Positions 1 to 64,000 of a stretch of DNA of 64,000 nt are shown piece after piece. The stretch spans positions 25,962 through 89,961 of IMG/VR virus record IMGVR_UViG_3300042876_000418, one strand, 5' to 3'. The translations under genes were made by a program, and so were the position numbers. Source of the stretch: a virus. Under the pieces are notes generated by a model. That model did no database searches. It had not been told where the DNA came from and saw only the letters and a program-made list of their open reading frames with translations. How positions within the stretch are numbered: position 1 is the first letter of the stretch; every line of letters begins with the position of its first letter.

Positions 1-38
1 CTAAATCAGTTGAATTTATCAGCGTCTTTACGTCGATA

Positions 39-764
39 TTAGGCATTGGTACCCTCTCTGTTTATGTACTCAACCACGTCGAAAGCCGTGATTCCGTGAG
101 AGAAGAAAAATTCATTCCAGTTATCCGGCTTGATCTCTAACCCCCGCTCTTTCCTGATTCCTGCCATACCCATCTCCCACCGTTGCGAATCGGGCAGATC
201 GTACCAATCATCATTATGGTAATCGGCTGATGACTGGTCGGGGAACGAGTCGCCCCCGCTGAAACTCAGTACCACGGGAGAATCGCCGGTCATCTCCAGG
301 AGAGAGATTACCTCTTCCCAGCCCTGATTCGCGCGGTAAATTTTCGATTTCAGTCCAACTTTGATAATCTCAGCCATCCACGCCCGGTTAGGACCCTCCA
401 TAAAACAGTGAAGTTCACATTGACCGTGGATCCGCGTGGCAAGTTTGATAGGATCGCTACCGACTACATAAGCCGTATTGAGCGCGACTTCAAACGTGTC
501 GATATTCTTACCGTTCATAGAGAACCCTTCACGATCAGAACCAACCCTAAGCCACAGTCTGAAATTGCGCTCAAATTCGCGTTCATCGCTCAGCGCTACA
601 TAACTATTTGCCGGGAAAACCTTCTTGTACCGTTCCATATTATGCGAAGAGGGTTGCAATACAGCTAAAGCAATCTCGCTAATCAGGCCCCCAAAATACG
701 CCCGCTCCGATCCTCTTACCCCTATTTCGTCACCTTCGATTGAGTGAAAATAAATTCTGCTCAC
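39..764 (-). CDS. hypothetical phage protein
   Basis: 241-aa ORF; GTG start preceded by AGGAGG; no recognisable motif. Confidence 0.75.
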   Translation of the reverse strand: MSRIYFHSIEGDEIGVRGSERAYFGGLISEIALAVLQPSSHNMERYKKVFPANSYVALSDEREFERNFRLWLRVGSDREGFSMNGKNIDTFEVALNTAYVVGSDPIKLATRIHGQCELHCFMEGPNRAWMAEIIKVGLKSKIYRANQGWEEVISLLEMTGDSPVVLSFSGGDSFPDQSSADYHNDDWYDLPDSQRWEMGMAGIRKERGLEIKPDNWNEFFFSHGITAFDVVEYINREGTNA

Positions 765-775
765 TGATCCTCCTG

Positions 776-920
776 GTAAATAAAAATTCCCAAACTCTTA
801 GCTGGGGACGACCGAGGGACAACGCCTGGCGGGCTAACACGTCATCCACAGCTAACAGTTTGGGAACTGTTCTGTCATCCCTTGGCACCGGCTCCGCCAG
901 AAGCCTCGTATGTTGGTGCG
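776..920 (-). promoter_or_regulatory. structured 5' leader / attenuator upstream of 39..764
   Basis: Inverted repeat 787-866 (10+7+7 bp stems) followed by TTTTTATTT on the minus strand; alternative pairings with 874-900. Confidence 0.6.
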
Positions 921-925
921 CTTTC

Positions 926-954
926 AGTTTACGGCATTTCGGGATCAAAGTCAA
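926..954 (-). promoter_or_regulatory. sigma70-type promoter
   Basis: TTGACT-N17-TAAACT on the minus strand. Confidence 0.65.
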
Positions 955-957
955 TAG

Positions 958-986
958 TTGACGGCACCCGTTTTATAGTGTATTAT
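958..986 (+). promoter_or_regulatory. sigma70-type promoter, divergent from the previous one
   Basis: TTGACG-N17-TATTAT. Confidence 0.7.
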
Positions 987-1029
987 GTTTCCATATCAAC
1001 CTATTCCAAACTAGAGAGGATACCTACTT

Positions 1030-1287
1030 ATGCCCCCTGTAAAAACGTTCAACGCCCAAGCAACATTCCCGCTCACGACCAGCGCGAATGAAGCGCTCCA
1101 AAATATCGCCCTGCGTCACAAGGAAAAGAAGTCAGACACGCTTCGGCGCGCATCGAACCTCGTTATTTTCCTGGACAATGCAGATCGCGATTCCACCCGG
1201 CGACTGCTGGTCACTGACAGTCTGTCCGAAATTGCCGCCCTGCTTCACAAGATCGCCGGCGAAATCGAACAGGCCGCCCAGCCCTAA
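1030..1287 (+). CDS. putative ribbon-helix-helix DNA-binding protein
   Basis: N-terminal beta strand then two helices (ATFPLT..NEALQNIA..KSDTLRRA); own promoter and terminator. Confidence 0.6.
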   Translation: MPPVKTFNAQATFPLTTSANEALQNIALRHKEKKSDTLRRASNLVIFLDNADRDSTRRLLVTDSLSEIAALLHKIAGEIEQAAQP

Positions 1288-1303
1288 CCCGGCCCATGCA
1301 GCC

Positions 1304-1338
1304 ACAAAACACCCCGCCAATCGCGGGGTGTTTTGTTT
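1304..1338 (+). terminator. intrinsic terminator
   Basis: ACAAAACACCCCGC-CAATC-GCGGGGTGTTTTGT followed by T. Confidence 0.8.
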
Positions 1339-1344
1339 GGGGGC

Positions 1345-1373
1345 TTGTATTACATTGTATATCGTGATATCAT
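1345..1373 (+). promoter_or_regulatory. promoter with extended -10
   Basis: TTGTAT-N17-TATCAT with TGn before the -10. Confidence 0.55.
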
Positions 1374-1406
1374 AGGAGAACCTTAGTAAAGCCGGAGGGC
1401 GAAGCA

Positions 1407-2012
1407 ATGCGAGAATTACGCAGTGAACCAGATCGTTCCAAGTGGTACCGCCTGCCTGAGCGGGAATCGGTGAAGCACGTCACCTCCCTGCCCATTGGCA
1501 CGCGGATCACGACTGCCCGCCAGATCGCGCGGGTGGGGTACTACTACGAACCCAACGACGCCCCGATCTTTGATATCGCCAAAATGCGGATTCCGTTCCT
1601 GGAAGGGCGTCTCGATCATACCGTCAACGAACGCGAGATGAACGATCTAATCAAGGCGCTCGGGATCAAGGATGATCAATTCTACCGTTGGGTGGATTAC
1701 CAGAATCGTGGCCGCTGGCAAAGATCGAAATCTGCCGGGCAGGATTATGACGGCATGAGAGTCGCGTGGTATCAGAATTGCGATTACTCCAAAGATTACC
1801 CATTGACAATCACAGGGACGAAAGCGGCATGGCAAGGGGAATACTACGCGCCAGATAGCTGGGTATCCCATACCGAATACGGGGATGAACACGAATATGA
1901 ACCCGGTGGCCTGTCCAATCGGGCATATCTCAAGTATTACATCTGCGAAGAGTCATGGTCGGGGCGAGTCGTTTTCGTCCATCCCCTTGACGCCCGGGAG
2001 GTGAAAAAGTGA
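1407..2012 (+). CDS. hypothetical protein
   Basis: 201 aa; GGAGGG RBS; coupled to next gene. Confidence 0.75.
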   Translation: MRELRSEPDRSKWYRLPERESVKHVTSLPIGTRITTARQIARVGYYYEPNDAPIFDIAKMRIPFLEGRLDHTVNEREMNDLIKALGIKDDQFYRWVDYQNRGRWQRSKSAGQDYDGMRVAWYQNCDYSKDYPLTITGTKAAWQGEYYAPDSWVSHTEYGDEHEYEPGGLSNRAYLKYYICEESWSGRVVFVHPLDAREVKK

Positions 2013-2332
2013 AAGGTATCGTACCGTCCGAATCGCCTGCCCAATTCGAGCGCGGGCAGAATGAGTTATTCCAGGCCGAGAAGGCCGCCGCGAATCAGTG
2101 GATCGCAAACCTGCGCGCGGTGGGAATCGCAATGGCTACCCCGGCCATCTGGGCGGATGAAAACGATTGCACAATTCACCCGATTCAGCCGTACTTCAAC
2201 GATGGGGTAACAGTCGGATCTATGGTCGCCATTGGGACGCCGGGCAACTTCCGGGTAGTGCAAATCCTGGCTAAGGCGAACGGGTATTATCGCTACGGTC
2301 CGGTAGATGACCAGGACGTGCCGTCTATCTAA
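2009..2332 (+). CDS. hypothetical protein
   Basis: 107 aa; GTGA overlap with previous stop; GGAGG RBS. Confidence 0.7.
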   Translation: MKGIVPSESPAQFERGQNELFQAEKAAANQWIANLRAVGIAMATPAIWADENDCTIHPIQPYFNDGVTVGSMVAIGTPGNFRVVQILAKANGYYRYGPVDDQDVPSI

Positions 2333-2435
2333 CCACTCCCCTTTCCCGGCCCCCTCTCCAGGAATCACACCCCTCTAGGCTCCCGCAAGCTAGAATCGGG
2401 GTTTGGAGAGGGCAGTAGGGGGGTGAAAGGAAACC

Positions 2436-2651
2436 ATGAGACAGAATCGTAAATTCAAGCCACAAATCAGGCCCCGGCGGAAAGCCGTCAAACTGTATTT
2501 CACTCCCACAGGGCGAAGGATAACGGACGCGATTGTCCAGCACGAAGAGCGGGTCATCTGCCCGATCTGCGAGGCGGCGGTTATTCAGGATGAATTCTTG
2601 AGTATCAACGGGCGCGAATTGTGCCTGTATTGTTTTGAGAATGGAGAATAA
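2436..2651 (+). CDS. small Zn-finger protein
   Basis: CPIC...CLYC; AAAGGA RBS. Confidence 0.6.
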   Translation: MRQNRKFKPQIRPRRKAVKLYFTPTGRRITDAIVQHEERVICPICEAAVIQDEFLSINGRELCLYCFENGE

Positions 2652-2655
2652 AAAC

Positions 2656-2877
2656 ATGAATAAACCTTGGTTGCAAAACGTTGATCCGACACAAGAATGC
2701 AATCCCGATGATTCCGCGATTCGGGCGGGATTGCCTGAAATCGACAAGCCGGTATTTGTCAAACTAGAAGGCGACAAAAACAAGAAAGAGTACAACGCCC
2801 GTTATCTGGGCGGTAATTTATGGACGGTTGCAGGTAAGATCGTGTCTACCTGCTCAATCGCAAATTGGCGTTATTAG
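2656..2877 (+). CDS. hypothetical protein
   Basis: ATG at 2656 after GGAG. Confidence 0.6.
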   Translation: MNKPWLQNVDPTQECNPDDSAIRAGLPEIDKPVFVKLEGDKNKKEYNARYLGGNLWTVAGKIVSTCSIANWRY

Positions 2878-2889
2878 GAGAATTGAACC

Positions 2890-3642
2890 ATGAAAACTAT
2901 CTGTATCACCAACCAAAAAGGCGGGGTAGGAAAGACTACCACTGCCGTTAGTCTGGCCCACGGGCTGGCCCTACTGAAAAAGAAAGTGCTGTTGATCGAC
3001 TTTGACCCCCAGGGTCAAGCCGCAACCTGCCTGAATATGGAGCCGCGCAACGATGTATTCAACTGGCTGATTAGCGAGTCTCCCTACGACTCATGTGCCC
3101 AGGAAACCAGCCGGCCCCGCTTGCACCTGCTGGCAGGTAGCAAGAAAACGGCCACCGCTCAGACGGTCATCACCTCCAATCGTGAGCCGGTTGAATTTAT
3201 CAAGCAAGCCATCCAAGTGCTACTCAAAGGCCGCGGCTTCGATTACGTAATCCTGGACACGGCCCCCAGCCTGGGCGGCATTCAAGAGTTGGCTATTTTC
3301 GCTTCTGACTACCTGGTTATCCCGGCTTCGTGCAATTTCCTCCCGGTCGAGTCCATCGGTAAGACGCTTGAGACCGCCGGCGTCTTACGTGAGCGATTCG
3401 GGTGGGGTGGGCATCTGATTGGAATCCTCCCTACATTCCTTGACGAAAGGACCAACGAGTCGACTACCGTGTACAACGAGATCCGCGCGAAATTCAACGG
3501 GCAGACATTGACCCCGATTCACGCGGCTACTGTCCTTTCCGAGTGCCCGGCTGAAGGGTTGACCATCTTCGAGAAAGCACCCAAGAGTCGGGCGTCCAAC
3601 GAGTATGGCGCTCTTGTGCGCAAAGTCGCTGAGGTGAAATAA
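2890..3642 (+). CDS. parA: ParA/Soj family partition ATPase
   Basis: Deviant Walker A NQKGGVGKTT, IDFDPQG, DYVILDTAP. Confidence 0.93.
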   Translation: MKTICITNQKGGVGKTTTAVSLAHGLALLKKKVLLIDFDPQGQAATCLNMEPRNDVFNWLISESPYDSCAQETSRPRLHLLAGSKKTATAQTVITSNREPVEFIKQAIQVLLKGRGFDYVILDTAPSLGGIQELAIFASDYLVIPASCNFLPVESIGKTLETAGVLRERFGWGGHLIGILPTFLDERTNESTTVYNEIRAKFNGQTLTPIHAATVLSECPAEGLTIFEKAPKSRASNEYGALVRKVAEVK

Positions 3643-3950
3643 TGGCCCGCCGATCTTCCACCGCTGCAATTTCAGATGAACCCGTTTCGGCATTCCTGCC
3701 GCCGGCGGAATCGCGCTCAAAGCGTGATCGTAGTTGGGAAGCCGAACAACGCAAGAAGGGTGTGGTCACCTATCGAGGAATCCCGTCCGATGTCACAGCG
3801 AAAATTCGCGCCGTGTCCGAGGAGTTGGATGTCCCCGTGGGCGACGTGGTGCGCCTGTTTTTGGAGCACGGGTTAGCCCAATACAAGGCAGGTGTGCTGC
3901 CCATGAAACCCCGGCTAATCAAGGGCAAGTATGGTCTCTACGGAAAATGA
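3642..3950 (+). CDS. ParG-like ribbon-helix-helix partition adaptor
   Basis: Small gene coupled to parA; flexible N-terminus then VTYRGIP..helix..VGDVVRLFL RHH pattern. Confidence 0.65.
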   Translation: MARRSSTAAISDEPVSAFLPPAESRSKRDRSWEAEQRKKGVVTYRGIPSDVTAKIRAVSEELDVPVGDVVRLFLEHGLAQYKAGVLPMKPRLIKGKYGLYGK

Positions 3951-3987
3951 GATATTTTTTTGTCCTCAGCCTTGCCGCTTGCGTCAA

Positions 3988-4052
3988 TGTAAGCGGGCTG
4001 TAAGCGGCATGTAAGCGGCGTGAATACTTGACGCTTGCGGAGTGGTAAGCGG
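3988..4052 (+). repeat. TGTAAGCGG direct repeats, putative centromere (parS-like)
   Basis: Copies at 3988, 3999, 4010 (11-bp period) plus GTAAGCGG at 4045; immediately downstream of the parA-RHH pair. Confidence 0.6.
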
Positions 4053-4154
4053 TAAGACTACAGGACGGGCTGAGACAAAAATTCACGGTATAGACGCAGG
4101 ATTTTACACAGTAGTGAAAATAGGCCCGGAATCTGGTAAAAGGTAGGCGTAAGG

Positions 4155-4682
4155 ATGATGAAGAAAACGAAAGTCGGTAACGGAATATTCACATCGTTTG
4201 AAATTGCGAATGGGGCGTGGTTCACCTGTACCCGATCCGCCTGTGGACATACGGAGTATTCAAGCGGGCGGTATTATCTCAAGCGGGCGAATCGCTGCCC
4301 GGTGTGCAAGTATGGGCTGTTCCTGTCTGAATTCTTTCTGAAAACTTACACCGCCTGGCTGGAAGAAAACGAGCCAACATTGCAACGGATGATTGCAGAT
4401 CATCACCGCTACCTGGCTACCCTGCGCGAAAAGTCGTTTTCCATCATGCTCAACGCCGCCGTGGATTGGCAATACCTGACGGTCAAAGCCGGGCGCATGG
4501 CCCATAAAAGCGAGTGCGATTCGTGGCTGATGACGCGGTACGGAATAGACGAATGCGCCGCGCGGGATATCACCAACACGATCACGTCCGGCCCGCGCCA
4601 CTTTATCACCGGTAACGATGGGGTATCGTGGATCGCTACCCGGCCAGAGCCGAAGGAGGAAGACTACCCAGACTTGAAATAA
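4155..4682 (+). CDS. Zn-ribbon hypothetical protein
   Basis: CTRSACG...CPVC; 175 aa. Confidence 0.7.
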   Translation: MMKKTKVGNGIFTSFEIANGAWFTCTRSACGHTEYSSGRYYLKRANRCPVCKYGLFLSEFFLKTYTAWLEENEPTLQRMIADHHRYLATLREKSFSIMLNAAVDWQYLTVKAGRMAHKSECDSWLMTRYGIDECAARDITNTITSGPRHFITGNDGVSWIATRPEPKEEDYPDLK

Positions 4683-4695
4683 GGACGATTCTCAC

Positions 4696-4710
4696 TGTCC
4701 ATTTATGACA
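4696..4710 (+). promoter_or_regulatory. putative operator TGTCCATTTATGACA (copy 1 of 4)
   Basis: Same 15-mer at 19681, 31670 and 50987; imperfect palindrome. Confidence 0.55.
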
Positions 4711-4795
4711 GTGTAAAACGATAATTTTAATCTATTTCTAATATAACGGATGTATTATTGAACTAGAAACAAATTTCAGTTCTGGAGGGAACGAG

Positions 4796-5143
4796 ATGAT
4801 TACAGTAAATTGTCACAGTGGCGGTACGGACTATCAGGCAGAAATTGAACCCGGAAAAAACATCACGGTCAAGGCGACGGTAGTAGTCGGCTATACCAGT
4901 TCACCTATCACCCCGAAAACGCAAGATTTTGAAACCTCTTTCAACCTGGGCGACAAAGCCGAATATGATAGTTATAACTTATCGTATTACGGGACGATTA
5001 CCAAAATTTCCCCTAAGCAGGTTTGGATTGAGGATCACGGCACGACTCGCCGCCTGAAGATCGAAGATTTCTGCTGGCGCAATTATCGGTTCAATCTCAA
5101 GCAAACCATTGAAAGTAATTCCTTGACTCTGCAAAGTATTTAG
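4796..5143 (+). CDS. hypothetical protein
   Basis: 115 aa; CTGGAGGGAAC RBS. Confidence 0.75.
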   Translation: MITVNCHSGGTDYQAEIEPGKNITVKATVVVGYTSSPITPKTQDFETSFNLGDKAEYDSYNLSYYGTITKISPKQVWIEDHGTTRRLKIEDFCWRNYRFNLKQTIESNSLTLQSI

Positions 5144-5156
5144 GTATAGAGGGAAT

Positions 5157-5534
5157 ATGAAACCAATTTTCTATAAAGCCGAATCGCGCTGGATATGTGC
5201 CCCAGGTGGGCTACTTGACCCAACCGAGTGCCGCTTGATCGTGGACGAATTGAACGCTACCGGATTCAAGATCGGGGTCTATGTCCGATTACGGACTGGC
5301 GGCACAATCGGAATTGTTACCGATATTGACGGTTGCAAGCCGGTTGTTAGTTTCGAGAACGGCATTGAGGATACCATAGCCGATTCTCTGCCCGCCACTT
5401 ATTATGAGGTCGTGTCTCAAACGGCCTATGAAGCCGAACTGCAAGCCAACGCCGAATACGTGGAAGAGTGCGCCCGGCGTAATCAGGGAGCCTCCGAAAA
5501 ATGGGGCTTTGTGTTTCAGGAATATGGAGGATGA
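5157..5534 (+). CDS. hypothetical protein (SH3/KOW-like middle)
   Basis: FKIGVYVRLRTGGTIGIVTDI. Confidence 0.65.
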   Translation: MKPIFYKAESRWICAPGGLLDPTECRLIVDELNATGFKIGVYVRLRTGGTIGIVTDIDGCKPVVSFENGIEDTIADSLPATYYEVVSQTAYEAELQANAEYVEECARRNQGASEKWGFVFQEYGG

Positions 5535-5535
5535 A

Positions 5536-6003
5536 ATGAAAATCGCTGTTATCCTTTTACTCACCGCTGTTATCGCCTTGGGATTGTGGTCTTTGATCCC
5601 GCCACAAAGTACTGCCGCGACTCGTCTTGACGTGGTTGAGGGTTGGGTATCCAGCCTGGACAAGCCGTCTACCAATCGCGGGATCGCTTACCATACCGAA
5701 AACTCAGGCATGACCTACGTTAGCCCGGCGGGCGGGATGGCGATCATGAAATGGGATGTTGACGGCGTGGGTGTTGGATTCGTGCTGCTCCGCAACCGGG
5801 GCGCGTGGTACAACGATAACGGCGGGTTTATCTCCAGCCCGACTACATGGGCCACTATTCGAGATGGAATCGTGGCGCTCGGATGGAGTGAGGCTGAAAC
5901 CGGAAAACAGAATCCCGGTAAAATGTCGGTAATGAAGGACGAAATCGACTCCGATGCAGGCTTGTCAATCTCTGATTTTTTGGCGAAGTTGGAAGGAAAA
6001 TAA
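5536..6003 (+). CDS. secreted or membrane-anchored hypothetical protein
   Basis: Start MKIAVILLLTAVIALGLW after GGAGG; hydrophobic N-terminus. Confidence 0.65.
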   Translation: MKIAVILLLTAVIALGLWSLIPPQSTAATRLDVVEGWVSSLDKPSTNRGIAYHTENSGMTYVSPAGGMAIMKWDVDGVGVGFVLLRNRGAWYNDNGGFISSPTTWATIRDGIVALGWSEAETGKQNPGKMSVMKDEIDSDAGLSISDFLAKLEGK

Positions 6004-6005
6004 AC

Positions 6006-6218
6006 ATGTGGCGCGATGGAATTTTTATCGAACAGGGTGATTACGAATCCGATCTGATTTACTGCTCGGAGTGCGAGGTTCTTTTTAGCGGATCGCCAGA
6101 AATGCGCATTGAGCAGAAAACGGGCGGGAATCCGGGCGAAGAATTCCCGATTGACGTGGTGATTGCAAAGTACGCCTGTACAAATTGCGGGCATACGTGG
6201 GAAGAGGTGCAAGGATGA
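6006..6218 (+). CDS. small Zn-ribbon protein
   Basis: CSEC...CTNC. Confidence 0.6.
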   Translation: MWRDGIFIEQGDYESDLIYCSECEVLFSGSPEMRIEQKTGGNPGEEFPIDVVIAKYACTNCGHTWEEVQG

Positions 6219-6640
6219 AACAATCCGATCTTGATAAGCTGGAAGAGTTGCGCGCCAAAGCGGATATGCCGCGCGTGATGAAATTTAGCCCGGATAGTTT
6301 GAACGGGTGGAACACAATGTATATGCTCGTGCCTGAGTTCGGTAAGGTGCCCGGAATCGGGATTGAAATTTGTGAGCCAGTCCCAGGATTCGGGGATCTG
6401 GAAAAGCAGAAAACCCGCGCTGAGTATGTTGCCCTGGTCTGCAATATCGCCCCTGCCCTGGCTAAATCTAACGCAGCTATGATCGCCATCATGCGTGACG
6501 CTATTGAGCGGGCGATTGAAGCACAAGAGGAATGGGCGGACGTTGAATTGCCCTACGCGCCCGAGTGGGTGTACCCACTCCGCCAGATCGTCAATCTACT
6601 GACGAATGCCGTCGCTCAGGCTGAGGGGGAATCGTCATGA
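6215..6640 (+). CDS. hypothetical protein
   Basis: ATGA overlap; GAGG RBS. Confidence 0.65.
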   Translation: MKQSDLDKLEELRAKADMPRVMKFSPDSLNGWNTMYMLVPEFGKVPGIGIEICEPVPGFGDLEKQKTRAEYVALVCNIAPALAKSNAAMIAIMRDAIERAIEAQEEWADVELPYAPEWVYPLRQIVNLLTNAVAQAEGESS

Positions 6641-6954
6641 CACAATGGAGATTGGAAATCGACAACGATGATGACGACCCAAAGAAATGCGTAAACGCGC
6701 CGATCATGGCATGGGTCTGGGACGGTGAAAATTCCGTAATTTGTCGCCCAATCCGAGATGAACGCGACCGCAAAAACATGCGCCTGATTACTGCGTCTCC
6801 CAGGCTGCTTGAGGCGTGCAAACTTCAAATTTCATTTCTGCGCACGCTGCGCGATAATTACCCGGACTTATGGGATCAAATCGTCAACATATCATCCGTC
6901 ACAGCATGGGACGAATTGAAAACCGCTATTCGTGAGGCTGAGGCGGAATCATGA
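6637..6954 (+). CDS. hypothetical protein
   Basis: NMRLITASPRLLEAC resembles the common phage NARLIAAAPELLEA motif. Confidence 0.7.
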   Translation: MTQWRLEIDNDDDDPKKCVNAPIMAWVWDGENSVICRPIRDERDRKNMRLITASPRLLEACKLQISFLRTLRDNYPDLWDQIVNISSVTAWDELKTAIREAEAES

Positions 6955-7379
6955 CTATTCGATTTCTTCTCCAGCACATCCGCCGTCCTGTCAAGCCTGA
7001 TGAAACCGTACCTGACTCAGACTGGCATACCATGACCGCGCATACGAGCGAGAGCGCCGCGGATAAGGCGCTCGGTCGTGCTTACGGTAAAATGATGGAA
7101 CGTTGCGGAATCAAATGGGATGACTCGTTCCGGGTTACGCCGGCGAAGGATACCGTAATCTCGTTTTCGTTCATCTGCAAAGGTTACGCGAATCCAGATC
7201 AGCACGAGTTTACCCCATGCCCTGATAACGCGATGGAAGTTACCACGGTGATATGGAAGTCTAAAACCGCAAAACCGCCCATCGTAACGTCACGGCCCTG
7301 GTATTCACAATTGCAATGCGAAAACTGCAATGAACTCGAAAGGCAGTGCTACGAAAATAAAAACCGGGCAGTGAGTTAG
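6951..7379 (+). CDS. hypothetical protein
   Basis: 142 aa; coupled to previous gene. Confidence 0.65.
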   Translation: MTIRFLLQHIRRPVKPDETVPDSDWHTMTAHTSESAADKALGRAYGKMMERCGIKWDDSFRVTPAKDTVISFSFICKGYANPDQHEFTPCPDNAMEVTTVIWKSKTAKPPIVTSRPWYSQLQCENCNELERQCYENKNRAVS

Positions 7380-7391
7380 GTCACCGCCCGG
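7354..7391 (-). terminator. terminator of the tail/lysis operon
   Basis: Minus strand CCGGGCGGTGA-CCTAAC-TCACTGCCCGG-TTTTTATTTT. Confidence 0.75.
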
Positions 7392-7411
7392 CCCGCCAGT
7401 TAGGAATTTAG

Positions 7412-7786
7412 TTACGAGGGATCAACGGGGTGGAGTTTGACAATCTCAGCTTCGCCCCGGTCGATTTTGCCCTGGAGTTTAGCTTTCTTCACCACGTCAG
7501 GCAGGGGGGTGATCGCGTAAGCTGCCTGATTGCCGAGCAGGGCGGGGATAAGAATTTGAAGCGCAAACGACAATATTCCATCCTTTGAGCATTGAAGCAC
7601 GACAATCAGCCCGGTACAACTGGCAACGCCACCGATCAGGGCCAGGCCGATCAACAACATTGCCATGATCTGCTTCTTTTCGTCCTCGGGTTTCGATGCA
7701 AACCAGACGTTGAGCTTGGGGACAAAGGTCACAATCAGGGACACCAGGATCCCACACGCCGCCGCAAAAGTTTCAGTAGTCCACAT
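7412..7786 (-). CDS. holin-like membrane protein
   Basis: Start MWTTETF after GGAAAGG; three hydrophobic segments. Confidence 0.6.
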   Translation of the reverse strand: MWTTETFAAACGILVSLIVTFVPKLNVWFASKPEDEKKQIMAMLLIGLALIGGVASCTGLIVVLQCSKDGILSFALQILIPALLGNQAAYAITPLPDVVKKAKLQGKIDRGEAEIVKLHPVDPS

Positions 7787-7788
7787 AT

Positions 7789-8085
7789 TTAACCTTTCCT
7801 TTCTGAGTCTAAAATATCGGGGTGGTCTGTCAGGTTGGCAAACACGACTCCACACCCAAATGCCGGGAATGCCAGGAAGTAAGCGAGGGTCAAGCGCTCT
7901 TCGCCCTCGAATTGATTCAATTCCCGAAACGTCAGGTAAATCATCGGGAATGCCGCCAGTACGCCAATCGTGTGCCGGATGATATTGGCCCAACGATCCT
8001 GGAATACCAGGGTTTTACTATACGTTCCTTTCTGTACTGCATACCCCATCGCAATAGCCAGGGCAATCAGCCTCAAATACTTCAT
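7789..8085 (-). CDS. membrane protein
   Basis: 98 aa; three hydrophobic segments. Confidence 0.65.
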   Translation of the reverse strand: MKYLRLIALAIAMGYAVQKGTYSKTLVFQDRWANIIRHTIGVLAAFPMIYLTFRELNQFEGEERLTLAYFLAFPAFGCGVVFANLTDHPDILDSERKG

Positions 8086-8087
8086 CT

Positions 8088-8537
8088 TTACCAGTCCTTT
8101 CGCCTATCGTTCTGAATTCCGCTTGCCGGGGCGGGCTGCCATACCGGGGTAATCCTGCGGTCCTTGAGTTGCCCAACCAGGTGCCCGATTCCGATTCTCC
8201 ATTCGTCAATGATCCGGTCTTTCGCGTCGATCTCGTGTTGAAGCCGATCTATCTGCTTTTGCATTTCAGCCATTTCAATGCCGTGCTCTTTACGCATGTC
8301 GCCCATTTCTTTGCGCAGGTCTGAAATTTCATCGCTATAACTCTTGATCGCCGTGGCCGCGCTGTTCGATGTTGAGATAGCCATGTTGGTATCTTCGATG
8401 GGGGCCTTCTGATTGGCGCGTTTCTCAGCCCGTTTATCTAAATAAAATTGACGGCCCAACGATCCTAAACCGGTAAGGAATCCGCCGATTCCCATAATCG
8501 TTGCGAAGTTCGCTACAATGAAATCCCATAGATTCAT
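8088..8537 (-). CDS. membrane-anchored coiled-coil protein (lysis cassette-like)
   Basis: N-terminal TM then coiled coil. Confidence 0.7.
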   Translation of the reverse strand: MNLWDFIVANFATIMGIGGFLTGLGSLGRQFYLDKRAEKRANQKAPIEDTNMAISTSNSAATAIKSYSDEISDLRKEMGDMRKEHGIEMAEMQKQIDRLQHEIDAKDRIIDEWRIGIGHLVGQLKDRRITPVWQPAPASGIQNDRRKDW

Positions 8538-8539
8538 GA

Positions 8540-8827
8540 CTAAATACCCCTTCTTGACATACGAATATAACGCATAATCTCAACCGACAAGAGAGTGGCT
8601 ATCCCCTGGAGATGAACTGCGTTTGACCATAGATTGTAAAGTTTTGCATCAACACCACCGCTAAAATTGTCAATAATAAACGTGAGGATCATAATAAACC
8701 CGTGAATACCGAACATTAGCCATGCCACGGGTTCGCCCCATCGTTTCGTCTTCACGATCTGCATGATCATAAGTACGATCAATCCGGCGTAGGTAATCAG
8801 GCTGAGGTAGATCGAAACGTCAAACAT
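8540..8827 (-). CDS. membrane protein, holin candidate
   Basis: 95 aa; three TM-like segments. Confidence 0.65.
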   Translation of the reverse strand: MFDVSIYLSLITYAGLIVLMIMQIVKTKRWGEPVAWLMFGIHGFIMILTFIIDNFSGGVDAKLYNLWSNAVHLQGIATLLSVEIMRYIRMSRRGI

Positions 8828-9658
8828 TTACACTCCAAAGAAATGCCGTGTGACTTTGAATATCCGCGCTAAAATTGCGTCGGGTAGTGCATCCGCGCAC
8901 ACAAAGGCCAGGGTGATATAACCGGAAAGGTAGTTCTTTACATCGTAGCCGCCGATCACGAAGTCTTTGTCAGGGCGATTGATCGAGGCTGGAATACTGG
9001 TCGTGTTTACGACTTTGACTCCGTTGTCGAAAACCGCTATTTCGGTTGACGGTGTAAATCTACCCGCAACAAAATGCCAACTATTGACCGCGACCGTAGT
9101 AGTGTGTACAACTTCCGTATTCCCCACGCCGGTTTCGTCAACCCTGAAAGCGGCATGAGTCAAGTGTGTCGCTGGATCCACGAAGAAATCCATGCCTAAC
9201 CCGGCTTTGTCCTCACCAATGACCGTGCCCCATTTTGATATCAGGCCCTGGTAAGTCCCATCGGCCTGAGCTGCGGTATTGCTGCACCAGCATCCAATCG
9301 TAAGGCCGTAGGTGGGGGCCGGGTACATCTCCGGTTCATCGGGCCGGTTGAACGACTGAGAGGACGCGCGGTCAAATATCCCGTACGGCAAGATGTCATT
9401 CAGAATCCCGTAGGTGGGCGCATTGCGGGCCGCCATGTGCCGTGAATGCCCGGACACGTCCGCAAGATAAGACACGCCGCCTGCGTTGAACACCTGAGAC
9501 GAAAACGGCCAAAACGCACGCAGGGCAGGCAGGAACATATACGCGCTCATGACCTCCCCAATCGACTGCCCGCCATGATCGTAGGTCCGTAATCGCCTAA
9601 TTTCCGATTCCAGATTCGTAATCCTGCGCACAGTGGTGATATCAAGCGGCTCTGGCAT
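8828..9658 (-). CDS. minor tail protein, LamG/ConA-like domain
   Basis: WHFVAGRF..IAVFDNG..FVIGG pattern; N-terminal coiled coil. Confidence 0.75.
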   Translation of the reverse strand: MPEPLDITTVRRITNLESEIRRLRTYDHGGQSIGEVMSAYMFLPALRAFWPFSSQVFNAGGVSYLADVSGHSRHMAARNAPTYGILNDILPYGIFDRASSQSFNRPDEPEMYPAPTYGLTIGCWCSNTAAQADGTYQGLISKWGTVIGEDKAGLGMDFFVDPATHLTHAAFRVDETGVGNTEVVHTTTVAVNSWHFVAGRFTPSTEIAVFDNGVKVVNTTSIPASINRPDKDFVIGGYDVKNYLSGYITLAFVCADALPDAILARIFKVTRHFFGV

Positions 9659-10770
9659 TAGAGTACCTTCTCTCCGTATAGGCGTAATGTGATCTGCTCG
9701 CCGTTGTCCTGGTCAAAGCCAATCACCAGGGTATCCAAGCGACAATTCACCGCGTATCCCTTGTACTGAGCGGTCACGAGGTCCCCATAGCGGTAATTGA
9801 TCCCATACATATAGGTTTTGGTGTCCAGCATATTACCGGACAGGATCAGCCGTGGGCGACCCTTGAAAATGATGGTATCCCCAAGATTCTGAAGCGCCAC
9901 CGAGTCCGAACTATCCCCACCGTCCACAAACGTTTCGCAACGGGCGTAGGGTGACGCTGTAGCGCGGATGGTATCCGTGACCGTCTCAATAATCCGAACG
10001 TCACCACTACCCGCGCCACCCACATAAGCGGTATTGATCTCTTCCGAGTAATCGAACAGTAATTCCGGCTGAGACAGATTCCCGTAATCGTAGCCGACAT
10101 ACACCGGGTTGGGACTGCCCGAGGTGTGATCCGTGCCCCGGTAGTAGGGGTAGGTTTTGAATATCAAGTGACCGGGCGTCGATCCCCGTTCCATATCGAA
10201 CACCACACGGATTCCTTCCTGTTCTGAATTAGACGCCAATTGTGCCACCGCGTCCCAAATATTGCGCCAGGCCAAATCCCCGAATACCGCTTCCCCATCC
10301 CCATTATCCGGATCCACGGTAATCCACAGTGAAGCATCACGCTCCGCCTCAATCGCCAGGGTTCCGTAGTTCTCGCGTATCAGCGACTTCATGATATCGC
10401 CGGCCACCCCGGCTTTTAGGGCGTAATCCGTGCCCGCCGCATACGCGATGATCCGCCGCTTCAATATGCTATTGCCGTCCTGGGCTACAATCTCCAACGT
10501 TTCCACGCCGCCCTGGTCAATCTGGTAGCGGATATACACGACAAACCACAAGGCATTTCCAACCAACTCAGAGCGCCCCCCAACCGCGCGCCATACTTCT
10601 ATTGTCCCATCCCGCCTAAAGAATCCAGGGGGATAGACTGCCGGGGGTAGACGCAAAGTCAGAGACCCGATCTGATTTTCTTGCAGGGCCAGATCGAGGG
10701 TGGAAAACTCCAAATCTCTCAGGAATATTCCGCCGGGGTTGTAGTACTTGATCGTGTATACCGCTCCCAC
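9658..10770 (-). CDS. siphovirus Gp37-like tail-tip/hub protein
   Basis: NTAYVGGAGSG..R and YGINYRYGDLVT motifs; follows the distal tail gene. Confidence 0.75.
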   Translation of the reverse strand: MGAVYTIKYYNPGGIFLRDLEFSTLDLALQENQIGSLTLRLPPAVYPPGFFRRDGTIEVWRAVGGRSELVGNALWFVVYIRYQIDQGGVETLEIVAQDGNSILKRRIIAYAAGTDYALKAGVAGDIMKSLIRENYGTLAIEAERDASLWITVDPDNGDGEAVFGDLAWRNIWDAVAQLASNSEQEGIRVVFDMERGSTPGHLIFKTYPYYRGTDHTSGSPNPVYVGYDYGNLSQPELLFDYSEEINTAYVGGAGSGDVRIIETVTDTIRATASPYARCETFVDGGDSSDSVALQNLGDTIIFKGRPRLILSGNMLDTKTYMYGINYRYGDLVTAQYKGYAVNCRLDTLVIGFDQDNGEQITLRLYGEKVL

Positions 10771-13548
10771 TTAGGGCCTCATTTGGTCAATGGAGAGATA
10801 GGATTCTTGATAGGCCACGAAGATCAATGGGACGTCAATCGTAAACGTTTTGTCTGTGTCGTAAGCGTAGGCAAGTTCGTACAGGCCATAAATTCCACTG
10901 GCGTTCACCTGGTCAATTTGAGTTATTGCGCCCGTGGTAACTGCCCCGGTTTGGGCAACCTCTAGCGTTCTTGCCGCGTCTTTGTAGATGTGAAGTACCG
11001 CCGTTGCTCCGGGCTTTGTGAATGTCGCGTATAGCCGCCCGTTATCGGTGTTATCCTGAGTAAACCCGCTCAACTCAAGCCGCTGGAATATGGCATCATC
11101 ACCGGTAATAGTCGGGAACATAGTTTCGCTCATAGAAAGAAGATTATCTCCAGGAGATAGGTAGAATATTGCGCTACTGTCTGGTGTAACGTAACTGGAT
11201 AGGTTCCCTCTAACGTTAGAAATGATAGAGAAGTTTGAGGGTCCCGTCGTTATCTTTACCAATTCGTCTTTATAAATTTCAAGATCGGTTGCATCAAACT
11301 TAGCGGAGAAGTATATTTTGGATCCGTTCGTTTGATTGATAACCGCGGTCAATCTCGGGATAGGACCCTGGATATAAATCACCGGATAAGTGATTACAGG
11401 AGAATCATTCGCTACGGTGGATGTAAGATTGGCGATATACCCATAACGAGTCCCGCCGCTGTCAACGTCCTGTCCGAAATAAACATCATTTGTATTCGGG
11501 TTCAGCCACTTCGGACCATCGTTATCAAACGAATATGTAACCGAATGGGACAATCCAGGGTGAAACTGACCACGATTATAGATCGCATAATTTGTGCCGT
11601 ATTTCGCCTCTGCTTTGATATTCATCAGAATTTCGCCAGTAGGCAAAGCAACCATTTTTGATCCAGTATAATATGGCGCGGCAAAGTCGGGCGGGTTTAG
11701 ATCAACCCATGACGCTCCATTCCACATAGAGAAATTATCCGCCGCCACTCCGCCGATTGTGGTAAAGTTTCCTCCGGCATAAAGATTACCATCTGCCCCA
11801 AATACGATTGATCTCACGGGAGCATCGGTATTACCATCACCAACAGAACTCCATACTGTACCGTTCCATTTTGCGATTGACGCAGTATTAGCCACGCCGC
11901 CAGCGCTCGTAAATGATCCCGCCACATATAGGTTTCCGATGGAATCTAGTTTCATGTCATAAACCACGCCATCTGGTATCCCGGTTCCAAGAGGAACGTA
12001 TGCCGTCCCGTTCCACCTTGCGATTCTTGTGGTATCCGCCACGCCTCCAGCTAAAGTAAAAGCGCCGGCAAGATAAATCCCGTTTCTTTCTGGAGTTTCG
12101 ACAATCGCATTCACATCCCCGTTTGTGCCTGTTCCTACCGCTATCCAGTTGGACCCATCCGTAAAAGCAATGTGAGCAGTGTTCGCGATTCCGGTAATGG
12201 CTGTAAATTTTCCACCAACAGATAGGCCACCAGAATAACTTTTAGTTATCGCTAATACGGCTCCGTTTGGAGACGTTGCGCCTACGAGCGTATAACTTGA
12301 TCCGTCCCATTTATAGAGATATGGAGCCGCCCTTCCTCCCAAGAATAAATCTCCATTCTCGTTCATAGCGAAAGCTATAGCTTGAATAGCCGCAGAAACT
12401 CCAGGACTAACAAGACTAAAAATGCCGTAGCGATTCATCTGTAGAATTTGCCCGGCTTCCGAGAAATACGCAGGTTTCACATATGACGCGGCATTCGTTT
12501 GGTCGTTTGTAATCAACGGTATGAATTGCCGAAACACAATTCCGCTCCGGTCTTGGTTGAAATTATCAAGACTGCCCTCCAGCCCCGACTCGTACGCGCA
12601 TTCAATATTCCCGGCCAGGGCCTCTTGCCCATCGCCGTCGATGACGTGATATTTCATCAGTAGGGGCTGTTGTTCCCCGAGATTGAACGGGCTGCATAGT
12701 TCGATCAATTCCGAGCGCTGTTTTTGAACTTCGCTCAACGATGTTCCCGTGATCGCCCCGGCCAGGGTAAATTGCCGGGATTGGTACACCGAACGCTGAT
12801 ACATGCCCCCGCCGTTAGCCAGGGGTAATACCGCGTTTATGATTGGGAGCATACCAAATCCTAGTACCGCCATAAGGCGGAAACCCAAATCTAAGAGTCG
12901 CATTTCTCTGCCTCCATTGCCGTTAGCAAGACGTTGAGACCTGCTGGCGTGAGATAATCCTTCCCACCAGTAGGATTGAACATAAGGTAACATCCCCGGT
13001 TCATCACCGTCGATGTAAGTCGTGACGTAGGACTTCGCTTCACTTTGGGCCGCGTCGATGTAGAACGGGTTGACCGTACCGCCCGACTTCCGGGCCACCA
13101 CGAGCGCCCCACCGGCATGACAGGTAATCACCAACCGCTGCCAGCGCCCATTACCCACCACCTCTTTGATCTGGCTGGACACGCTCCGACTACCAAAAGA
13201 GCCGGCGTACAGTTGGTACGTATCGCCGGGGTGCCCGAGCAGGTACACACTCATGGTATTCGGGACGCTTGACGATATCCCCGCCACGGTATAAGACACG
13301 CCCGCCGCGTTTCCGTTGGTCGGGGTGATCTTCAGCGAGTATATCCCGCGGTACTGATAGGTGACGGCCCGCGCTATGGTAGAGTTTTGAGCCGTCCAAC
13401 CCGTGGTGTTGCGTTCAAAACTAGGGTTGGTGATATCGTTCTGTCCGTTCTCGGGCTTGATAATCGAGAACCAGCCCTTGTCGTACTCAAGGAAATATCC
13501 GCCGATTGGATCCGGTACTGTTTGGTATGACTGTTGAGTACGATTCAT
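10771..13548 (-). CDS. distal tail protein with carbohydrate-binding and beta-propeller insertions
   Basis: NPSFE CBM-like start; repeated LYxGGxFTxAGG..IAxWNG blades; FYLSPGDN; follows the tape measure. Confidence 0.75.
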   Translation of the reverse strand: MNRTQQSYQTVPDPIGGYFLEYDKGWFSIIKPENGQNDITNPSFERNTTGWTAQNSTIARAVTYQYRGIYSLKITPTNGNAAGVSYTVAGISSSVPNTMSVYLLGHPGDTYQLYAGSFGSRSVSSQIKEVVGNGRWQRLVITCHAGGALVVARKSGGTVNPFYIDAAQSEAKSYVTTYIDGDEPGMLPYVQSYWWEGLSHASRSQRLANGNGGREMRLLDLGFRLMAVLGFGMLPIINAVLPLANGGGMYQRSVYQSRQFTLAGAITGTSLSEVQKQRSELIELCSPFNLGEQQPLLMKYHVIDGDGQEALAGNIECAYESGLEGSLDNFNQDRSGIVFRQFIPLITNDQTNAASYVKPAYFSEAGQILQMNRYGIFSLVSPGVSAAIQAIAFAMNENGDLFLGGRAAPYLYKWDGSSYTLVGATSPNGAVLAITKSYSGGLSVGGKFTAITGIANTAHIAFTDGSNWIAVGTGTNGDVNAIVETPERNGIYLAGAFTLAGGVADTTRIARWNGTAYVPLGTGIPDGVVYDMKLDSIGNLYVAGSFTSAGGVANTASIAKWNGTVWSSVGDGNTDAPVRSIVFGADGNLYAGGNFTTIGGVAADNFSMWNGASWVDLNPPDFAAPYYTGSKMVALPTGEILMNIKAEAKYGTNYAIYNRGQFHPGLSHSVTYSFDNDGPKWLNPNTNDVYFGQDVDSGGTRYGYIANLTSTVANDSPVITYPVIYIQGPIPRLTAVINQTNGSKIYFSAKFDATDLEIYKDELVKITTGPSNFSIISNVRGNLSSYVTPDSSAIFYLSPGDNLLSMSETMFPTITGDDAIFQRLELSGFTQDNTDNGRLYATFTKPGATAVLHIYKDAARTLEVAQTGAVTTGAITQIDQVNASGIYGLYELAYAYDTDKTFTIDVPLIFVAYQESYLSIDQMRP

Positions 13549-13551
13549 TGG

Positions 13552-16500
13552 TTATGCACCTAAAATTTGCATAGTCTGGAATCCCTGCCGGACGTTTTCG
13601 GCCTGCATCCGGGTTTGAAGGGTGAGGTTGTACTGATTCGTATTGATGTTTGAATACGTCTGCATCATCATACTTTGGGCTGAGGCAGGCGGGGATATAC
13701 GTTGCTGATTGGCTACGATTCCAGTGCCACTACCGCCGCCGCCCGCCGATCTTGCCCATTCAAGCGCATCTGGAAGATTGACGATATTCTTGGAGTTGTT
13801 CCCCCAAATCCAGCCCCATAGTTTTTCGAGCGCCTTGATAACATCGCCCACCCACGATGAAATGTTGTCGAATGCAGTTTTGAATGGGGATGCAATCGCG
13901 TTCCCGATTTCAATAGCCTTACCGGAGAACGAATCCCACCAACCGCTGATTTTCGTTATGATTCCATCCGGTCCATTCCAAATATTAGTTGCAAACAGTT
14001 TTATTGCATTCCAACTGTTTTGAATGGTATCGCGGATACTTTGGACCGGATTATTAGGACTGTCTACCCAACTTTGGAATGTATCCCATATCCCGGTAAT
14101 TGTGCTTGTGATCCCGTTCCAAATTGTTTCCGCGCTACCTTTTACCGCGTTCCACGCCGTTTCGAGCGCCGTTTTTACCGCGCCCCAAACCGTGCTTGCC
14201 GCAGTCTCAACCCCGTCCCACGCCGTAATGACGGCTGTTTTGATCCCGCCCCACACCGTTTCCGCCGCCGTCTTGATCCCGCCCCAGATCGTCTCAAGGG
14301 AAGTCTTGACATTACCCCAGATCGTTTCGGCGGTAGTCTTGATCCCTGTCCAAATCGAACCAATCGCATCCTTGACTCCACCTAAGATCGTTTCGGCACT
14401 ATTGCTAATGGAGTTCCATGCCGAAATAAGAGCGCTTTTTATTTCCGCCCATTTCTTATCGACTTCCGTAGCAATATCTTTCCACGCTTTGGTCACTTTA
14501 GCGTAGATACTGTTAGGCCCGGTGAAATAATCCACGGCCTTCGACTTGATTTTTTCCCAGACAGAAACGAGATTAGCTACAACTTTATTCCAGGCCGAAA
14601 CCAGCGCGGTTCTGATTTTCTCCCACGCATCGGTGATAACCTTTTTGATCGCGTCCCATGCTTTACCTGTAACTTCGTTGATTTTGTACCAGACTACAAC
14701 CAGCGTTTTCACCAGGTCAATATTTTCAGCGTCGATCCCGATCTGTTTGAACGCGGCGCGAATCGGACGCCCGAATATTTCATCGAACTTTTCCCCGATT
14801 GACTCCCCGAAAATCTTACCTAAATCGTACTTACCGGGATTCCTGAATATCTCTCCGATTACGTCACCAATACGAGAAGCAGTGTCCCGAATCCCCTGCC
14901 AGTTCTCAGACCACGCCTTGACGGAAAAAATGATCCCGCTGATGATAACGCCAATCGCGCCTAATCTCGTGAGCAGTGCGCCCGCGCCGGTAGCCCCGCC
15001 AATCGTCTGAAATACGGCACTTATTTTCGTCCCTACATTCAGGATGAACCCGATGGGCTTTGACGCTAACCATAAGATCGCAACCCACTTACCCGCTGCA
15101 ATCACATTCTCGTTGAGCGCCTTGCCCATTTCGGTCATACCATAGGTGGTCTGCCCGCCCTCGGGTAGCCCTTCGTCCTGGAAGCCGCCTTTTTTCTTTG
15201 CGCCGGGAGTCGTGGTCTTGGTCAGGATTCCCATCTCTACCAGTAAATCCAATACCCGGTAAAGTTGTTTCTCGAATTCCTTGAATACCGGGACCACATG
15301 GGTATTGAAACTATCCGCGACTGGCTGGAAGATGGTCAATAGCCGCTGCTTGAATTCGTCAATCTTATTCTGTAGACTCGTAACCGCGCCGCCGGCCTTC
15401 TCAAATGGGGCTGACGGGTTATTCTTGCCGCCTTCACCTTCGCCGGCCCCCGCGCCCTTGTACGCTTTGGTCATCTCAATCAGAGCGCTAACCAAATCTT
15501 GTTGTAATTTTACTTGCTTTTCAAGTGCATCGGCGTTTTTCTTTGCAACTTCAAGATTCTTTTCGTCCTCTTTGCGCTTGTCAACTGAGTTTTTATACGC
15601 ATCTTTAGCTGCCTTGAATTCAGCCCGTTTCGCCGCCAGTTTCGCCGGGTCCTTCTCCGTTTGAGCCAACTTGTTGTACTCGTTGACCATATCGGTGATA
15701 TTCTGCCCGGCCTCTTTTTCGGCTTCACGTGATTTTTCGAGCGCTTCCTCGGCAGCATTCACTTTCTCGGTAGCATCGGCTAATTGCAACTGTAAGCCAG
15801 CCAGCTTGCCAACTTCGCCGCCGTACTGCCCCAATTGGGCCTGGAGTTGCTTGATAAAATCATCCCCGCCGCCCCCGGACAGGGCCTTCGTCATACTGCC
15901 TGCCAGGTTCTTCCACATCGCGTCTTGACTCGCCGCGTCCCCACCCATCGCGGCAAGTGCGCTCTTGATCGTGCCGCCCAACGACGTGAATACCCCAAAA
16001 TCAGCCTGAGTCATGCCGTCAAGGTAGGCGGTCATAGTTGACGCGCCCCACTTGTCGATGTCAGGCAGTAAGTTCGGTGGTGAATGGGCCTCCAGGAAAT
16101 AACTAATCAGATCGCCAATCCCCTGCATGGATAGGGCCAGGACCGTGCCGGTGCCCTCTGCGATTCCGATGGCGAAGGACGAAATGAGGTTGAAGCCCCA
16201 TTGGGCGGCCTGCCCAATCAGTGACGCGATTCCACTGAACATCGGTCCTGAGAAGAAATTGATTAACGTATTGGCCGCCTCACCCGCGCCACCCTTGACG
16301 ATATCGAAGAATGCGCCGAACGCCGCGCCGGTACTCTCCAGCATGGGAGCTAAACGACCGCCTGTGTTGAATGCGTCTGTAATCCGCTTTGTAAAGTCGG
16401 TAATCGCCTGACCGGCCATCATTGACGCCTTGAGGAATGGGGTGCCGAGGGTCAATTGTAGATCGTTGACCACCCGCTCGTAGCTGCCCCACACCTTAGA

Positions 16501-17211
16501 CGCCGTACCTAATGACGCCTCATAGGAGCCGGCGGATTTCTTTCCCTCTTCCAATACCGCGTTCAATGTAGCCTGAGACCGCTCGGTATTGGTCAGTTGT
16601 TCGGATGATTTATTCAGGCTTTTGGCGTACTTATCGAACGCCTGCTGCATGTTGATATTCAGGCCAGCAGTGCGGAATATCTCCGTATTATAGGTCTGAA
16701 TACCGTACAGGAGTCGTTGTAGAGTCTCACTTGAGTTACTACCCGACACCTGAGCTTGATCTTGGGCCACGCGGGCTAACTGGGTGCTCTTGGCTAAATC
16801 AAGATTGTAGCGGGAAAAGTTGATAACCAGATTCGCCGCCACCCCGGCCTCGATCCCGTACTTACGGATTGAGTTGACGTTCTGGTCAACCGACTCCGCC
16901 GTGGATCCGTTTTGTGCCGCCAGATTGTAAGCGACCTGCTGCAACTGCTCAAACTTAGACGCCACGTCAAGCGAACCACCGACCAGGGCGTCAATCTTCC
17001 CCACAACTTGATCTATCGCGCGGGTCAACTGCTGCCCGAGCGCGTTGTTCAGGATCATCTGAGCAGGGGAAAGGCGGTTGTTGATCGTATTGGTAAGACT
17101 GAGCATAGACTGATTTAGGCTAAGGGTACTTTGATTAGCCGCAGTCTGCCCGCTTTGAAAGGCAGATAACCCGTCCATTACCAGTCTTACGCCTACATCA
17201 ACTAAACCCAT
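13552..17211 (-). CDS. tape measure protein
   Basis: 1219 aa, helical Ala/Gly-rich, 11-residue Trp repeats (ETIWGGIKTAA). Confidence 0.92.
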   Translation of the reverse strand: MGLVDVGVRLVMDGLSAFQSGQTAANQSTLSLNQSMLSLTNTINNRLSPAQMILNNALGQQLTRAIDQVVGKIDALVGGSLDVASKFEQLQQVAYNLAAQNGSTAESVDQNVNSIRKYGIEAGVAANLVINFSRYNLDLAKSTQLARVAQDQAQVSGSNSSETLQRLLYGIQTYNTEIFRTAGLNINMQQAFDKYAKSLNKSSEQLTNTERSQATLNAVLEEGKKSAGSYEASLGTASKVWGSYERVVNDLQLTLGTPFLKASMMAGQAITDFTKRITDAFNTGGRLAPMLESTGAAFGAFFDIVKGGAGEAANTLINFFSGPMFSGIASLIGQAAQWGFNLISSFAIGIAEGTGTVLALSMQGIGDLISYFLEAHSPPNLLPDIDKWGASTMTAYLDGMTQADFGVFTSLGGTIKSALAAMGGDAASQDAMWKNLAGSMTKALSGGGGDDFIKQLQAQLGQYGGEVGKLAGLQLQLADATEKVNAAEEALEKSREAEKEAGQNITDMVNEYNKLAQTEKDPAKLAAKRAEFKAAKDAYKNSVDKRKEDEKNLEVAKKNADALEKQVKLQQDLVSALIEMTKAYKGAGAGEGEGGKNNPSAPFEKAGGAVTSLQNKIDEFKQRLLTIFQPVADSFNTHVVPVFKEFEKQLYRVLDLLVEMGILTKTTTPGAKKKGGFQDEGLPEGGQTTYGMTEMGKALNENVIAAGKWVAILWLASKPIGFILNVGTKISAVFQTIGGATGAGALLTRLGAIGVIISGIIFSVKAWSENWQGIRDTASRIGDVIGEIFRNPGKYDLGKIFGESIGEKFDEIFGRPIRAAFKQIGIDAENIDLVKTLVVVWYKINEVTGKAWDAIKKVITDAWEKIRTALVSAWNKVVANLVSVWEKIKSKAVDYFTGPNSIYAKVTKAWKDIATEVDKKWAEIKSALISAWNSISNSAETILGGVKDAIGSIWTGIKTTAETIWGNVKTSLETIWGGIKTAAETVWGGIKTAVITAWDGVETAASTVWGAVKTALETAWNAVKGSAETIWNGITSTITGIWDTFQSWVDSPNNPVQSIRDTIQNSWNAIKLFATNIWNGPDGIITKISGWWDSFSGKAIEIGNAIASPFKTAFDNISSWVGDVIKALEKLWGWIWGNNSKNIVNLPDALEWARSAGGGGSGTGIVANQQRISPPASAQSMMMQTYSNINTNQYNLTLQTRMQAENVRQGFQTMQILGA

Positions 17212-17214
17212 AAA

Positions 17215-17463
17215 CTAACCGCCTTTCCTGCCTGCTTTGATTTTATCGTTCTGGACTTTCGCCAGTACCGCTTCTACTTGATTGTGCGATCTATAAGCCG
17301 CCACGAGCAGAGATTGGCGCTCGCCTTCCAGGGCTTCAAAGTCTTCAAGTTTGTAATTCGCCCATTGCGCCACGAATATTTTCTCCAGGATTGGGTCGTA
17401 ACTTATCCCGCTCCTGGAGACCGGGATCCCGAACACGTCTTCGCCGTGATACTCAACTCTGAA
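17215..17463 (-). CDS. tail assembly chaperone T portion (probably reached by frameshift)
   Basis: Frame open from 17469; no RBS; lies between the G chaperone and the tape measure. Confidence 0.6.
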   Translation of the reverse strand, partial: FRVEYHGEDVFGIPVSRSGISYDPILEKIFVAQWANYKLEDFEALEGERQSLLVAAYRSHNQVEAVLAKVQNDKIKAGRKGG

Positions 17464-17941
17464 ACGTGTCTAGCGCCTCTTGGGTCGCTCCCTCCGTAAC
17501 GCCAGAGCGGCGCATGATCGCTTCGATCAATTCCATCAGGTCGGAATCCGTGCCTACGCACAAATCCTTGATATAGATCGCCTTGTCGGATCCCTTCAGT
17601 TCAACCCCGATTTCCAGCATGTCCGCCCGCAGGGCTTCGATCTCCGCTTTAATTTCATCGGTGATTTCAACTACCACACCCCGCGCCACGACCAAATCCT
17701 GCAATTTTTCATTGACAAGCTCTTCATTCGCGGCAAGCGATTTGATGTAATCCGGGTGGGCACGATTCTCTTCTTGCACGACCGTGCCGTCAGGATAGGT
17801 CACGCTTTGAACGGGCGGCATTGGGATCGGGAAAGACTTCCGGATCTCTTGGGCCAGGTAGGGGGAAACTTTGCGGATAAGGACGGTCTTGCCGGTGTCC
17901 TTGAATGTGAACGGGACCAAACCAGGATTTCTTGTAGACAC
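17453..17941 (-). CDS. tail assembly chaperone G
   Basis: Between tail tube and tape measure; GAGGTGA RBS. Confidence 0.75.
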   Translation of the reverse strand: MSTRNPGLVPFTFKDTGKTVLIRKVSPYLAQEIRKSFPIPMPPVQSVTYPDGTVVQEENRAHPDYIKSLAANEELVNEKLQDLVVARGVVVEITDEIKAEIEALRADMLEIGVELKGSDKAIYIKDLCVGTDSDLMELIEAIMRRSGVTEGATQEALDTFQS

Positions 17942-17964
17942 AATCTCACCTCATCAATATGAAT

Positions 17965-17995
17965 TTTCCGGGCGGGAATGGGATTCCCCGCCCGG
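17965..17995 (-). terminator. hairpin after the tail tube gene
   Basis: CCGGGCGGGGAAT/ATTCCCGCCCGG; weak U-tract. Confidence 0.45.
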
Positions 17996-18002
17996 TTTGG
18001 AT

Positions 18003-19550
18003 TTACATCTTGACGGCGCTGCCAATTAGGAGGATACCGTCAGTGCCATTGCCAGCCAGCCCGGCCACGATAATGTTATTCGCGTCGGCTGAGGGGTCCG
18101 AGGTCACAGGGACAACCAGCCGCCCGGCCTTGTCGAAAGTGGGTAGATTGTTGATCCGGGGTGCCGAGTTGGTCCAATCCGCGCCACCGTTGAAGGTAGC
18201 GAAGATTCGCGCAGCCGGCCCGGTTGTGCTGTGGGACACATAGCCCACTTCATCGGTAGCGAAAGTAATGTCCCAGACGGTGCCGGTGCCAGAGCCTGAG
18301 AACGCCTTCTCTACCCAGGTCTTGCCACCGTTGAGGGTGTAGTACAGCTTGCCCCCGGTAGCGGTGCCAACCCAATAACGCAGATCGTCCATCACTGCTA
18401 CCGCCTGAATGGTATTTGCCGCGTCTGGTGTTGCGACTGTGGTAGACCAGGTAATGCCGCGATTGATTGACTTGATAATCGTGCCGGTAGCACCCACGGC
18501 TACCAGGGTGTTTCTCGACTCATTGCCGTCAATCCGGTACAAATCGTTGGTGGTAGCGTCACCCGCGCTCAGTACAGTAGCGCCACTCGGGACGTCGGTA
18601 ATCTTGTAGATGTACCCGCCCGCCGCGGCGATGTACGCTTCATTCGAGTTGAAGACCACGATGTCATTGCCGGATTTACCGGAAACGAACCCGGTTGAAA
18701 CTTTGGTGAATGCGCCGGGAATACCGGTATCGGTGTCAATCTCAGCGTAGAAATACGCCTCGCTGCCCAGGATCACCAGGTAATTACCAATCAGGTCGAT
18801 TGCCGTGATTACCTCAGCGGCCCCGAGTCCAGAGATGTCTACCGCGGTCCAGGTGGCCCCCTTGTTGACCGTGTAGTGTAGTTGTCCGGGCAGGCCCGGA
18901 GAACCAGCCCCGGACGGCGCGGTAATGGCATAAGCGCGATTGGTACCATCATCTTGCTCACCGCACGACCCACACGATTCACGATTGGCGTAGACCGCGT
19001 CAACAACCTCGCGGTTGACCTGAGTCGCGGCCTTCTCCCCAAAACTAATCGCGCCGATGGGGTACACCTCACTCAGGATCACCGACACCCGAGTCTCAAG
19101 CGCTTCATCCGAGTCGAACGAGGTCCGCTGCCCGGCGTCTTTGTCGGTGACTTTCGCCCCGCTGTAGATCAAGACGTAATCTGACCAGCCGCGCTGAAAA
19201 TCCGCCAGATCGCCGCAAACGCCGCTCACTTCGTAGAAGGTGAACGGGCATCCAATTTTGGTCAGAGGAAGGGGGATTGAGGCGTGTTTTTCGCGGAAAA
19301 CTAACTCCGCCTTAGCCAGATCAGCCGGGGCAATCGTGGTCCCTGCCAGATGGAAGGTTTTGGCCCGCTTGCCAGGTACCCAGATCGGGGTGATTGAGCC
19401 GGATTCCGGAATGGTCAGGCCGTTGATAGACGCATACTGACTGTTCTGCCCTGCGAATAGAACGGGGTTGTTTGGCCGGGCGGACCCAATCTGTATGTAT
19501 ACCCGCTTATTCTGTCGGGTAATCAATTCATCGTTTTTTAAGTCAGGCAT
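18003..19550 (-). CDS. major tail (tube) protein with C-terminal BNR/Asp-box propeller
   Basis: Position before the chaperones; repeats TVNKGATW, SINRGITW, TLNGGKTW, TFNGGADW. Confidence 0.7.
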   Translation of the reverse strand: MPDLKNDELITRQNKRVYIQIGSARPNNPVLFAGQNSQYASINGLTIPESGSITPIWVPGKRAKTFHLAGTTIAPADLAKAELVFREKHASIPLPLTKIGCPFTFYEVSGVCGDLADFQRGWSDYVLIYSGAKVTDKDAGQRTSFDSDEALETRVSVILSEVYPIGAISFGEKAATQVNREVVDAVYANRESCGSCGEQDDGTNRAYAITAPSGAGSPGLPGQLHYTVNKGATWTAVDISGLGAAEVITAIDLIGNYLVILGSEAYFYAEIDTDTGIPGAFTKVSTGFVSGKSGNDIVVFNSNEAYIAAAGGYIYKITDVPSGATVLSAGDATTNDLYRIDGNESRNTLVAVGATGTIIKSINRGITWSTTVATPDAANTIQAVAVMDDLRYWVGTATGGKLYYTLNGGKTWVEKAFSGSGTGTVWDITFATDEVGYVSHSTTGPAARIFATFNGGADWTNSAPRINNLPTFDKAGRLVVPVTSDPSADANNIIVAGLAGNGTDGILLIGSAVKM

Positions 19551-19657
19551 CTTGTACTCCTTATCGAAATAAAAACAGCCACTCCTAAGATTTAGGAGCG
19601 GCTGCCAAAGTCCGCCACGATTGGGATTCCAATCCGGCCTACGATTTCATTATAGCA
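19551..19657 (-). promoter_or_regulatory. late promoter plus conserved leader/attenuator (copy A)
   Basis: TGCTATAAT..TAGGCCGG-hairpin-GGCGGA-CT-TTGGC-terminator-TTTTT-RBS. Confidence 0.75.
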
Positions 19658-19680
19658 CAACTAGCAAAGCCGTTTCATAG

Positions 19681-19695
19681 TGTCAATTTATGACA
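19681..19695 (+). promoter_or_regulatory. putative operator (copy 2)
   Basis: TGTCAATTTATGACA followed by CTGTAAAACG, as at 4696. Confidence 0.5.
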
Positions 19696-19705
19696 CTGTA
19701 AAACG

Positions 19706-21025
19706 TTAGGGCATATACGCCGTGAGTACCCGATTCGGCTTGACAAACTTCCATGCTTCCACCTGCCCGCGCCGCGTTCCGAACGGGTTGCCTAAATCCT
19801 CACGGCTGATGTACCCATAAGCTTCATCATTTGCGCCGGCGGAGCGGGCCAGATCGAACTGCCAGCGTGCAAGCTCACGGTTGGAGGAATCGCACGCGCA
19901 AATACGATTGGGCATTTCCGCCGCCGCCAGACGGCTTACCGCGGTGGCATAGTTGGAACTCATGCGCCCGGATTTATCCAGGGGGAATCCCGCCAAATAA
20001 CGCACAATCACACGATCCGGCTGCCTGAATTTGTAGATCGAAGAGTACCAGGGTACCGCGTCCCAGGCCCCGGTGGTGGCGTTGTAGCACGACTCCCCAA
20101 TCCCCAATACGCCATTGACGCTATCGGTCAGAGTGGCCCGCCCAATCGCCCAGGCGTAGCCAGCCGGATCGGTTGACGCGAAAACAATATTGTAGTTGAT
20201 CATGGGGTAAGGCGGGGTTTGCCAGATGAAGATCAATGACGCATCGGCAAGGGTGGTGCCCTCGGTATAGGGATACCTCCAGCACACGTCAAGGGTAGAG
20301 GCGTAGTTAGTCGTGTCCGCCGCGTCAAGGGGATTGAGTGCCATCGATTCGTACAGGATGGGCTTGACCAGAAGCCACGCCGGGCCTGTGATTGTCAACA
20401 CGCCGCCAGATAGGGACGTCCGAATTGGGGCGATACGCCATCTTTCCTCGAAACTATCCCCGGTAAAACGATCCGCCGCGCTGAAGTACACCACGATCTG
20501 AGTGAGATCCACCAGTCCCACAGGGGCGTTGGCGGTCACCGTGAATTTATCCACCAGCCCATCCCCATTGGCGTCACTGAGCGTCACGACTGAGGCCAGG
20601 CCCACCGCCACGATCTTCTCTACCCCCACCGTTTGAACGTGCTTATGCGGGACGTTGACAGTCAACCATCTATCGTTTGCCCCCGCATACCCCAAGCGGT
20701 GTACATCTACTTTCGGATAGGCCGGCCACGCCACGGTGTCCTCGCAGTAGCGCGGGGCCGGGTAGAATCCCAAGTGTGGCTCGATCCTTTCCTCCGCCGT
20801 CTGAATCGCGCTCCGAATCCCATGCCGCCCGACTACGTCCGCCTGTTGGTAGCCGTACTGAGGCACGATTGAGTTGCAGTTCGATGTTACCGGCACAATC
20901 TGCCCGCCCAAGCCCCAGAAGTGGTACGGGTGGTAGTTGATCGAATCGCGCCACGATTCCAGCGGCAATAAATTCCAGTCAGGCAGGGGTGTTTGAATTA
21001 TCGCGCCTACGCCAGTATTGGTCAT
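19706..21025 (-). CDS. head-tail adaptor/connector-like protein
   Basis: AEERIEPHLGFYP and VIVRYLAGFP..AVSRLAAAE patterns; position upstream of the tail tube. Confidence 0.6.
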   Translation of the reverse strand: MTNTGVGAIIQTPLPDWNLLPLESWRDSINYHPYHFWGLGGQIVPVTSNCNSIVPQYGYQQADVVGRHGIRSAIQTAEERIEPHLGFYPAPRYCEDTVAWPAYPKVDVHRLGYAGANDRWLTVNVPHKHVQTVGVEKIVAVGLASVVTLSDANGDGLVDKFTVTANAPVGLVDLTQIVVYFSAADRFTGDSFEERWRIAPIRTSLSGGVLTITGPAWLLVKPILYESMALNPLDAADTTNYASTLDVCWRYPYTEGTTLADASLIFIWQTPPYPMINYNIVFASTDPAGYAWAIGRATLTDSVNGVLGIGESCYNATTGAWDAVPWYSSIYKFRQPDRVIVRYLAGFPLDKSGRMSSNYATAVSRLAAAEMPNRICACDSSNRELARWQFDLARSAGANDEAYGYISREDLGNPFGTRRGQVEAWKFVKPNRVLTAYMP

Positions 21026-21110
21026 GAAACCTCCAACAAAAAACCCGCCATGAGGCGGGCGTCAATTCCGTAAGATTCCGGCTAACCGGTCAGACAGTTA
21101 GATTATAGCA
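21026..21110 (-). promoter_or_regulatory. late promoter plus conserved leader/attenuator (copy B)
   Basis: TGCTATAAT..TAGCCGG..CGGA-A-TTGAC-GCCCGCC/GGCGGG-TTTTTT-GGAGG. Confidence 0.7.
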
Positions 21111-21128
21111 TATCTCGCAAATGACCCC

Positions 21129-21157
21129 TTGACAAGAAACGTTTTACAGTGTAGAAT
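21129..21157 (+). promoter_or_regulatory. sigma70 promoter
   Basis: TTGACA-N17-TAGAAT. Confidence 0.8.
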
Positions 21158-21191
21158 AAATTATATCAGATTGACAGTTTCGGAGGGAGCA

Positions 21192-21398
21192 ATGACGGTA
21201 ATCATTCACGTAATCGAGCGAACGGATAGCAAACCAGAGGGGCGGCTATTTGACGGTTGGATCGAAAACGGCTCCAACCTGGAAACTCAGCTTGTCGCTC
21301 AGTCTAGCCGCAACACAATCGCGTGGTGCTGCCGGGTAGAGAAGGCCGCTTTCATTCGCGGCTACGATTGCAGCCGGTCTATGGATTTACGGTTTTAG
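21192..21398 (+). CDS. hypothetical protein
   Basis: ATG after GGAGGGAG. Confidence 0.65.
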   Translation: MTVIIHVIERTDSKPEGRLFDGWIENGSNLETQLVAQSSRNTIAWCCRVEKAAFIRGYDCSRSMDLRF

Positions 21399-21407
21399 GA
21401 GGAAATA

Positions 21408-21623
21408 ATGAAAATCAGCAAAGCAGTGGGCTCGTCGCCTTTCAAGGTGGTTGTCGTGAAACTTTCTGACGGAATCTACCAGGGGAAAGCGAGTGGATAC
21501 GAGGTTGAAATCACGGAAGGGAAGTACACAGGCACCATTGTAAAAATGGCTAATGGGGTTCGTGGCATGAATATTCCTGCGACCATTACCGTTGAAAACG
21601 GGGATATCTCCATCACAATTTGA
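21408..21623 (+). CDS. hypothetical protein
   Basis: AGGAGG RBS; 71 aa. Confidence 0.7.
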   Translation: MKISKAVGSSPFKVVVVKLSDGIYQGKASGYEVEITEGKYTGTIVKMANGVRGMNIPATITVENGDISITI

Positions 21624-21646
21624 TGCGAATTTCAAAGGGAGCGATC

Positions 21647-21901
21647 ATGTAAAACATCACCATCAAAATCGTAATGCCGTTCGATAAGTTCAACACCCAA
21701 AAATCTACCGTCAACGAGCAGATTGGGATCGCCGCTGGATCCGATGTCTACGCCACCGCGCGCGGCACGGCAAAGAAAATGATCCGCGCCCTCAATTCCC
21801 TACCGTAGGCGTGGGGGAATCTGTTCATCGAAGGCGGTCCGAGTTATCATATTTATAAGAATGCTGGAGTTTGGAAAGTGGAGGAATTGAAACATGCCTG
21901 A
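21647..21901 (+). pseudogene. small gene with two in-frame stops
   Basis: AAGGGAG RBS, ATG-TAA, TAG at 21806; terminal TGA overlaps the next ATG. Confidence 0.55.
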
Positions 21902-22262
21902 ATTCATGGTTGAATTATTTGACGGCTCCGAAAACGGGATGGTTATCACCGACACGCAGCGCAAAGTCGGGTTAGCCAACTGCCTGCAAAATTCCGACTT
22001 CATCGCGCGGGCATGGAACCAAGCAAACGGAATCGGATTCATGATCGCGCCCGGATCGGTTGACGCCCGTGCCGCTGTGACTCGTGAGGTCGCACAGTTC
22101 TTTGGGTGGCACGTCACCACGCCGCCGAATTTCATCATGGTCAAAGCGATGGTAGCGGGCGGAGAGGTGATGACCGGGCAAAGAGAAGTTGAGCGGTTTC
22201 GGTTCGACAATGGCCTGTCGGTCATCCCGATTGAGAGTGTGGTGGCCTGGAGGGTATCATGA
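21894..22262 (+). CDS. hypothetical protein
   Basis: GGAGG RBS; 122 aa. Confidence 0.7.
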   Translation: MPEFMVELFDGSENGMVITDTQRKVGLANCLQNSDFIARAWNQANGIGFMIAPGSVDARAAVTREVAQFFGWHVTTPPNFIMVKAMVAGGEVMTGQREVERFRFDNGLSVIPIESVVAWRVS

Positions 22263-22469
22263 TCTGGGAACGCCGTGATGGTTGGGTTATCCGCTACATT
22301 TATGCCTACGATCCATTTGGCCTGTCATCTCGCATGGATGGACGCCGGGGTAGCGCCGGGCGTCACCGGGGCACTCCTGGAGTCCGCGACTCCGGTCGGG
22401 GCGGTGGGCGGTATACGAAACGATACGCCGATAAACGTAATCGTCAACCGCGAAAGCGGAATTAGATAA
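22259..22469 (+). CDS. hypothetical protein, possibly frameshifted
   Basis: GGAGGG RBS; protein-like composition switches frame near 22325. Confidence 0.4.
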
Positions 22470-22479
22470 GGGAGTAACG

Positions 22480-22800
22480 ATGAAAACACTGCAAGAATGT
22501 ATTCGTGAGGACCAAGAAAGCCCCGCGTCCCAATTGATTAGCCGGATGGAACGCGAAACAGGCCAGCGGGTTGACGATCCTGGAAGTAACGCACTCGCCG
22601 GCCTGTTCGGTGCAATGGCGCGAATGATGGGTAAAACGAATTACCCCCCCCAGGATGATGTGGTGGCGGGCCTGTTGATCCTGCATCAGATGACACCGGA
22701 ATACCAGAACGATCAACGCAGTAAAGAAATGATCACAGGTATGCTTACCGCTGGAATGTCGCCCGATGATATCCGTGCCATGTTTGGGAAAGGTAGTTGA
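22480..22800 (+). CDS. hypothetical protein
   Basis: TAAGGGAG RBS; 106 aa. Confidence 0.7.
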   Translation: MKTLQECIREDQESPASQLISRMERETGQRVDDPGSNALAGLFGAMARMMGKTNYPPQDDVVAGLLILHQMTPEYQNDQRSKEMITGMLTAGMSPDDIRAMFGKGS

Positions 22801-22831
22801 CATCCTGCCCGCGTGGTGCTAATATAAAAAC

Positions 22832-22902
22832 ACCTCCTAACGGTTTTTGAGCCTGAGTTCCATTCTCCACGGAAAGACCCCGACACGACGCGGGGTCTTT
22901 CT
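22832..22902 (+). ncRNA. putative sRNA 1
   Basis: Promoter TTGACA(22797)-N17-TAATAT; terminator 22872-22901; no ORF. Confidence 0.6.
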
Positions 22903-22942
22903 CGTTATTGACAATCTGATTGTGTCGTGCTAAACTGAATGC

Positions 22943-23012
22943 ACTCCCTTAGTGCTGCTCCACCCCATTCTTGCCCCACGAAAGAGCGCCGCCCACCCCG
23001 GCGCTCTTTCAA
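22943..23012 (+). ncRNA. putative sRNA 2
   Basis: Promoter TTGACA(22908)-N17-TAAACT; terminator 22980-23010. Confidence 0.6.
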
Positions 23013-23014
23013 TT

Positions 23015-23332
23015 TCACGTCCGATACAGCGTCAAGTGAAGCATGATCGTAACGCACGACAACGCCGCCCCGATCACGCCCCACTCTACGATTCCCGCCA
23101 GGGTAAACGAAAACGGGAACATCAGTGCCGCCGCGATCAAGCCCAGCCAGAACGACTGGCAGATTGGGCAACGTGAAAATTCGGCCTGCCACGATTTATA
23201 ACCGTAACGCGCGATTAGCCATTCCCGCGCTCGGTCAAAGATAGCGAACGGCCCGGTCATCACTGCGAATGCATGGGCGAAGGTGTAGACTGCCAGTGCC
23301 GTGATGATAAACCTCACTGTGAAGTTGTCCAT
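23015..23332 (-). CDS. DUF1360-like membrane protein
   Basis: GPFAIFDRAR...CPICQSFW between TM segments. Confidence 0.65.
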   Translation of the reverse strand: MDNFTVRFIITALAVYTFAHAFAVMTGPFAIFDRAREWLIARYGYKSWQAEFSRCPICQSFWLGLIAAALMFPFSFTLAGIVEWGVIGAALSCVTIMLHLTLYRT

Positions 23333-26253
23333 TATTTCGCCTTACGGGTGCCGCGTTTGGGGGCTGAGGTAGGCTCTGCCGGGGTGACAGTCGCGGGTTT
23401 GACTGGTTCGGGTGGCTTGACAGGCTCCGGCTCCGGGATCTTATCCACCACCTTCGCTAACGGACGCTCGAACACCTTTTCTTGATCTTTCCACATTTCA
23501 TCAAACTCCGCACGCGCCTTCATAATAGCGTCCTGCGCTTGCTGAGGGGTGATGGGCGCGGGTTCTGGGGCTGGGGTGGGCATAGTTACCGGCGCAGCCT
23601 GTTGCACTGCCTGAGCGGGCGGGGGAGGCGTGGGGCGCGATACGACCCGGAATAACTCGGTACGCATCAACTCGTTTACGTCCTCGGGCAGGCAGTCCAC
23701 AAAGCGCTCAAACTGATTGTTGCCCGCGCGGTACTGATGACCATTGGCGACAAACGTTCTGGCCCCAACCGTGGTGCCGGTGAACTCAAGGCGCACTTTA
23801 GACGCCGGCGGGGTGGATGGTACATACTGGATATCTTCCTGGTTGCCCCCGGCCCGTTTCGCTTTCAGAATTTCATTGGCGGCTTCACTGCCACCACAAG
23901 ATGCACATGGACTCATTGTCTTTTCTCCTGTGAAGTAACTCCCGTAACGTTCGCTCAGAACAGCCAGGATCCGCGATCCTTGATCGTTCGTAGTTCCGTC
24001 CGGGTTGATAGCTTTCATTCTGCGGAAGCCAGAGCCTAACCGGTAAATCAATAGTGGCTCTGCAATCCGCTTTCCACAAACGCCGCGCGTCGCCAGATTG
24101 AGGAATAACTCCCAATCCTCCCACGACTCCAACTCTTCATCGAAAGGATATTGCTTCATCGTTTCTGTTGGAATCAGCACCGAAACCGGGTGGTACATTT
24201 TCCACTCGTTGCGGTTCGGCTCTCCCGCCTCTCCCGTTGTCCACTTCCCTTTATCCAGCGCCAGCCAATCCGAGTACACATACCCGCCGTCAAAAGCCGC
24301 AGTCATCTTCTCCAGGCAGGTTGCGTCAAGTAGATCGTCAACGTCAAGAAAGAACACCAACGGCGCACGGGCCGCGCGTATCCCAATGTTTCGCGCTACG
24401 CCGGCCCCGCCACGTCTGCTCTTGTTGTCGATCACCCTTGCGAATGGGTAGCAAGATGGAATCTCTAGTTTATGCCCGGTGTCGTTGACAATCACGACTT
24501 CCCATGGGTAAAACGTCTGCCCGAGCAGGGTATCCACCGCGCTGGACACGTAACCCTCATGCCCAGGCCCTACCGGAACAATCACACTTACCGCCGGCTG
24601 GACATTGGCCCGCACCAACGGACGCGCCACGGGTGCCCCCATCGGATAATTCTTGCTTACCATCCAAGGATTTCCAACCTCAATCGAACGGTAAACCTTC
24701 GTTCTTGACGCCGATCCCTCATGACCGCGGTAAAGGAACAGTGGATCTGACGTCACCTTTTTGGCCCGGAATCCAACCGATAACCCGCGCGTCCAAAATT
24801 CCGCATCCTCACCTGGCGCGTACTCCTGTTTGTACCCACCTGCCCGTCGCCACATTTCGCGCCGAAACATACAGGCTGAGGGGATGCAGTTGGAGGGAGG
24901 ATTGCTTACCGCCGATTGAATCTTCCAATCGAAGTTAGGCGGCCAATGTGATACCGATTGTATGTCCCCGTCCGGGTTGGTGATAGCCAGGCCAGAATAA
25001 GCGATTCCCAATCCGCGATCACCCGCTAACGCCGGCTGTAGCACCTGAATGAAGCGCTTATCCAGACGATCATCCGCGTCAAGACTGACGATGAATTCAG
25101 CCTTTGCCGCCGCGATCCCATTATTCCGCGCCCCGGCTACCCCGGTATTAGTCTGATAGATTCCGGTGAATGCGATTCCCGCGCTTCTAACTTTATCTTC
25201 CATCCCTTGAATCGCCACCACACTATCATCCGTTGACCCGTCATCTACCACGATCAACTCAGCGGGCTTCACTGCCTGGCTGATGACACTATCTATCGCC
25301 GCGCCCACCCAACCCGCGTAATTGTGGCATGTGATTACCACCGCCACGTCGTGCCGCTGTGGGTAGCGGGCGATCACATCGAACAGGCGGGCATACCGTT
25401 CCATCACGCGCGGCCACGTGTAGCGCTCCGCTGTAGCCCGCGCCCCGGCAGATAGGGCCGCACGATTCGCGCGGATGTACTCCACCCCTTCCACCAGACC
25501 CGCCACGTCGCCCGGCTTGACCAGGTACCCGGACTCGCCGTGCTTGACAATATCCGAAGTGCCGCCCCAATCCCACCCGAGTACCGGAATCCCACACGCC
25601 ATTGCTTCAAGAGTCCCGATTCCGAAGGTCTCCATCGTGGTAGCAAGGTAGATGTCTGCCCCCGCAATAATCCCTTTCATCTGCTCAAACGGGATATTGC
25701 CGGTCAGGCGCATGGAGTCGGGTACGGGCAGTTTGTCAGGGGAGAAGGTAGACGTAACCTTGATTCCTCTATTCGCTAACTCCCATGCTGGTTGAGATTG
25801 ACACACATCCCCCTCACGATTCTTGTTGTAGAGGATGTAACCCCCATTTTCGCCCGGTCTGAATTCGTCAAGCTCAATCCCGTGGGGAATCACCACCGGG
25901 TTGAAGCGCATATCACGCCGGAAAGGCTCACCTACCCACGAGGAAGGCACGGTCACGGCGATAGACTGGCGCACGGATTCGACAATGCTGCCGTTAGCAT
26001 CGTGGTGCCAGGCTGAAAATTGATTGTGGGGGGTATCTTGCCAGTATAGCCCGTGTACCATCGTCAAGTCGATTCGGGGCCAATACGAAGGTTTGCCGAT
26101 ATGGGCCGCGTACACGTCCACATTGTCGCCCGGTTCTGATATCAGATCAATTCCTAATCCAGGTAGATATTTCCATTGCGCCAATACCACCTGGCCTATG
26201 CCGGTATTCCGGGTAACTTGATCAGGGGACAGGCTAAGGCAAACTTTCATCAT
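23332..26253 (-). CDS. multidomain glycosyltransferase (GT4 + two GT2) with C-terminal extension
   Basis: ETFGIGTLEAMACGIPV (GT4); VVDDGSTD..ARN..LDADD and VNDTG..ARN..LDVDD (GT2); Pro-rich tail. Confidence 0.9.
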   Translation of the reverse strand: MMKVCLSLSPDQVTRNTGIGQVVLAQWKYLPGLGIDLISEPGDNVDVYAAHIGKPSYWPRIDLTMVHGLYWQDTPHNQFSAWHHDANGSIVESVRQSIAVTVPSSWVGEPFRRDMRFNPVVIPHGIELDEFRPGENGGYILYNKNREGDVCQSQPAWELANRGIKVTSTFSPDKLPVPDSMRLTGNIPFEQMKGIIAGADIYLATTMETFGIGTLEAMACGIPVLGWDWGGTSDIVKHGESGYLVKPGDVAGLVEGVEYIRANRAALSAGARATAERYTWPRVMERYARLFDVIARYPQRHDVAVVITCHNYAGWVGAAIDSVISQAVKPAELIVVDDGSTDDSVVAIQGMEDKVRSAGIAFTGIYQTNTGVAGARNNGIAAAKAEFIVSLDADDRLDKRFIQVLQPALAGDRGLGIAYSGLAITNPDGDIQSVSHWPPNFDWKIQSAVSNPPSNCIPSACMFRREMWRRAGGYKQEYAPGEDAEFWTRGLSVGFRAKKVTSDPLFLYRGHEGSASRTKVYRSIEVGNPWMVSKNYPMGAPVARPLVRANVQPAVSVIVPVGPGHEGYVSSAVDTLLGQTFYPWEVVIVNDTGHKLEIPSCYPFARVIDNKSRRGGAGVARNIGIRAARAPLVFFLDVDDLLDATCLEKMTAAFDGGYVYSDWLALDKGKWTTGEAGEPNRNEWKMYHPVSVLIPTETMKQYPFDEELESWEDWELFLNLATRGVCGKRIAEPLLIYRLGSGFRRMKAINPDGTTNDQGSRILAVLSERYGSYFTGEKTMSPCASCGGSEAANEILKAKRAGGNQEDIQYVPSTPPASKVRLEFTGTTVGARTFVANGHQYRAGNNQFERFVDCLPEDVNELMRTELFRVVSRPTPPPPAQAVQQAAPVTMPTPAPEPAPITPQQAQDAIMKARAEFDEMWKDQEKVFERPLAKVVDKIPEPEPVKPPEPVKPATVTPAEPTSAPKRGTRKAK

Positions 26254-26813
26254 TTCGCCTTTCGCGTCACCATCGTGGTGTCAACCAGATAGACAAATTC
26301 CAGTTTTCCCGATCCGATCCATTCGTCAATCACGCGCTTTACATCCGCCCAATTGATGGAGTCGTAATCATGGAAGGCCATGAAGCCCCCTGGTTTGAGG
26401 TGGGGGTACCATGCCTCAATATCCCCACGGCAGCCAGCTTCACTATGATCCGCGTCAATAAAGATGCAATCCGCTTTCGGCCCGGCATAATCACGCCCGG
26501 CTTTATGACTGTCACTGTGGATCTGCTTTGGGTAGGGCAGCCCGGCTTGATCGAAGGCATTGCGCTCGTTGCCCAGGCCACCGAACGGGTTGCCCTCGTT
26601 GGTGATATCCACGGTGGTGAGATTAAGCCCGCGCCCGGCTTCAGCAAAGCACAGGCCCGAGGTACCGAACCCCGCGCCCACGTTGATCACCACCCCGCCC
26701 TCCGGGACCATCGCGGCAAGGGTATACATGCCGAAGCATTCAATATCATGCAGCATTCCGAACGCCTTGCTCAGTTCAAAGGCTTGATAGGTCTTCATAG
26801 GCTTATACGACAT
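26250..26813 (-). CDS. class I SAM-dependent methyltransferase (Methyltransf_24-like)
   Basis: INVGAGFGTS, IFIDADHS, LKPGGFMAFHDY. Confidence 0.88.
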   Translation of the reverse strand: MSYKPMKTYQAFELSKAFGMLHDIECFGMYTLAAMVPEGGVVINVGAGFGTSGLCFAEAGRGLNLTTVDITNEGNPFGGLGNERNAFDQAGLPYPKQIHSDSHKAGRDYAGPKADCIFIDADHSEAGCRGDIEAWYPHLKPGGFMAFHDYDSINWADVKRVIDEWIGSGKLEFVYLVDTTMVTRKAK

Positions 26814-27516
26814 AATTCAAACTCTCCAGTTCTTGATAATCTTGATTGCTCAATTGCCGCGCCGGGTTCATCCAATCGCCGCCGCGCTCAAACTTACCGC
26901 CCCGCACCATGATCTGATATTGAAGCGGCCATTGACGGGTTCCGAATACCCGCAACTGCGGGAATTCATCCTTCAGCCGCGATCCCCCTGCGATCTCGCA
27001 TTGCCAGGGGTCCCAATTGGAATGGAGCAGGGCCGAAAGGTGATCTGCATTCCATATGGATGCCTGGAAGCTCACCTGATACGGACTCTCTAACCCCTCT
27101 ATGATATCCACCCGCCCAATCGCCCCCACCGGCGCGATATTGCCGGAATACAGGCGATCCGTGGTGATGTCGAATCGTAGCGCGTTGGGGTTGCTCTGCA
27201 TGAATTCAGTGCACACCCCAAGCGCCCAGATATCAGCCCGCCGGGTTAGCCAGTAGTCCTCCAGCAGAATCGCAACGTGCCCGCCTGCGTAGCCCCTGAG
27301 CAGTTCCTTTAGCGCGTTACTCCACTTCCCAATCGGATAATTCGCCATGTCACCGATTGAGACGAAATCAAATCCTTCCAGTAGATCGAACTGAGGCTGA
27401 CGGAATCCAGCGATTGTGACCGGAATCTCAGGCGCGTATTTGCGCCACTGGTGCATAAAGCCGGGAATCATATGGTCGTGCTTATCAGACGTAAGGCAGA
27501 TGTAAGGAATGGTCAT
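26803..27516 (-). CDS. putative GT-A glycosyltransferase
   Basis: WSNAL..LLEDYWL..QASIWN..PWQCE; probably leaderless. Confidence 0.6.
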   Translation of the reverse strand: MTIPYICLTSDKHDHMIPGFMHQWRKYAPEIPVTIAGFRQPQFDLLEGFDFVSIGDMANYPIGKWSNALKELLRGYAGGHVAILLEDYWLTRRADIWALGVCTEFMQSNPNALRFDITTDRLYSGNIAPVGAIGRVDIIEGLESPYQVSFQASIWNADHLSALLHSNWDPWQCEIAGGSRLKDEFPQLRVFGTRQWPLQYQIMVRGGKFERGGDWMNPARQLSNQDYQELESLNYVV

Positions 27517-27545
27517 GATTTGATTATATCACGATGGACAACCGC

Positions 27546-27574
27546 TTGACTTTTAGTGTATTACGATGTAGAAT
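27546..27574 (+). promoter_or_regulatory. sigma70 promoter
   Basis: TTGACT-N17-TAGAAT. Confidence 0.8.
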
Positions 27575-27582
27575 AAGTGTCA

Positions 27583-27690
27583 TACAGATTGAGCGCGGCA
27601 GAAACGCAATGTTGAAACCTGCGTTTTACAACCATAGCGGACAACCGCTGTGATAGCGATCCCTGGTTAAAGCATGGCGCTCAATCTGTA
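27583..27690 (+). ncRNA. structured 5' leader RNA
   Basis: Perfect 14-bp closing stem TACAGATTGAGCGC/GCGCTCAATCTGTA enclosing inner hairpins. Confidence 0.55.
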
Positions 27691-27716
27691 ACTTTCTGAA
27701 TGTTCTGGAGGGAACA

Positions 27717-27986
27717 ATGACGCGATTAGAGGCTTTACGAGCAGCAAAAGACGCCGGATTTACCCATGCGGTTTTGCACCCATACACGTATCACGCCCGG
27801 ACGATTGAATCGCATATCCAGGAGGCGCAAACCGGGCAGAATGATATCTCTTATCCAGGATCAAGCGCCGCGTCCGAAGTGTGGACTTTCGACGTAAACG
27901 AAAATGCAGTTAACGGAGACAGCGCGTGGTACTCTCTTTCTATCAAAGATGCCGCCGTGTTTGATAATTCTGGAGGGAACGAATGA
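27717..27986 (+). CDS. hypothetical protein
   Basis: CTGGAGGGAAC RBS. Confidence 0.7.
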   Translation: MTRLEALRAAKDAGFTHAVLHPYTYHARTIESHIQEAQTGQNDISYPGSSAASEVWTFDVNENAVNGDSAWYSLSIKDAAVFDNSGGNE

Positions 27987-28528
27987 GTTACGACATCGAC
28001 ACAGGAACAATAACGCACGAATGCTCCGGGTGCGGAGCGGTTTTTTCTATTGGGCCGAAAGAAAGTTTCACCGTGTTTTGCCCGGTATGCACAGAGAAGC
28101 GCGAAACGACTAGCCGCAAACTTTCTTTGCGGAGTTATTTGAATGCGCTGAAAGTTCAACGTCAAAAGATCGTAGACGGGAAAAAGCTATCCGGCTTCGA
28201 TGACACGACCGTCGGGGATAAGGACACTCAAGTGACTTGGGGTATGTGCCACGAAGATCCCGACTTATTCCCAGACCCAGAAGATCATCGCTGGCCTTAC
28301 GAATTTAAATCAAGAGGAAGATACGCGCCGAAAAGTATGCCCCATAGATGCCCATTTCGACGTGTTCCCAGATTCAACAAGGGCGAAGTCGATAAAACAT
28401 CGCCTGATGGGTGCTTTTATGAGTGCGCGTTTTTCAGGGGGCAAAAGCCTCAAAAAGAGCAGGCGTTAGCATGGTATGACGAAATTATCCTTGAAGTAGA
28501 AGCAAGAATATCAAAGGGGGAGTCGTAA
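27983..28528 (+). CDS. Cys-rich hypothetical protein
   Basis: CSGC..CPVC; WGMC..CPF..GCFYEC. Confidence 0.7.
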   Translation: MSYDIDTGTITHECSGCGAVFSIGPKESFTVFCPVCTEKRETTSRKLSLRSYLNALKVQRQKIVDGKKLSGFDDTTVGDKDTQVTWGMCHEDPDLFPDPEDHRWPYEFKSRGRYAPKSMPHRCPFRRVPRFNKGEVDKTSPDGCFYECAFFRGQKPQKEQALAWYDEIILEVEARISKGES

Positions 28529-29331
28529 TGCTTGACGATAAGATTATCAGCCGTCAAACTGTATCCGGCATGGTGGGCGCGTACAAACAAGCCTGTGACG
28601 AAATAGACCGCGGTTATGCCCTGCTCTGGCAGGCCCAACAGCGCTTGGTAGCGGCATTCTCGGATAAGTACAGCACGTTTACGGTGATCAACGATCATCA
28701 CCACCGTCTGGAAGGCGAGGAAGCGCGAATCGCAAAGTTGCGGATTCGCAAGGCCGCGTGGCGTCAAGTCATATCCCTGCTCGAAATTCACAAAGTCATG
28801 ACTGCGAAGGCATGGGACGATATGATTGAAAAGTTGAATAGCGATAGCGTGCCCGAGCTAACCGAGGAAGAGGTATTCAGCACGTTAGAGACGCTACGCC
28901 AGAATGCCAGGGAATACGCCAAAGCCGCGATCATTGAGACTTACAATTTCCTAATGCGTGGTCAGGATGATTGGAATCGGCACAAAACCAACACAAAAAA
29001 CGCCCGGCGCTCCCTGGGAGAAAAGATAATTATCCCTGGGATATTGGAACACGACTACGGTGAGGGTATGCGCGTCAAGTCTTATTATGATAACGACGTG
29101 GTCGGAATCGACAAGGTGTTTTCGGCCCTTGACGGTTGCGGCATTCCAGACGGCTATAAATCGCCCCTGGTCGATGCAATCAATACCAGCAAGGGCGCGA
29201 TGGGCGGATCGACCACTTATTTTTCGTTTCGTTGCCACCACAACGGGAACCTTCATCTTGTTTTCAAGCGCATGGATCTGGTTGACCTGCTCAATCGCAA
29301 AGCGGGCTATAGCGGGAAATTACCTGATTGA
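28528..29331 (+). CDS. DUF4942-domain protein
   Basis: C-terminal YFSFRCHHNGNLHLVFKRMDLVDLLN. Confidence 0.75.
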   Translation: MLDDKIISRQTVSGMVGAYKQACDEIDRGYALLWQAQQRLVAAFSDKYSTFTVINDHHHRLEGEEARIAKLRIRKAAWRQVISLLEIHKVMTAKAWDDMIEKLNSDSVPELTEEEVFSTLETLRQNAREYAKAAIIETYNFLMRGQDDWNRHKTNTKNARRSLGEKIIIPGILEHDYGEGMRVKSYYDNDVVGIDKVFSALDGCGIPDGYKSPLVDAINTSKGAMGGSTTYFSFRCHHNGNLHLVFKRMDLVDLLNRKAGYSGKLPD

Positions 29332-29355
29332 CAGAACTGTAATACAATGTATAAT
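29328..29355 (+). promoter_or_regulatory. sigma70 promoter
   Basis: TTGACA-N16-TATAAT. Confidence 0.75.
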
Positions 29356-29419
29356 AGAAAGTGTCATACAAAACGCCTGGAGGGAAACCGGGCGTACCTA
29401 TCAAATGAAAGGATGAACG

Positions 29420-30123
29420 ATGGAAGATAAACCTACCTGGGACTACACCCCCGCCCCGGTCCCATACCCCAATCGGGTGATGGAGTTGGCCTGCGAATTG
29501 CGCCGGATGCGCGATGTGTTGGCCGAAACTCGCCTGTTGATTGGCGATTACGACTTGATCATTGAGCATACCGAACTCAGCCTCACGCCCGCCGAAGGCT
29601 GGCCTGGAAAGAACGAAGCCGAGAGCAAAGTCAGTCAGGCCCGCGTGTACGCTGAGTATCCACCCCTGCGCGAATACCGCAATAACCGCTCCGGGCATAT
29701 CTCGATTGCCGAACGGTTGGAAGCGTCAATCCAATCCGCCCGTGATGAACTGCGGGCCTGGGAATTGTCCATTCAGGATAATCTGACTGCGGTCCTGGGC
29801 GGCGTGTTCGCCTTCGCTTACGCCGCGCAATTGGCGGGGAAACAGGCCGCGAAGATCAAGCCGCGGTCAAAGAAGATGAGTTTATCGCGTCTCAACCCGA
29901 ACCGGACTCAGACTGGCCCGGAAGCGGGATTCCGGTATCGGACAACACGATTACGCATTGCAACGGCTGTGATCTTTGCGATCCCGATCTGGACTTCGAT
30001 AATTTGCCCGGTACGGATATCCCGATTGAGGCGGGTGATTGTACGATGATCCACGACCCCGCCGCGGGCAAGTCAACGTCCAACCCGAACACCACCGATC
30101 CATTTGGCGAACTGCCATTCTAA
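29420..30123 (+). CDS. coiled-coil protein with acidic ..ELPF tail, interrupted by a -1 frameshift near 29850
   Basis: -1 frame 29782-30123 ends DPFGELPF*, followed by hairpin ACGCCGG/CCGGCGT. Confidence 0.55.
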
Positions 30124-30167
30124 CAGACGCCGGAAGGGGGCCGGCGTATCATTCAACTGGAGGAAAT

Positions 30168-30344
30168 ATGCTCTGGAAACTTATCCCGCCCGCGGTTATC
30201 GCGGCTATTTGCGCCCTGTTTTGGGCGGGGCTGTTGTCCCTGCTCAAAGCGCCCGCCGCTATCACGTGGGGAGTCGCCGCGCTCACCTTCGTGGTGATGT
30301 TCCCTACCCTAATTGCCATGCAGATTGCAAAGAGGACGCAATGA
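30168..30344 (+). CDS. small two-TM membrane protein
   Basis: GGAGG RBS; MLWKLIPP.. Confidence 0.6.
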   Translation: MLWKLIPPAVIAAICALFWAGLLSLLKAPAAITWGVAALTFVVMFPTLIAMQIAKRTQ

Positions 30345-30910
30345 GTAAAACTCGCACTGAGCAAATCTCAGCCCGCCTGCCTGACTTTATGGCGGAATGG
30401 TTGCGGTTGGGTACCGATGGTTTGACCGGGGAATTGAAAGACTCCGTTCGCCGCGCCATGATCACCCGCGATTTTGACCGCTACCGGGATATCTACGCCG
30501 GGGACCTCGATCTTATCCAGGTGCTCAATATCACCCCGACCATGATCGAGTCGGAGAACCCGGACGAAAGTACCGCGATGGTCGCTTACATCCTGGTGCA
30601 GGGGGCCGCCGCAAAGCTGGCTGAGGCTGTGTCCAGTATGGTCCGCACAGGCGCGGTTGATCCGAAAGTTACCGAGCGGATTCGATTATGGCTGCTGGCA
30701 GATCGCGCTACATTCAACAATCAGGGTGAAGATATTGTCATCTACCTATCACGCCGCTGGCGGAATCACGTTGCGGTAGAAAACGGGGCGGCATCTCTGA
30801 AATCCGCTATCAGCAATTTTATTCACGCGGGGATCAAGATTGACGCAGGAGAATACCCCGGCATTGAATCCGTGGTCACCACCGGAAAGGAAAACGACAA
30901 TGCCGCCTAA
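30341..30910 (+). CDS. hypothetical protein, RHH-like N-terminus
   Basis: EQISARLPDFMAEWL. Confidence 0.65.
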   Translation: MSKTRTEQISARLPDFMAEWLRLGTDGLTGELKDSVRRAMITRDFDRYRDIYAGDLDLIQVLNITPTMIESENPDESTAMVAYILVQGAAAKLAEAVSSMVRTGAVDPKVTERIRLWLLADRATFNNQGEDIVIYLSRRWRNHVAVENGAASLKSAISNFIHAGIKIDAGEYPGIESVVTTGKENDNAA

Positions 30911-31163
30911 ACCGCCAATCCACGTTTTCGATTTACAGCGCTATCAGCGCGGCTGGTCATTCGTGGTGGAATTCCACCGTCACGGGCAGGGGATGAAGGT
31001 CTACTACTGTACCGGACCGGATGGAGTCGGGCTGTGGGCGGGCAAGCGCCCCGGCACCTTACCCGAATCGTGCATCGCGCCCGAGTTGACCGTGCCGTCT
31101 CACCACCAGGGGGCACTGAAAGTTATCCGCGATTACTTTTCAAATAGGAAGGCGGAAGGATGA
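30900..31163 (+). CDS. hypothetical protein
   Basis: AAAGGA RBS; overlaps neighbours. Confidence 0.6.
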   Translation: MPPKPPIHVFDLQRYQRGWSFVVEFHRHGQGMKVYYCTGPDGVGLWAGKRPGTLPESCIAPELTVPSHHQGALKVIRDYFSNRKAEG

Positions 31164-31669
31164 ACCTGGGCGACCTGACGATTGGCGCGATTATCATCTT
31201 CCTGATTCTATTCGGGCTGAGTAAAGCGCGGTACGAAACGATCAAAGAGTCGCGCATTCGTCAGGCCCGCGCCACCTATGCCCGCGAATCCCCGTTCAAC
31301 AAAAGCGCCGCCCTTTACGCCCCCGGCGAATATTGGGAAGAGCAGAGAAAATACGGGTTGACACCAGAGGAATCGGAGAACATCAAATTTCTACTTGAGG
31401 CCGAAGAGCGCGGGCGGCAAGAGATTGAGCAGGTGCGCACGGTGGTCCGAGAGAACAACCGGGCCGAACAGTTAGCGCGACTCGAATCACAAAGCGTATT
31501 CAACCGTATGCGCCAGGACTCGGGTGGCAGTGTTATCTCGAAATACGACCGGGAGCACCTACCGCCAGAGACGATGGAAGAGGTTATGGACGCGAAAGTG
31601 AACGAGGATATGGAGTCCAGGCGGCAAGAAGAGGCCGAAGGACGAAGAAAAGCATATCAAGAATGGTAA
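31160..31669 (+). CDS. membrane-anchored charged protein
   Basis: N-terminal TM; E/R-rich. Confidence 0.7.
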   Translation: MNLGDLTIGAIIIFLILFGLSKARYETIKESRIRQARATYARESPFNKSAALYAPGEYWEEQRKYGLTPEESENIKFLLEAEERGRQEIEQVRTVVRENNRAEQLARLESQSVFNRMRQDSGGSVISKYDREHLPPETMEEVMDAKVNEDMESRRQEEAEGRRKAYQEW

Positions 31670-31733
31670 TGTCCATTTATGACAATGGGAAACAATAAAC
31701 TCGGATTCCGAGTTATTCCGAGATAATTCCGAG
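31670..31733 (+). promoter_or_regulatory. operator copy 3 plus three ATTCCGAG direct repeats
   Basis: TGTCCATTTATGACA 31670-31684; ATTCCGAG at 31705, 31715, 31726. Confidence 0.5.
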
Positions 31734-31746
31734 ATTGGAGGGAACA

Positions 31747-31965
31747 ATGCAAACAGGCATGTTATGGTTCGACAATGACCCCAAGACCGATATCCCCACA
31801 AAAGTGCGCCGGGCGGCGGGGTACTACGAACACAAGTACGGCAAGGCCCCCACGATCTGTTTTGCCGCTCCGAATTTCACCAACCCGCCTGACAACGTAG
31901 ACGGGATCACCGTCAAGACGAACCGGGCGATCATGGCGAGTCACCTTTGGATTGGGGTGGAATAG
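31747..31965 (+). CDS. conserved small protein resembling an Anaerolineae hypothetical family
   Basis: GMLWFDNDPK..RAAxYY..KYG..P..C..HLWIGVE; recognised from memory, not searched. Confidence 0.6.
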   Translation: MQTGMLWFDNDPKTDIPTKVRRAAGYYEHKYGKAPTICFAAPNFTNPPDNVDGITVKTNRAIMASHLWIGVE

Positions 31966-32039
31966 CAAACTCCGCCGAAGGGGCGGCGGAGTCCGATCTA
32001 CTTGTGCGCATGGCACATAGGGCTAAGTAGATTATAGCA
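31963..32039 (-). promoter_or_regulatory. antisense late-type promoter plus short terminated RNA (variant leader, copy E)
   Basis: TGCTATAATCTACTTAGCC-hairpin-GTAGA-TCGGAC-ACTCCGCCG/CGGCGGAGT-TT. Confidence 0.5.
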
Positions 32040-32051
32040 CTTGGAGGATGG

Positions 32052-32261
32052 ATGGGAAAACCAACTTTAGCGCAATATCTAGCGATTCAATCGGCTTATG
32101 ATTATTGCGTTTCGGCTGAAGGCATGGAAGGCGGAAAGCACGCAACGCTAATCACTGTTTTAGGGGACGCCGGAATCAGAACAAATTCAAGGGAGCAGGC
32201 ATTCAAAGCCGCTCGCAAAATTTTGAAGGGAGATTGGCGTGACGAAAAAACAGAACGGTAA
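32052..32261 (+). CDS. hypothetical protein
   Basis: GGAGG RBS. Confidence 0.6.
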   Translation: MGKPTLAQYLAIQSAYDYCVSAEGMEGGKHATLITVLGDAGIRTNSREQAFKAARKILKGDWRDEKTER

Positions 32262-32598
32262 GCCAGTTTATGCCCCTAAACGTGGTGATATTTTCAAGAC
32301 GACCTCCAGCGTGGGCGTGATTGTGGATACCTACATCAGCCCGGACACCGGGGATGTGGTCCTAAAGGTTTATTCCCCCAATCGTGTCCTTCGCCTGCAA
32401 GAGCCTGAGCTTGTCACACTCGAATCGTTGCGAGAGGTTGACCTTCGCCCGGCGGCTCAAGACGATCTCGAAAAGCAACTGCGCTTTATATTCGATTTTC
32501 AGTCCGGGCAGTATCAAACCAGAATCAACGAAGTGCTGAGCGCCGCCGGATTGCCGCCAGTTGAAGTCAAGTCGATTTTGGGAGGGACTCATGGGTAG
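32239..32598 (+). CDS. SH3/KOW-like hypothetical protein (paralog 1)
   Basis: YAPKRGDIFK..VGVIVDTY.S.DTG. Confidence 0.7.
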   Translation: MTKKQNGKPVYAPKRGDIFKTTSSVGVIVDTYISPDTGDVVLKVYSPNRVLRLQEPELVTLESLREVDLRPAAQDDLEKQLRFIFDFQSGQYQTRINEVLSAAGLPPVEVKSILGGTHG

Positions 32599-32950
32599 AA
32601 CCACGACAATGAACGAATGGGATTTATGCTCTGACTACATCCCAAAACGCGGGGATATCGTCAAGAGCCATGTAGGTGTGGGAGTCGTGGTGGATGTGTA
32701 CACCAGCCATGACACCGGGCGGATTCTGTTAGAGATCCACTATGCCAAGAACGCCGCTCAAGGTCAACGCCCTGAATTCTCACCGTTGGGGCTGATGCAA
32801 GGAATTGATCTTGCCCCGGCCACTACCGAGGAATTCCAGGCGGAAATGAAATTGATCTTCAAGCGCCGGACAAAACAGTACCGCGCTAAAGTCAAAGAAC
32901 TGCTGGCCTACGCCGGAATGGAGCCGATCCGTGTTAATTCCTGTCTCTAA
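32591..32950 (+). CDS. SH3/KOW-like hypothetical protein (paralog 2)
   Basis: YIPKRGDIVK..VGVVVDVY.S.DTG. Confidence 0.7.
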   Translation: MGRTTTMNEWDLCSDYIPKRGDIVKSHVGVGVVVDVYTSHDTGRILLEIHYAKNAAQGQRPEFSPLGLMQGIDLAPATTEEFQAEMKLIFKRRTKQYRAKVKELLAYAGMEPIRVNSCL

Positions 32951-33113
32951 AGTCCTCCCCAATCCCGAGCAACCCCGCCGCAAATTCGACAAAACCCAAC
33001 TGCGCGAATTGGCGGATAGTATTCTGATTCATGGTGTGCTTACACCGATATTAGTTTACAAGGTAGGGGATAACTACGTGCTGAAGGACGGCGAACGTAG
33101 ACTCCGGGCGTGA
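32931..33113 (+). pseudogene. parB: truncated ParB/Spo0J N-terminal domain
   Basis: PNPEQPRRKFD..L.ELADSI..HGVL.PILV..DGERRLRA, then a stop contributed by the IS end. Confidence 0.85.
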
Positions 33114-34308
33114 CGCTCCCTACTCTTGCGAGAGGGGTTCTTCGGACAGCCTTATCCCAATGGATGTGCTTTTGTCCGAACGGGCACGTCCTGCCCGGTA
33201 AAGAATGTTTATTGCAGCGTTTATGTCTCTGTCCATAGACAGGCCACAATCGCATTTCACCCAACGAGCAGAAAGATCGAGATGTTCAAAAATCGTGCCA
33301 CACGAACTGCAAGTACGAGACGTATAGGCCGGGTTTACTGCGACGACTACTCTGCCAGCTTCTACCGCTTTGCTGAGTAGTCGTTCTTTGAAGTAACCCC
33401 AACCGGCGTCAAGTATGCTTTTCGCTAGACAATGATTCCGAACCATGTTCACGATCTGTAAATCTTCCAGGGCAATAAGATCGTAACCCTGAATGAACTT
33501 GTACACCAACTTATTGAGATAATCTTCTCTCTGGTTGGTGACGTGCTGATAATGTCTTTGAATCGCTATCACAGCTTTACGGCGGTTGGATCCGCCTTTC
33601 TTTCGCCTTGATAGGGTTCTATTCAATATTCTGAGTTTCTTCTGACTGGCCCGGTAATACTTCGGGTTCTCAATCGTTTCACCTTCACTCGTGGCAATCA
33701 GGTGGTGAATACCAACGTCGATTCCGATTGCTTTACCGGCCTCAGGAAGTGCGGGTTTTTCGGGAATTTCGCAAGTAAAACAAGCGTACCATTCTCCGGC
33801 CTGCTTGCAGATTCGGATGGTTTTTATTTTTCCCTCCATCTGTCTATGCCAACGAACACGGATTCGGCCAATACCTGAAACCTTCAGCCTGCGCCCGTCA
33901 ACACGAAATCCATTCCCGTATTCTTTCAGGCCAAAACTATTGAATCGCCCCTTTCCTTTGAATCGTGGGTATCCGGGAGCGCCCCCAGACTTTACCCGCC
34001 TAAAGAAAGCCTGAAAAGCCTTGTCTAAATCAGCCACCACCACCTGGAGAATGTGGCTATGAACCCGGAAAGCATAAGGATTCTCTTTTCGGTAGTCCTT
34101 GATCTTGGCAGCTTGTTCAAACTTGCTAACGCTTCTTTTTTCTTTCTCCCAGACATTCTTTCGATCTTCAAGACACACGTTATACCAGCGACGGCACGTT
34201 TCAACCGTCTCGTCCATCAGTGACGCTTGTTTCTTGGAAGGGTATAACCTATACTTGAAATCCTTGAATGACATAAATCAATTATAATCCATATCTTGTA
34301 TTTGTCAA
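33110..34308 (-). mobile_element. IS200/IS605-family solo-tnpB element (IS1341-like)
   Basis: tnpB without tnpA; right end ..GGGAGCGTCAC; left boundary uncertain. Confidence 0.65.
33120..34274 (-). CDS. tnpB: RNA-guided endonuclease TnpB
   Basis: FKYRLYP HTH; RuvC IGIDVG, LEDL, DRDINAAINI; CSSC..CDC Zn finger; promoter TTGACA-N16-TATAAT. Confidence 0.95.
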   Translation of the reverse strand: MSFKDFKYRLYPSKKQASLMDETVETCRRWYNVCLEDRKNVWEKEKRSVSKFEQAAKIKDYRKENPYAFRVHSHILQVVVADLDKAFQAFFRRVKSGGAPGYPRFKGKGRFNSFGLKEYGNGFRVDGRRLKVSGIGRIRVRWHRQMEGKIKTIRICKQAGEWYACFTCEIPEKPALPEAGKAIGIDVGIHHLIATSEGETIENPKYYRASQKKLRILNRTLSRRKKGGSNRRKAVIAIQRHYQHVTNQREDYLNKLVYKFIQGYDLIALEDLQIVNMVRNHCLAKSILDAGWGYFKERLLSKAVEAGRVVVAVNPAYTSRTCSSCGTIFEHLDLSARWVKCDCGLSMDRDINAAINILYRAGRARSDKSTSIGIRLSEEPLSQE

Positions 34309-34343
34309 TGATTTATAGTACAATGCAAAAAAGGAGCGAAACG

Positions 34344-34574
34344 ATGTTAGAAGTCATTCAAAAGTACATGAAACTCAAAGGGGTGAGCATGTCTGGCCTA
34401 TCAATGCTACTCGGTATCTCCCCTCCTACGATGTGGCGCTGGTACGCGGGGCAACAGTTCCCCGGCGGTCGCTACATATCGCAATGGTACTGCTCGGACA
34501 CCTGGACTCACCAGTTCGCTATCGACATGATGGAAGCGATAAAAGCGGCGAATGGCACTATTACTGAACGCTAA
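34344..34574 (+). CDS. Cro/XRE-like HTH protein
   Basis: SMSGLSMLLGISPPTMWRWYAG..P; AAGGAG RBS; promoter TTGTAT-N17-TACAAT. Confidence 0.7.
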   Translation: MLEVIQKYMKLKGVSMSGLSMLLGISPPTMWRWYAGQQFPGGRYISQWYCSDTWTHQFAIDMMEAIKAANGTITER

Positions 34575-35802
34575 CGCACTGCATCTCCCAATCGCTGATA
34601 ACTCAGTCCAGATGTGCGTGACTAGCCCGCCGTATTGGGGGTTGCGCGATTACAATGTAGACGGGCAACTTGGGTTAGAGCGCGTCCCTGATTGTCTAGG
34701 ATGGGCTACGGGTGCGCCGTGTGGAAAATGTTATGTCTGTGATATGGTAGCCGCGTTTCGTGAGGTACGCCGGATACTGAGAAACGACGGGGTTCTATTT
34801 CTCAACTTGGGCGATTCTTACGCTGGAAGTTGGGGCAATTATCATCCCAATAGTCCTCCTGGAAAGCACGGTCAACGGGTAGCAATAGAGGCAAGATGGA
34901 ATAGGCCGGCCTATGAAAGCCAGGAATTTTTACCTCCAACCTCTCAAAAAATCGCCGGTCTAAAGCCAAAAGACCTCTGCATGATTCCTGCCCGCGTAGC
35001 CCTGGCGCTTCAGGCTGACGGCTGGTGGTTGCGATCCGGGATAACGTGGGTAAAATTAAACCCGCTACCGGAATCGGTTACAGACCGGCCCACGAAGTCA
35101 ACTGAGATGGTTTACGTTCTCACGAAGTCGGAAAGCTACGTTTGGGACCAACAGGCAGTACGAGAGCCGAATAGCCCCACGTCTGGAAAATGGGGCAAGA
35201 GTGTGATACCGAAAACCGCACAAGCACAAGGTGACGGTAGACATGGTAAATCTGGATTCATGGGCGGCGAAATCAGCCAGGAAGAAATAACAGAAAAGTA
35301 TTACACAAATGGCCGCAACATGCGAGATGTGATCGTCCTGGCGACTCAGCCCACCAAAGAAGCGCACTTTGCCACGATGCCAGAGGCGCTAGTGGATAAG
35401 TGTATACGCGCCGGGACAAGTGAGGGCGGGTGCTGTCCTGCTTGCGGCAAAGCGTGGGAGAGGGTGACTCAGGACGGCGATAAAGTACAACAGCATTGGG
35501 CACCAGAAACGCAAGAGAAAATAGACATTGCGCAGGGTAATCACGGCAAAACAAGTGTCATGAATACCGGATTTACCACCACAAAAGAAACCCTCGGCTT
35601 CCGCCAATCCTGCACCTGCCCGCCTCAGCCGCCGGTCGGTTGCCTAGTTTTTGACCCATTCACAGGATCGGGCACGTCTGGCAGAGTCGCAACGAAGCTG
35701 AATCGGCGCTTTGTTGGGACTGAGTTGAGTCTCAAGTATCTACTCGAAATCGCAAAGAAGCGAACCAGTGAGATACAGCCTAAGATGATAGGGATGGAAT
35801 AA
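34552..35802 (+). CDS. N4/N6 DNA methyltransferase (beta class)
   Basis: CVTSPPYWGLRDY (motif IV) before FDPFTGSGT (motif I); HFATMP; inserted CPAC..CTC region. Confidence 0.92.
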   Translation: MALLLNANALHLPIADNSVQMCVTSPPYWGLRDYNVDGQLGLERVPDCLGWATGAPCGKCYVCDMVAAFREVRRILRNDGVLFLNLGDSYAGSWGNYHPNSPPGKHGQRVAIEARWNRPAYESQEFLPPTSQKIAGLKPKDLCMIPARVALALQADGWWLRSGITWVKLNPLPESVTDRPTKSTEMVYVLTKSESYVWDQQAVREPNSPTSGKWGKSVIPKTAQAQGDGRHGKSGFMGGEISQEEITEKYYTNGRNMRDVIVLATQPTKEAHFATMPEALVDKCIRAGTSEGGCCPACGKAWERVTQDGDKVQQHWAPETQEKIDIAQGNHGKTSVMNTGFTTTKETLGFRQSCTCPPQPPVGCLVFDPFTGSGTSGRVATKLNRRFVGTELSLKYLLEIAKKRTSEIQPKMIGME

Positions 35803-35807
35803 ACCGC

Positions 35808-36014
35808 ATGAATAACACCGAAGAAATTATCCAGACGGTAAAGAAAACAATTCCCGCCGAATCTTGCCCGACCGTATTTTATGGGTACGATCCAAAATCG
35901 AATAAATATGGTTGGCACGTTCGGCTTTCACGCTGGCCTGACGCCCGCTTCATGGGAAACGGCATTGACAAGGCCCTTGAATTCGCCGCCAATCCGGCTA
36001 ACTTTGCTACTTGA
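35808..36014 (+). CDS. hypothetical protein
   Basis: 68 aa, in operon. Confidence 0.55.
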   Translation: MNNTEEIIQTVKKTIPAESCPTVFYGYDPKSNKYGWHVRLSRWPDARFMGNGIDKALEFAANPANFAT

Positions 36015-36135
36015 TCTATAGTGTAATACGTGCTATACTGTATGACAGATTAGTAAATCGGCACCGGATTGCGCCCGGTAAATACCCCGCCCGAAATTGA
36101 TGTGAGATTGCGCAATAGGGCGGGGTGTTTTTTTT
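36011..36135 (+). promoter_or_regulatory. promoter plus leader ending in a terminator
   Basis: TTGATC-N17-TATACT; ACCCCGCCC..GGGCGGGGT-GTTTTTTTT just before the RBS. Confidence 0.6.
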
Positions 36136-36145
36136 GGAGGGAAGT

Positions 36146-36415
36146 ATGAACCGAAAACAAGCCTTTGATTTTCTGGCCGATATCGCCACGGTTTGCGGGT
36201 GCGAGATCGAGAATCGCATTCGGACCAACGGGGATTGGTTTGTTACCTCGCTATCCTGTTTCCGGGCTGTACACGGTGACGCCGGCGAAACGTTGATCTT
36301 CCTGGGACCCCACCGGGTAGCCGCCGTAATTTCACAAGAACGGGATCACGTCAAATTAGCCGAGATGATTGTATCCAAAGCCAACCAGCACAAAATGCAG
36401 GCCGACCATGTCTGA
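36146..36415 (+). CDS. hypothetical protein
   Basis: GGAGGG RBS. Confidence 0.7.
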   Translation: MNRKQAFDFLADIATVCGCEIENRIRTNGDWFVTSLSCFRAVHGDAGETLIFLGPHRVAAVISQERDHVKLAEMIVSKANQHKMQADHV

Positions 36416-36842
36416 CTTCGATAAAATGACCCTGGCTGAGCTGAGAATGGCAATCGCAGAGGTGCAAGGCTGGCAGAATATCCGCACGGTTGATGGCCCG
36501 ACTCCCGAAGGATTGATCATCGCTGAAACGCCTGATTTTGAGGGTTGTGATATCCAGCAATTCGACACGGTGACTCTGCCCGATTGGCCGAATAGCGATT
36601 CAGACTGCGCGGCGCTGGTCAATGACATCGTTGGAACCGATAGAAATTCAATTCAAACTGGGCTGAAATGGGTGGGAGAAAAATATCGTCCGGGTTACTA
36701 TGAAGCATGGGCATTGATCTCATGGAAAAATGCACCTATTCTGTCTAGTTGCTCAACTGAGCAGGGCGCAACCGCAAACCTGCGCGTGGCAATCTGCAAG
36801 GCTTATCTGCAATGGAGGAAAGCGAACGATGGACAAAGATAG
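36408..36842 (+). CDS. phage ABA-sandwich-like protein
   Basis: ELRMAIAEVQGW..LPDWP..AICKAYL. Confidence 0.6.
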   Translation: MSDFDKMTLAELRMAIAEVQGWQNIRTVDGPTPEGLIIAETPDFEGCDIQQFDTVTLPDWPNSDSDCAALVNDIVGTDRNSIQTGLKWVGEKYRPGYYEAWALISWKNAPILSSCSTEQGATANLRVAICKAYLQWRKANDGQR

Positions 36843-37242
36843 ACGCGCCGAACTACTGAAGTTTATTGCCGAACAGGTTGATACCCACGGCCAATCGCAA
36901 GAGCGGTTTGATACCGAATTGGATATCAAAGTCGATAAATTTTACGTTGACGAAATTGTGATTATGCACAGCCCCTACACCGGCGAAGATGTACCCATGA
37001 GTTACCGGGGCAGCCCCGAGTACGGCAAAGCCGTCGTATTCAATATCGAGAATGGCTACCAAATGACCGTGCCTGTGGAATGGCTACGGAAACGGTTCAT
37101 TCCAGGAGAGAACGTGATCATCGACAATGACGCTATTGCTATATACGTAAGTTGCGACGGCGGCTCCTGTACGGTTTATACCCCTGAAAAAGGTGAATTT
37201 AAAGTATCCGCGAATCGTATCCGCAAAGTTGAGGCGAAATGA
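36829..37242 (+). CDS. hypothetical protein (tandem SH3-like)
   Basis: GGAGG RBS; FYVDEIV../FIPGENV.. repeats. Confidence 0.65.
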   Translation: MDKDRRAELLKFIAEQVDTHGQSQERFDTELDIKVDKFYVDEIVIMHSPYTGEDVPMSYRGSPEYGKAVVFNIENGYQMTVPVEWLRKRFIPGENVIIDNDAIAIYVSCDGGSCTVYTPEKGEFKVSANRIRKVEAK

Positions 37243-37517
37243 CCATCACGCTTGACGACAAAAACAAAGTTCGCAAAATAGCCCGCGACTCCTTCGGGGA
37301 ATTGCTTGACCTGTCTGAAAACGACAAGGCACGGCTGAAAGAGGCGCTAAAGGATAACAAGACCCTGCGTCTGGTTGAAATGGTGATCGTGGCGCACGAA
37401 CTTGAGATTGACGACAACGCGCGCGGCCTGCTGAAATTGCGGGCCGAAATCCTCCAGGAACGCATGGGTGAAATGATGAAATCAGCAAGAGAGGTGAAGT
37501 ATGCCAACCAGCAATAA
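37239..37517 (+). CDS. hypothetical protein
   Basis: 92 aa, helical. Confidence 0.65.
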   Translation: MTITLDDKNKVRKIARDSFGELLDLSENDKARLKEALKDNKTLRLVEMVIVAHELEIDDNARGLLKLRAEILQERMGEMMKSAREVKYANQQ

Positions 37518-38184
37518 GACCCGCGCCTATTGGATCGACAAAGCGAAGGGATGGGCCGAAGGATTCCTAACCCACCCGGACTACGGCGGATCGCCGCAAT
37601 TGGATGAATTCAACGCCGTCATGGATGAACTCATGGCGCTGTCCAATCAGCCCGTGACCACAATGCGCGTCAAGCTCAATTCGGATGATGTCAAGAATAT
37701 TGACGCCGCGATTGAGAAGGAATTCGACAAAATTGTGACCCCCGAGTTGAGAGAGGCGATCCGCGCGATTCCCGCTCCAATCCTCAATGTAGTCCAGGAA
37801 ATCCTGGCTACCATCCCGGACGCGTTCAATGATCAAGAGTCGCTGGATACCATTGTAGCCGCCATGAGAGACGGGCGCGGGGCGTACCAGTGGTATCAAG
37901 TCGCCAATAAGCGAAAAATTCAGCCGGCCATTTTGAAACTTGCCGCCCGGTTGTTGGAGGACGCCGCCGAATCGTATGGATCCCACGGCTGCAACGATTT
38001 TCACATGGAAGATACCCCGGAAAACCTCAGCCTTGTCAGTGAAGTTGCAAAACAAAACGGGTGGGACATTGACCCGCAAAACTTCAGGACAAAAAGATCA
38101 AACGGGGAAACTGTAATCATCGCAATGGATTATGAACTTATGGCCTATTGCGCCCATATTCTGAAAGAGGCCGCGAATGTCTGA
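37501..38184 (+). CDS. hypothetical protein
   Basis: 227 aa; GSHGCNDF motif. Confidence 0.7.
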   Translation: MPTSNKTRAYWIDKAKGWAEGFLTHPDYGGSPQLDEFNAVMDELMALSNQPVTTMRVKLNSDDVKNIDAAIEKEFDKIVTPELREAIRAIPAPILNVVQEILATIPDAFNDQESLDTIVAAMRDGRGAYQWYQVANKRKIQPAILKLAARLLEDAAESYGSHGCNDFHMEDTPENLSLVSEVAKQNGWDIDPQNFRTKRSNGETVIIAMDYELMAYCAHILKEAANV

Positions 38185-39121
38185 TGAACGCCCCGAAACA
38201 TGCCCGAACTGCCATGCGCCTGTAGTGTGCTGCAAGTGCCTGGAAGAGTTAGAGTCGCTGATTGCTACGCTTCAGGGTGGAGTAAGCAACGAATCGAACT
38301 TGACGCTTATCCTAAACGATATCGAAAGCACATCGGATGATCTATTGACTTACTCGGACGGTGACGTTACCGCAAAAGTTTACGGCAATATGGGCCTGGG
38401 GATCGACGCCGAAACCTACGCCCGTTATCTGGCCCTGTGTGCGACTCTCGTGCCGTCCCTGCTGAAAGAGCGGGAAAGTACGCTTACTTTTCGGGATGCG
38501 CTTACTACGCAATTTGAACAAATGACCGCTGAAAAAGACGGGGCGTATCACGAGCGCAATCAGGTTGTAGCCTTCCTGTCCAAGCTATTCCCCGCCAGTT
38601 TAGAGCGCCACACCGGCGCGGATTGGGGGCCGGATTGGCAGTGGGTGGTTATCATCGACACGCCAGCGGGGCAGGTAAGTTGGCACGTCAAAAGCGATGA
38701 ATTGGGGTTGTTCGATCACCTTCAACGTGAGGCCGGGCGTACTTGGGACGGGCACACCACTGACGAAAAGTACGCAAGATTGGTCGGGATGGGGCCGCAA
38801 CCGTTGACCCTCGGCACGCCAGTCATGACCGCCCAAGAGTGGGGCAGCCTGAGTGCACAGGCCCGGCACAATCTCAACGTGTGGGCGATGAACGCGAATC
38901 GCACGTCCGAGGAATTGGAGCGGGCACAAGACAAGCTGAATCGAATCCTTGAGATATGCAAAACCTCTCTCAGCTTCCAAATGCGCGATGTTGAGCGTAT
39001 TATCACCGGGCAAAGCACAGACCCAATAGATATCGAGCAGATTGTCAACGGCAGCGACGCTACGCCGGGAGATATTAGGCAGGTAGTGGAGGGGATGAAG
39101 CGGGCGGTAGATCATGAGTGA
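38177..39121 (+). CDS. protein with a WDGH-motif domain
   Basis: AYHERN..IDTPAGQVSWH..WDGHTTDEKY. Confidence 0.7.
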   Translation: MSDERPETCPNCHAPVVCCKCLEELESLIATLQGGVSNESNLTLILNDIESTSDDLLTYSDGDVTAKVYGNMGLGIDAETYARYLALCATLVPSLLKERESTLTFRDALTTQFEQMTAEKDGAYHERNQVVAFLSKLFPASLERHTGADWGPDWQWVVIIDTPAGQVSWHVKSDELGLFDHLQREAGRTWDGHTTDEKYARLVGMGPQPLTLGTPVMTAQEWGSLSAQARHNLNVWAMNANRTSEELERAQDKLNRILEICKTSLSFQMRDVERIITGQSTDPIDIEQIVNGSDATPGDIRQVVEGMKRAVDHE

Positions 39122-39434
39122 AAAGCCTAAGCCAGAATGGACCCCGACTCGCCCAATCGTGACGGCGATTGAAGCGAGCCACCCGATATACTGGCTGTAC
39201 TTCCATACCGGGCGTCAATTCGTACTGCGGGCCACGACCTACACATTTGAGAACGGGCGCTACTATTCCCGTAAACTTTATGCCACCTATTCGGGCGCAC
39301 AGGCTTACCGGGTGCATCAATACTTGTTGAGTTATCCGAATTACAATCAAACAACCTGGAGTCAAGCAAAGAATGAGTATTGGCTTGATACTGGAATCGT
39401 TATCGGTAAAGAAACAACGGAGAGTAAATCATGA
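39114..39434 (+). CDS. hypothetical protein
   Basis: 106 aa, coupled to neighbours. Confidence 0.6.
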   Translation: MSEKPKPEWTPTRPIVTAIEASHPIYWLYFHTGRQFVLRATTYTFENGRYYSRKLYATYSGAQAYRVHQYLLSYPNYNQTTWSQAKNEYWLDTGIVIGKETTESKS

Positions 39435-40621
39435 GTCGATCACAAGAAAGCCTATTTGAAGGTGCGCGTATGTCGTTAGATGACAGTATCGAGTATACCG
39501 TCATGTCAATCCTGGCCTATGCCACCACCCATAAACACTGGTCAATCTCATTCAGTGGAGGCAAAGATTCGAGCGCCACCCTTGCGATCGTCCTGTACCT
39601 GATTGAGACCGGGCGCGTGCCTAAGCCTGAGACATTGACCGTCCTCTATGCCGATACCGGGCTGGAGTTGTTGCCCCTGCATCATTCGGCTATGCTGATT
39701 TTGGATGAAGTGAAACGACGCGGGTACCGGGTGCGGATTGTCAAGACCGATCTTGACCGCCGCTTTTTCGTGTATATGTTCGGGCGGGGGATTCCGCCGC
39801 CCAGCCCGACGTTTCGTTATTGCGTTGGAAACTTGAAGATCGTGCCGATGGTAGCTGCCCTAAATGAACTGCGGGCCGAAACGGGCGAGAAATTCCTGAG
39901 TATGATTGGCGTCCGGTTGGGCGAAAGCGCCGCGCGTGACGCTCGAATCTCAATCGCCTGTGGCAAGGATGCCGAATGCGGGCAGGGCTACTATCAAGAG
40001 ACAACCCCGGCGTCTGTAGCTGACGTCATGGCCCCGATCATCCATTGGCGGGTGTGCCACGTGTGGGATCTACTGGAAGGCTATGGCCCCAATCACGGCT
40101 TGCCAACGCAAGGAATATCGTCAATCTACGGGCAGGGTACCGACCTGGAGGACAAAGACTCCCGCACGGGATGTACTGAATGCAACGTTGCGAGTAAAGA
40201 CGTTGCGCTTGATCGAATCCTGGTGCAGAAAGACTGGCAGTACCTAACTCCGCTCAAACGGCTGAAACCGATCTATGCGGAATTGAGAACCCCGCCGCGC
40301 CGTCTACGCAAGGTACAGGCAGAGCGCAAAGCGGATGGCAGTCTGGTATCCAACCTTCACCGGATTGGCCCGCTCACGATTGACGCCCGGCTATGGGGAT
40401 TGTCCGAAGTCCTCAGAATCCAGGACGAAATCAACACCTATGCCCAGGCCAATGACCGCCCGGTAATCTCGCTAATCGACCCCGAAGAGCACGCCCGAAT
40501 CTTGGAGCTTATCGCCGCAAATACCTGGCCTGACAAATGGACAGGAGAAGAGGAATCGGGTGACGTTCCATTTGACCGGGTGATTAGCGAAGGTATCATT
40601 CAACCGTTGTTAATAAAGTGA
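39431..40621 (+). CDS. PAPS-reductase/DndC-like PP-loop protein
   Basis: SFSGGKDSS, ADTGLE, RYCVGNLK, GVRLGESAAR, RTGCTEC. Confidence 0.88.
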   Translation: MSRSQESLFEGARMSLDDSIEYTVMSILAYATTHKHWSISFSGGKDSSATLAIVLYLIETGRVPKPETLTVLYADTGLELLPLHHSAMLILDEVKRRGYRVRIVKTDLDRRFFVYMFGRGIPPPSPTFRYCVGNLKIVPMVAALNELRAETGEKFLSMIGVRLGESAARDARISIACGKDAECGQGYYQETTPASVADVMAPIIHWRVCHVWDLLEGYGPNHGLPTQGISSIYGQGTDLEDKDSRTGCTECNVASKDVALDRILVQKDWQYLTPLKRLKPIYAELRTPPRRLRKVQAERKADGSLVSNLHRIGPLTIDARLWGLSEVLRIQDEINTYAQANDRPVISLIDPEEHARILELIAANTWPDKWTGEEESGDVPFDRVISEGIIQPLLIK

Positions 40622-40627
40622 GGGCAC

Positions 40628-40951
40628 ATGGCAATAGAAAGCAGAGAAATTGAAGTCGATAATCGCATACTCAAGTTGTTCGGGGAATGCGTGGCGGTGT
40701 GCTGGCGCTTCAGAACCGTCAAGAAAACGCTTATCCAGGATGGTATTGAATTTACAGCCAACATACATGAGAAGGAAAACGACCCGTTCATAGATTTTGT
40801 TGCGATCAATCGTGATGTTGATTCCGGTCTGTGGTACAAAGACGACGATTCCCCCGTGTCCGGCGGGCTGAGTGTCGAATTTGCGGAGCAGATCGCCGCC
40901 GAACTGGCCGCCGCGATTGCATACATAAGGGAACTGGAGAAGAAAGCATGA
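40628..40951 (+). CDS. hypothetical protein
   Basis: GAGGG RBS. Confidence 0.65.
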   Translation: MAIESREIEVDNRILKLFGECVAVCWRFRTVKKTLIQDGIEFTANIHEKENDPFIDFVAINRDVDSGLWYKDDDSPVSGGLSVEFAEQIAAELAAAIAYIRELEKKA

Positions 40952-41589
40952 CTCAAACCTGTAGATGTGGGCACAAAGAATCCTGTCATTTTCCCCGCCG
41001 CAATACGCCTGGTCAATGCGAATTCTGCGACTGCCGGGAGTTCGTTGACGTAACCGACACCCTGACCGCCGGCGAACAGGCGCAAATCCTGGCCTATATC
41101 CGCCGTCAACCGGGGGAACCCGCCGATATGAATAGCCTGCCCGCCTGGCTGCTGGAGTTGGAGCGCACACGGTTGCAGCACAATCTGACCGCCGAAGAGA
41201 ATCGCCGGCTCAATGTCCAGGTAACCGAGCTTGTCACCACGATCAACGGCATGGTAGAGGGCCGCAACGCCGAACGCGCCGGGCTGAAGAATGAAATAGC
41301 CGACCTCACCGCCCAGCACGAGCGCGAAATTCAGCGGTACAACGAGCAGGCAGAGAAAATCAAGTCTCAATCCGAAACGATTGAATACTTCAAGCAGTCT
41401 ATAGAGGAGGACGCGCTTGTTAGTTCTAGTCATCAAAACACGATCAAGTCACAGGCCGCGCAAATCGCGGAATTCGAGAAAGCCCTGAGCGGGGCCGGGT
41501 TTGAAATCTACCACGACCCGGACGGTCGAATCGGGTTGAAAAATCACGAGTGTATTTATGTTCCGTTACCGGAGGTGAAGAATGGATGA
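40948..41589 (+). CDS. Zn-finger plus coiled-coil protein
   Basis: CRCGH..H..CEFCDC then heptad repeats. Confidence 0.7.
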   Translation: MTQTCRCGHKESCHFPRRNTPGQCEFCDCREFVDVTDTLTAGEQAQILAYIRRQPGEPADMNSLPAWLLELERTRLQHNLTAEENRRLNVQVTELVTTINGMVEGRNAERAGLKNEIADLTAQHEREIQRYNEQAEKIKSQSETIEYFKQSIEEDALVSSSHQNTIKSQAAQIAEFEKALSGAGFEIYHDPDGRIGLKNHECIYVPLPEVKNG

Positions 41590-42616
41590 ACCGAAACCGT
41601 GTCCATCTTGCGGCAAACAACCCGTAAAAGATGAAACAGACAAAGGGATTTATGTGCATTGCGGGAACAAGGGATGCCCGCTCAGGATGATTGAGTTTGT
41701 TTTCGATGCGTGGCAATCGCGCCCGATTGAGGACGCCCAGGCAGAACAGATCAAGCGGCAGGTGGGGCGAATATCTGAACTCGAATCCGATCTTGCCAAC
41801 CTGCGCGATACCCGCAATGCCGAGCCGGGCGCGTCCCTGGCTAATAGCCTGAATGCCTGCAACGTTGAATGGGCGTTTAGTCTCAAGAATCGCGTAGCTG
41901 AGTTGGAACAGTTGATCGAGATGCAGCACAGGCGCACGGTTGAGGCTGATAAGCGCTATCAGGCCGCGAATAAGGTAGACTACCTGCCCGACTTGGGCGA
42001 TCTGGTGCGGTGGCTAATGGAGCAGGCGGATAAGGCAGAGGCAAGGACGGTGGAGTTGGATCGAATCGTAGCCGTAGCCAACGACACCGCCTCTTGCTAT
42101 CTTGAATTACCGGACGCCACGACTCAGCAAGCATGGCGCGATTCGATGTGGCGACTCACTCAGGCCCTGCGCGGGGCAGGGTACCAGTACAAGCACAATA
42201 ACTTAGATTGGCGCGGCTCAATCTTCAAGGAACTGAATGACGCCGGATTTTACCCCAACTCAGCCAATGCTTACGACGCCGGCGCGCGTTTCGTTTATGA
42301 TCCTAACGCCGATAAGGATAACCCCGCGCGGGTGTTCGGGAACGCCACGGGGCCGACAATCGCTGAGATTGTCAAAGAGTGGCTGGCAGGAAAGTGGACT
42401 CCGATCTGGGACGGTAAACCAAAGAAAGAGGACGCCTATAAAGACTTCTTGGTTATTGGGCACGGTATGAAGGGCGGGCATTGGGGCGAATACTCCATTC
42501 AAAAAGTCGAATGGGACGGGTTAGACTTTTCTGAAAGGGCGTGGATTGGCGCTGAAAGCGTAGAAATATTCTATTGGATGGCACTGCCAAAACTACCGGA
42601 GGACATCAATGCCTAA
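41582..42616 (+). CDS. mosaic protein (Lar-like Zn ribbon, coiled coil, DUF551-like end)
   Basis: PKPCPSCG..C..C; C-terminal YWMALPKLPE. Confidence 0.7.
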   Translation: MDEPKPCPSCGKQPVKDETDKGIYVHCGNKGCPLRMIEFVFDAWQSRPIEDAQAEQIKRQVGRISELESDLANLRDTRNAEPGASLANSLNACNVEWAFSLKNRVAELEQLIEMQHRRTVEADKRYQAANKVDYLPDLGDLVRWLMEQADKAEARTVELDRIVAVANDTASCYLELPDATTQQAWRDSMWRLTQALRGAGYQYKHNNLDWRGSIFKELNDAGFYPNSANAYDAGARFVYDPNADKDNPARVFGNATGPTIAEIVKEWLAGKWTPIWDGKPKKEDAYKDFLVIGHGMKGGHWGEYSIQKVEWDGLDFSERAWIGAESVEIFYWMALPKLPEDINA

Positions 42617-42938
42617 ATTTTCCCGTGAGCAGATCGAACGAATGGACCCCGCCGCGCTGAGGCTGGAGATTGCGGCGTGTCTAAATTTCAAGGCGCACGA
42701 CGAAAGCGGATTGCCGAACGTGATGCCCGATTGGCCCGCCGATCTCAATGCAGTATCCGAACTGTTCAAAGATATTCCGGCCTGGCAAAGTGGCAAGGCC
42801 CCGAACAGTATGTATTGGTGTGAGATTTATAACCCTATCGTCAATCCAGTCAACGAGGTACCTAATAGGCTTTACTACTCAAAAACAGAGGCGTTAGCCC
42901 GGTGTAAAGCATGGTTATGGAGGGCTATCAACAAATGA
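42609..42938 (+). CDS. phage ABA-sandwich-like protein
   Basis: LRLEIAACL..PDWPADLNA..ARCKAWL. Confidence 0.65.
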   Translation: MPKFSREQIERMDPAALRLEIAACLNFKAHDESGLPNVMPDWPADLNAVSELFKDIPAWQSGKAPNSMYWCEIYNPIVNPVNEVPNRLYYSKTEALARCKAWLWRAINK

Positions 42939-43339
42939 AACCTATCAACGAACTTACGCCTAACGAATTGCGACTTGAGATTGCCGCGCGGTTTGGATGG
43001 TACAAGCGAGACTGCGAGAGTAGCGTTATTCCTGGATATGTCCGAAAGGATGAATGGTATCACCCCGATCATGGATACGACAATCTGCCCGACTGGCCCG
43101 GCGATAACTCCGCCTACGATCTGGCTGAGAAAATGCGCGGCATGGGCTATAGTGTCTCAATCGAAATGTTGCAAGGGATGGACGCGCCATGCTCCGATAT
43201 TTGCCGGGCGATCAAGAACGGGAAGATGGTCTACCAATTCGCGGAAACATCCCGAATCGCCGTGTGTCGGTGCTTCCTGGAGGTTATGGAGCAGGCGTTA
43301 GGCGGGCGGGCTGAGTTTTACAGTGTGGTGAAAGAATAA
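42935..43339 (+). CDS. phage ABA-sandwich-like protein
   Basis: LRLEIAARFGW..LPDWP..AVCRCFL. Confidence 0.65.
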   Translation: MKPINELTPNELRLEIAARFGWYKRDCESSVIPGYVRKDEWYHPDHGYDNLPDWPGDNSAYDLAEKMRGMGYSVSIEMLQGMDAPCSDICRAIKNGKMVYQFAETSRIAVCRCFLEVMEQALGGRAEFYSVVKE

Positions 43340-43370
43340 AGGCAGGTCCATTACGGACCACCCTAGAATC

Positions 43371-43397
43371 AAAAGAGCGCCAATCCGGCGCTCTTTT
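43371..43397. terminator. bidirectional terminator
   Basis: AAAAGAGCGCC-AATCC-GGCGCTCTTTT between convergent genes. Confidence 0.85.
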
Positions 43398-43400
43398 CGT

Positions 43401-43706
43401 TTACCCATTCAGATTGTAGATTATCCCGACTCGCCTTTCGTTCTCCGCCTCTCTCTGCTCCCTTGCCTCTTCGCCTTCCCCCTCATCCGGTGGAATCATA
43501 CTGGAAATGATGACCGTCCCTACAGGCACCCAATCCGCGATCATAACGCGCACGCCGCAATACAGTTCGACTGGCGACCGTCCGGGCAGGGAGTACACGT
43601 CAACGGGCACGCGTGGGGCCAAGCCAATCAGGCGGGCCAGGCGTCCGAGTTGTTCATCAGCCTGGCTGGGGTTGAGGGGGATTGAACCTGTGATTGAGTC
43701 GTTCAT
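43401..43706 (-). CDS. hypothetical protein
   Basis: 101 aa, coupled to upstream gene. Confidence 0.55.
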   Translation of the reverse strand: MNDSITGSIPLNPSQADEQLGRLARLIGLAPRVPVDVYSLPGRSPVELYCGVRVMIADWVPVGTVIISSMIPPDEGEGEEAREQREAENERRVGIIYNLNG

Positions 43707-44338
43707 TTCCCCGCCTCGAATTCCAGAACAAAAACCCAGTCATTTTGTGCCCATGGGTACCCCCTGGCTGAGTTGATCTCATTCCATAGCATACAGTAGG
43801 AATACCGGTATCCTTGGCTTGTATGATGGACTCCCTCAGCCCTTGCGTCCTCTTCGCTGATATCCTGCAACCGCTCCAACCGGATGTTAGTAATCACCCG
43901 GCTAATCCGGCTGGCCCACCGCGGCATGAAGATCGAGGGTCGCCAGTCATAGTGAGAGTCGCGGGAATCGCCGGGGGTAATATCCGCGCGGTAGATAATC
44001 TTGCCCCGGAATCGTTCGGGGTCAAGGTTGGACGGTTTGGCGCTGGAGAAGGGAGTCGCCCACGTCTCTCGAAACCATAGGGTGTCACCAACTTTTCCGT
44101 ATGGACATTTGAACCCGGTTGCGGTAGGGTAAAGTTTTATCGTAGCCTCAGCCAAGTCGGGCGCGTCGTAACTCCATCCGATCCAATTCCCGCCGCCATC
44201 CTGGTGGAAAGACTTCGTTTCGGCCAATTCAACCGGATTCAGGCCGGGAAATTTAGCGACACGCCGGGTTTGTACTTTTGTGCCCGCAAGAATCGCGCGG
44301 ATCATTTCACCTGAGAATAAAATTGGGTGCTCTGTCAT
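43703..44338 (-). CDS. ASCH/PUA-like phage protein
   Basis: PILFSGEMIRAILAG.K.QTRR, CPYG..GD.LW.RETW, WRPSIFMPRWASRI. Confidence 0.8.
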   Translation of the reverse strand: MTEHPILFSGEMIRAILAGTKVQTRRVAKFPGLNPVELAETKSFHQDGGGNWIGWSYDAPDLAEATIKLYPTATGFKCPYGKVGDTLWFRETWATPFSSAKPSNLDPERFRGKIIYRADITPGDSRDSHYDWRPSIFMPRWASRISRVITNIRLERLQDISEEDARAEGVHHTSQGYRYSYCMLWNEINSARGYPWAQNDWVFVLEFEAGK

Positions 44339-44556
44339 ACTGCCTCACTTTCTATTTGCCCTGTGCTTACATTCAACTTGACGCCCTGGCATTCCAGGTA
44401 CTTGACAATCATATTAGGTCGCGTCTCAGTCCAATTCCAGCGTTTGGCGTAGTCCAGGCTTTGCCTCAAAGCAGACTCCGGCGATTCCGCCCATTCTTTG
44501 AGACAGATAACCGCTCGGGCCGGGCTATTGCGATGATACACATCGAATTCGCGCAT
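44335..44556 (-). CDS. hypothetical protein
   Basis: ATG 44556 after AAGGGAG. Confidence 0.55.
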   Translation of the reverse strand: MREFDVYHRNSPARAVICLKEWAESPESALRQSLDYAKRWNWTETRPNMIVKYLECQGVKLNVSTGQIESEAV

Positions 44557-44807
44557 GTTTCTCCCTTCAACTTTCGCCACCATATAATCCCCTTACGCGG
44601 GGTTGATCCGACATTGTGGTACCCGTTCCTTTCCTCCATCGGAATCGCGGGGATGTAGGATAAGCGCCGGTTACGTTTGAGCAGGCATCCCGCGCACACA
44701 AGCTCAAAGTGAAACGAGCGGTAGGGTCTGAATAAGCGAACGTTACTCCGTTTGCATTCGCAGCAGGTGTAACTTTTGTTGGTGATGTTGGGGCGGTAGT
44801 CATTCAT
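44466..44807 (-). CDS. Zn-finger hypothetical protein
   Basis: CCEC..CAGC; 3' overlap uncertain. Confidence 0.45.
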   Translation of the reverse strand: MNDYRPNITNKSYTCCECKRSNVRLFRPYRSFHFELVCAGCLLKRNRRLSYIPAIPMEERNGYHNVGSTPRKGIIWWRKLKGETCANSMCIIAIARPERLSVSKNGRNRRSLL

Positions 44808-45066
44808 GAAAGGTACCGTTTTCCTCTACGCCCGCTATGACCTTGATCCCGCCCAAGAATTTCACTTTCGAGTCAAACCACTTCTTGACGAATTCGTCAG
44901 TGGCGTCCTTCAGCGATGGGGCCAACGAAACGGCATAAGCCCGCTTTGCGTCGATATTGCGATCATGGGTGCCGTACTCAGGGTGATAGATCCAAGTGGG
45001 GATTGAGTGACCGGATTCGTCCTTGATATACTTTTGAAGCGCGATAGCATATTTTTTATTTGGCAT
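44800..45066 (-). CDS. hypothetical protein
   Basis: CTGGAGGGAAC RBS; promoter TTGATT-N17-TACACT at about 45093-45121. Confidence 0.7.
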   Translation of the reverse strand: MPNKKYAIALQKYIKDESGHSIPTWIYHPEYGTHDRNIDAKRAYAVSLAPSLKDATDEFVKKWFDSKVKFLGGIKVIAGVEENGTFHE

Positions 45067-45117
45067 AGGTGTTCCCTCCAGAACATGAATTCAGTGTATC
45101 ATAATATACACTGTAAA

Positions 45118-46035
45118 TCAAGAGGATTTCGCTTTGATCTGCAATGATTCCTCTTCCTTCATCTCAGCCAATTTAGCGTCGCGGGCGATTATGGCTTCTT
45201 CCAGTGTAGCGTGCCTACCCGCGCTTGTAGGCTTTCCGTTTATACGAATAATAACTCTCCACTTTTTAGGCTTCTTACTGGTGGCTTCGTAATAAATATA
45301 GCGATACCCGGACGTGTTGTTTTGATGAATATCAATTTTTTGATACTGAATCGATTCTAAGTCGTCTATATTTTTAGCGGCTTTCGCATAAGCTAATCCG
45401 GCCTCTTCCATAGTATCGAAATGACCTAATTTTTTTCTTTTATTATTTCTCGATATCTCAGCAAACCACTTTTTTGTGATTTTGTTGAAATAAACCCCGG
45501 TCGGAATATTACTATCTCTTTTTGGCTTTATCTTTTTTTGCGGTACAACAACACTATTTACGGTTTCCGAATCCATTCCGTTCCCAATAAAAAATTCACC
45601 TTGCATTTCTTTTGCAACCTTATCGTAAGCGGCGGCGGCAAGTTCTGCGGATTCGTAAGATCCAATATGGGTATATTTACCGTTTATTTTTATGCGGGCA
45701 GTCCATTTATTATGTCTCTTTGAATAATCAACCCCTCTGTAACCAGATGTGTTATTCGATTGTAAAGGACGGTTTATTTTGTTCTGACTGGAAGTAGATA
45801 GACGTAAATTTTCACGCTGGTTGTCGTGTCGAATTCTGTTTTTATGATCTGTTTCTTCGCCGTCTAGCAACTCCCTTCCTAGCTTTCTTGCAAGGATTAT
45901 CCTATGCATCAGCCCAACCCGCTGATTGTAAGCATAGCCCACTGTACTAACGGACCACCCCCAATCAGCCATATCCAAATCTTCGTCGCTTATAAATATA
46001 ACTTTTCCCGTTCTTTTTGTTTTTATTTCAATCAT
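45118..46035 (-). CDS. HNH homing endonuclease with AP2 repeats
   Basis: MHR..TDHKNRIRHDNQRENLR; NTSGYRGV..W.ARI..AYD AP2 x3; AT-rich. Confidence 0.92.
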   Translation of the reverse strand: MIEIKTKRTGKVIFISDEDLDMADWGWSVSTVGYAYNQRVGLMHRIILARKLGRELLDGEETDHKNRIRHDNQRENLRLSTSSQNKINRPLQSNNTSGYRGVDYSKRHNKWTARIKINGKYTHIGSYESAELAAAAYDKVAKEMQGEFFIGNGMDSETVNSVVVPQKKIKPKRDSNIPTGVYFNKITKKWFAEISRNNKRKKLGHFDTMEEAGLAYAKAAKNIDDLESIQYQKIDIHQNNTSGYRYIYYEATSKKPKKWRVIIRINGKPTSAGRHATLEEAIIARDAKLAEMKEEESLQIKAKSS

Positions 46036-46087
46036 AACTCCGCTCCTTTTAGTGTTATTTTCTCCCTTTATTTTACCACATATATAT

Positions 46088-46124
46088 AAAAAAAAGGTAC
46101 TCCATTTCTGGAGTACCTTTTTTT
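46088..46124 (-). terminator. terminator after major capsid
   Basis: AAAAGGTACTCCA/TGGAGTACCTTTT. Confidence 0.85.
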
Positions 46125-46148
46125 GAAAAAATTTTATCAAACGCGTTG

Positions 46149-47615
46149 TTACGCGGTCGGACTGTAATACGACGGGCTTGTGGTGTCTCCCTGCGTCTTT
46201 CCCCCGTTGACATAGTACGAACTCGAACTAAATGGCGAACGCTGGTGCATCAAGGGGGAATATCGGATGGACGACAACCGCCCGGCCAGGTACGGAGTGA
46301 GCAGGATCAAGCGCGGCTCGGTTTTGGCTAACAACTGCACGCAGAAGTTAGTCGGTGGCTTTTTATGCCACAAAAACCGCCCGTTATCCGTGGTATAGAA
46401 CGAGTCGTTCGGGGCGAACACCTTCGCCATATCCACGGGGCCGCCCGGCACGTCGTAGTTGAAGTATTCCATGAAGGTCACGACCTGCCCGCCCAAGACG
46501 GTCATGGGGATGAAGTACAGGTCGGCGGTAAACGTGCCGTCCTGATTTTCGGTCTCGGGGATACCGTCGTCAATCTTCACGGGCACTTTCATGCCGTCGA
46601 TCAAGAGGTACTGGCCTTCGTACTTCTCCAGATCGCCGCGCATCGCTTCACGCATGGCTTCCATGTCGCTGGCGGTGACGTAGTTGGTGGACCCGGTCGG
46701 GACCAGACCCTGAGCGCGGTAGGTCATGTAGGCAATCGGCCACACTTCCGTGATTTCATAAAACATCCCGTAAGGCATGGTGATGACCCAAGTAACCGGA
46801 GCGAGGCCGGACTTCTGGGCGATGTACCGCAGGTTACGAAACATATAGGTCACGTTCCGAATGAAGCCGGCGGCATTGGTACTGAGCAGGGCATTACCGA
46901 AACTGGTGATGTAGCTATCGGACGCCGGGCAGGCCGTGCCGGTCTCAGCGTCGCGGTAGCCGGTATTGACCAGGGTTTCCAGGCCGTAAAACTCTTTGTA
47001 CCCACCCTGCGCGGTGTTGTTGCTGGTTGCGCCGGTGTAGAGCTTTTTGGCGAAGTCACGGGACCAGGAAACGCCCATTTCATACAGCGCTTTGCTCACT
47101 TCGTTCTGAGCGATGGCATTGGCATTGAAGCCGGGCATGTTCGGCACGTTCGGGTTCGGAGCGCTGCCATTCAGGGCGTTACCGTAGACGTTGAAGTCCA
47201 GGAACTCACCCCGGTTGACAGTCTTGCCGGCCCGGTCGATATCATAGACCCGGCTCATGCGGCTGAAGCGCCCCAACACAAACTGGTGGGTGCATAGCTT
47301 CATGGTGCCCGCAGTCGGGGGATCATCGCAAACGCCGGTAGCCTCGCTACCAGCCGACGCGGTGACCCCGGTGATGATCCCGAACAGCGGGTTGGTCTCG
47401 TTGGTCGGGCGCACTTCCAGAATACCCTGGAGGCCCATCGTGGGGAGGACCATTGCCGAGAACAGCGGTTTGGACAGGCCGGGCGAAGAGAACAGGCCGG
47501 CAGGGCCGTGACCGTAGGACGCGGACGGAGTCGAGGAGACACCCTTGTACCGGGTGCCGGCCTGCTCCAACATAGCCATTGCTAATTTCTGATAATCGAG
47601 GTCTTTCGGATCCAT
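46149..47615 (-). CDS. major capsid protein
   Basis: 488 aa after protease/scaffold; strong codon bias; EFYGLETLV; followed by a terminator. Confidence 0.8.
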   Translation of the reverse strand: MDPKDLDYQKLAMAMLEQAGTRYKGVSSTPSASYGHGPAGLFSSPGLSKPLFSAMVLPTMGLQGILEVRPTNETNPLFGIITGVTASAGSEATGVCDDPPTAGTMKLCTHQFVLGRFSRMSRVYDIDRAGKTVNRGEFLDFNVYGNALNGSAPNPNVPNMPGFNANAIAQNEVSKALYEMGVSWSRDFAKKLYTGATSNNTAQGGYKEFYGLETLVNTGYRDAETGTACPASDSYITSFGNALLSTNAAGFIRNVTYMFRNLRYIAQKSGLAPVTWVITMPYGMFYEITEVWPIAYMTYRAQGLVPTGSTNYVTASDMEAMREAMRGDLEKYEGQYLLIDGMKVPVKIDDGIPETENQDGTFTADLYFIPMTVLGGQVVTFMEYFNYDVPGGPVDMAKVFAPNDSFYTTDNGRFLWHKKPPTNFCVQLLAKTEPRLILLTPYLAGRLSSIRYSPLMHQRSPFSSSSYYVNGGKTQGDTTSPSYYSPTA

Positions 47616-47616
47616 G

Positions 47617-48918
47617 TTAGACTCCTTGTTTCATGGCAAAATCATTGATAAACGTCGCGATGGGATCCGAGTGAGGACCCTGGGCGAGCGGGTTGTCTTC
47701 CTTGATTACGGTACCCTCATCTTCCGATGCGCGGTACCCTTTCGCGGCCTTCGGCATATCGCCGGTAATCGCCTTCAACTTCTGGCGGGTGTCAATCGTA
47801 GCTTTGGTGAGAGTGGCGGCGGCCTCTTCCAGGTGGGCGATCTGCGCCTGAGTCGCGGCCTCTTTGGTCGTGGTGGTCTCGTTGAGTTGTTCCTTCAGTT
47901 CCTTGATACTCGTGACCAGTTGTTGCTGAGTTTCAAAAAACGGTTGGAACGCGCCGGCAATCGCGCTGGCTAACATCCCCGCAAATTGGGAGGTGGGCAT
48001 GTCACCCAAAAACTCGGGCAGGCGCATCTCTTTGGATTCGCTGGCGGGTTCGGCGTCTTCCTCTTCCAGTTCGGCAAGCAGGGCGTCAAGTTCATCGGTG
48101 TCGGAATCGGACTCGGTTTCATCCGCTTCCTTTTTGACGACTGCCTTGCCCTTAGCGAGCTTACCTTTGACCGGCGTTTCGACTTCCACTTCGGCGGCTT
48201 CTTCCTCGGGGGTTTCGTCACCGTCGATTTGCAGGGCGTCCGCTACCTCGGGGGGCATCTTGCCCTTGCCCTCGTTTTTCTTTTGCAGGGCCGCTAAAAC
48301 TTCCGGGGGCATCTTGCCTTTGGTAGTTTCGTCCTCGGCGTCAGTTTCCTTGAAAGCTGTACCCGCTTCCACTGCGCCCTTTTCGCGGCTGGCGGCCTCG
48401 GTCAGTACCTTGTCAGCGAGGTCATCACCAACCAGATCGCGCAACACGCCTTCTTTTTCTTTTTGCGTTGCCATATCGTCAACTCCTTTGACTAAAAATG
48501 CGGTCAATCCGTTGGAGGCTCTGCCAGACGGCAGTAATGACCGTTCAAACCTTCTTATGTGATGAAACACGCCCGCAACCGGTTCGGTGGGGGGGTGCTT
48601 GAATCCAATAGATACTTGATGATCCGCGCCCGATTCCTTGATGGCCTGGCCGATCCGCTCATCCCGGAAGGTGCCTGATTCGATCAGCATCCGCCCGTAC
48701 AGCATATTGAAGTCACAGTCGCCAATATCCGCGCCTGGCAGGTGCCACCAGCGGAGCGGGCCGTAATCGCCTTCTTTATCCGCCCGGTCTACATCCTCTT
48801 CTAGCGCTTTCGTGCTTACGATCTCACGATCTGAGTCCTGAAACGCATTCGAGGACAGGGATACCCAACGGTAGCGCCCGGTCTTATCTTTGAAAACGGA
48901 TAAGCCAATATCAGGCAT
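47617..48918 (-). CDS. prohead protease/scaffold fusion
   Basis: N-terminal DSDREIVS..WWH..SIGF..ERSLLP..ASN (HK97-like protease); acidic and coiled-coil C-terminus. Confidence 0.75.
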   Translation of the reverse strand: MPDIGLSVFKDKTGRYRWVSLSSNAFQDSDREIVSTKALEEDVDRADKEGDYGPLRWWHLPGADIGDCDFNMLYGRMLIESGTFRDERIGQAIKESGADHQVSIGFKHPPTEPVAGVFHHIRRFERSLLPSGRASNGLTAFLVKGVDDMATQKEKEGVLRDLVGDDLADKVLTEAASREKGAVEAGTAFKETDAEDETTKGKMPPEVLAALQKKNEGKGKMPPEVADALQIDGDETPEEEAAEVEVETPVKGKLAKGKAVVKKEADETESDSDTDELDALLAELEEEDAEPASESKEMRLPEFLGDMPTSQFAGMLASAIAGAFQPFFETQQQLVTSIKELKEQLNETTTTKEAATQAQIAHLEEAAATLTKATIDTRQKLKAITGDMPKAAKGYRASEDEGTVIKEDNPLAQGPHSDPIATFINDFAMKQGV

Positions 48919-49390
48919 GAGTCGCGGCCTCTTTGAACGCGGCGGCGAAAAGTTCGCCCCATTCTTTGCGGGATTGCTTCTTTTTACCGATCCGCGCTTT
49001 CACCAACTTGCCGCCCAATCCGGGGGTGCTGAACAATCCACTAGGGCCGTGAGCGGGGATACCGGTGGGGGCGGCGCTAACTTCTTTCGCTTTGGGGGCC
49101 GGGGCCTCTGTTTCTTCGGCGTCTTCGATCTCACCTTCACCTGCGCTTTCCAATTCATCTTTGAGAAATGACGCGAATCGCTGGAGAACATCAGCCGGGG
49201 CCGTGATCTGGAAGGTGACGGTTTCCATATCCGCCGCCTCTTTTGCTTTGGCGTCCGGGGCGAATGCGTACAATGCCCGCAATTGGCCCAATGCCCGCTT
49301 CTTTGCGAGTGGCTTTTTGCTCTTGCGTTCACCGGTGTCCGAGTTGACGACAAACCAGCCGCCCTCAGCCTCTTCCAACTTATACGGCAT
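48911..49390 (-). CDS. head-region protein carrying a copy of the capsid N-terminal motif
   Basis: MPYKL..QLRALYA; HGPSGLFSTPGL versus capsid HGPAGLFSSPGL. Confidence 0.65.
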   Translation of the reverse strand: MPYKLEEAEGGWFVVNSDTGERKSKKPLAKKRALGQLRALYAFAPDAKAKEAADMETVTFQITAPADVLQRFASFLKDELESAGEGEIEDAEETEAPAPKAKEVSAAPTGIPAHGPSGLFSTPGLGGKLVKARIGKKKQSRKEWGELFAAAFKEAATHA

Positions 49391-49691
49391 TCGGCACCAC
49401 CTTTTCAATCCAAGCCATTTCAACGGGAATGGGGCCGGAGTCAATCTTCACTTCATCCCATTCCCAATGGTAGTTCACTTTGAAATGTTCGCCGTCTTTA
49501 CATGCGATGGCATAGGTGGGGTAAATCTCTCGGACCCAATAGGCGTTCATCTGGTCGGGGCCGGCTGGAATCGAGAAGTAATTGACGGGGGTGGGATTGA
49601 GACTGTCAGTTACAGCCTTGCGAATGCGCCCGGCCTTATCGTCAAGCGACATTTCTTTGGTAGTGAAGATCCAATCTAATTGTGGTTTCAT
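49380..49691 (-). CDS. hypothetical head-region protein
   Basis: 103 aa, coupled to the ferritin gene. Confidence 0.65.
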   Translation of the reverse strand: MKPQLDWIFTTKEMSLDDKAGRIRKAVTDSLNPTPVNYFSIPAGPDQMNAYWVREIYPTYAIACKDGEHFKVNYHWEWDEVKIDSGPIPVEMAWIEKVVPNAV

Positions 49692-50209
49692 GATCCCAGT
49701 TCCTTATCAAGCATCAGGATGGCCGCGCCGTTACCCTCAGCCAGACTGAATTTAGTGATAATTTCCTCAAGCGTGCGCTCTTCTTCCACCTGCTCAGGCA
49801 GGTAGAAGTCCAGGAATTCGCGGGTACGCTGGTCGCCCAGACGGGCCGCAAGCGCGGATAGCTCTTCAATCCTCACCGTGACCTTGTGCTCGTGATCGAG
49901 TGCCGCCTGAAAGGACACGCGACCCGCGGTCATGGGATTGAGATCCGCAATCTCATCCGGGCGGGACAGAGCGTCCACAATCAGTTCGGCGTTGCGGTCA
50001 ATGATGTACTCACGGAATCGCTTAGCGTGGCTTTCCTCTTCTCCGGCGCGTTTGTACAGGTAGCCGGCCATGCCCACCATATTGAGCATATCGAGGTGGG
50101 CCGCTAAGGACAGATAAACGGCGCTCGAATAGCGCTCGAAGTTGAACTGGTTATTCAGCGCCACCTGTAAGGTAGCGTCAAGCGCGGTAGAAGGAACAGA
50201 TTCGGGCAT
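49688..50209 (-). CDS. ftnA: non-heme ferritin
   Basis: LNNQFNFERYSS..YL..EEESHA..HEHKVT..EQVEEE ferroxidase pattern. Confidence 0.88.
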   Translation of the reverse strand: MPESVPSTALDATLQVALNNQFNFERYSSAVYLSLAAHLDMLNMVGMAGYLYKRAGEEESHAKRFREYIIDRNAELIVDALSRPDEIADLNPMTAGRVSFQAALDHEHKVTVRIEELSALAARLGDQRTREFLDFYLPEQVEEERTLEEIITKFSLAEGNGAAILMLDKELGS

Positions 50210-50304
50210 GGCATCTCCTGATAACAAAAAAGGCAACCTCTCCAATCGGAGCGGTTGCCAATATCCGCGGGTGAGATAATCACCGGCCTAAGTACATTAT
50301 AGCA
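50210..50304 (-). promoter_or_regulatory. late promoter plus conserved leader/attenuator (copy C)
   Basis: TGCTATAAT..TAGGCCGGTGA-TTATC-TCACC-CGCGGA-TA-TTGGCAACC..GGTTGCC-TTTTTT. Confidence 0.75.
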
Positions 50305-50320
50305 TAATAGTCAAATACCG

Positions 50321-50581
50321 TTATCTCAGCCCAACCGGCCTCCACTTTACGGTGTTACCACACTTACCACAGATCAGCGTAACCATGAGGGGGAATATCA
50401 GCCAGTTAGCCGAGTCGTTGCGTACATTCAATCGTACCCCGTCAGTTTGCCCTATAACCGAATGGCACTTACGGCAATGAAAATCTTTGCACTTGTCCAG
50501 GCTTACGGGGACCTCGATTTGATCTTCTGTGCCTGGGTATTGATCGAACGTTGGAGAAGTTGAGGGAATCGTTTGGTCCAT
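50321..50581 (-). CDS. Com-like Zn-ribbon protein
   Basis: DFHCRKCHSVIG..TLICGKCGNTV, spacing like Mu Com. Confidence 0.55.
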   Translation of the reverse strand: MDQTIPSTSPTFDQYPGTEDQIEVPVSLDKCKDFHCRKCHSVIGQTDGVRLNVRNDSANWLIFPLMVTLICGKCGNTVKWRPVGLR

Positions 50582-50976
50582 TTATCACCTATGACTTGAT
50601 CGAAATTACGGGCCTTTATACCCGGTCTTGGATGCTTTTTACTGATAAAAACTACGCCGCCCTTACCCTGGACACTGCCAATGTGGCCGGGGGTGGTCTT
50701 TGCTGAGAAATCCCCACTCATGGTTGCATAGCGTATAGCTGTACCATGAGACACGAAACGGTAAATATCCGAATCGGTCCCGATCCACCGTTCGGCGTCA
50801 CCCTTATTGATAATCTTGAATAGGGGCTTGCCCTTCCATGTCTGAGTCGTAACCTGGAAATCAATGCGGATATCCTCAGCCGTCATATCCATAGCCCGTT
50901 CCACGGCTTCATCCCATTCAGGTTTATTGAATAGGATGAAAGAGGGAATCGTGAGGGTGTAGGCGTGGGGGGGCAT
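50503..50976 (-). CDS. HK97 gp10-like neck/tail-completion protein
   Basis: YRFVSHGT..HPRPGIKARNF. Confidence 0.6.
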   Translation of the reverse strand: MPPHAYTLTIPSFILFNKPEWDEAVERAMDMTAEDIRIDFQVTTQTWKGKPLFKIINKGDAERWIGTDSDIYRFVSHGTAIRYATMSGDFSAKTTPGHIGSVQGKGGVVFISKKHPRPGIKARNFDQVIGDKWTKRFPQLLQRSINTQAQKIKSRSP

Positions 50977-50986
50977 GGTTATGCAG

Positions 50987-51001
50987 TGTCCATTTATGAC
51001 A
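50987..51001 (+). promoter_or_regulatory. putative operator (copy 4)
   Basis: TGTCCATTTATGACA in a ~30-bp intergenic gap. Confidence 0.5.
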
Positions 51002-51007
51002 GTGTGA

Positions 51008-51247
51008 TTAGTATACCCGCCCCTCAACCGCGGGTTCTTCCGGCATGAGGTGGACAACCTTACCCTCCACCCGCACCGCCGCTTGGGTGGCCTCTTCGTT
51101 GAGCGGATAGGGGGCGTAGCCCGTAAACGGATTGAGCAGTCGATCAAGCTCCATAAGCTGCTGGACAAGATCGTTATCAGACTTCCACCCGTCCGGGGTG
51201 AGGGTGACGGGCACCTTGTGAACTTCGATTACAGGGTAATTATCCAT
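51008..51247 (-). CDS. small acidic protein, candidate immunity/inhibitor
   Basis: Directly after the peptidase genes; own TATAAT 6 nt before the ATG. Confidence 0.55.
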   Translation of the reverse strand: MDNYPVIEVHKVPVTLTPDGWKSDNDLVQQLMELDRLLNPFTGYAPYPLNEEATQAAVRVEGKVVHLMPEEPAVEGRVY

Positions 51248-51276
51248 AGGATTATTATACTCCATCTTAGAATAGC

Positions 51277-52797
51277 CTAAACCCGCCCGATATGAAGCAG
51301 GGCATACATAAAATCGAAGTATTCAGGGTCTTTGGTGGCAAGCTCCCACCGTCCGGCGCTCGTGGCGAATTGGCCCATGCCCATAGAGACGATCTCGGTA
51401 GAGCCGTGATCGTAGATTTTACCCATATAGGCGTTGATAAACTTATCCTGTTTTGCGTACTCACTGGATCCATAAGCGCGATTGCCGGTAATTTGTTTAA
51501 GTGGGCGTTGCGATTCGCCTCCCGTTCTACTTGACAAAAACGCCTTAGCTGATTGGCGCACTAACGGATCCCTGTCCTCTAAGATGTGGCCTAGCTCGTG
51601 AGCCACGACTCCGGCAGAATCATGCTTAGAAATATTGATTTGCGTTCCATCGGCGTTTGCGCTCGCCCGCCCTGTAATCGCTTTCACAATAACCGACGTG
51701 CGCTCCATAAGGGGATTGCTACCAGCCACTTTGTTGAACACGGTAAATCCATCAGCTACGCTTGAATTTATATTTGATGGCGATTCAGGATGGGCATTGC
51801 CTGGGCTGCCGTGATCAAGGAAAGAATCTCCGCCTTTCATGATGTTATCAATCGCATAAGTGCGATCTGTTAATTCAGATAATTTGGTATGCATCTCCAT
51901 GTATTCATCATACTCTTTATCACTAAGCCCTGCGATTCCCCTGTCAATATATTTCTGTACAATCGGAATAAGGGCTTTCGCCTCTCTTTGGTTTTCTTCA
52001 CGAAATTTTCCGATAGCGCCGGTCGCTTTTTGCGGCATTGCCCTATCTCTGGCTTTCGCCGCTGCATCCATTGCGATCTCAAGCGCCCGCCGCCCATCTG
52101 TTTCAGAAATTATCTTATACTCCACCTCAGCCTTTATGGCGTCAAGATCCGCCGCTTTGGCGTCATCAGTTTTCGGGGTATTGGCGTCAAGTTTGATGTG
52201 CGCCAGTTTGCTTTTTAGATTCCGCTTGTAATCTTCGTACTCGAAAAACTTTTTATAATACGCATCGCTTTTCGCGTCATACTCGCTTTGCGCTTCCAAG
52301 TATTTCGGATCATCTAAGGACGCTTTTTGTTCTATGTAGATTTCGCGTTTCTTGGCTGAAGCGGTGTCCTTCTCTGCTTTCCTTTGCGCCAGTTCTTTTC
52401 TTAAGTCAGTCCCTTGTTTCTTTATCGCCTTGATTTGATCCTCTACACTAACCGTCCGAGTCGCGGCCTTCGCCTTTTCCGCCCTGGATTGCGTTTCTAC
52501 CACCTTAGCCCGGCCCGCCTTTACCTTCTCTTGTGCTGCCATGAATTCAGGATTTGCCCGCAATTCTGACTTGAATCGCTCCGCCGCCTGCCGCCCGCGT
52601 TTCTCGAATCCCGCCTGTAGTCGGGCGTATTTCACCTTGTCGTATGATTCGCCCGCCGCCGCGTCTGTAAATGCGCTTGACTGCGGAGCGCTGCCCCCAT
52701 GCTTGCCAGGCCGCCCGGAATGGCCGAAATTGCCGCTGCCGGGGCCACCCTTGAGGGATTGGATAAAGTATTCTGCGAACTGGTCGGTGATGGTCAT
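51277..52797 (-). CDS. head-associated protein with C-terminal zincin metallopeptidase
   Basis: N-terminal KGGPGSGNFGHSGRPGKHGGS; coiled coil; HELGH...TEIVSMG. Confidence 0.75.
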   Translation of the reverse strand: MTITDQFAEYFIQSLKGGPGSGNFGHSGRPGKHGGSAPQSSAFTDAAAGESYDKVKYARLQAGFEKRGRQAAERFKSELRANPEFMAAQEKVKAGRAKVVETQSRAEKAKAATRTVSVEDQIKAIKKQGTDLRKELAQRKAEKDTASAKKREIYIEQKASLDDPKYLEAQSEYDAKSDAYYKKFFEYEDYKRNLKSKLAHIKLDANTPKTDDAKAADLDAIKAEVEYKIISETDGRRALEIAMDAAAKARDRAMPQKATGAIGKFREENQREAKALIPIVQKYIDRGIAGLSDKEYDEYMEMHTKLSELTDRTYAIDNIMKGGDSFLDHGSPGNAHPESPSNINSSVADGFTVFNKVAGSNPLMERTSVIVKAITGRASANADGTQINISKHDSAGVVAHELGHILEDRDPLVRQSAKAFLSSRTGGESQRPLKQITGNRAYGSSEYAKQDKFINAYMGKIYDHGSTEIVSMGMGQFATSAGRWELATKDPEYFDFMYALLHIGRV

Positions 52798-55700
52798 TTG
52801 ATTCTCCCGAGGTGGAGTAAAGCATAAGTGAAGTTGAAATATTCGGGGTCGCGCTTTGACATGTAAAATCTACTCTCGGAATCCATCATATACTGGATAC
52901 CCATCGACACAATCTCGGTAGCCGCCGGGTGATCGCGATTCCCGTAAATCTTACCAACGTAAGGGGACATAAAACTATCTTTGATGGCTACTTCGTCATC
53001 TCGATATGGGTATCCGGTAAGGTCTCTTAGTTTTTCAACTGGCTGGTATTCCGTTCTCCACCTGAGAAATTCGGTAGCCAGCACGTTTATTGCGGGGTCG
53101 CGAGACTCAAGAGCATGGCCTAATTCATGGGTGACGTGCCACGGTGCCACCTGAGAATTGACAGATATGCCCGCGCCATTGAAATAAGCCCGGTCGCTAT
53201 TGTCGTAAGTAACTTTTATAGGGGATCGTTCCATGAGTGGGTTATGTCCAGCCAGGCGATTGAATGCGTCGAATCCCTCGTTGACTTTATCTTTGAAAAT
53301 CACAGCGGAGTCGACATCACTCCTGGCCTGCCCGGCCTCATTCTGAGAGAACAGCGATTCGCCCATTGCATCCCCAAGACGATTCGCCGCCTGTATACGC
53401 CCTTTTAATTCAATTTCCCGATCATGAAGTTTAGCCCATTTATCGCGCGTTTTTTCCGTATCAAGTAGCGGTCCCGTAACAAGCAACGGAAGGATACTAT
53501 CAAGTTCTGCCTGATGTTCTGCTTTGATCTTCGCAATAGCGCCGCCTACGCTTTCACTCATAACTTTTTGACGCAACTTATCAGCCGCTCGCATTGCAAT
53601 AGTCAGCGCCTTTTGCCCGTCCGTTCTGGCAATCTGTTCGTAGTCGCTTTTTGCCGTGTGAAAATCAGCAAGAGCTTGCTTAGATTCGTTTGAGATTTCG
53701 TCCTCACGGGCCATGATTGCATACGCTCTTGGAGCAGATACCGTTTTCTTGTACTCTCTGGTTTCGGCTTCAGCTTGCTTGATTTCTTCCAACTTTGCCG
53801 CGTGCTCAGTTGTTAGCTTGTCTAATTTGTTCTTGAGTCGGGTGTCATCAGGAGCGGCAAGGTGTTTGATTCGTGCCTCTACCATTTTCGCGGATAATGC
53901 ACTTTCTTCTTTTCGCTTTGTCAGTTCGTTTCTACTCAATTCGTCAACGCGGCTTACCATTGCGGCACGCTCTTTATCAAGCGCCCGCCTCTCTGCATTG
54001 AACACCTCCAACTTTGCGCCCGCCTCTACGATTCGCGCCCGCCCCTCATTGATCCGCCCCTGCGCTTGCATATACTCAGGATTGGATCGCAAGGTATCCT
54101 GAAACTTCGCCGCTAACTTTTCGCCGCGCCGCTTCAGCCCGGCCTCCAGCCGCGCATACTTGGCTTTGTCGCCCAGCGATTCGCCCTGTGGTGCAGAGCC
54201 GCCGTGTTTACCGGGCCGGCCTGAGTGCCCAAAGTTACCGCTCCCCTTGCCGCCCTTTAGCGCTTCGATCAATTCAGATTCTAGCCGCTCTTTCACCTGG
54301 TAGGAATAGTTGGGGAGGACCAATTCCCAACCGCGAATCTTGAGAGGATTCCATTCGATTCCTCTTTGGATACATTGCTGGCAATTGTGAACGACAAACC
54401 CGTTAGCGATATAGTGATGAACGTCTTCAACCTCAAAATTGTAAACGTAGACTCTTTCGTGTTTATTGGGTATAATATATCTATGATTAACACTGTCAAG
54501 ACGCAATTCATTTGTAACTTTTGCGGGAAAGAGTTCATCCCGCATTCGAGAGGGGGCAAGCATATGTACTGCTCTATCTTGTGCCGAAACTATGCGAATT
54601 CCAAGAAAAACGTAGCAAAGATTGGAAGGTGCTGCGTAAAATGCGGGCGTTATATGGTTCATCGCATTTACGATACTTGCCCAACCTGTGGAGGCCCAAG
54701 AAGAAACCCGCGCCCAACGTCTAAACCAAGAGTTATAAGAAATAAACGACATAGTCGCTGGACAGATTCCCAGATTGAGTATCTTATGTCTCACTACACT
54801 ACAGATGGATGCAAAGAGGTCGGAAAAGCTCTTGGGCTTGATCCTATAAAAGTCAGGACCAAAGCGAACAACTTGCATCTTACAATCAGCAAAGAGACGG
54901 CAAAAAGAATAGTTTATGAAACCTCCAGGGTTCGCATGACGGAATCCAACCCAATGAAAAACAAAGAATCTCTCGATAAGATGAACAAGTTTTGGGAAGA
55001 TCATCCCGAGAAAGATAGGCAGAGATTTGAGAGTTTCCGCGCATCGTCTTGCGAATACCAAAAGACTCATCCAAGCAAACTTGAAATAAAGTTCATGACG
55101 ATTCTTGACCAAATTGGAATCAGGTACGAGTCCTATTTTATGATCAAGGCTAAATTTATTGTCGATGTAAAAATCGAAAATTTTATTATTCAGGTTGACG
55201 GCGGATACTGGCATGGTCACCCGCGATTCAATCCACTTACCGAAAGGCAAGCGAAACAGCAAGCCAGGGATCGCGCCCAGGACGCCTATCTTACCGCCTG
55301 TGGATACACCGTCATTCGTATTTGGGATGAAGACGTTACTAAAGATAAAGTTATCGCTACTCTCAAGCAATACGGATTGATCTGAAGGCTTTAATTCGTC
55401 TGCTCTAATCCATCCTCTTTGGGTCAAAAAGGGGTGATTGGGAGTACAGGAAACAGACTTGTTACCAGATTTTACGGTAACAAGTTTTCCTTTATACTCT
55501 CTCTTGAATACCGTGATAACTTTTTTGGGACCGTTCATAGTGGTCACGATATCGCCAGTCCGAATTAATTCTATCGGCTTTTTACCGGACGGAGTCTCAA
55601 TCGTTGTCCCTTTCGGGAAACAATGCTCTACTTTTGGAGATGGATCTAGCACCCAATAGCAGTCGTAATCCCCGTCCGCTCCCTCTGGCTTTGCCATGTC

Positions 55701-56210
55701 TGCCCCCTGGACAGGAACGATCCTCCAGGAACAGCGGTCGTTTTGCCCACAGGAGCTTGAGAGGTCTCCAGGAATTGCCGGTAGTGGCAAACTTCCAATT
55801 GTACCCGCCCAATACGGCTCCACAATTGCGCCGGTGTACATCTCTGCCCGATTCTTCCACGCCTTCCAGGGTGCCCCCTCGTAATCAAACCACGTCTTTG
55901 GGGTGTACCCTGCCGCCGTGGCGTTGGCCACTTCGATATTGATCGTGTCCTTGAACCCAGCCAGGAAGTCAAGTTGCTTGCGTAGTTGATCCGCCGCCCG
56001 CTTGAATTCAGTCTCAGCCAAGGTACCCTTACCCGATCCGAGCATATAGGCCGCCGCGATGTGCCGGGATAGAGACAGTCTCATCGCCGTGTGCCACTGG
56101 TCAAGGGTGATGTTCCCATATTGGAACGCATCGAATAACTTGACGATATCCGCCTGGAATCCGTCGAACAACGGAATCAGGTCAGCGGGCAGGCCGGCGC
56201 TACTGGTCAT
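52794..56210 (-). CDS. MuF-like minor head protein with intein and C-terminal zincin domain
   Basis: Follows the portal; spliced EHCQQC; KGGKGSGNFGHSGRPG; HELGH...TEIVSMG. Confidence 0.75.
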   Translation of the reverse strand: MTSSAGLPADLIPLFDGFQADIVKLFDAFQYGNITLDQWHTAMRLSLSRHIAAAYMLGSGKGTLAETEFKRAADQLRKQLDFLAGFKDTINIEVANATAAGYTPKTWFDYEGAPWKAWKNRAEMYTGAIVEPYWAGTIGSLPLPAIPGDLSSSCGQNDRCSWRIVPVQGADMAKPEGADGDYDCYWVLDPSPKVEHCFPKGTTIETPSGKKPIELIRTGDIVTTMNGPKKVITVFKREYKGKLVTVKSGNKSVSCTPNHPFLTQRGWIRADELKPSDQSVLLESSDNFIFSNVFIPNTNDGVSTGGKIGVLGAIPGLLFRLPFGKWIESRVTMPVSAVNLNNKIFDFYIDNKFSLDHKIGLVPDSNLVKNRHELYFKFAWMSLLVFARRCAETLKSLPIFLGMIFPKLVHLIERFFVFHWVGFRHANPGGFINYSFCRLFADCKMQVVRFGPDFYRIKPKSFSDLFASICSVVRHKILNLGICPATMSFISYNSWFRRWARVSSWASTGWASIVNAMNHITPAFYAAPSNLCYVFLGIRIVSAQDRAVHMLAPSRMRDELFPAKVTNELRLDSVNHRYIIPNKHERVYVYNFEVEDVHHYIANGFVVHNCQQCIQRGIEWNPLKIRGWELVLPNYSYQVKERLESELIEALKGGKGSGNFGHSGRPGKHGGSAPQGESLGDKAKYARLEAGLKRRGEKLAAKFQDTLRSNPEYMQAQGRINEGRARIVEAGAKLEVFNAERRALDKERAAMVSRVDELSRNELTKRKEESALSAKMVEARIKHLAAPDDTRLKNKLDKLTTEHAAKLEEIKQAEAETREYKKTVSAPRAYAIMAREDEISNESKQALADFHTAKSDYEQIARTDGQKALTIAMRAADKLRQKVMSESVGGAIAKIKAEHQAELDSILPLLVTGPLLDTEKTRDKWAKLHDREIELKGRIQAANRLGDAMGESLFSQNEAGQARSDVDSAVIFKDKVNEGFDAFNRLAGHNPLMERSPIKVTYDNSDRAYFNGAGISVNSQVAPWHVTHELGHALESRDPAINVLATEFLRWRTEYQPVEKLRDLTGYPYRDDEVAIKDSFMSPYVGKIYGNRDHPAATEIVSMGIQYMMDSESRFYMSKRDPEYFNFTYALLHLGRIK
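54448..54476 (+). promoter_or_regulatory. internal promoter for the nested endonuclease
   Basis: TAGACT-N17-TATAAT, 6 nt before ATG 54483. Confidence 0.7.
54483..55385 (+). CDS. DUF559/Vsr-like (EDxHD-type) endonuclease nested antisense in the intein
   Basis: Zn fingers CNFC..CSILC, CVKC..CPTC; HTH-like WTDSQIEYL; PSKLE..VD..IQVDGGYWH..D..GYTVIRIW. Confidence 0.88.
   Translation: MINTVKTQFICNFCGKEFIPHSRGGKHMYCSILCRNYANSKKNVAKIGRCCVKCGRYMVHRIYDTCPTCGGPRRNPRPTSKPRVIRNKRHSRWTDSQIEYLMSHYTTDGCKEVGKALGLDPIKVRTKANNLHLTISKETAKRIVYETSRVRMTESNPMKNKESLDKMNKFWEDHPEKDRQRFESFRASSCEYQKTHPSKLEIKFMTILDQIGIRYESYFMIKAKFIVDVKIENFIIQVDGGYWHGHPRFNPLTERQAKQQARDRAQDAYLTACGYTVIRIWDEDVTKDKVIATLKQYGLI

Positions 56211-64000: not shown

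Follow-up and report, generated by a model that had tools for sequence, protein, structure and literature searches.

An endonuclease gene encoded antisense within a predicted intein of a phage head gene and kept free of backward stops

Results

An intein in a phage head gene carries an endonuclease gene on its opposite strand

We analyzed a 64,000-nt stretch of DNA from an uncultivated rhizosphere phage (IMG/VR record IMGVR_UViG_3300042876_000418, positions 25,962 to 89,961; hereafter the window) and confirmed, at the level of sequence, that an endonuclease gene lies antisense inside the intein of a head gene and that this arrangement is maintained by selection. The initial annotation of this DNA had described a composite of an intein and a reverse-strand homing endonuclease gene of the free-standing type, and the open reading frames, the Pfam matches and the related loci described below all support that description. 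The features of the locus, in window coordinates, are as follows.

52794..56210, minus strand: host gene, 1138-aa precursor consisting of N-extein, intein and C-extein (ORF)
55623..56210, minus strand: N-extein, 196 aa, ending ...PKVEH (translation and alignment to the intein-less protein P0017)
54384..55622, minus strand: intein, 413 aa, class 1 by prediction, Cys1 to His-Asn followed by Cys+1 (Pfam and translation)
55341..55622, minus strand: N-terminal splicing region, CFPKGT...TPNHPFLT...GWIRADEL... (profile built here from 10 related inteins, E 5.1e-39)
54516..55340, minus strand: 275-codon intein linker, which is the nuclease gene read antisense (0 stops)
54384..54515, minus strand: C-terminal splicing region, ...VYVYNFEVEDVHHYIANGFVVHN (our own profile, E 4.5e-17; the match covers 54381-54515 and includes the +1 Cys codon)
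52794..54383, minus strand: C-extein, 529 aa, starting CQQCIQRGIEWNPLKIRGW (translation and alignment)
54483..55385, plus strand: putative homing-endonuclease gene, 300 aa plus stop (ORF 54366..55385 with an ATG at 54483)
54448..54476, plus strand: sigma-70-type promoter-like site, TAGACT-17-TATAAT, with leaderless-type geometry (motif, 10/12 matches)

The two genes overlap beyond the linker on both sides. The final 45 nt of the N-terminal splicing region double as the nuclease gene's 3′ end, and opposite the C-terminal splicing region lie this gene's promoter and its first 33 nt.

The element at 54384-55622 was identified as a class-1 intein by profile and by splicing residues, and it is predicted to splice. 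As the initial annotation had proposed, splicing blocks flank roughly 300 stop-free codons: Pfam Intein_splicing matched the intein with an E value of 7.2e-15 (55.5 bits, cutoff 35.8), and PT-HINT, Hint_2 and Vint likewise scored above their own cutoffs. The expected class-1 residues are C197 (CFPKGT), TPNH (CTPNHPFLT) and VVHN-C at aa 606-610; we take TPNH to be the TxxH of block B, the block names being our own assignment. Pfam found no match inside the linker, which holds no recognisable domain. All ten long minus ORFs that we examined gave a Pfam intein/Hint match, and the HN-C ending was present in 10/10 related inteins. Among cultured phages, blastn with the intein and tblastn with the nuclease at E 1e-5 returned no relatives of the element; in Gordonia phages, MuF-like minor capsid genes match the intein N block at 37-42% identity. 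The MuF-like gene of Gordonia phage Nordenberg has an exact-register antisense ORF with a FIDGEG-type motif, which we take to be LAGLIDADG; this ORF gave no Pfam match for LAGLIDADG.

The intein occupies aa 197-609 of the 1138-aa ORF (CFPKGT...VVHN-C), and its removal would leave a predicted product of 725 aa (1138-413) with the junction EH-CQQC. The corresponding site reads ENCQTC and EHCQTC in two intein-less alleles, P0017 (714 aa) and P0018 (1968 aa) respectively, which align on both sides of the insertion site; the N-extein is 69% identical to P0017 over 197 aligned positions. The insertion site is thus E(H/N)-CxxC, with the intein placed directly before the first Cys. None of the contigs from four DNA runs, two of them probably from the source samples, joins across the intein; they show no intein-less joint and speak neither for nor against one.

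The initial annotation had called the host a head protein, a label that is reasonable but indirect. In its favor, the host protein's C-terminal part matches phrog_33618, phrog_20397 and phrog_19443 'minor head protein' as well as a virion structural protein of Planktothrix phage PaV-LD, the host gene comes directly after the portal gene, and the genes in which related inteins reside carry MuF-like or head morphogenesis annotations. Against it, neither Pfam Phage_Mu_F nor NCBIfam gave a match for the exteins or for the intein-less protein of a relative (L031), and the N-extein matches a family of unknown function (phrog_24776, E 8.2e-5). It is therefore plausible that the host protein works like a minor head protein; membership in the MuF-like / SPP1 gp7-type family is unproven.

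The antisense gene encodes a conserved Vsr/DUF559-like nuclease

The 300-aa product of the plus-strand gene combines a pair of CxxC...CxxxC zinc ribbons and a middle region with an NPM motif and a Vsr/DUF559-like nuclease, the latter showing the motifs ..VDGGYWHGHPRF..RD..QD.YL..CGY.V.RIW. Its C terminus matches Pfam DUF559 (E 2.6e-5, 24.5 bits, cutoff 20.6), and across 16 aligned members of the nuclease family, DUF559 was matched by 14, MTES_1575 by 15 and Vsr by nine. Of the three parts in the earlier label Zn-finger/HTH/DUF559, the zinc ribbons and the DUF559 domain hold, while the HTH is weak, with one PHROG match at E 6e-4. A sequence-profile search of the PDB with the nuclease gave the DUF559-like entry 3hrl as its best match (E 0.0011); the I-Bth0305I structure 3r3p aligned to profile positions 194-291 with an E value of 0.17, which is not significant.

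The nuclease has fifteen full-length homologues at 33-48% identity, and the alignment contains 44 invariant columns, the CxxC pairs and WHGHPR among them. A tblastn search against 50,697 phage records yielded no full-length relative; the matches were to free-standing mycobacteriophage nucleases at 29-38% coverage and E ~1e-5. In the nuclease frame dN/dS was 0.17-0.25 for the 4/11 related pairs with unsaturated dS, dS being saturated in the other 7/11. Judged from these comparisons, the nuclease gene is clearly real and under purifying selection. Its role as a homing endonuclease is putative, and the evidence for it is indirect: intein-less alleles exist, and free-standing relatives lie beside the same gene.

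A predicted promoter for the nuclease had been placed within the C-terminal coding region of the intein. TAGACT-17-TATAAT lies on the plus strand and ends 6 nt upstream of the ATG at 54483; by itself this match is within chance, the region having five promoter-like sites where shuffles gave 2.2 +/- 1.5. Support for the claim comes from the related loci. In 9/12 of them, the 60 nt upstream of the nuclease start contain an exact TATAAT, compared with 108/10,192 background windows (1.06%), and this hexamer is always within the coding sequence of the intein C block. The exact hexamer is missing in the remaining 3/12. In one relative, L001, the full promoter-like site is TTGACA-16-TATAAT.

The nuclease gene avoids codons that would stop the intein frame

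Codon 576 of the host gene corresponds to 54483-54485, so both frames share identical triplets. Because of this shared register, the intein frame is kept open by the nuclease gene avoiding TTA, CTA and TCA. Across the intein, the host minus frame has 0 stops and the remaining two minus frames have 20 and 40. The nuclease gene uses none of the three codons in its 300 codons, which include 13 Leu and 16 Ser; the three account for 358 of 14,256 codons (2.5%) across 40 other long ORFs from the window, with a single ORF lacking them altogether. Given the encoded residues and the codon usage of the window, the probability of this absence is 0.0044, and from position-specific base composition it is 1.2e-4 (9.0 expected).

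We extended this count to 15 non-redundant related loci (4140 codons). Loci were classed solely by whether intein blocks flank a nuclease gene on the opposite strand; we used these flank-based classes because a definition by one continuous ORF presupposes zero stops. L004, L005 and L045 were left out as duplicates of L003, as were L030 (of L001), L055 (of L007), L048 (of L008), L032 (of L031) and L040 (of L039). L029, L034/35, L036 and L046, along with relatives that are shorter and more distant, gave no detected intein or extein and fall in neither class. In the antisense register we found two stops where 117.4 were expected, at GC contents ranging from 0.33 to 0.57, and the remaining two antisense frames had 6-35 stops each. 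Fourteen of the 15 loci have no stop in the intein frame, and both stops sit in one locus that has turned into a split intein. The suggestion that avoidance of TTA, CTA and TCA reflects selection is thus borne out. In the antisense, intein-linker frame, dN/dS was 0.97-1.33 in 11/11 related pairs. By this measure, the antisense peptide is evolving neutrally apart from stop avoidance.

Controls came from nuclease genes outside a contiguous intein. Six full-length genes standing free beside an intein-less host gene had 0, 0, 16, 10, 8 and 9 stops in the antisense register, and a same-strand split form of the nuclease family had 13. The two zeros belong to L031 and L037, and shorter relatives that lie antisense in methyltransferase genes without an intein have 0-1 antisense stops. 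Because of these cases, stop avoidance is not exclusive to the covalent continuity of an intein.

Related loci hold the nuclease in contiguous, split and intein-free arrangements

Divergence among the related loci is deep, nuclease identities being 29-81% and mostly 29-52%, and the intein and nuclease trees show broadly congruent groups. Near-identical inteins in divergent exteins were found in none of the sampled related loci. Since intein and nuclease co-diverge and no near-identical pairs occur, recent homing is not shown and long vertical descent fits equally well.

At the window locus and at 13 others, a single uninterrupted frame runs from the N block through the linker to the C block. 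Ten related loci carry the same nuclease lineage as a free-standing gene, tail-to-tail with an intein-less host gene and 40-60 codons from the CxxC site that the intein uses elsewhere. L043 is a true split form, in which the IntN ORF ends just past the N block, the IntC ORF has its own ATG, and the space between these ORFs is occupied by the nuclease gene in antisense orientation; L053 is likewise a split-intein relative. Finally, the shorter relatives are found within an N6_N4 methyltransferase gene that has no intein, in antisense orientation and with one half of the gene on either side. A group I intron was considered as the carrier at these methyltransferase loci and discarded, as Rfam gave no match at gathering scores.

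Discussion

The middle slot of an intein normally holds an in-frame endonuclease domain. We consider it probable that the locus described here is instead a nested selfish element, a class-1 intein whose endonuclease slot has been filled by a homing-endonuclease cassette of the free-standing type in reverse orientation. The cassette would comprise a sigma-70-type promoter of its own, together with a 300-aa ORF for zinc ribbons and a Vsr/DUF559-like PD-(D/E)xK nuclease. Ribosomes on the host mRNA would read straight through the reverse complement of the nuclease gene, so that the sole demand on the linker peptide would be the lack of a stop. The Hint halves would then fold around the linker, excise the 413-aa intein and restore EH-CQQC, yielding the 725-aa protein. 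The nuclease, made from its own transcript, may cut intein-less alleles in co-infecting phages, and recombinational repair would copy intein and nuclease gene together into the cut allele. As the initial annotation suggested, the nuclease transcript may be leaderless, may uncouple nuclease expression from that of the late host gene, and may act as antisense RNA to the head gene.

The main competitor, which we regard as improbable but worth weighing, is that the element has become fixed and is a relic passed on by vertical descent. In that case the intein would still splice, its frame would stay open only through purifying selection on an essential head gene, and the nuclease would no longer home, being kept for another role (e.g. 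cutting competing phages) or not having decayed yet. The broadly congruent trees and deep divergence of all sampled loci fit such descent, as does the lack of near-identical inteins in divergent exteins among them; two freshwater runs hold only pieces ~85-95% alike, and the intein junction is present there too. Vertical-looking patterns are also described for most VSR-like cases in the main text of a 2025 preprint (bioRxiv 10.1101/2025.01.02.630785). What speaks against a relic is that the nuclease is under purifying selection (dN/dS 0.17-0.25) with invariant catalytic-type motifs, that the intein is precisely absent from a related phage protein whose N-extein is 69% identical, and that the nuclease lineage stands free beside the intein-less form of the same gene at ten loci, as is usual for mobile endonuclease genes.

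We give very little credence to the idea that the element works as a split intein, its halves being made separately by internal initiation and joined by trans-splicing, with the open frame serving to let ribosomes through and avoid polarity. One relative (L043) is indeed a true split form, and the relatives that split a methyltransferase gene without any intein show 0-1 antisense stops. That N block, linker and C block stand in a single continuous frame at the window locus and 13 others is nevertheless at odds with it, for such a frame demands register and a length divisible by three, neither of which is needed for ribosome transit. Least probable of all, to the point that we regard it as refuted, is an antisense frame left open by chance or composition opposite a plus-strand ORF that is not a functional gene. 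From the window taken singly the probability (~0.004 to 1e-4) is not negligible when many windows are scanned, and one other window gene has a 321-codon run without TTA, CTA or TCA; however, two stops against 117.4 expected across 15 independent loci of GC 0.33 to 0.57, which are not near-duplicates (29-81% identity), and conservation of the nuclease over its full length with dN/dS well below 1 are incompatible with chance.

Within the preferred reading of a nested selfish element, the arrangements among the relatives allow a further, tentative proposal that we think is possible but rather doubtful. One endonuclease lineage with one target, the CxxC-coding part of the host gene, may form a series that always opposes the host gene: free-standing, as a passenger of a contiguous intein, and between the halves of a split intein. 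The reverse orientation would be inherited from the free-standing state, and split inteins would have arisen through nonsense mutations in the unconstrained linker. If this were so, antisense-passenger inteins would be a direct source of natural split inteins. The near-absence of backward stops in the shorter, intein-free relatives within methyltransferase genes would mean that selection for ribosome transit acts across reverse-oriented endonuclease cassettes generally, beyond intein continuity. Free-standing homing endonuclease genes of phages can lie beside their target gene, e.g. the T4 seg and mob genes. Ten of the related loci follow this layout, whereas the window gene lies inside its target and would be removed at the protein level by the intein.

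The layout itself is not new, contrary to what the initial annotation had implied. Gosselin, Arsenault and Gogarten (bioRxiv 10.1101/2025.01.02.630785) describe in their main text full inteins of actinophage proteins in which a VSR-like endonuclease is encoded anti-sense, report such non-canonical homing endonucleases across four host types including minor capsid, and propose that they originated from a free-standing endonuclease gene invading an intein. Like the window, those cases have an unsplit intein with an antisense nuclease ORF between the splicing blocks, a Vsr-like core with extra N-terminal parts, and an in-frame middle without a recognisable fold; their hosts are actinophages, whereas ours is an uncultivated rhizosphere phage. 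The window is thus a new, diverged example of a basic architecture that was already known. In the main text of the preprint we found no codon-avoidance count, two-frame dN/dS or promoter analysis (the word 'promoter' occurs 0 times). According to the same text, anti-sense LAGLIDADG endonucleases in inteins go back to 1998 (Synechocystis DnaX, Chloroflexus SpoVR-like; Gorbalenya 1998, Gogarten 2002). These also place an endonuclease opposite a contiguous intein, but there it is LAGLIDADG in cellular hosts and here Vsr-like in a phage.

Two other systems share parts of this architecture. In 'fractured genes', the halves of a split intein flank a Vsr-like endonuclease gene of the free-standing kind (Dassa et al. 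2009, PMC2677866). As described there, they resemble the window in having a free-standing-type Vsr-like cassette with its own control elements in the endonuclease slot of an intein, in phage-like DNA; they differ in that host gene and intein form two ORFs, while the window has one continuous ORF and the nuclease on the opposite strand. L043 and L053, relatives of the window nuclease, are split forms of the fractured-gene type, and the passages of that paper on orientation and antisense do not describe a reverse-strand endonuclease. The EDxHD homing endonucleases such as I-Bth0305I and the DUF559/Vsr superfamily (Taylor et al. 2011, PMC3239194) resemble the window nuclease in that its C-terminal domain is of the Vsr/DUF559 type; its profile match to the I-Bth0305I structure itself is weak. 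As far as our matches show, the N-terminal double zinc ribbon of the window nuclease is not part of these proteins.

With the basic architecture known from the 2025 preprint, the value of the window is confirmatory. It adds a quantitative example of two-strand coding, in which one strand is selected for protein sequence and the other for nothing but the lack of a stop. It also suggests that ~275 residues of what is in effect random peptide can be accommodated in the endonuclease slot of an intein, a property that may be useful for intein engineering. Furthermore, the related loci connect the contiguous, the split and the intein-free layouts of a single endonuclease lineage. This is relevant to the acquisition of endonucleases by inteins and to the origin of split inteins. 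Gene callers drop reverse-strand genes of this kind as overlaps. In the public phage records that we examined, e.g. those of Salmonella phage sidste and Escherichia phage vB-Eco-KMB36, the reverse-strand genes are unannotated.

Anatomy of the intein and its opposite-strand nuclease gene

The window comes from an 89,961-base IMG/VR virus record (~90% complete), and the public runs that contain its DNA are rhizosphere metagenomes. Three features define the element:

52794..56210, minus strand: host ORF of 1138 aa, next after the portal gene (ORF call)
54384..55622, minus strand: intein, host residues 197-609, starting CFPKGT and ending VVHN, then Cys (translation)
54366..55385, plus strand: nuclease ORF, coding for 300 aa from the ATG at 54483 (translation)

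The limits that the initial annotation had given for the intein, 54384 and 55622, were correct to the base. In Pfam, the intein matched Intein_splicing (E 7.2e-15; 55.5 bits against a cutoff of 35.8), and three Hint families also scored above their cutoffs. The nuclease start at 54483 is backed by the N-termini of 15 homologues, and the C-terminus of the protein matches DUF559. Upon Pfam analysis of 16 aligned family members, we found DUF559 in 14, MTES_1575 in 15 and Vsr in 9; two CxxC...CxxxC pairs at the N-terminus are invariant across the alignment. Since host codon 576 is 54483-54485, the nuclease and host genes share the same triplets.

The adjacent 895-aa gene (56200-58887, minus strand), judged by position to be the portal, has a second intein, of conventional type, that starts CLSGEA and ends VVHN before Cys. 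This intein contains an in-frame LAGLIDADG endonuclease (LAGLIDADG_2 E 3.2e-25; Intein_splicing E 4.5e-8), and the phage therefore has two neighboring intein-bearing head genes that represent both architectures. We also observed, in two freshwater metagenome runs, contig pieces ~85 to 95% alike to window 54257-54610 and 55170-56145. These pieces, a small word share seen in contigs only, span both ends of the intein, at 55622 toward the N-extein and at 54384 toward the C-extein, which implies that a related phage carrying this intein and this nuclease lives in another habitat.

Related loci and avoidance of backward stops

The 15 full-length nuclease homologues are 33 to 48% identical to the window protein. 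Using their alignment, we fetched 28 viral-contig loci, 80 of 93 confirmed metagenome loci and 4 genome loci. Ten loci plus the window served to build profiles of the nuclease and of the N and C blocks of the intein, which were searched against all six frames of every locus. Loci were classed solely by the presence of intein blocks opposite in strand to the nuclease gene, and duplicates were removed. This yielded a set of 15 loci: the window, L001, L002, L003, L006, L007, L008, L033, L038, L043, L047, L049, L050, L051 and L113. All ten long minus-strand ORFs submitted from related loci had Pfam intein or Hint matches. The comparative evidence supports well the structural reading in the initial annotation, an intein with a nuclease gene on the opposite strand.

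In the shared register, TTA, CTA and TCA are the only sense codons that become stops when read backwards. The window nuclease gene has none in 300 codons, despite 13 Leu and 16 Ser, and the remaining two minus frames of the intein contain 20 and 40 stops. By comparison, 40 other long window ORFs use these triplets in 358 of 14,256 codons, and only one of the 40 is without any. For the window alone, the chance of finding zero ranges from 0.0044 (given its residues and the window codon usage) to 1.2e-4 (given base composition). Across the 15 loci, whose nuclease genes mostly share 29 to 52% pairwise identity, we counted 2 such codons in 4140, where position-specific composition predicts 117.4. 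Zero was found in 14 of the 15 intein-flanked loci (GC 0.33-0.57), and both exceptions fall in L043, where the intein is split. Selection against these codons, as proposed from the window sequence alone, is therefore borne out, and apart from the two in L043 the intein frames of the homologous loci are free of stops. As controls outside any intein, six full-length genes of the same family had 0, 0, 16, 10, 8 and 9 backward stops; the zeros belong to the free-standing genes L031 and L037, and the other four, with 8 to 16, are also free-standing. A further control, the same-strand split arrangement L053, has 13.

Protein-level selection on the two strands

The initial annotation had suggested comparing dN/dS on both strands. 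For 11 pairs of embedded loci, differences accumulate at third positions of nuclease-frame codons. Nuclease-frame dN/dS was 0.17-0.25 in the 4 pairs with unsaturated dS, and the antisense (intein) frame gave 0.97-1.33 in all 11. On this two-frame contrast, the ~275-residue middle of the intein is a passenger peptide for which the absence of stops is the sole detectable constraint.

A putative promoter within the C block

A promoter-like TAGACT-17-TATAAT lies at window 54448-54476, 6 nt 5′ of the nuclease ATG; alone, it is within chance. However, an exact TATAAT occurs within 60 nt upstream of the nuclease start in 9 of 12 embedded loci, against a background of 108 in 10,192 sixty-base windows, and it invariably falls within the intein C-block coding sequence. 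At the sequence level, the embedded promoter described from the window thus holds up. Because the hexamer sits in differing frames of the intein ORF among loci, its conservation points to the DNA level. Fuller sites are present in L001 (TTGACA-16-TATAAT) and L033 (TTGACT-16-TATAAT). The leader is 29 to 46 nt in most loci, with a Shine-Dalgarno-like stretch discernible by eye in some, and in the window, L037 and L039 TATAAT is followed by 6 nt and then ATG, a leaderless-type geometry. Both the use of this promoter and its timing are inferred.

Target gene, insertion site and intein-less alleles

A family of unknown function, phrog_24776, is shared by the extein sequences of the window, L001, L002 and L050 and by the L031 protein, which lacks an intein. 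In its C-terminal part, the window host protein has matches to PHROGs, 'minor head protein' among them. Since searches of the exteins against Pfam Phage_Mu_F and NCBIfam returned no match, 'MuF-like' stays a label by position and association. Insertion is between (A/T)(E/D)H and CxxC in nine of ten related inteins. In the tenth, L007 (5845-6990), the intein lies three residues later (HCPE, then C...HN, then CLGY), so that the second Cys in HCxxC serves as its first residue. A search with the N-extein yielded two proteins in which no intein domain is present: P0017 (714 aa; 69% identical in the N-extein and 52% in the C-extein) with AENCQTC at the site, and P0018 (1968 aa) with AEHCQTC. Among related phages, the intein thus occurs only sporadically.

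The C-extein and the next gene (51277-52797; window region 51277-54260) both contain the motif LKGGxGSGNFGHxGRPGxxGGS, which has many copies along P0018. This pattern is like that of a linker, or a processing site, repeated between modules.

Free-standing and split forms of the nuclease lineage

With the N-extein profile, we identified ten non-redundant loci in which a free-standing nuclease gene converges on a copy of the host domain that lacks the intein: L031 (5983-7540), L037, L039, L041, L042, L044, L052, L054, L061 and L091. The two genes overlap by 20 to 46 nt at the host 3′ end or are separated by 10 to 13 nt, and the host proteins retain an intact (E/D/S)xC..C-type motif 40 to 60 codons before the stop. 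Embedded and free-standing genes intermingle in the nuclease tree, where, for example, L044 is sister to L003/L045 and L031 to L033 on starred branches; the intein-block tree, with weak support from a short alignment, groups broadly in the same way. The nuclease gene opposes the host gene in all arrangements except L053, and its reverse orientation within the intein may be inherited from the free-standing state.

In locus L043 (3826-7194), the intein is truly split, and the nuclease gene separates its two halves in antisense orientation:

4987-7194: IntN ORF, ending just past the N block
3826-4158: IntC ORF of 110 aa with its own ATG, comprising the C block and C-extein

This split looks recent, because the nuclease gene has 2 backward stops where 11.6 are expected. 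In L053 (1-1719), a 'fractured gene' version, the N block, nuclease and C block are on one strand as three ORFs. By eye, the terminase-like gene upstream in L043 (7198-9795) looks intein-bearing too.

Proposed mechanism and relation to known systems

We hold the reading of the architecture itself with considerable confidence. The mechanism that best fits it is one in which the 1138-aa precursor would splice in cis with a junk linker, that the nuclease would come from a separate transcript, and that the nuclease would drive homing into intein-less alleles. The window element is a diverged new example of a kind that Gosselin, Arsenault and Gogarten set out in a 2025 preprint (bioRxiv 10.1101/2025.01.02.630785). 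As its origin they propose a free-standing endonuclease gene invading an intein, and they cite anti-sense LAGLIDADG cases published in 1998 and 2002. That preprint, supplements aside, has no TTA/CTA/TCA count, two-frame dN/dS or promoter analysis. Our analysis adds a stop count over loci classed by their flanks, the two-frame dN/dS contrast, a conserved promoter within C-block coding sequence, and the occurrence in one nuclease lineage of a series of forms: free-standing, contiguous and split. Dassa et al. 2009 (PMC2677866) reported a free-standing Vsr-like endonuclease gene located between the two parts of split inteins; unlike in the window, a reverse-strand endonuclease gene is not mentioned in the passages of that paper searched for one.

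A search of 50,697 phage records returned no full-length relative of the window nuclease. Members of the same intein family occur in phages of Gordonia, Salmonella and Escherichia, where the host genes carry the annotation head morphogenesis, minor head or MuF-like. In the three of these cultured-phage records that were examined, the gene has an exact-register antisense open frame of 346 to 360 codons, left unannotated in GenBank:

2522-3574: L112, Escherichia phage vB-Eco-KMB36; weak HTH_7 and MTES_1575 (E 1.3e-3) matches
2498-3535: L111, Salmonella phage sidste; weak HTH_7 match only
2597-3676: L110, Gordonia phage Nordenberg; FIDGEG-type motif, no Pfam match

The HTH_7 matches range from E 4e-4 to 5e-3, and MTES_1575 is seen in L112 only.

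Nuclease relatives within methyltransferase genes

Nuclease relatives of shorter length are found in antisense orientation within an N6_N4 DNA methyltransferase gene in L012 (4379-6905) and L069 (4895-6977), and also in L067, L068, L073, L082 and L084. In L069, the methyltransferase gene is split into two ORFs exactly at Pfam profile position 60/61. Profile searches of these insertions gave no intein blocks, and Rfam gave no intron. Backward stops among the shorter relatives number 0 in L067 and L084 and 1 in L068, L073 and L082, against 3.7 to 6.5 expected, and the nearly stop-free antisense frame is in frame with neither gene half. This scarcity may have been inherited from ancestors embedded in inteins, or it may result from selection that lets ribosomes pass through.
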